Below, one piece after another: positions 1 to 64,000 of a stretch of DNA of 64,000 bases. This DNA comes from Dictyostelium discoideum (Eukaryota): contig CM000155.2 in assembly GCA_000004695.1 (NCBI GenBank), positions 3,520,001 to 3,584,000 on the forward strand. The letters are read 5' to 3'. The position numbers and the translations under genes were made by a program. Each line of letters opens with the position of its first letter. Positions within the stretch are counted from its first letter, which is position 1. The notes under the pieces are model-generated. The model did no database searches, had not been told where the DNA came from, and was given only the letters and a program-made list of their open reading frames with translations.

Positions 1-42201: not shown

Positions 42202-42401
42202 AAATAAAATAAAATAAAATAAAATAAAAATATAATAAAAATAAAAATAAAATAAAAATAAGATATAAATAAAATAAAATAAAAATAAAAATAAGATTGT
42301 TTAAAAAAAAAAAAAAAAGAAACACAACAAATGTTAAATTAAATTTTTTACTTTTACCATATTAAAATTTCACATTTTTCGTGTTTAGGTGTCTGGTATC
42401 G

Positions 42402-42438
<37 letters not shown>

Positions 42439-42547
42439 AAATTAAAAAGATTTTTTGTAAATTGGGACTTTTTTTTTGAATTGGTTTTTGTAAATTGGGA
42501 CAAAAAAAAAAAAAAAAAAACGAACGGTCATTTTGTAAAAATTAAAA

Positions 42548-43694
42548 ATGAAAATTCAAACAACTATATTATTCATTTTTATTTATTGTTATTTTGTAAA
42601 TGCAGACAATTTAGTTGCACTTGAAGGTAATTAAGTTAATTTTAAATTAATTGAAAAAAAAAAAAAAAAAATTAACCATGATTTTTTATTTTTTTATTTT
42701 TACTAAAAAAAACAGTTGATACAACATCAGTTTCAGTAAGAACTTTTCAATATAACGGGGCAGATGGGTCATCAATTTTCCCAGGTAAAAATTTAGTTAA
42801 AATAGCAGGAGCACAACCATTTAGAGTTTCGGCCTATGAAGAATCATATATAGTTTCAGCTATTAAAGGATGGGATTATTATGTTATACTTGCAAATGGA
42901 CAAGATACATTACTTTATGGAATTGATTTACAAACTGGTGAAATTTTTATTAATGGTTATTCACCAGTATGTTTTTTTTTTTTTAGTAAATAATTTTATT
43001 TTTAAAATTTATTATTTATTAATTTAAATTTATTTTTTATTTTATTTTTTAGAATAAACAAATTTTATATATTTATGGTTTAACATATGATTTAAAATCT
43101 AATCAATTAATAGCAGTTTCCTCAATGGAATATGAGGCAGGAGATCCATATTTTGATGTTGTTTTAGTTGACCCAAATACAGGTGAAATTTCCCAAAATT
43201 TAACAATACAAAATTCATATCCAAATAATACATGGTATTCTGGTCTTTATACATCAAGTCAAAGTCAATCACAATTATATATTTTATTCCAAAGTATGGA
43301 TGAAAAAACCAATAATACAATTAGTGGCTTTACAACTATTAATACTATTGATGGTACATTTGTAAATAATGTTTGGATAAATTCAGATAATAATTTTATC
43401 TATAGTTTTGTATTTGATGAAACTAGTGGTATGATATTAGCAACAATGTCACAATATAATGGTAAAAATCTTGATTTTATTTCAATCAATCCAACAAATG
43501 GTGATTATACAGTTATTAGTAGTGATCAAGTTTGTGCTGGCTCTGGTCCTGTTATTATTGATGGTGTTTTCTTAGCACCTGGTAAAGAACCTAAACCAAG
43601 TCATACAGTTTCTTTAGTTGATACTAATTCTGGTAAAATTATTAAAGAATATTTAGATATTTTTATTGATATTTCTTATTTAAATTCTTATTAA
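42548..43694 (+). CDS. secreted protein, 3 exons (42548..42626, 42716..42966, 43053..43694), about 323 aa; beta-rich with repetitive Tyr/Asn/Thr-rich segments
   Basis: ATG at 42548 encodes the signal peptide MKIQTTILFIFIYCYFVNADNLVALEG, then GTAATT. Intron 1 ends in AAAACAG at 42715 (phase 1, G+TT gives Val). Exon 2 ends at CCA|GTATGT (42966). Intron 2 ends in TTTTTTAG at 43052. Exon 3 (NKQILYIYGLTYDLKSNQLIAVSS-MEYEAGDPYF...) is in frame with the track ORF 43125..43694. Confidence 0.55.
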
Positions 43695-43764
43695 AAAAAA
43701 AAAAAAAAAAAATTAAATAAAATAAAAAAAAAAAATTAATTACAAAATAATAACAGTAGTTTAT

Positions 43765-44549
43765 TTATTCGCTAATATTATCAAAACTACTACTATTTGA
43801 AGATTCAGAGTCAATGTCTGATTCAGATTCAGATTCAGATTGAGAAATAGCTTTTTTTAATCTTGAGGCTGGTTTCTTTTTACTTTGTTTTGGTTGAGGT
43901 TTCTTTGGAGGTTTTTTGGGAGTTATATCCATTCTATCTATATCACTAATTTCAGAAGATTGATCACTTTCTGATGATTGTTCACTTTCAGATGATTTTT
44001 TCTTTTGAACTGGTTGTCTTTTTCTTGATGGTACCATTGGTTTTGAGATTGGTTTTTTGGGTGTAATTATCATTCTATCTTCATCATCACCACTCTCTTC
44101 ATCTTCCTCTTCACTACTTTCCTCACTTTCTTCTTCTTCACTACTTTGATATTTCTTTCTTGAAGGAGCTCTTTTTTTAGCAGGTGCTTTCTTTGAAGGT
44201 TTTAAAGGTGGTTTTTGAATTGATTGAGATGTAGTAGTAGTGGAAGAGGTACCACTACTATTACCATCTGTCTCTTGAACTAATTGAACTGTTTCACCTA
44301 ATGTTAATTGACTACGTGCAGTATTTATTTTTTTCTCAATTTCATCGACCAACTGTTTAATTTCAGAAGTTTTTGTAAGATTTGGTTGTTTTTTTGTTTT
44401 ACTAATTGATATCATTAAATTATTATAAATTTCATTATCATTTAATTTATCTTGATAAAGTTTAAAATGTTCTATTAATTTCTTTAAACTTTTATCATTA
44501 TAATTTAATAATTGTAAACAAAATGAAATATTTTGTGATTCACTAATAC
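43765..44549 (-). CDS. condensin CAP-D2 C-terminal exon (Lys/Ser/Glu-rich tail with CK2-type acidic Ser clusters and basic NLS-like runs)
   Basis: Canonical donor AAAAA|GTAAGTTTAG (G at 44629), 80-nt intron 44550..44629, acceptor TTATTTAG at 44551/44550. The phase-1 junction A+GT gives Ser, in frame with the 216-aa ORF, whose frame is open upstream to the acceptor (...TSKS-ISESQNISFCLQLLNYNDKSLKKLIEHFKLYQDKLNDNEIYNNLMISISKTKK...). Confidence 0.55.
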
Positions 44550-44629
44550 CTAAATAAAATAAATAAAATAAAATACAATTAATTAATAATTTGATTTTTT
44601 TTTTTTTTTTTTTTTACACTAAACTTACT

Positions 44630-47600
44630 TTTTGAAGTTTTAAATCTTTGTAATAATTTATCAATTAAAGTTTCAGATTGTTTATCTTTTTCAATAAAAG
44701 AGAATAAATATTTTAAAATATTTTTAATTGAATCTTTTGAAATATTATTTAAATTACTTGTAACGGTTGAAGCAGGAGTAATTTTACCAATGATATCAGG
44801 TAAAGAATTATAAAGGTTATTACCTTTTGAAGCTAAAGTTGAAAAGAATAACTTTGCAATATTTGAAATACGAATATCAGAATCTTCCAAACAAATTGCC
44901 ATTTCGCTAATTTGACCTTTAACTTTAATCATATCATTTAAAATTAAATGAGTGAGAACCATTAAAGAATTTTTTCTAGCATCTGCATTTGGATCTCTTA
45001 ATCTTGAATAAATTTTTGAAGTCCATGGTTCGACTAAATTTGGAAATCTAAAAGCTAAATCACCTAATCCAATGATAATATTTGATCTAATCACTTCAAT
45101 TGATGACTTTTCCAAGAGAGTGAAAAGTAATTGAAGATTTGATTCACAAAAGTTTGAATCAACACACATAAATTTTGATAAAGTTAAAACTGCACTTGTT
45201 TGTAATAATTGATTTGGGAATTGTTCATTTGAAAAGATTTCATTATAATTATAACAAATTGAAACAACCAATTGAGAATATTTTCCAATTAAATTATTTT
45301 CAGATAAAATATCAGATTCTGCTTGAATTTGAATTGCTTCAGATTCTGCTTCTGCTTCTGCTTGATCAGTACCTAATTCTTTTTCAATATCTGTTTTCTT
45401 TTTATTATTGTTATTATTATTTTTTGATTGTTTTGATTGTTCATATTGAATTCTTTTAATTTCAGATTGAATTTCTTCAACATAAACCAATTGTTTAATT
45501 GCAATATGACCTAAAATAAATATTAATTTTGATAAACAATATTGATTAGTTTCACCATTTTCATCTAAAACTTGATCTGATAATTTCTTTATAATTTCAC
45601 TTGAAATTAAATCTGGTTGTTCAGCTAAAATATAAATTGTATTAATTACTTGTTCTGCAAACATAAACCATTTTGAATTTTTAATATCATTATCAATATT
45701 ATCATTTGTTGTTGTTGTTGTTGTTGTTGTTGAACAAATATGATAAATTAAACGTTCAAATAATGATTGATTATTTTTAAAACGTGGTAAAATTTGATCA
45801 GTTTCTTTTAAACCTTTTGATCTTAATTTTTGAAGAGTTATACAAGTATAACGTGGTAAAAATTCATCATCTTGTTCTTCTAAACCAATTGAAACCAACA
45901 AATTAACTTTATCTTTAACAACGGAAGAATTATTATTTGAAATCATTGATAAGATAATTAAAGCTCCACGACTATCTTGTTTATTGAAATTTACAACCTT
46001 TCCAGAGAAAATATCCCAGAGTGCTTTTATTATATCTTGATCTATTAAATCTTTTTTAGTGAATTCAATCATTAATTCCTCTAAAGATGTAATTTCACCC
46101 AATGTTGCAGTTGTAGTTAAATCGATTAAATTCTTTGCAATATAATAACTTGATTTTAATGTTGATTTAACTTTTTCTCTTGTATCTTTAATTAATAGTT
46201 CATGAAATGATCTAATTGTACTCTCTTTAATTGATTGTTCTTTATTCCAAATTAATGCCAACATTTTAGTGATTGCTTCTTTTGATTTATCAATTTGATA
46301 TTTATGTGCAACTTGAATGAAATGAACAGATTCTAAAATATCAGAAGGATTAACACTACCCATTAATTGACACATTGTATCAATTGTACTGTTTATAATT
46401 TTTATAAATTTACAAGAACTATCTAAATATTTATTTAAATGCTCTAAATATAATGGTAATCTATGTGGTGAAAATTCTTTAATTCCTGAAAATGGTACTA
46501 ACATTGATATTAAATCAAAAAATTGTTCTTTATTTAATTTAATATCTTCAAAAATTTGTTTTTCTGTAATTTCTTCTTCTTCTTCTTCTTCTTCTCCATC
46601 TTCCTCTTCTTTCTCTTTTTTCTCTTCTTCTTCTTTTTGTTGTTGTTGTTGTTGTTCAAATTCCATATTATCATCTGGTACTTGTTGTGAATTTAATAAA
46701 TCATCTTCATTATTATTATTATTATTATTTTTTAATTTTTTTGATTTTTTTAATAATTCTTTCTTTTTCTTTAAATTATAAAATGATAATTTAATAAAAG
46801 AAGCTAATTTTTCTTTTTTATCTTTAAATAACAAAGTTGGTAAATGAGGTGAATATGGATTTGATTCTAAAATATCAGATAATAAAAGAATTGCTCTTTT
46901 TCTAACCAAAGAATTTTTATCAGAAACACGTTCAATTGCAATCTTTGTTAATTGAATATAACTTTCTTTTGGTACCCAATTATTATTTACCAATAATGAT
47001 AAAGTTTTTAAAACACTACTTCTACAATAACCATTAATATCTCTACAACGTTCAAATAAAATATGTAATAATTCTGATTGATCTGATTCATTCTTTTTTT
47101 GATTTTCAACTTCTTCCTCTTCTTCTTGTTCAGATTTTTTATCTTTATTATTGCTTTCAACTTTATTTAAAGCTTTACCAATTAAAAAACCAATTGATTC
47201 AGTTACAGCATTACGCATTAAATATGATTCAGAATCTAAATGAGCCAATAATAAACTAACGAATGGTAAAACTATTTTTGGTAAACGATCAGTTAATTCT
47301 GATAAAAATTTTGCTAAATTTTTAAAACCACTTGTATCACGTTGTTCTTTTTGTTTACCAATTTCTCTAATAATATCTGAAATTAAAAATGTAGTTTGAT
47401 TCTTTTGTTGTTGATTTGTTGATTGTGAATAAATATTTTGTTGTTGTTGTTGTTGCTGATGCTTTTGTTGTTGTTGTTGATAATCATAAATAAATTCATA
47501 AAGGTCAGCACAATGTGAAGGCAAAGATTCATGATTATGTAAAAGATGAATAATTTTACTTGTGAAATTAAAGGAATGATTATAACGTAAAATTAAAATT

Positions 47601-47971
47601 GATAAAACTTCAAAAATTAATTTCTTTACACCTTTACTACGTAAGTTTGCTGGTTGTTCAATCATTGCATAAATAATTTTTGAGAGTAAATTTATAAATT
47701 CTTCTTCTGGATAATCTAATCTCCAAAGTGTTGATAAATTTAATTCTAAACAATTTATAATTGATGTTAATATTGCTTCTTTTTGTTCTTCTTGTTCCCA
47801 AGTATCTAAAACTGAAGAATTTTTTTTTTTTGTTGATTTCTTTTTACTAGTTATTGATGCTGTTTCATTATTATTTTCTGATGTTGATTTTGATGATTCC
47901 TTTGTTGTTGATGATGAGTGTTGATATGATATATAATGTTCTAAAAAAATATATACATTTTTAATGAATTT
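44630..47971 (-). CDS. condensin complex subunit 1 (CAP-D2/Cnd1/Ycs4), main exon
   Basis: Cnd1 domain EVIRSNIIIGLGDLAFRFPNLVEPWTSKIYSRLRDPNADARKNSLMVLTHLILNDMIKVKGQISEMAICLEDSDIRISNIAKLFF... aligns closely with human NCAPD2 VRSNLMVTLGDLAIRFPNLVDPWTPHLYARLRDP...THLILKDMVKVKGQVSEMAVLL. N-proximal ILTSIINCLELNLSTLWRLDYPEEEFINLLSKIIYAM...LSILILRYNH matches NCAPD2 IIGAVLRLLQLPLRSLWS...EEFVSLV...LGVALTRYNH. The frame is open upstream of the track Met (47665) to 47971. Confidence 0.7.
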
Positions 47972-47987
47972 CTATATAATAAACATT

Positions 47988-48484
47988 TTAATTTAAAACT
48001 TTCATTATTTTGTGAATATTAATTTCTTCATCATCAATATCTTCATTGTTATCATTATCATTATCATTATCTTGTTGACCCCTATTTTTATGATTTTTTA
48101 TTTTATTTTGAAATTCTTTATTAATTGTTGATGTTAAATTGGTTATACCATATTTTAAAATTTTAATAATTTGATTCCTTTGATCTGCTGTTAATTTACT
48201 AATATTTAATAAATAAGAAAATAATAAATCAAAAAATTGAGTGATCAACTATATCACTTGAATTTTTTTTAAATTTTTCATAAATTACTATTTAAAAAAA
48301 AAAAATTTATTAATAAAAAACAAAATAAAATTAAATAAAGTAAAATAAAATAATTACAGTTTAAATTTGATAAAATTGTATTTTCATTTTGTGAATTTAC
48401 ATCTATTATCTTTTTAATGGAATATTTATCACTTGATGATAGTGATATATCTTCAAAATGTATTGGTATTTGAAATTCTAACAT
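47988..48484 (-). CDS. condensin CAP-D2 N-terminal exons (approximately 48278..48484 and 47988..48248); exact junctions unresolved
   Basis: MLEFQIPIHFEDISLSSSDKYSIKKIID resembles the NCAPD2 start (M..YEFHLPL...). ITQFFDLLFSYLLNISKLTADQRNQIIKIL resembles NCAPD2 QHFDTIYSILHHFR. A phase-0 donor GAT|GTAAAT and acceptor ATATAG|TTG are plausible for the first intron. The junction to the main exon near 47971..47990 needs a frame change I could not place on a plausible intron. Confidence 0.4.
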
Positions 48485-48642
48485 TTACATATACACTTTA
48501 TTGTGTTGGATTGAAATAATTGAAAAAAAAAAAAAAACTTTTTTTTCAAAAAAAAAAAAAAAAAAAAAAAACCAATGACAATGAAAAAAAAAAAAAATTT
48601 TTAATTAATTTTTGTAAATGGCGCGATTTGGTGTTTTGTTTT

Positions 48643-49777
48643 TTTTTTTAATTTGAAAAAATTTGCCGCCAAAATTTTAAATGAATAATTTAATATATTT
48701 TTAAAAATGGGGGTGTTTTGTTTTTGTTTTAAAATAAAAATAAAAGTTAAAAATAAAAATTAGAAAAAATCTTTTTTTTTTTATTTTTTATTTTTTTATT
48801 TTTATTTTTTTTTTTGGTATGGGTTGGTTTTTTGATTAAAAAAAAAAATGAAATATCTAAAAATATTAATAATTGTTACAATTTTTTTTTTATTAATATC
48901 ACAATTTGATCAACTCTATTGGGATATTGAATTGAATTCATTTAAAGATTTGGTGCAACTGATTCCGCTGTTCCTTGTTCAATGTTAATAGATTTATCAA
49001 TTTCTTTACAATCTGAAATTAAAAAATCAAAAAGTAAATCTATTAATATATTTTTTAGTGTTTTATCTTTATCCATCCATATTTTTTTTTTAATTATCCA
49101 ATTTGGATATCCATCTTTTATAAAATTTTATTCAATTTTTTTTTAAAGCTATTGTTGGTGCGAAATGAAAGATATTTTTGTTTTTTTTTGTGTGAAGGTA
49201 TTTAACAAATTTTTTAAAAAAAAAAAAAAAACAAAATAAAATAAAATAAAAAATAAAAAAAAAAATAATATAAAAAAAAAAATAAAAATTTGTGATAATA
49301 AAGATATTTTAAGGTTGGCCAATTATAGATTATTTTTAATTTTTCTATGCAATAAACCGAAATTGAGCTATTATTTAAACTGAAAAATTTTGAGAAAATG
49401 AAAATATAAGGGGTCCCAAAAAAAAAATAAAAAAAAGAGGCGAGAAACTCACCAATAATAATAATAATAATTTTAGAAAAATTCTGATTATATTTTTTGA
49501 TGGTGAAGAAGCATTTAAAGAATGGAGTGATACAGATTCATTATATGGTTCCAGACATTTAGCAAATTTATTATTGGATAAAAAAGTAATTACCAAAGAT
49601 AATGAGGATTTACCAATTAGTAGTAGCTTTTATAATACAGTTGAGGCTTTTATATCATTGGATTTATTGAGTACTCCAAATCCAAGATTTTATATGTTTA
49701 ATAAAAAAACTGAATCATTATTTAAAAAATTATCCAATATTGAAGATAAATTATCTTTAAAAAGATTGTAAGTGTTT

Positions 49778-49811
<34 letters not shown>

Positions 49812-50195
49812 CTAATTTTAATTTTCATATTTAAAAACAAAAAAAAAATAGTATAAGTCCAAAAGCAAATAAATACTTTCAAAATCATTTTATTGGTTCA
49901 GATATTCAATATGATCATATACCATTTTTAAACTATGTACCAACATTTATTATTCCTTACCCATTTCCAAATGTTTGGCACACTGAAAAAGATGATGAAC
50001 CTTATTTAGATAAAAATACAATCGAAGATTTATTAAAAATATTTGAAATATTTTTTGGTTCTTATTTGATATAAAAAAAATAAAAAATAAAAAACAAAGG
50101 AATAAAAAATAGTAAATACATGTGTTTAAATATGTTTGAATGTTTTTTTTTTTTTTATTATTTTTTTTTTTATAATTAACTAATTTTCAAACAGC
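48643..50195. repeat. segmental duplication copy A (about 1.55 kb) of the glutaminyl-cyclase locus
   Basis: Near-identical stretches shared with 51132..52862, for example TTGAAAAAATTTGCCGCCAAAATTTTAAA (48643 vs 51132) and exons 2 and 3 with their flanks. The copies are offset by about 2,489 bp. Confidence 0.75.
48848..50074 (+). pseudogene. glutaminyl-peptide cyclotransferase pseudogene (copy A): exon 1 with two internal deletions, 1-nt deletion at the exon-2 acceptor; exons 2 and 3 otherwise intact
   Basis: Copy A exon 1 (48848..~49050) keeps MKYLKILIIVTIFF...QFDQLYWDIEL.SFKD...TDSAVPCSMLIDL but lacks the equivalents of 51445..51647 and 51701..51878. At the exon-2 start, AAAAATTCTGATTAT replaces AAAAATTAATGATTAT, which is 1 nt shorter. 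Confidence 0.6.
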
Positions 50196-50762
50196 ACAAA
50201 CATTATTAATATCAATTTTAACTTCATCTAACATCTTATCTATAACATTTAAATGTTTTGGTAAAGAGCCTTTATATTGTTGTACTATAACCACAATATC
50301 ATTAATAGATGCCTCATCTTCACCATCATGTATTATAGTATTACGTTCATCTTTTAATTTTCTTATTTCCTCGAGATCTATTTGGTGGTTTGTTTTGGCA
50401 AACTCAACAAACTTTGAGTGTTTATTGAACTCGTGTTTGAATCTGTTCCATTTGAACAATTTTGCGGTCTGTTCTGTTTTGAATTTCGATTTGAGTTGGG
50501 GTAATAATATATTTCCAAGATAATAATTTGCCATTAATGAAGAACGTGCATATGCAATTAATTGTTTTTCTTCTTCTGTTTTAGGTTTATTTTTATCATA
50601 TAAATTATTTCTATAAAAAGGATTTCCTACTGTAAAAGCATTGATTTTGTCATGAAGTTTTTTCATCTCTTTGTCTCTTTCTTCTCCTTTAAACAATAAA
50701 TCAGATACTGATGATTTTAACCCATCTATTTGTGTTTTTAAATTGGTATTTTCGGTTGTCAT
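50187..50762 (-). CDS. hypothetical 191-aa protein (Lys/Glu-rich, coiled-coil N-terminus), single-copy gene between the two duplication copies
   Basis: Clean ORF with A/T-rich flanks. No recognisable domain. Confidence 0.4.
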   Translation of the reverse strand: MTTENTNLKTQIDGLKSSVSDLLFKGEERDKEMKKLHDKINAFTVGNPFYRNNLYDKNKPKTEEEKQLIAYARSSLMANYYLGNILLPQLKSKFKTEQTAKLFKWNRFKHEFNKHSKFVEFAKTNHQIDLEEIRKLKDERNTIIHDGEDEASINDIVVIVQQYKGSLPKHLNVIDKMLDEVKIDINNVCAV

Positions 50763-51397
50763 TTTGTGTATATAAAATTAGTGTGTGAAAAAAAAAAAAT
50801 AAAAAAAAAAAATAAAAAAAAATAATAAGAAAATCTAAAAAAAGTTACTTGTTTTTTTCTCAAAACTAATAAGAATTTATTTATTTTTTAACCTATTTTT
50901 GTAATAATTTTTCATACAAAAAATAAACTATAATTTTTTTTTTTTTACTTTTAGATAAATCTCACTGCCAATTAGGAACGTTCCAAATTCGAAAATGGGT
51001 TAGTTAATTTTAATGTTCATAAAAGGAAATTATAAAAATAAACTAAATTTAAAAATAATAAAATTTTTTTAAAATTAAACAACCAATTTTACACCCTGTT
51101 TTGTTATTTATTTTGAACTAAATTTTTTTTTTTTTTTTAAGTTGAAAAAATTTGCCGCCAAAATTTTAAAGAATAATTAAATATATTTTTAAAGATGGGG
51201 TGTTATGGTGTTTTTTTTTTTTGTTTTAAAATAAAAGTTAAATAAACAATTAAAAAAAATCTTTTTTTACTTTCTTTTTTTTTTTTTATTTTTTTTTTAT
51301 TTTTATTTTTTTTAATTTTTATTTTTTTTTTTTTTTTTATTTTTTAGTTTTTTTTTTTGGTTGGATTAGTTTTTGATTAAAAAAAAAAAAAAAAAAA

Positions 51398-52028
51398 ATG
51401 AAATATCTAAAAATATTAATAATTGTTACAATTTTTTTTTTTTTATTAATAAATGTGATTAATTGTATTGATAGAAAAGAGATAGTACAAAAAGAAGTGA
51501 AAATTAAATTTAAAAATTTAAAATCCACATTAATAAAGAAATATAGTGAATCAAATATGGAAAAAATTCAAAAACATTTAAAACATATATTGGTTGAAAG
51601 AGTTGCCGATACTCCAAACCATAAAAAAGTTAGAGAATATATAATATCACAATTTGATCAACTCTATTGGGATATTGAATTGGATTCATTTAAAGATAAT
51701 ACTCCATTTGGTGAGAAAACTTTTACAAATATAATTGTAACATCAAAATTTGTTAATGATGATGATGAAGATGATATTGACACAAAAGAAAGCAATGGTA
51801 ACATATCAAGTGAACCACCAAAAACATTAGTACTATCAGCTCACTATGATTCTAAATATTTTAAAGAATTTAAATTCTTTGGTGCAACTGATTCCGCTGT
51901 TCCTTGTTCAATGTTAATAGATTTAGCAATTTCTTTACAATCTGAAATTAAAAAATCAAAGAGTAAATATATTAATATATATTTTTTTAAAAAAAAAATA
52001 AAATAATAATTAAAAAAAAACTTTTTAC

Positions 52029-52104
<76 letters not shown>

Positions 52105-52408
52105 TTTAGAAAAATTAATGATTATATTTTTTGATGGTGAAGAAGCATTTAAAGAATGGAGTGACACAGATTCATTATATGGTTCCAGACATTTAGCAAA
52201 TTTATTATTGGATAAAAAAGTAATTACCAAAGATAATGAAGATTTACCAATTAGTAGTAGTTTTTATAATACAGTTGAGGCTTTTATATTATTGGATTTA
52301 TTGGGTACTCCAAATCCAAGATTTTATATGTTTAATAAAAAAACTGAATCATTATTTAAAAAATTATCTGATATTGAAGATAAATTATCTTTAAAAAGAT
52401 TGTAAGTG

Positions 52409-52476
<68 letters not shown>

Positions 52477-52734
52477 TATAATAATAATATTTAAAACAAA
52501 AAAAATAGTATAAGTCCAAAAGCAAATAAATACTTTCAAAATCATTTTATTGGTTCAGATATTCAAGATGATCATATACCATTTTTAAACTATGTACCAA
52601 CATTACATATTATTCCTTACCCATTTCCAAATGTTTGGCACACTGAAAAAGATGATGAATCTTGTTTAGATAAAAATACAATTGAAGATTTATCAAAAAT
52701 ATTTAAAATATTTGTTGGTTCTTATTTAATATAA
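51398..52734 (+). CDS. glutaminyl-peptide cyclotransferase (glutaminyl cyclase, M28-family fold), 3 exons: 51398..51962, 52110..52401, 52509..52734
   Basis: Signal peptide, then [30 protein letters not shown]...[10 protein letters not shown] and DDHIPFLNYVPTLHIIPYPFPNVWHTEKDDESCLDKNTIEDLSKIFKIFV, which align with human QPCT ([54 protein letters not shown]...NLNKILQVFV). Junctions are AAG A|GTAAAT...TTTTAG|AA (phase 1) and AGATT|GTAAGTG...AAAATAG|T (phase 2). All three exons are in frame. Confidence 0.8.
52031..52104. repeat. (ATA)n microsatellite (about 25 units) inside glutaminyl-cyclase intron 1
   Basis: Direct reading. Confidence 0.9.
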
Positions 52735-52787
52735 AATAAATAAAAAATTAAAAATTAAAAAAAGTAAATACATGTATTTAAATGTTG

Positions 52788-52824
<37 letters not shown>

Positions 52825-52843
52825 TTTTAATTTTATTTTATAA

Positions 52844-53197
52844 TTAACTAATTTTTAAACCATTTTCAATTTTTGAATCTGGTGATAATAAAATTACATC
52901 TCCTTCTTCTTTACCTAATGCACCTAATACTAAACATTCAGACATAAATTTTCTACCAATTTGTTTCTTTGGAAAATTTACAACGGCAACAATTTGACGA
53001 TTTACTAAATCTTCTTTATTATATCTCTTTGTAATTTGTGCCGAGGATTTACGAATTCCAATGGTTTCACCAAAATCAATGGTTAATTGGTAGGCAGGTT
53101 TTCTTGCTTCTGGGAAATCATCAACTTGGATTATTGTTCCAACTCTCATATCCACTCTTTCAAATTCCTCCCATTTTAAATCTCTTTTATCTTCCAT
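52844..53197 (-). CDS. tRNA-binding domain protein (CsaA/Trbp111/EMAP-II-like OB fold), 117 aa
   Basis: DMRVGTIIQVDDFPEARKPAYQLTIDFGE...RQIVAVVNFPKKQIGRKFMSECLVLGA fits the tRNA_bind (Myf) domain pattern (DLRVGKI...HP.A..LYV..VD.GE...QIVSG......G..V.VV.NL.P.K..G..S.GMLL). Confidence 0.65.
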   Translation of the reverse strand: MEDKRDLKWEEFERVDMRVGTIIQVDDFPEARKPAYQLTIDFGETIGIRKSSAQITKRYNKEDLVNRQIVAVVNFPKKQIGRKFMSECLVLGALGKEEGDVILLSPDSKIENGLKIS

Positions 53198-53519
53198 TGT
53201 TTTTTTTTTTTTTTTTTAAGTCTTTTTAAATTAAATGCCAAATTGGATTTTTAATTTTTAATTTTTTGTTTCGAAACTAAACAAAAAAAAAAATAAAAAT
53301 AAAAAAATAAAAATAAAAAAAAAAAATAAAAAAAAAAAATAAAAATAAAAAAAAAAAAAAAATAAATTAATATTCTGGAATAAGAAAATCTAAAAAAAGA
53401 TACTTGTTTTTTTCTCAAATTAACGAATTTTTTAAAAAATTTATAATATAAAACCTACTATTTTTCTAATAATTTTTACCTTTCATACCAAAAAAAAACA
53501 AACAATTTTAATTTATTTA

Positions 53520-54057
53520 TGAATATGATTAATGAGATCTCATTTTATTTAATTCTAAGGTAGAAAGTTTAAAGCATTATAATAAAAGTAAAGTGTTTAG
53601 TGTCGCTATGTATTACGTTACGTGTTTTTATTAAATTTGTTTTTAATGTTTAAGATTTTTGTCATCCTTCAAAAAATTAGCTTTAACTTAATTCGTTTTT
53701 TTTTTTTTTTGAATTGGATAACGCAATTATTAGTTGCTTCTCCTTGAGATGCTAGATCTCATTTTATTTTTATTTTTATTTTTTTTTTTTACAGGGTCTC
53801 TAAAAGAGGGGTTAGTTTACTTTTTTTTTTTTTTTATTATTTTTTTTTTTTTTTTTTTTTTTTCGAATTTTGAATTGTATTATTACTTTTGATTAAAATA
53901 TGTCCAAGGAGATTTTTGCTTTAACCCATCAATATGAGCAGTGTATATTACTTCCTACTCTTGATCTAGGTCCTCTATGTATTTACGAGCCCTCAGGGTA
54001 TCGGACCGTTGTCCTAGGGTGTGCAAGTCAATCTCTTAACCCTGCACTATCAGGGGC
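53520..54057. mobile_element. GC-richer, ORF-free repeat block ending about 48 bp upstream of tRNA-Phe; putative TRE5-type (tRNA-upstream) retroelement fragment
   Basis: GC is about 40-45% over 53880..54057, with internal direct repeats (AGATCTCATTTTATTT at 53535 and 53750) and poly-T runs. The distance from the block end to the tRNA (about 48 bp) matches the known TRE5 integration position. I cannot recognise the TRE5 module sequences themselves. Confidence 0.3.
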
Positions 54058-54105
54058 CCATTAACTTAATTCGTATTAAAGTGTTAAAAATATAAATTTC
54101 ACTAA

Positions 54106-54179
54106 GCCTTAGTAGCTCAGTTGGTATGAGCGTGAGACTGAAGATCTTAAGGTCGCTGGTTCGATCCCGGCCTGAGGCA
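54106..54179 (+). tRNA. tRNA-Phe (anticodon GAA)
   Basis: Cloverleaf: acceptor GCCTTAG/CTGAGGC (one G-U), D-arm GCTC-AGTTGGTAT-GAGC, anticodon stem TGAGA/TCTTA with loop CTGAAGA, variable AGGTC, T-arm GCTGG-TTCGATC-CCGGC, discriminator A. Confidence 0.85.
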
Positions 54180-54209
54180 ATAATTTCAAAAGAATAATCA
54201 TCGGATCGT

Positions 54210-54221
54210 AAGTTCGATTCC
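54210..54221 (+). promoter_or_regulatory. external B-box (ex-B) downstream of tRNA-Phe
   Basis: AAGTTCGATTCC about 30 bp after the tRNA is a near-perfect B-box (GGTTCGANTCC). Confidence 0.5.
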
Positions 54222-54380
54222 TGATTAGGGATATAACAGTCACTGCAAAAATATAAAAAAGAAAAAGATTGAAAATTAATTCTTTCAATTTTTAAGACCC
54301 AAACTATTCCTTAAACAAATAATCAAATTAAGAAAATTAACCTACAAAGTCAGAATTAGTACTACCAAATATTATACTGT

Positions 54381-57300
54381 AATGGAATGTCAGAGGTTGG
54401 GGCACTGACACCTCCTTCAAAAACAAAACAGACTTTATCAAATCCCAATCCCCCCCAAACTCATTGGCACTAACCATAGTCAATGAACTCAACGCCGACG
54501 CAACACAAGCACACCAGCTATTCCCTGGCTCCATCATTAGCGCAACCAAAAGAGGCAACGGAATAGGAATACTAAACCACAACAACCAAAACATAAAACT
54601 CTCACCAATATTCATAATAGAAGGTAGACTAATAATATCAGACATTCTAATAAAAGATACCACAACGAGAATCTTGGCCATATACGCCCCGGCCCAACCT
54701 GATAAAAGAAAAACACTAGCTTCAACACTAAACAAACACTTCAACAACCAATACCACAACCTAACGTCTAACCCTAAAAAAAACATAGACATCATAGCAG
54801 GCGACTTCAACTGTTTAGACTTCAATGACAATCACACATCAAATGATGACCAAGGCAACTTGACAACACAATCCCCAGATGAGATGGCCACAGTAATCGA
54901 AGCCATCAGAATTTCAAATAACCTAATGGATATGGACCAACTAAATAAAAGACCCACCTTCTCAAGAACGATACACAACACAAACAATAACCTCACAAGA
55001 ATCTTGGAAAGGAGACTAGACAGAATATACCTTAACAATAGCATAATCAACTACAGCCAATTATACTTAAGGAACCTAATCCCCCCAAAAATTAACGACA
55101 TACCTCTATCAGATCACAACTTCCTATCAACCACTTTCACTCTACCCAACATACAGATGAACAAGCGCAGATGGAGATTAAAAAAATCCTCAATCCTCTC
55201 AAGCATAATGCTTAAGAAAATAGACTTCCTACTTAACGATTATTCAAGGGAGCTGTCATCCAACCATAACTCTATTTCCTTCTCTCAACTCAACAGCTTA
55301 CTAAACAAAATAAAACAACTATACACAGAATTTCAAAAACAAAACGACTACAACAATAAGGCAAACATCAAAAATCTAATCTCCCTACTAGAGACAGAAT
55401 TTAAAGACCAAGCCTTCGCAACCCTTTCAGCAATAAATGAATCTAAAAAAAGAGAAGAACAACTTAAACAAGAATTGAACAACTATTGCGAAGAAACCTC
55501 ACTCAAGTACATCTCCGCGAGAATCAAGAAAAGACACAATGATTTCACCATCAACGCAGTAAAAGATGCACAAGGTAGAACAATTAACAAACAGGAATTG
55601 ATCGAAGAAGAATACGTAAAATATTACTCAAATCTTTATGACTACAAAGAAGATGACCCACTATCTCATTACGAAATGTTGGAAAATTGGACAGTGACCA
55701 GGGACTCAACATGGGACAACCTTGAAAATGAATTCACCTCACAAGAAATCCTAGAAGTAATAAAACAACTGAACCCACACAAATCTCCAGGTCCAGATGG
55801 AATTCCAAACTTATTCTACATAACACACAAAGAAAAACTAGCTCCAATACTGGCCTCAGCATTCAACGACACTCTAAGAAATCCTCATCTAATTAGCAAA
55901 AATTACAAAGAAGGCCTCATTATCACGATACCTAAAAAGGGAGACCCCGAACTAATCAAAAACAGAAGACCAATTACACTGGCTAACTGTATATATAAAA
56001 TCCACTCAAAGCTAATAAACAATAGAATAATCCCAATACTAACGAAAGTGATCAACCACAATCAAAAAGGTTTCGTACCAGGCAGATTCATTCTAGATAA
56101 TATCATATCAATGAACGAATTAATCAACTATTGTAATGATAAAAGAATTAACGGAATAATTACACTATATGATTTCGAAAAAGCTTTTGACTCGATCTCA
56201 CACGGTTCAATACTTAGATCACTACAACACATCAACATTCCAACCAATATAATCAACCTGATAATGAATCTACTCACCAAATCTGAAGCAAGAATTGAAA
56301 TTAATGGTAGAACTACTATACCCTTTGAGATCAAAAGAGGAGTTAAACAAGGAGATCCACTATCACCCACCCTGTTCGTCCTTGTAATAGAGGCTTTAGC
56401 TAGAAAAATTTTACAAGATGACCGAATTACTGGCCTTCCTCTAAACAACAGCAACCACAGAGAGAAATTCCAAAGCTTTGCAGACGACTCGGCTTCAATG
56501 GTCCCAGACTCTCAACAACTTGAATTAGTACTACAACACTTCAATTCATTTTGCAAAGCCACTTCCTCAAAACTAAACATCGACAAATCTTCATCAATTC
56601 TTATAGGCAACCCAGACAATACCAACCAAAGAATTCCAATATCTACAAATCCAGAAAGATACTTGGGATACTTCTTCACAGGCAAAGGGATAACAAGAAA
56701 AATGCCAGAAATATTAAACACAATAAGATCATCCTTAGTACTATGGAAAACCACTGACTCAACAATCAAAACCAAAACCAACATCCTCAAAGCATTCGCA
56801 CTCTCTAAATTAACCTACTATTCATATGTAGAGAACTTTAAGGAAGAGGAATTAAACCAAATCAATAAATTAGTCGAATGGTTTTTATCGGCACCAAACA
56901 ACAAAAATGCTAGTGGATTTCAAGTTATTAATTTAATGAGAACCAAAAGAGCAAGATACCCACTAAAAGTAGGGGGCTGGAACATTTGGAATATAGAATT
57001 GAGACAACTGGCGCAGAAACTTTGGATCATAAACCAGTTCATCCTAGCACTAGAAACCAAACAAACAAACTCATCTCATCACAAAAGCTGGGAATATCAG
57101 ATCCAAAAAAACAAATTCACATCCAGATACCTAAAAGAAAACTTAGACGAATGGAACAAAATAAGAATAAAAAAAGCAATCTTCAACAATAATCTCACAT
57201 CCATAAAAAACGAAAATGGACAACCACTTTCACTGGCAGAATGGTATACCACAATTCAAGACCAAAATCCAACCATCCCTAAAACGGAATTCCAATCATC

Positions 57301-58179
57301 TCTAAACTTAAGAGGCTACAGCTATAATCAACTCTTCAACAACATACTGAAGATAAAAGACCCTAAAACAAGAGACACAATGTTTAGATTCCATGCCAGA
57401 TGCCTTCCAATAAACTACCTTCACAACAAACAATGCCCACTCTGCAAAGAAGATATGAGCAAAGACCCATACGGTCACCTGTTCTTCTCATGCAAGAAAA
57501 CAAAACAATTCATAAAAATAAATAAACTCAAAAATTTCATCTATATTACCACAGGCAAAGGTAAAAACTGGCATCATACAAGAATTAGGCAAAATAACAA
57601 TTTCATTAATAGAATAACTCCAAAATTATCACCGACAGCCAAAAAAGATCAAGAAGTGAATGCAGATTACGCCAACCACAGATTCCACAAAGAATACTTT
57701 GAATGGAACTATAAAGCAATAGACTATGATCTAACCAGATCATTCGCATATAGAAACCTAATGGCCCTTATCCTCCACAACATTTGGATTTGGATTTGCA
57801 ATCAAATATACAGTGAAGATCCTTTAACAAATGAATCACTATCATACAGCTCCCTTCTAAAGAAATGGCACAAATTGGCCACTCTAGAATACATCAAAAA
57901 AGCAAAAGATCTGAAAAACTTATCAGCAAAAGACCATAATAATTTCAAAGATCCTAAGATCCTTCTCACCTCAACGATCAAGCTAAGAAAAACAACAGCT
58001 AATTACTATTGTATTCCAGAATCATCTCTCCCAAATATTATATCTTTTGATCAATTCATATGATTAAAATAACCCTTCAGCTTAAATGATAAGCCTATAA
58101 ATAAATATTAAATAAAAACTCGTATTAACACAGATGGACATATATCAATCTTGTTAATCCAATATTAAAAAAAAAAAAA
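54381..58179 (+). mobile_element. TRE3-type (tRNA-3'-targeted) non-LTR retrotransposon, 5'-truncated copy lacking ORF1, with a 3' A13 tail
   Basis: Sits about 200 bp downstream of tRNA-Phe in the same orientation and contains an APE-RT-CCHC ORF2. It ends in an A13 run at 58167..58179. It is flanked by an exact 30-bp direct repeat CAGAATTAGTACTACCAAATATTATACTGT (54351..54380 and 58203..58232), plus a second 20-bp duplication ATATTATACTGTTGATTTAT (58179..58198 and 58221..58240). GC content is clearly above the surroundings. Confidence 0.6.
54464..58063 (+). CDS. retrotransposon ORF2: N-truncated apurinic-endonuclease domain, reverse transcriptase (F-ADD variant), C-terminal Cys-His zinc knuckle
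   Basis: The APE domain is missing its first motifs (it starts around ...RILAIYAP..., ...IAGDFNCL). RT motifs are PITLANCIYKIHSKLINNRI, FVPGRFILDNI, ITLYDFEKAFDSISHG, QGDPLSPTLFVLVIEALAR and SFADDSA. The C-terminal knuckle is CPLCKEDMSKDPYGHLFFSCKKT. The reading frame has no ATG; the track start is a TTG just after an in-frame TGA, consistent with 5' truncation. Confidence 0.8.
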   Translation: MALTIVNELNADATQAHQLFPGSIISATKRGNGIGILNHNNQNIKLSPIFIIEGRLIISDILIKDTTTRILAIYAPAQPDKRKTLASTLNKHFNNQYHNLTSNPKKNIDIIAGDFNCLDFNDNHTSNDDQGNLTTQSPDEMATVIEAIRISNNLMDMDQLNKRPTFSRTIHNTNNNLTRILERRLDRIYLNNSIINYSQLYLRNLIPPKINDIPLSDHNFLSTTFTLPNIQMNKRRWRLKKSSILSSIMLKKIDFLLNDYSRELSSNHNSISFSQLNSLLNKIKQLYTEFQKQNDYNNKANIKNLISLLETEFKDQAFATLSAINESKKREEQLKQELNNYCEETSLKYISARIKKRHNDFTINAVKDAQGRTINKQELIEEEYVKYYSNLYDYKEDDPLSHYEMLENWTVTRDSTWDNLENEFTSQEILEVIKQLNPHKSPGPDGIPNLFYITHKEKLAPILASAFNDTLRNPHLISKNYKEGLIITIPKKGDPELIKNRRPITLANCIYKIHSKLINNRIIPILTKVINHNQKGFVPGRFILDNIISMNELINYCNDKRINGIITLYDFEKAFDSISHGSILRSLQHINIPTNIINLIMNLLTKSEARIEINGRTTIPFEIKRGVKQGDPLSPTLFVLVIEALARKILQDDRITGLPLNNSNHREKFQSFADDSASMVPDSQQLELVLQHFNSFCKATSSKLNIDKSSSILIGNPDNTNQRIPISTNPERYLGYFFTGKGITRKMPEILNTIRSSLVLWKTTDSTIKTKTNILKAFALSKLTYYSYVENFKEEELNQINKLVEWFLSAPNNKNASGFQVINLMRTKRARYPLKVGGWNIWNIELRQLAQKLWIINQFILALETKQTNSSHHKSWEYQIQKNKFTSRYLKENLDEWNKIRIKKAIFNNNLTSIKNENGQPLSLAEWYTTIQDQNPTIPKTEFQSSLNLRGYSYNQLFNNILKIKDPKTRDTMFRFHARCLPINYLHNKQCPLCKEDMSKDPYGHLFFSCKKTKQFIKINKLKNFIYITTGKGKNWHHTRIRQNNNFINRITPKLSPTAKKDQEVNADYANHRFHKEYFEWNYKAIDYDLTRSFAYRNLMALILHNIWIWICNQIYSEDPLTNESLSYSSLLKKWHKLATLEYIKKAKDLKNLSAKDHNNFKDPKILLTSTIKLRKTTANYYCIPESSLPNIISFDQFI

Positions 58180-58280
58180 TATTATACTGTTGATTTATAC
58201 ACCAGAATTAGTACTACCAAATATTATACTGTTGATTTATTTATTAACTATCTTAATCTCAAAAAAATATTTACTCCACA

Positions 58281-58332
<52 letters not shown>

Positions 58333-58830
58333 TTAAATTCATTAAACCTAATAATTACTGTTTATTTCCTTAATGGATAAACATTGATTAATCATTATAA
58401 AAATAAAAAAATAAAAAAAACTACAAAAAAAAGGTAGGAAATCTAACATATTGCCATAATAAATTTGAAATTAATTTATCCCCAAATACTTTTTTATATA
58501 AATTATAAATGTCCTCCATTATAATTTAAAATGAATGATGATAAATAAAAAAAAATAAAATGTCTATTAATTATTTGTTTAAAGATTCGATAATATTATT
58601 TGATTAAAAAAAAAAAAATAAAAATATTTCATATGAAATTTACTTTTCTAAAAAAAAAAAAAAAAAAAAAAAAATATTTGTTTTCAAAAAAATTCTAAAA
58701 AAAAAAAGGTTATTTAGAATTGGATTTTTTTGGTTAATTTTAAATAAAATAATTATAAAAATTAATTTTAGGCGTCTCATTTAATAGGTTATTTATATAC
58801 TACAAGAATAAATTAAAATTTTATTGGTGA

Positions 58831-59013
58831 TTATATTTTATCTGATTGGTCGTCAGAATCTAAAAATGATTCAAGTTCTTCTTTGTTTGGATTTTCAATA
58901 ACTATATTCTCTATTGTTACTTCTGAACCAGTATTTGATTCTGATATTGAATTATTTTGTATATTATTATTTATATTATTATTTTTATTATTATTATTAT
59001 TATTACTATTATA

Positions 59014-59046
<33 letters not shown>

Positions 59047-59230
59047 TTGATTATTTATATTATTATTTATATTATTATTACTATTATTTAAATTTTTTGG
59101 TGGATTTGAAAATTTTCTTTCTTTTTCAGATAATAAATTTTCAAGATCTTTTCTTTCTTTTAATATTTTTTCTCTTTCAAACTTTTGATATTGTAATGAT
59201 AAATCTTCTTGAAGTTTATTAAGTTCAAGT
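58831..59230 (-). CDS. dysbindin-like coiled-coil protein, 3' exon (heptad-rich then Asn-rich, acidic C-terminus)
   Basis: A 71-nt A/T intron (59231..59301) ends in TTTTTTAAG. The junction AA+A gives Lys, then LELNKLQEDLSLQYQKFEREKILKERKDLENLLSEKERKF...NPNKEELESFLDSDDQSDKI, stop at 58831..58833. Confidence 0.45.
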
Positions 59231-59301
59231 CTTAAAAAAAAAAAAAATATATTAGTAAAAATAATAAAAAAAAAACAAATAATGATGATAATAATAATTA
59301 C

Positions 59302-59936
59302 TTTTTTAAAGAATCAAATTTAATAATTTCAGATTCTTTTTTATCTTTCCATTTTGATAATTCACTATCTAAATAATTATCAATATCTAAAGATAAATTA
59401 ATTTCTAAAGATTCAATTTTTGAAATGATTGAATCTAAATTTAATTGAATGGTTTCAACCAAAGTGTTGAGTTCACCTAATTTTGAAAATTCAGCATCAG
59501 CTTTCTTCCAAACATCATGTTGATAGGCACAAACTTTAATTAATTCTGGAAACTTTTTATCAACCTCTTCAGCATGTTCTGCAAGTATTTGACCATTGAT
59601 TCTAATTTGTTTTAATTTTACTTCAAAGTTTCTTAATAATAAAGTACCATTATATAAATCTACCTCTTTTAAACTATCTTTTTGTTGTGAAACATTTGGT
59701 ATTGATTGTGGATTCATATAGAGAGGGTTGGTAACAGATGATGTTAATGAGGAAACTGTAGATAATACTGATGCTGGTACTTCAATATCTTTAATTGTAT
59801 CCATCTCCAATCTTAATGAACTATTTAATGCTTGAACAACTGTTGATTCTTTAATTGCATCAACCATTGGTTGGTAATTTAAATTGGTTGGATTTAATGA
59901 TTTTAATGTTTCTGTTAAATTTTCTGTAGTTGTCAA
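59302..59936 (-). CDS. coiled-coil protein, dysbindin (BLOC-1 subunit)-like; internal exon (track Met is a TTG inside an open frame)
   Basis: CAYQHDVWKKADAEFSKLGELNTLVETIQLNLDSIISKIESLEINLSLDIDNYLDSELSKWKDKKESEIIKFDSLKK resembles the dysbindin domain (SAHWEKRQ...LEASFEEVENNLLHLEDL...NYKKNKRKELETFKAEL). The stop lies in the donor AAAAA|GTAATTATT (exon ends 59302, phase 2). The frame is open upstream through a ~55-codon AAT run to a TAG that forms the acceptor AATTTTAG near 60190, so at least one more 5' exon exists that I could not place. Confidence 0.4.
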
Positions 59937-59961
59937 TGATTCATTTGTATTTAATGTTGAT

Positions 59962-60128
<167 letters not shown>

Positions 60129-60752
60129 TTCTTGTGGTAATTGTTGAGATTGAGGTTGTTGTTGTGGTGATGATAAAATTGTACTCTTTCTAATTGACTC
60201 TGTACTAAAATTTTTAATTTTAATTTTAATAAATTAATAAAAAAAATAAAAATTAAAATGAAAAAAATAATGAAAAATAAGATTTACGTTTCTTCAAATT
60301 TTTTTAAAAATGATTTAAACCTTTTTAAAATATATAGTGGCAATAACAAATAATTATTTGAATGTATAAAAAAAAAAAAATATCAATGAAAAAAAAAATA
60401 AAATAAAATAAAATAAAAAAAAAAATGAAAAATCAAAAAAAAAAAAAAAAAAAAAAAAAAAAGATTTTTTTTTTTTTTTAAATTGCAGTTTTTATTTTTT
60501 TTTTTATTTGGAAACTAAATTTAAAAAGGTTTTTTTTTTTTTTTTTTTTTTTTAATCAGATTATTAACTTTAAAGTAAATTTTTATAAAAAAAAAAAATG
60601 ATTAAAGTTGGAAATTATCTTGATCAAAAAAATAAAAAAAAAAAAAAAAAACAAATAATATCTTTGAAATAATTTATCCACACTTTATTTAGTTTTTTTA
60701 TCCATTTATACAGTTTTTTGAAAAGTTTAATTATGAATCATAGAACCCCCTA

Positions 60753-60807
<55 letters not shown>

Positions 60808-60984
60808 GAATAAAAAAAAAATGAATATTTGTTTTATAATTATATTTTATTTTAAATCTTTATTTTAAAAGAAAATATTTTATTTTGTTTAATTGCAATT
60901 TTATTTATTTTTAATATAAATTTTTAACTTTTTAAAAAAAAACATATTTTTTTTGTTTTTTTTTATTTTTTTAAAATTTAAAAT

Positions 60985-62880
60985 TTAAAACCAAACATCT
61001 TTTTGATAACGTTTTTCTTTTTCTAATTTGTGAAGTAAAGCTTGAGCATCAGCTTCATCAATTGACATATGTTTAGTGATGATGAGAGAAAGTGTTTCAT
61101 GAACTTGTGGAGCCATTGATTTAGCATCACCACAAATGTAAATATGACCACCAGCATTGATGAGATCACAAATTTGTTGACTATTTTCAAGGAGACGATT
61201 TTGAACGTAAACTTTTTGAGAGGTTTCACGAGAGAAAGCAGTGTAGAGTTTAATTAAACCATCGTTATGATATTGTTGTAACTCTTTGGAGTAAAGGAAA
61301 TCTTCATCAGAACGACGACAACCAAAATAGAGATGATTTTCACCAGTATGACCGAGTGCTTTTCTTTCTTGAATGAAACTAACGAATGGAGCAATACCAG
61401 TACCTGGACCAACCATGAGTATTGGAGTTGTTGGATCCTCTGGTAAACGGAAATCTGGATTATTGTTTATAAAGATTGAAACACGATCACCAACATTCAT
61501 ACGATCGGCCATATGAGTTGAAGCGATACCAACACGTTCACTACCATGAAGATCATATTTAACAACGGCAACACATAAGGAAACTGCCAATTTATTTTCA
61601 CTCATTGAAGAAGCAATACTATAGTAACGTGGTAATAATTTTGCTAATTGAGCTAATAAATCATCGATTGGTGGACGAGCAGAAGAAAACATCTTTAAGA
61701 TATCGATTAAATGATGATTTTCTAAAAATTCAACCAATTGTGTATTTGATTTACCAGTACCTTGAGCCAAGAGATTTGTTAATTTCTCTTTTTCTTGTTG
61801 ATTTTTAACATTATCTTTAAGGAGTTGTAATAATTCTGGTTTACAATTATGAATATCAAAACATTTGGTTAAGATATGAGTAAGGGTGATTTGAGATGGA
61901 TTTGGTTGTTCACCCTCTTGATAATGCCAACCTGGAGTTGAAACTTTGAAAGATGGTGATAATTTTAAGAGTGAGATAATTGCAGAAACCTCGGATGCAG
62001 CATTATCTGGAAGGATAGCTAAAGCATCACCTGGCACGTACTTGAGTTCACTATCACCCAATTCAAACTCTAAATGAATACCAACTTTATCACCTTTAGT
62101 GAGTACACGTTTAACCAAGAGTTTACTAGAGTATGGTTTCTTTTTATTGTATTTACCTTGAGAGAGTGCGAAAAGTTTTGCCTTTTCATAGAGGTAATCT
62201 TGACCTTCACGTTTTTCAACTCCACCCAATGTTGGAACTAAACCACACACGGTATCAATATAACGATCGAAACAAGTCCAATCTTCTTGATCAACTTCAA
62301 TACGATCTCTAAATCTCTTGGCACCCATCTCTTCAAATTGTTTATCCAAAGTTTTACCAGCTGCACAATAATGTGGATAAGAACGATCACCCAATGCTAA
62401 AACACTAAATTGAATATGTGAAAGATTTAAACGATTTGCTTCTAAATAATCAAAGAATGGACGGGCAGTGGTTGGTGGAACACCATCACCATAGGTTGAT
62501 GTAATAATGAGGACTATTTGTTCTTTTTCAAATTCAATAATCTCGTACTCTTCCATATCGATAATACGTGCCCAAAAACCTTCTAATTTGCTATTGATTG
62601 ATTCTTCCAATTTTTTGGCAACCTCTGCTGATAAACCATATTCAGTTCCATATAAAATTAAAATTGGACAAACATTATCTGATGGTTTTACAAATCTTTC
62701 TTTTTTCTCTTTAACAGCTGCTCTAGCTAAAGCTGCTGGATCTGGTGCATTAAATCCAAATTTATCACCTTCATCTTTTGAAACTGATGGTGCTGAAAAA
62801 AATTTATATAAATAATAAGTTGTTGTTACACCAGCACCTAATAATACTAAATTTTTTGGTTTTAAAATTACTGATTTCAT
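60985..62880 (-). CDS. NADPH-cytochrome P450 reductase (diflavin reductase: N-terminal membrane anchor, FMN flavodoxin domain, FAD/NADPH domain)
   Basis: TM anchor NLVLLGAGVTTTYYLYKFF. FMN domain ILILYGTEYGLSAEVAKKL...IITSTYGDGVPP. FAD motif RYYSIASS. NADPH motifs ILMVGPGTGIAPF, CGDAKSMAPQV. C-terminus ...YQKDVWF (CPR family ...LDVWS). Several Dictyostelium CPR paralogues exist, so no symbol is given. Confidence 0.8.
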   Translation of the reverse strand: MKSVILKPKNLVLLGAGVTTTYYLYKFFSAPSVSKDEGDKFGFNAPDPAALARAAVKEKKERFVKPSDNVCPILILYGTEYGLSAEVAKKLEESINSKLEGFWARIIDMEEYEIIEFEKEQIVLIITSTYGDGVPPTTARPFFDYLEANRLNLSHIQFSVLALGDRSYPHYCAAGKTLDKQFEEMGAKRFRDRIEVDQEDWTCFDRYIDTVCGLVPTLGGVEKREGQDYLYEKAKLFALSQGKYNKKKPYSSKLLVKRVLTKGDKVGIHLEFELGDSELKYVPGDALAILPDNAASEVSAIISLLKLSPSFKVSTPGWHYQEGEQPNPSQITLTHILTKCFDIHNCKPELLQLLKDNVKNQQEKEKLTNLLAQGTGKSNTQLVEFLENHHLIDILKMFSSARPPIDDLLAQLAKLLPRYYSIASSMSENKLAVSLCVAVVKYDLHGSERVGIASTHMADRMNVGDRVSIFINNNPDFRLPEDPTTPILMVGPGTGIAPFVSFIQERKALGHTGENHLYFGCRRSDEDFLYSKELQQYHNDGLIKLYTAFSRETSQKVYVQNRLLENSQQICDLINAGGHIYICGDAKSMAPQVHETLSLIITKHMSIDEADAQALLHKLEKEKRYQKDVWF

Positions 62881-63010
62881 TTTATTTTAAAATTTACAAA
62901 AAAAAAAAAAAAAAAAAATTGATTAGATATTTTTTTTTTTATTTTTTTAAAAATACAACAACTAAAATTATTTATAAATAATAGTTTTTTTTAAAAAACA
63001 CAAAACGAAA

Positions 63011-63051
<41 letters not shown>

Positions 63052-63282
63052 TGGGATTCGTGATCACTTTTAGTGAAAAAAAAAAAAAAATTAAAATAAA
63101 ATTAAAAATAAAATAAAATTTTTTTTTTCACAAAAATTTTATTTTATTTGGTTTTACAAAAATAATTAAAAAAAAAAAAAAAATATCCAATCAATTTTTT
63201 TTTTTGGCTCACAAATAATATTTAAAAATAGATTTTTATTTTTATTTATTTTTGTTTATTTTTTTTATTTTTTTATTTTTCT

Positions 63283-63990
63283 TTATTTTAAAATAAAAGG
63301 ATGAATTGTATTTTTTGATTTATAATTTAAAGTATCATTTAATAAAAATGAAAGTGAAGAATTACAATCTTGAATGGTTTGACCGATTGTAGTTGAAGAA
63401 ATGGTTGAATGAAATGAATCATTCTGAGGTTGTTGACAACTATATAGAGCAGCAGCAAAACTTGGATATTTTAATAAAGATATTGATTCATTTGCACGTT
63501 GAATTACTTGAGGATCAAAATATTGTTGATAACCAATAATTTTCATTAAACATAAAACTACACGAGATGTTGCATCTGGCCAACGTGATGCTATCTTTGT
63601 AAGGGAACTAATTAAATTTAACATTATATTAATATTATATTGTTCTTGTAATTTTTCAAAATCATCATTATCAATAATATTATTTAAATTAAAATTATTA
63701 ATATTATTTAAAATATTAATATTTAAATTATAATTTAAATTATAATTATTTATAAAATTTTGATTTTGATCATTTTCATTATCATTATTTTTTTTATCAT
63801 TATTTAATTTTTCAATATCATTATCATTTTCATTATTTTCAATATTTTTAATATCATTATTATTATTATTGGATGATGATGATTGTTCTTGTTGGTGTTG
63901 TTGTTGTTTTTGTTGTTGTTGTTGTTGTTGTTTCATTATTAAAGAAGATTGTTGTAATGATGATTGTGAAGAATTTGATAATGATTCCAT
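63283..63990 (-). CDS. 3' part of a gene of unknown function (Gln/Asn-rich N-side); the 5' end probably lies beyond the window edge
   Basis: ORF of 235 aa ending at 63283. The frame runs essentially to the window end, so the true start may lie beyond 64000. Confidence 0.35.
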   Translation of the reverse strand: MESLSNSSQSSLQQSSLIMKQQQQQQQKQQQHQQEQSSSSNNNNNDIKNIENNENDNDIEKLNNDKKNNDNENDQNQNFINNYNLNYNLNINILNNINNFNLNNIIDNDDFEKLQEQYNINIMLNLISSLTKIASRWPDATSRVVLCLMKIIGYQQYFDPQVIQRANESISLLKYPSFAAALYSCQQPQNDSFHSTISSTTIGQTIQDCNSSLSFLLNDTLNYKSKNTIHPFILK

Positions 63991-64000
63991 TTTAATTGTA

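Follow-up and report, generated by a model that had tools for sequence, protein, structure and literature searches.

On chromosome 6 of Dictyostelium discoideum AX4, the glutaminyl cyclase (QC) locus is present as two tandem copies within the window studied, the whole stretch of 64,000 nt that was analysed. The downstream copy B encodes an intact predicted enzyme and the upstream copy A is, to judge from its lesions, a non-processed pseudogene without QC function. The history which we consider likely is an ancestral tandem duplication of QC together with its convergent neighbour, a tRNA-binding-domain gene (T), followed by replacement of one T paralog by an unrelated gene (X) and by lineage-specific loss of QC copies.

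The tandem duplication described in the initial annotation was confirmed by a blastn search of the window with this region, which gave matches far above chance between 49454-49811 and 52087-52446 (97.2%, E=3e-175), 49785-50176 and 52444-52822 (89.4%, E=2e-136), 48940-49056 and 51868-51986 (94.1%), and 48891-48949 and 51638-51697 (96.7%). Copies A (48634-50192) and B (51123-52860) are adjacent, paralogous and both on the + strand (Table 1). The spacing of about 2.49 kb given initially holds at the 5′ flank (2488 nt), but widens to 2634-2660 nt in exons 2-3 because sequence was lost from copy A. The 5′ flank (86%; 86.2% for 48634-48815 versus 51123-51304), intron 2 and the 3′ flank could all be aligned between the copies, and both intron positions were kept. 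The flanks had been called near-identical, but their identity was only 78-89%, with many indels. Since homology runs into introns and flanks, copy A is no retrocopy; a processed pseudogene was ruled out, as both introns and the promoter flank are kept. Local alignments of the filler between the two units to all candidate regions were no better than those of shuffled sequences.

Table 1. Positions of the features of the QC locus within the window.
Feature	Position	Strand	Remarks
Copy A 5′ flank	48634..48847	+	paralog of 51123-51397; 86% identity to B flank; also aligned globally
Copy A exon 1 remnant	48848..49033	+	186 nt versus 565 nt in copy B
Copy A intron 1	49034..49476	+	global alignment
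Copy A exon 2	49477..49767	+	291 nt; 96.9% identity to B exon 2
Copy A exon 3	49852..50074	+	223 nt; 3-nt deletion; 95.1% identity to B exon 3
Copy A 3′ flank	50075..50192	+	ends in shared 21-mer ATAATTAACTAATTTTCAAAC (50172-50192)
DDB_G0293954 (gene X)	50187..50762	-	191 aa; ORF between copies A and B
P_A, copy of the T upstream (promoter/5′UTR) region	50826..50925		upstream of gene X; aligned to 53379-53500
Junction filler between units A and B	50926..51122		~195 nt; without detectable homolog
Copy B 5′ flank (promoter region)	51123..51397	+	alignment to A flank
Copy B exon 1	51398..51962	+	565 nt; spliced ORF, protein identity
Copy B exon 2	52110..52401	+	spliced ORF
Copy B exon 3	52509..52734	+	spliced ORF; stop TAA 52732-52734
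Copy B 3′ flank	52735..52860	+	ends in ATAATTAACTAATTTTTAAAC (52840-52860)
DDB_G0293956 (T)	52844..53197	-	117-aa tRNA-binding-domain protein; ancestral downstream neighbour of QC
P_B, T upstream region	53379..53500		paralog of P_A, by alignment

Copy B had correctly been recognised as an intact three-exon gene. Its spliced ORF encodes 360 aa, and the product is identical to Q54B14/XP_628902, the glutaminyl-peptide cyclotransferase of D. discoideum AX4. The protein matched Pfam Peptidase_M28 (PF04389) with 111 bits, and its best PDB matches (4mhn, 7d1h, 4fai and 2afm; E ~1e-61 to 1e-64) were all glutaminyl cyclases. All conserved catalytic and zinc-binding QC motifs were present and aligned identically to 4mhn; by reference to human QC, we take residues of these motifs to be the Zn ligands. 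By sequence membership, copy B is an animal-type (M28-fold) glutaminyl cyclase, and this predicted enzyme would be the source of QC activity in AX4. A literature search yielded no study of Dictyostelium QC.

Global alignment of copy A with copy B verified the two internal losses from exon 1 and the loss of 1 nt where exon 2 begins, all of which had been reported initially. The exon-1 loss of 198 nt, which includes a T-run difference, is in frame, and that of 181 nt results in a frameshift; the 1-nt deletion is located after AAAAATT. Read from its own ATG (48848), copy A is open for 46 codons before a stop, and the frame of exon 2 does not match that of exon 1, which upholds the pseudogenisation proposed for the upstream copy. 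Intron 1 contains an insert of ~330-400 nt (49052-49453) that was without counterpart in copy B or the other fetched loci; blastn with this insert gave low-complexity matches only. Exons 2 and 3 were less well preserved than the almost perfect state first ascribed to them (identities in Table 1), with the 3-nt deletion in exon 3 and 10 non-synonymous differences from copy B, among them a D to Y change in the conserved DDH motif and changes turning LLDLLG into SLDLLS. For exons 2 and 3, pN was 0.024 between A and B versus 0.005 between functional pairs, all from small counts, and pN/pS was 0.38 versus 0.04-0.15, where 16 differences underlie the A-B ratio, to which the constrained B lineage contributes. 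In exon 3, many sites differed between the AX4 and wild-strain A copies at which the B copies were identical. Copy A is under relaxed selective constraint.

The comparison of copy number among strains and species that the initial annotation had proposed revealed the two-unit structure (L002) or derivatives of it (L001, L003, L008 and L009) in five assemblies and a single copy in the outgroups; the structures, the disabling mutations and the presence or absence of each element are observed facts. L002, assembled independently to chromosome scale from an AX4-like strain, was colinear with 48400-53600 and showed homopolymer-length differences and 2 substitutions only. In the wild D. discoideum strains L001 and L003, copy B was intact and copy A carried both exon-1 deletion junctions as in AX4. 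In these two strains, a private 725-nt deletion at an AATT microhomology fused exon 1 with the last part of exon 2; most of exon 2 was gone, including the FFDGEE motif, and exon 3 had a 1-nt deletion. Both 'D. cf. discoideum' assemblies, L008 and L009, had a condensin-side QC gene intact in all three exons. This gene was followed in L009 by a ~40-nt T remnant, X, a QC_B remnant and T, and in L008 by a ~55-nt T remnant, a degraded X, a 2.2-kb element and T. The QC_B remnant of L009 comprised ~150 nt of intron 2 and exon 3 pieces, plus 3′ flank, with internal deletions; in L008, QC_B was undetectable. D. citrinum, D. dimigraforme and D. firmibasis had one QC gene in the order condensin-QC-T, without duplication. 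The 3′ flank paired the intact copy of L009 with copy A of D. discoideum sensu stricto (AX4 and the two wild strains) and the L009 remnant with copy B, an orthology argument that draws on three characters only, in A/T-rich sequence. As L009 has an intact copy A and just the short remnant of B, QC decay looks reciprocal between the sibling lineages.

The duplication had been suggested to be young. Synonymous divergence (pS) was 0.064 for A versus B; the corresponding values were 0.031 for comparisons of strains and 0.24 for those with D. citrinum. The A-B value is thus about twice that between strains, and the duplication is probably older than the separation of the five assemblies of the complex that were examined, indicating that it is not especially young. 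At synonymous sites, copy A of AX4 differed less from copy B of AX4 (0.064) than from the L009 copy in the orthologous position (0.107), a comparison of 6 versus 10 differences and hence of small counts. At one exon-3 site, copies A and B of sensu stricto both have G (GGTTCAGA), and the cf. discoideum copies, D. dimigraforme and D. firmibasis have A. Given these two observations, a single origin would need gene conversion; otherwise, independent duplications would have to be assumed.

The minus-strand neighbours suggest that the duplicated unit extended beyond QC. The unrelated 191-aa gene noted between the copies does lie there, but instead of having been retained it is better read as replacing the tRNA-binding gene of unit A. 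Gene X encodes a coiled-coil N-terminus and a conserved C-terminal region of ~130 aa, and belongs to a small family with homologs in dictyostelids only. Its wild-strain alleles encode 279 and 304 aa, and the D. firmibasis homolog shares a chromosome record with the QC gene but is ~3.5 Mb away from it. T adjoins QC in D. citrinum, D. dimigraforme and D. firmibasis. The 3′ boundary of the repeat had been placed exactly at the stop codons of both genes. Both stops, TCA of gene X (50187-50189) and TTA of T (52844-52846), do lie in the shared 21-mer, but they are 11 nt apart within it, so that the repeat takes in the stop of T and the four sense codons preceding it. A secondary deletion at the microhomology of the TAATTTT..AAAC repeat best accounts for this coincidence of stop codons. 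Homology between P_A and P_B was found beyond both minus-strand genes, with a core of 41/42 identical positions and a local-alignment z of 19 versus shuffles; a 38-mer occurred at just these two sites within the window. The P_B motif is kept in D. citrinum and L009, and the divergence between P_A and P_B was indel-rich and as high as in other non-coding parts of the repeat. The duplicated unit therefore probably held T and the T promoter as well, and we infer that T_A was replaced by gene X, which in AX4 would be transcribed from a T-derived promoter copy. P_A was seen in AX4 and L002 only and was not detected in L001, L003, L008 or L009. An ancestral P_A would accordingly need several independent losses, and P_A may instead be a later copy event in the AX4 lineage.

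The course of events that we infer would have begun once the lineage leading to the D. discoideum species complex had parted from D. citrinum: in the common ancestor of the complex, a segment of ~2.4 kb comprising QC with ~250 nt of promoter, convergent T and ~300 nt of T upstream region would have been tandemly duplicated. Unit A, on the condensin side, would then have had almost its entire T coding sequence swapped, in the same orientation, for a copy of gene X. With two QC genes at hand, one would have been dispensable. In sensu stricto, QC_A would have decayed, the two exon-1 deletions preceding strain divergence and later lesions being lineage-specific (in AX4, the deletions of 1 and 3 nt together with missense changes; in the wild strains, the 725-nt deletion). 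In the cf. discoideum lineages, QC_A would have been kept intact, and QC_B cut to a short remnant in L009, with none detected in L008. A further sensu stricto deletion between the two TAATTTT..AAAC copies may have removed the last T_A remnant, bringing the stop codon of X against the QC_A 3′ flank and creating the apparent two-stop boundary. The pairing of 3′-flank characters, the common T_A remnants and gene X, and the QC_B remnant of L009 speak for one shared ancestral duplication; the exon-3 site and the pS values speak against it. For the combined proposition, that one QC+T duplication was resolved in opposite directions and that the T paralog was overwritten by a relocated gene X standing behind a T promoter copy in AX4, we see an even chance.

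Extensively A/T-rich, homopolymer-filled intergenic DNA is error-prone in assembly, and a mis-assembled or collapsed repeat of what is in reality a single QC gene was weighed, as the initial annotation had done. This is barely conceivable: the copies are distinct, with 3-5% exon substitutions, different introns and large private indels, the independent L002 assembly is colinear over the whole region, and two wild and two cf. discoideum strains hold derivatives of the two-unit structure. Collapse was rejected because the copies have diverged, L002 is colinear and the exon-1 junctions are shared by L001 and L003. It is also very improbable that copy A is alive through alternative splicing or an internal ATG, yielding a truncated but working protein of the M28 fold. 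For the AX4-like assembly, automated annotation did call a 200-aa product (P0022) with a Peptidase_M28 Pfam score of 54 bits, exon 2 and exon 3 each have a separately open frame, and pN/pS (0.38) is below 1. However, P0022, the sole gene model that the annotator could build for copy A, begins past the HYDS and GATDS motifs. It lacks the signal/anchor and ~150 N-terminal residues, including HYDS and the Asp of GATDSAVPC, which presumably corresponds to the zinc-ligand Asp of human QC with which it aligns (Zn ligands D159/E202/H330). It also needs a non-homologous acceptor within intron 1, and it carries the DDH change and both LLDLLG changes. The exon-2 and exon-3 deletions of the wild strains further indicate that copy A is not conserved as a gene.

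A two-step or independent origin is unlikely. Gene X would first have entered the QC-T interval, accompanied by a local duplication of ~430 nt that reached from QC intron 2 to the 3′ end of T, as in the state of L009, and the full second QC copy and the T-promoter copy would have arisen later, in sensu stricto only. The downstream remnant of L009 does have its start in intron 2, and little of T remains upstream, which has the look of a flanking duplication; the derived exon-3 site common to both sensu stricto copies, the synonymous proximity of AX4_A to AX4_B rather than to L009, and the restriction of P_A to the AX4 lineage also fit. Simple recombination between short repeats, however, cannot rebuild an intact QC gene and promoter downstream of X, and the 3′-flank characters unite the A copies of the different lineages, and likewise the B copies. 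Moreover, the internal deletions of the L009 remnant are those expected of a decayed full copy, and P_A and P_B have diverged as much as the remaining repeat.

The QC locus resembles a tandem-duplication non-processed pseudogene in its same-orientation copies, in homology over promoter, introns and 3′ flank, and in a copy A with frameshifts, internal deletions and a missense excess beside a copy B under purifying selection. Unlike the typical case, the unit seemingly held two genes, the second of which was replaced in one unit by an unrelated gene, and different lineages lost different copies. Reciprocal loss of duplicates is known from post-WGD yeasts, and divergent resolution, or reciprocal gene loss after duplication, was reportedly modelled by Lynch and Force. 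Retention of B with a dead A in sensu stricto, and of A with a remnant or absent B in cf. discoideum, is similar, the single origin being drawn from few characters. The QC copies are tandem and only 2.5 kb apart, however, so that reciprocal loss moves no gene to another chromosome, and the hybrid incompatibility from which the model draws its interest is not expected. Replication-based rearrangements of the FoSTeS/MMBIR type produce complex tandem duplications with non-local junction sequence. The foreign material between the QC units (gene X and the ~195-nt filler) and the short microhomologies at secondary deletion junctions (AATT and TAATTTT..AAAC) are reminiscent of these, but the original junctions are too decayed for templated-insertion signatures, and one-step and multi-step origins would look alike. 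Laboratory stocks of D. discoideum have large recent duplications, such as that of chromosome 2 in AX3/AX4, which span tens to hundreds of kb and are near identical and strain-specific. The QC repeat is likewise segmental and in the same species, but comprises 2.4 kb, has a pS of 0.064 and is common to wild isolates and sibling lineages.

The QC duplication and pseudogene are an ordinary kind of event with a modest twist, the retention of opposite copies in close lineages; they represent no new kind of system and open no long-standing question. The locus is a compact and well-preserved stage series of duplicate decay across close Dictyostelium lineages, with shared early and lineage-specific later lesions, apparent reciprocal retention and a paralog replaced by a relocated gene. 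It may serve as a handy marker for relationships inside the D. discoideum complex and, on a small scale, for testing gene conversion against independent decay in tandemly duplicated genes. If the combined proposition is true, gene X would be a natural example of promoter capture by a relocated gene within a decaying duplicate. In annotation, copy A should be handled as a pseudogene; in a new assembly it was called by an automated pipeline as an M28 protein of 200 aa. The TTGCCGCCAAAATTT motif was found in the flanks of both copy A (48663-48677) and copy B (51152-51166) and all aligned species have kept it upstream of QC. The D. discoideum intergenic DNA in the window was extremely A/T-rich, with many homopolymers.

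When the region was compared with the whole window by blastn, the two-copy repeat proved to be real. Identity between copy A, the condensin-side glutaminyl cyclase (QC) duplicate, and copy B, the downstream duplicate, was 97.2% across the 360 nt that include exon 2 and its surroundings (E=3e-175) and 89.4% across the 396 nt from intron 2 through exon 3 into the 3′ flank. Two exon-1 fragments of copy A matched copy B with 94-97% identity, and the 5′ flanks of the copies were 86% identical. The initial annotation had allowed for an assembly artefact instead of a duplication. A look-up with the exact 117-aa protein of the adjacent minus-strand gene led to three further D. discoideum assemblies (L001, L002 and L003). 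In the AX4-like L002, a 3.6-Mb contig shares even the retrotransposon insertion and follows the window colinearly for 20 kb; homopolymer lengths and two substitutions were the sole differences from window positions 48400-53600. L002 therefore reproduces the two-unit structure in an independently built assembly, and the repeat is not an artefact. The locus reflects a real tandem duplication at the DNA level, of which the upstream copy is decaying; in kind it is ordinary, a duplicated pseudogene.

Positions of features at the QC locus (window coordinates unless another assembly is named; rc, reverse-complemented)
Feature	Position	Strand	Remark
Copy A	48634-50192		global alignment
Conserved upstream motif, copy A	48663-48677		
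Copy A start codon	48848		homologous ATG
Extra sequence in copy A intron 1	49052-49453		
Gene X (DDB_G0293954)	50187-50762	-	
Gene X stop codon	50187-50189	-	
Gene X allele, L001 rc	6791-7630		
Gene X allele, L003 rc	7249-8163		
Resumed homology, unit A	50826-50925		
Unit-junction filler	50926-51122		~195 nt
Insertion in X-QC_B spacer, L001 rc	7790-8290		
Copy B	51123-52860		global alignment
Conserved upstream motif, copy B	51152-51166		
Copy B exons	51398-51962 / 52110-52401 / 52509-52734	+	splicing
(AAT)n microsatellite	52030-52104		
Gene T (DDB_G0293956)	52844-53197	-	
Gene T stop codon	52844-52846	-	
Resumed homology, unit B	53379-53500		upstream of T
T promoter to tRNA-Phe	53459-54069		
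G+C-richer stretch	~53900-54075		
tRNA-Phe(GAA)	54106-54179		
Non-LTR retrotransposon	54228-58696		
Retrotransposon ORF	54464-58063		
2.2-kb insertion, L008	12010-14230		

Spliced copy B encodes a 360-aa protein that exactly matched the D. discoideum AX4 protein Q54B14/XP_628902, a glutaminyl-peptide cyclotransferase. A Peptidase_M28 domain is present in the product, its best solved relatives were all glutaminyl cyclases (E ~1e-61 to 1e-64) with the conserved motifs, including VWHT, aligned, and the gene is under strong purifying selection across species (pN/pS 0.04-0.15). Exact matches to AX4 proteins were likewise obtained for the 191-aa and 117-aa minus-strand ORFs, which are DDB_G0293954 (gene X) and DDB_G0293956 (gene T), the latter coding for a tRNA-binding-domain protein. 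The record bearing all three, of 3,602,379 bp, is presumably chromosome 6. Upstream of the locus lies a large multi-exon minus-strand gene, whose counterpart in the AX4-like assembly has Cnd1 condensin domains. The gene models produced automatically for the functional QC begin at an internal Met and measure 307 aa in L002 and 309 aa in L009 (an assembly labelled 'D. cf. discoideum'), although the ORF is uninterrupted from the upstream ATG onwards. An (AAT)n microsatellite of ~25 units takes up most of the first intron in copy B, and only ~6 units are found at this position in copy A. The motif TTGCCGCCAAAATTT(T/C)AAAGAA, conspicuous amid otherwise A/T-only intergenic DNA, precedes the QC start codon by ~185-250 nt, is conserved in all aligned species (also L003, L005, L007, L008 and L009) and is kept in both copies. 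It is a candidate promoter element, in single-copy species common to the divergent condensin gene.

Exon 1 of copy A measures 186 nt, compared with 565 nt in copy B. Global alignment confirmed the two losses reported for this exon, one totalling 198 nt and in frame, the other of 181 nt and frame-shifting, so that the ORF ends after 46 codons. The 1-nt deletion noted earlier in exon 2 was also present, at 49484, leaving exon 2 out of frame with exon 1, and exon 3 carries a 3-nt deletion at 49948. Exons 2 and 3 had been regarded as almost perfect; their identity to those of copy B was in fact 96.9% and 95.1%, respectively. Of the differences, 10 are non-synonymous; among these, D->Y falls in the conserved DDH motif, and LLDLLG is altered at two positions. 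The extra ~330-400 nt in intron 1 were without counterpart in anything searched; a blastn comparison with the window and every fetched locus returned nothing beyond low-complexity matches, and the insert contains no ORF. A 200-aa 'M28' protein called from copy A in L002 (P0022) begins at a Met located past the GATDS motif, and its splice acceptor, within intron 1, is non-homologous; such a product cannot represent a whole QC.

In AX4, homology between the two units resumed past both minus-strand genes, with 41 of 42 positions identical in the core and a local alignment score 19 SD above that of shuffles. The 38-mer core occurs in the window at these two sites only and once each, upstream of T, in D. 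citrinum and L009. Together with remnants of the T 3′ end just past QC_A in L008 and L009 (both 'D. cf. discoideum'), this indicates that the duplicated unit comprised QC, T and the T promoter, ~2.4 kb in all, and that the T coding sequence of unit A was replaced by X in the same orientation. The promoter copy upstream of X was detectable in AX4 and L002 only and was not found in L001, L003, L008 or L009, where over-permissive blastn yielded only A/T-rich noise. Since, in addition, the spacer upstream of X is completely different among lineages, the replacement of T by X is a step that we infer. Local alignments of the unit-junction filler to the regions downstream of the T promoter at eight loci did not score above shuffles. 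In L001 the spacer between X and QC_B contains an insertion of ~500-560 nt, absent in L003 and AX4, with repeated ATTAATATGG/CCATATTAAT-type motifs, which may be a small mobile element.

The 3′ boundary of the duplication had been placed exactly at the stop codons of both minus-strand genes. These positions do not coincide and lie 11 nt apart within a shared 21-mer, ATAATTAACTAATTTT(C/T)AAAC. The T stop codon is found inside the 21-mer because the T 3′ end belonged to the unit. In L008 and L009, the 3′ end of X has a similar motif, (T/A)AATTTTAAA(C/A)A, ~100-130 nt past the remnant of T_A (the T copy of unit A), and in AX4, L001 and L003 the stretch between the two types of motif is missing. 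A deletion between these short direct repeats would have placed the X stop codon within the 21-mer.

L001 and L003, two wild strains whose flanking gene has ~96% identity with that of AX4, showed both exon-1 deletion junctions of copy A exactly as in AX4, indicating that the first lesions are older than the divergence of these strains. L001 and L003 also have a private deletion, with an AATT microhomology at its junction, that leaves only the last 40 nt of exon 2, fused to exon 1; their exon 3 has additional private lesions. A single QC gene, arranged as condensin(-) / QC(+) / T(-), is present in D. citrinum, D. dimigraforme and D. firmibasis, and all three lack gene X at this locus. Synonymous differences in exons 2 and 3 (pS) were 0.064 between AX4 A and AX4 B, 0.031 between AX4 B and wild-strain B, 0.063-0.074 between AX4 B and the cf. 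discoideum copies and 0.24 between AX4 B and D. citrinum. These values, small in counts, and the species distribution indicate that the duplication postdates the D. citrinum split and predates diversification of the complex; distance alone was rejected as a decisive means of dating because of the small synonymous counts. The duplication with its decaying upstream copy was seen correctly at the outset, while its supposed youth was not upheld, the event being older and structurally richer.

The opposite fate was observed in L008 and L009, in which the condensin-adjacent QC (position A) is intact with all three exons. In L009 it is followed by ~40 nt of the T 3′ end, X, a second-QC remnant (the end of intron 2, exon 3 pieces and the 3′ flank) and intact T; in L008, by ~55 nt of the T 3′ end, a degraded X lacking an internal segment, a 2.2-kb element and T. 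Three 3′-flank characters link the intact L009 copy to copy A of the sensu stricto strains (AX4, L001 and L003) and the L009 remnant to their copy B, and this sequence pattern favours one ancestral duplication followed by reciprocal decay. Against this, copies A and B of the sensu stricto strains have one derived exon-3 site in common, and at synonymous sites AX4_A resembles AX4_B more closely than it does the L009 copy; these observations suggest a degree of gene conversion or, with lower probability, separate events. The locus is of modest evolutionary interest for the apparent reciprocal retention between sibling lineages and for the probable replacement of a redundant tRNA-binding paralog by a relocated gene. 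The 2.2-kb insertion in L008 has ~35-nt inverted-repeat ends (TTGTTGATAAATTTCAAAACTGACCGATTTTTTT... / ...AAAAAAATTGGTCAGTTTTGAAATTTATTAACAA), carries a 264-aa intron-containing gene model and occupies the expected second-QC site; it may be a DNA transposon.

The product of gene X is coiled-coil at its N-terminus, and a stretch of ~130 aa in its C-terminal part is conserved. This conserved stretch matched no Pfam family, and the long allele gave only sub-threshold coiled-coil matches. An exhaustive HMMER search revealed relatives in dictyostelids only, namely D. firmibasis (two), Polysphondylium violaceum, Tieghemostelium lacteum and the C-terminus of a D. purpureum protein, which indicates that X belongs to an old family restricted to this lineage and did not arise de novo. 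In D. firmibasis, one of the homologs is located on the chromosome record that also bears the QC gene, ~3.5 Mb away from it, consistent with X having moved into the QC locus in the ancestor of the D. discoideum complex. Retroposition was considered on account of an intron annotated in the D. firmibasis homolog; this 'intron' coincides with a frameshift. Compared with the D. discoideum gene, the homolog is frameshifted twice, the second time near the 3′ end; it is either a pseudogene or affected by homopolymer errors and speaks neither for nor against retroposition. X is strongly length-polymorphic (191 aa in AX4, the shortest, and 279 and 304 aa in wild strains) through in-frame gains and losses within the coiled-coil repeats. 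An AlphaFold2 model from an 8-sequence alignment was all-helical (pLDDT 46, pTM 0.27) and too poor for a fold search. A literature search returned no mention of DDB_G0293954, neighbouring gene IDs or the locus, and neither a Dictyostelium glutaminyl cyclase study nor a report of the new Dictyostelium assemblies.

A ~4.5-kb non-LTR retrotransposon lies 48 nt downstream of the tRNA-Phe(GAA) gene; its 1199-aa ORF is annotated as RVT_1 in L002. AX4 and L002 carry this insertion and the wild strains L001 and L003 lack it, and it looks like a polymorphic tRNA-gene-targeted (TRE-type) element, a known Dictyostelium feature. The interval from the T promoter to tRNA-Phe is ~460 nt longer than in the wild strains, and a G+C-richer stretch ends ~30 nt upstream of the tRNA gene; the extra sequence may be a fragment of an upstream-targeting TRE5-type element.

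Follow-up and report, generated by a model that had tools for sequence, protein, structure and literature searches.

That TRE3 elements lie beside tRNA genes is textbook knowledge for the Dictyostelium discoideum genome, and the copy described here belongs to the AX4 reference. TRE3-A (formerly Tdd-3), which inserts downstream of tRNA genes in this species, is the most abundant TRE3 and has been described as an element of ~5.2 kb with two ORFs, the second of which is reached by a -1 frameshift (PMC5911963, PMC5006619). The canonical target distance of TRE3 is ~100 bp (PMC5006619, PMC5911963), and a role in its targeting has been attributed to the external B box (PMC5911963). The copy found in the window, i.e., the whole 64-kb stretch of DNA that was analysed, resembles TRE3-A in its APE-RT-zinc-knuckle ORF2, in the ORF1 and -1-frame ORF2 of its full-length relatives, in its oligo(A) tail, its short, variable target-site duplication (TSD), its orientation, which is that of the tRNA, and its target, which lies at ~100 bp in alleles lacking the element; it also falls in the most abundant TRE3-like cluster. 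It differs from TRE3-A in being 5'-truncated by ~1.46 kb, in lying 189-201 bp from the tRNA gene in AX4, and in its target, which carried, or came to carry, a tandem duplication of 38 bp with ACAC as filler.

Two other systems are relevant. As in target-primed reverse transcription by human LINE-1, the site is A/T-rich at the nick, the TSD abuts the poly(A), 5' truncation is common and junctions are occasionally complex; in addition, an APE alignment profile made from the N-terminal region of the window ORF2 and five homologs matches L1 EN structures (E=2e-31), and the window copy has the catalytic residues at every invariant column. Unlike LINE-1, TRE3 targets tRNA genes, has an ORF1 unrelated to that of L1, and accesses ORF2 via a -1 frameshift. 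Tandem duplications made by end-joining (NHEJ or polymerase-theta type) are comparable to the exact 38-bp direct duplication of this locus, with its 4-bp untemplated or unassignable filler and its borders without sequence homology, and another D. discoideum assembly (L004, see below) has a further such duplication, whose filler is longer. In contrast to ordinary end-joining products, the duplication in the window may be tied to retrotransposon nicking.

A 5'-truncated TRE3 copy downstream of tRNA-Phe

The element is an ordinary 5'-truncated copy of an already known TRE3, with a minor junction curiosity (Table 1). As first proposed from the sequence alone, it is a non-LTR element of TRE3 type lying downstream of tRNA-Phe, both being on the + strand, and it is truncated at its 5' end. 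When aligned with full-length copies, it matches them only from position 1459 of ~5257 onwards, the 5' UTR, ORF1 and the ORF1/ORF2 overlap (~1.46 kb in all) being absent. The homology runs from 54381 exactly to the poly(A), with 99.6% identity to positions 5498-9295 of the full-length copy in L001. The latter is ~5.25 kb long, with an ORF1 of 416 aa and an ORF2 in the -1 frame that is open for 35 codons without an ATG, an architecture that agrees with the published description of TRE3-A (PMC5911963). Organism and family were recognized from protein matches to D. discoideum RT proteins, which form a 79-member cluster at at least 90% identity. Judging from architecture and cluster abundance, traits that are consistent with TRE3-A but not exclusive to it, the subfamily is most likely TRE3-A.

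Table 1. Features of the tRNA-Phe locus and of the TRE3 copy (positions in the window; s1, s2 and s3 are successive parts of the 38-bp host unit)
Feature	Position	Strand	Basis
Separate, older-looking insertion upstream of tRNA	53696..54062	-	fragment headed by poly(T) on + strand
tRNA-Phe, anticodon GAA, targeted gene	54106..54179	+	ARAGORN
Internal B box GTTCGATCCC within tRNA-Phe	54159-54168	+	motif scan
External B-box-like motif GTTCGATTCC, starting 32 bp past tRNA 3' end (54179)	54212..54221	+	motif scan
Left 30-mer, first 30 bp (s1+s2) of left 38-bp host unit, up to 5' junction	54351..54380	+	single copy in empty alleles L002, L004
Left true TSD copy AAATATTATACTGT	54367..54380	+	abuts element 5' end; twin abuts poly(A)
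Unambiguous TSD core TATTATACTGT, left copy	54370-54380	+	junction comparison
5'-truncated TRE3, 3.8 kb, probably TRE3-A	54381..58179	+	homology to full-length copies
ORF2 remnant, 1226 codons + stop, no internal stops	54383..58063	+	ORF analysis
APE domain of ORF2	~54383-55120	+	alignment of catalytic columns
RT domain of ORF2	55928-56671	+	Pfam RVT_1, E=1e-33
CCHC knuckle CPLCKEDMSKDPYGHLFFSC, ORF2 residues 1018-1037	57434-57493	+	motif scan
TRE3 3' UTR, ending ...CCAATATT	58064..58166	+	identical 3' end across all surveyed copies
Poly(A) tail, A13; final 1-3 A's possibly TSD instead	58167..58179	+	sequence
Right true TSD copy TATTATACTGT, directly abutting poly(A)	58180..58190	+	junction comparison
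s3, TGATTTAT, last 8 bp of left 38-bp unit, split from s1+s2 by TRE3	58191..58198	+	repeat analysis
Filler ACAC, 4 bp, between 38-bp units; missing from empty alleles	58199..58202	+	sequence
Right intact 38-bp host unit CAGAATTAGTACTACCAAATATTATACTGTTGATTTAT; first 30 bp are the second 30-mer	58203..58240	+	repeat analysis

The ORF2 remnant encodes, in the order that characterizes TRE3, an APE endonuclease, a reverse transcriptase and a C-terminal zinc-finger, and differs from the L001 copy by 4 amino acids. ORF2 starts with WNVRG, which is the first of the conserved APE motifs, and homology to full-length copies begins 2 nt upstream of its W codon; all catalytic positions are there (N2, E35, Y101, D141/N143, D213, D244-H245), and the initial view of an APE domain without N-terminal motifs was wrong. 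The in-frame stop ahead of ORF2, previously read as TGA, is in fact a TAA at 54380-54382, made of a target T and an element AA. Similarly, the missing ATG (the earliest in-frame one is at 54884) had been taken as evidence of truncation, but is no sign of it because full-length copies also lack one, their ORF2 sitting in the -1 frame and overlapping ORF1. Although ORF2 itself is still intact, the copy has neither promoter, ORF1 nor an entry to ORF2, and is dead on arrival.

The external B-box-like motif GTTCGATTCC is also kept in the two alleles without the element, L002 and L004. In the window, the TSD starts 189 bp and the element 201 bp past the tRNA gene, beyond the published range of 40-150 bp. 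A ~77 bp spacer indel of the AX4 lineage relative to these empty alleles, where the homologous target position is 103-109 bp downstream of tRNA-Phe, would account for this. A separate insertion on the other side of the tRNA gene lies between two copies of AACTTAATTCG (53685-53695 and 54063-54073), 33-43 bp 5' of the gene, and is putatively of TRE5 type, as suggested by its position, orientation and TSD. It is absent at the L002 and L004 alleles; copies of it are found in L001, L010, L012 and L013.

Junction repeats and the target-site duplication

The 64-kb window contains two exact copies of the 30-mer CAGAATTAGTACTACCAAATATTATACTGT and no more, at 54351-54380 and 58203-58232. The 20-mer ATATTATACTGTTGATTTAT has identical copies at 58179-58198 and 58221-58240, and becomes a 22-mer when the preceding A's are included. 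These repeats and the A13 tail had been spotted by the sequence-only reading, and both junctions are base-for-base identical in L003 (GCA_054883475.1), which is from the same lineage but was assembled independently; the structure is therefore no assembly artefact. The empty site of L002 and L004, two other D. discoideum assemblies, has one copy of AGAATTAGTAC(TAC)CAAATATTATAC. As had been supposed, the 30-mer is thus host target DNA and not element sequence; the element homology begins exactly at 54381. The TRE3 insertion is polymorphic in D. discoideum: AX4 and one further assembly have the filled site, and two have the empty one.

The TSD itself is canonical: it is 11-14 bp long, (AAA)TATTATACTGT, and abuts both ends of the element. 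In six other TRE3 copies surveyed, the longest word shared by the flanks is 10-18 bp long and begins in the final A's of the tail; the corresponding word in the window is AAATATTATACTGT, which extends precisely to the 5' boundary. Of the two 30-mers, the left one is in direct contact with the element at its 5' end, and the right one does not touch the poly(A) but begins 23 bp after it. The 3' junction is thus really composite, as had been claimed, but the TSD is not unusually long, and a TSD of at least 30 bp is not supported in view of this 23-bp offset and of the 11-14 bp copies at the element ends. The best parse of the 30-mer is 18 bp from a 38-bp host tandem duplication plus 12 bp of real TSD, and excising 54381-58190 gives back a perfect S-ACAC-S tandem, where S is the 38-bp unit.

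Origin of the 38-bp duplication

The explanation that we favour, with a probability of about 0.6, is that TRE3, most likely TRE3-A, was inserted by target-primed reverse transcription into the left unit of a pre-existing 38-bp tandem duplication of host DNA. The target would have been one unit of the segment CAGAATTAGTACTACCAAATATTATACTGTTGATTTAT, arranged as S-ACAC-S by a duplication of end-joining type. As read from the junctions, the bottom strand would have been nicked next to the A-run, between ...CCAAA and TATTATACTGT, and the poly(A) RNA reverse-transcribed from the 3'-OH of the nick; synthesis or joining would have ended 2 nt short of the ORF2 codons for WNVRG, hence a copy without 5' UTR, ORF1 and frameshift region, and a cut of the top strand 11-14 bp downstream would have produced the ordinary TSD (AAA)TATTATACTGT. 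TRE3 would thereby have divided the left unit, with the 18 bp upstream and the 12-bp TSD recurring in the right unit as the 30-mer, and the TSD and the following 8 bp recurring as the 20-mer. The flanks would then resemble a 30-bp duplication because TRE3 sits inside a 38-bp one.

In the right unit, s1, s2 and s3 are contiguous, while s1 and s3 of the left unit are 3.8 kb apart after insertion, so that the duplication cannot post-date the insertion on this chromatid and must have arisen before or during it. We infer that it was a separate event that preceded the insertion. Support comes from L004, which shows that filler-type duplications occur in this DNA without TRE3: its version of this intergenic region has, ~300 bp away from the tRNA, a duplication with a 74-bp period (48 bp exact, ~16 bp filler). 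As no allele with the 38-bp duplication but without TRE3 was found among the assemblies compared, the order of events is deduced and not observed. A chance landing of the insertion in such a duplication is a priori unlikely, at ~1e-3 per insertion. These odds are less forbidding given that the genome has hundreds of TRE copies and that the locus was picked as an oddity.

Duplication and insertion could also stem from one complex integration event, which is possible but doubtful. Here, the nicks made by the TRE3 endonuclease would be 30-38 bp apart, and the RT or a repair polymerase would add GTGT, copy 19-22 nt of target (s2-s3) and switch to the RNA at the A-run; in a variant, breaks on two sister chromatids would be joined unequally. 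The 30-mer would then be the TSD, and the 23 bp TATTATACTGTTGATTTATACAC a filler at the 3' junction. Consistent with this, the left 30-mer exactly abuts the 5' junction, the A-run offers microhomology at the switch point, and complex local duplications are rare (only ~3-4 intergenic cases in ~270 kb looked at), so that finding one together with a TRE3 insertion hints at a connection. Furthermore, in L016 one TSD encloses a complex TRE3 3' end (element-A35-64 bp-152-bp fragment-A45), suggesting that TRE3 reverse transcription may string several templates inside one TSD, and non-templated nucleotides are documented at TRE5-A junctions (PMC5391098). However, these extra nucleotides are documented at the 5' and not the 3' junction of TREs (PMC5391098), several ad hoc steps are involved, and a stagger of 30-38 nt is unseen in the surveyed copies. 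Priming would have to occur between AAAGT and C instead of at the A-run, with copying of an internal target stretch, and it would be a coincidence that the poly(A) is followed by a canonical TSD with AAA just ahead of the left copy, the very arrangement of the six other elements. That the 38-bp duplication and ACAC are a product of the TRE3 integration machinery, through a start on target DNA and a switch to the poly(A) RNA or through unequal joining of sister-chromatid nicks at a TFIIIC-marked site, is a tentative suggestion.

An abortive earlier TRE attack on the same tRNA-linked hot spot, in which two nicks at a distance of 38 bp were repaired by fill-in and end joining, leaving ACAC at the joint, before a later TRE3 insertion succeeded, is improbable. 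Structurally, such a scar is a sub-case of the favoured explanation, an earlier duplication followed by an ordinary insertion, with both steps caused by retrotransposon machinery. The site does fall within the range in which TRE3 integrates next to a tRNA gene, this gene was also struck from its 5' side, the orthologous tRNA-Phe loci of related taxa bear TRE-like 3' ends of their own, and TRE-TRE tandems due to repeated targeting are documented (PMC5391098) and also present in L001. Nevertheless, the nicks that generate TSDs give 3' overhangs that would re-anneal, a fill-in duplication requires the opposite nick polarity, and the L004 duplication, with filler and without TRE, makes a generic end-joining origin sufficient.

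Finally, there is virtually no chance that the 30-mer is internal TRE3 sequence (a motif common to the 5' and 3' UTRs, as the sequence-only reading had considered might be the case), an assembly artefact or a chance repeat: the only resemblance in the element, a 73%-identical stretch at 58017-58046, is partial, whereas the 30-mer is absent from both ends of full-length and truncated copies elsewhere and present without any element in the empty alleles, the L003 junctions are identical, and 0/100 shuffled sequences had any match with up to 3 mismatches permitted (0 expected), so that homology boundaries, empty alleles and L003 together refute it.

Implications for TRE3 integration

As the element is a known one, the overall significance of the locus is modest. 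The polymorphism between filled and empty alleles pins the TRE3 target exactly, ~105 bp downstream of tRNA-Phe, and the junction is a warning for automatic detection of TSDs: a program that relies on the longest repeat in the flanks would give 30 bp, when the real TSD is 11-14 bp. To our knowledge, TRE3 integration has never been dissected experimentally. No second offset duplication was found at TRE3 junctions in a sample of eight copies; if recurrent, such duplications would inform on the mode of TRE3 integration. Should the duplication have been made by the integration machinery, TRE3 integration would be able to generate compound, offset target duplications, and the locus would document, from a natural insertion, how TRE3 spaces its nicks and switches templates.

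A 5'-truncated TRE3 copy downstream of tRNA-Phe(GAA)

The host is Dictyostelium discoideum AX4, with DDB_G0293956 and redA as neighbouring genes and D. discoideum proteins as best matches of the long ORF. This ORF encodes an RVT_1 domain (E=1e-33) and a CCHC knuckle at residues 1018-1037, and its nearest relatives form a cluster of 79 D. discoideum and D. citrinum proteins with at least 90% identity. One member of the cluster led to L001, a locus with full-length copies; window 54381-58179 is 99.6% identical to L001 5498-9295, the homology opening exactly at 54381 and closing in the poly(A). At full length the element measures about 5.25 kb and comprises a 5' UTR, an ORF1 of 416 aa and an ORF2 in the -1 frame, a layout equal to the published architecture of TRE3-A, including its -1 frameshift (PMC5911963). 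From this architecture, the length of about 5.25 kb and the size of the cluster, the largest of the TRE3-like ones, the subfamily is most likely TRE3-A.

The window copy starts 2 nt ahead of the codon for W in WNVRG, and about 1.46 kb of 5' sequence is missing. In L001, 35 open codons precede WNVRG in the ORF2 frame, with no ATG among them. The APE domain, which the sequence-only reading had described as lacking its N-terminal motifs, is instead essentially complete, since all catalytic columns (N2, E35, Y101, D141/N143, D213, D244-H245) are present when it is aligned with five homologues that carry APE. The profile of this alignment matches LINE-1 endonuclease structures (E=2e-31) and was required for the match, as searching PDB with the APE region as a single sequence gave noise only. 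Truncation, oligo(A) tail, orientation and target-site duplication (TSD) are all typical of TRE3, and the element is an already known copy in the reference genome, from a family that is well described.

Features of the tRNA-Phe locus, in window coordinates
Feature	Position	Strand	Remarks
tRNA-binding-domain gene	52844-53197	-	117 aa
Direct repeat AACTTAATTCG	53685-53695, 54063-54073		flanks the upstream insert, 33-43 bp upstream of tRNA
Upstream insert	53696-54062		367 bp; opens with T15 on the + strand
tRNA-Phe(GAA)	54106-54179	+	ARAGORN
Extra spacer sequence	54240-54325		about 77 bp
30-mer CAGAATTAGTACTACCAAATATTATACTGT	54351-54380, 58203-58232		exact copies
TRE3 copy	54381-58179	+	5'-truncated
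ORF	54383-58063		1226 codons, 0 internal stops
Tail	58167-58179		A13
20-mer ATATTATACTGTTGATTTAT	58179-58198, 58221-58240		exact copies
A50 tract	58286-58335
A50-linked sequence	58277-58402		74% identical to L001 11718-11844

Target DNA and target-site duplication

The 30-mer, 20-mer, poly(A) and tRNA-Phe of the sequence-only reading are all present, and chance is excluded as a source of the repeats: the matches are exact, the 64-kb window holds no further copy of the 30-mer when up to 3 mismatches are allowed, and the number of matches expected from shuffles is 0. Orthologous loci were fetched via the neighbouring tRNA-binding-domain gene. The independent assembly L003 (GCA_054883475.1), 99.5% identical to the window, carries TRE3 with junctions that are the same base for base, which rules out an assembly artefact. 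Of the 15 substitutions that separate L003 from the window in 53000-59000, 14 lie inside the TRE3 copy (range 54787-58039), and in the flanks homopolymer lengths are the only differences. This clustering suggests that TRE3 copies underwent gene conversion, or that one of the two assemblies contains assembly or polishing errors driven by the repeat.

The element is absent from L002 and L004, two assemblies labelled D. discoideum and 92-96% identical to the window, in which a single copy (...AGAATTAGTAC(TAC)CAAATATTATACGATTGGATTAC...) stands 103-109 bp downstream of the tRNA. The TRE3 insertion is polymorphic within D. discoideum. Since the empty alleles hold one copy, the repeated sequence is host target DNA, as had been proposed; that the 30-mer might be canonical UTR sequence, repeated inside TRE3, is ruled out by the homology boundaries and these alleles. 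The target position in the empty alleles lies about 100 bp from the tRNA, the distance that is canonical for TRE3 (PMC5006619). The AX4 distance is 189-201 bp because, between the external B-box-like motif and the TRE3 target, the spacer has about 77 bp absent from L002 and L004. This extra sequence contains a small palindrome, ATTGAAA...TTTCAAT.

The flanks can be parsed into a 38-bp host segment S, composed of s1 (CAGAATTAGTACTACCAA), s2 (ATATTATACTGT) and s3 (TGATTTAT), the order in the window being ...AAAGT s1 s2 / TRE3-A13 / s2 s3 ACAC s1 s2 s3 TTATTAAC.... In the intact right unit s1+s2 form the 30-mer; s2+s3 form the 20-mer, and removing 54381-58190 restores a perfect tandem S-ACAC-S. 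Directly after the poly(A) comes TATTATACTGT, and the same bases, with AAA before them, stop precisely at the 5' junction. A TSD is defined by its contact with both element ends; the 11-14-mer has this contact and the 30-mer does not, so that (AAA)TATTATACTGT is the real TSD, a canonical one of 11-14 bp. In a survey of seven copies of the same family (L001b, L005-L007, L009, L010 and L015), the longest word common to both flanks has a length of 10-18 bp and opens among the final A's of the poly(A) in all but L005, whose TSD is an ambiguous A-rich run that is not scorable. In the window, by contrast, the longest common word is 30 bp and starts 23 bp past the poly(A). The composite flank of the sequence-only reading thus consists of real repeats, but not of an unusually long TSD. 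The sole unusual feature is a small host duplication around the target, which gives the look of a long composite TSD.

Timing and origin of the duplication

The right unit has s1, s2 and s3 contiguous, and with the element in place 3.8 kb separate s1 from s3. The duplication therefore cannot be younger than the insertion: it preceded integration or accompanied it. We favour, at a probability of roughly 60%, two steps: an end-joining-type event would first duplicate S around ACAC, and TRE3 would then enter the left unit (a variant in which the first step is an abortive TRE attack is included). All TRE3 junction features are then canonical. A separate event is also supported by a second tandem duplication with filler in the same intergenic region. 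It lies at L004 9030-9151, some 300 bp to the 3' side of tRNA-Phe, has a period of 74 bp with 48 bp exact and a filler of about 16 bp, is absent from L002 and has no TRE nearby. No S-ACAC-S allele devoid of TRE3 was found, L002 and L004 having one copy only and L003 having TRE3, so we infer the order of events. In L011-L014 (D. cf. discoideum and D. citrinum) tRNA-Phe is kept with unalignable flanks, and redA-bearing Logan contigs, about 2 kb long, end short of the site.

That a single complex integration event made duplication and insertion together is rather unlikely, even if two observations speak for it: complex duplications of local DNA are rare, with very few in about 270 kb, and TRE3 can form compound 3' ends. 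The composite TRE3 at L016 1082-6460 consists of a near full-length element, A35, 64 bp of other sequence, a 152-bp TRE3 3' fragment and A45, enclosed by one direct repeat, TATG(AAGATA), and suggests that templates were switched in the course of one integration. Templating of ACAC from TRE3 was considered from the likeness of the junction TATACAC-C-AGAATT (58196-58209) to TATACACAGAATT at 55320-55332, which is treated as chance (P about 0.04-0.09 by simulation). Recombination between two tandem TRE3 copies is ruled out, as it cannot yield ACAC followed by an intact S unit.

Other tRNA-linked repeats and recurrence of the family

The insert upstream of tRNA-Phe, a minus-strand poly(A) element by its T15, is absent from L002 and L004; further copies of its left half are present in L001 (three in tandem), L010, L012 and L013. 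The insert looks like a 3' fragment of TRE5 type; its BLAST against the TRE5-like element of L017 gave low-complexity matches only. TRE3 on the 3' side together with a TRE5-type element on the 5' side, the apparent arrangement of tRNA-Phe here, has been reported at 13% of the tRNA genes of D. discoideum (PMC5006619). The A50-linked sequence, which follows the tract and has its L001 counterpart about 170 bp to the 3' side of a tRNA-Thr, may be what is left of another tRNA-associated repeat. L017 521-5800 (ACTFIT assembly), past the right edge of the window, is a non-LTR element on the minus strand, upstream of tRNA-Arg(CCT); it is TRE5-like in position and orientation, with an ORF2 about 30% identical to that of TRE3.

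L005-L008 are four full-length copies from D. citrinum (GCA_054859145.1). Their ORF2 calls, of 1059 aa, are identical, each copy has a tRNA gene of its own 110-133 bp upstream, and their nucleotide identity to the D. discoideum copy is 94.6%; these sequences suggest recent activity of the family in D. citrinum. The related taxa of L012 and L013 have their own short poly(A)-ending fragments, such as ...GTTAATCAAATATTA(n) in L013, at about 100-150 bp on the 3' side of the orthologous tRNA-Phe, which indicates independent, recurrent targeting of this tRNA gene.
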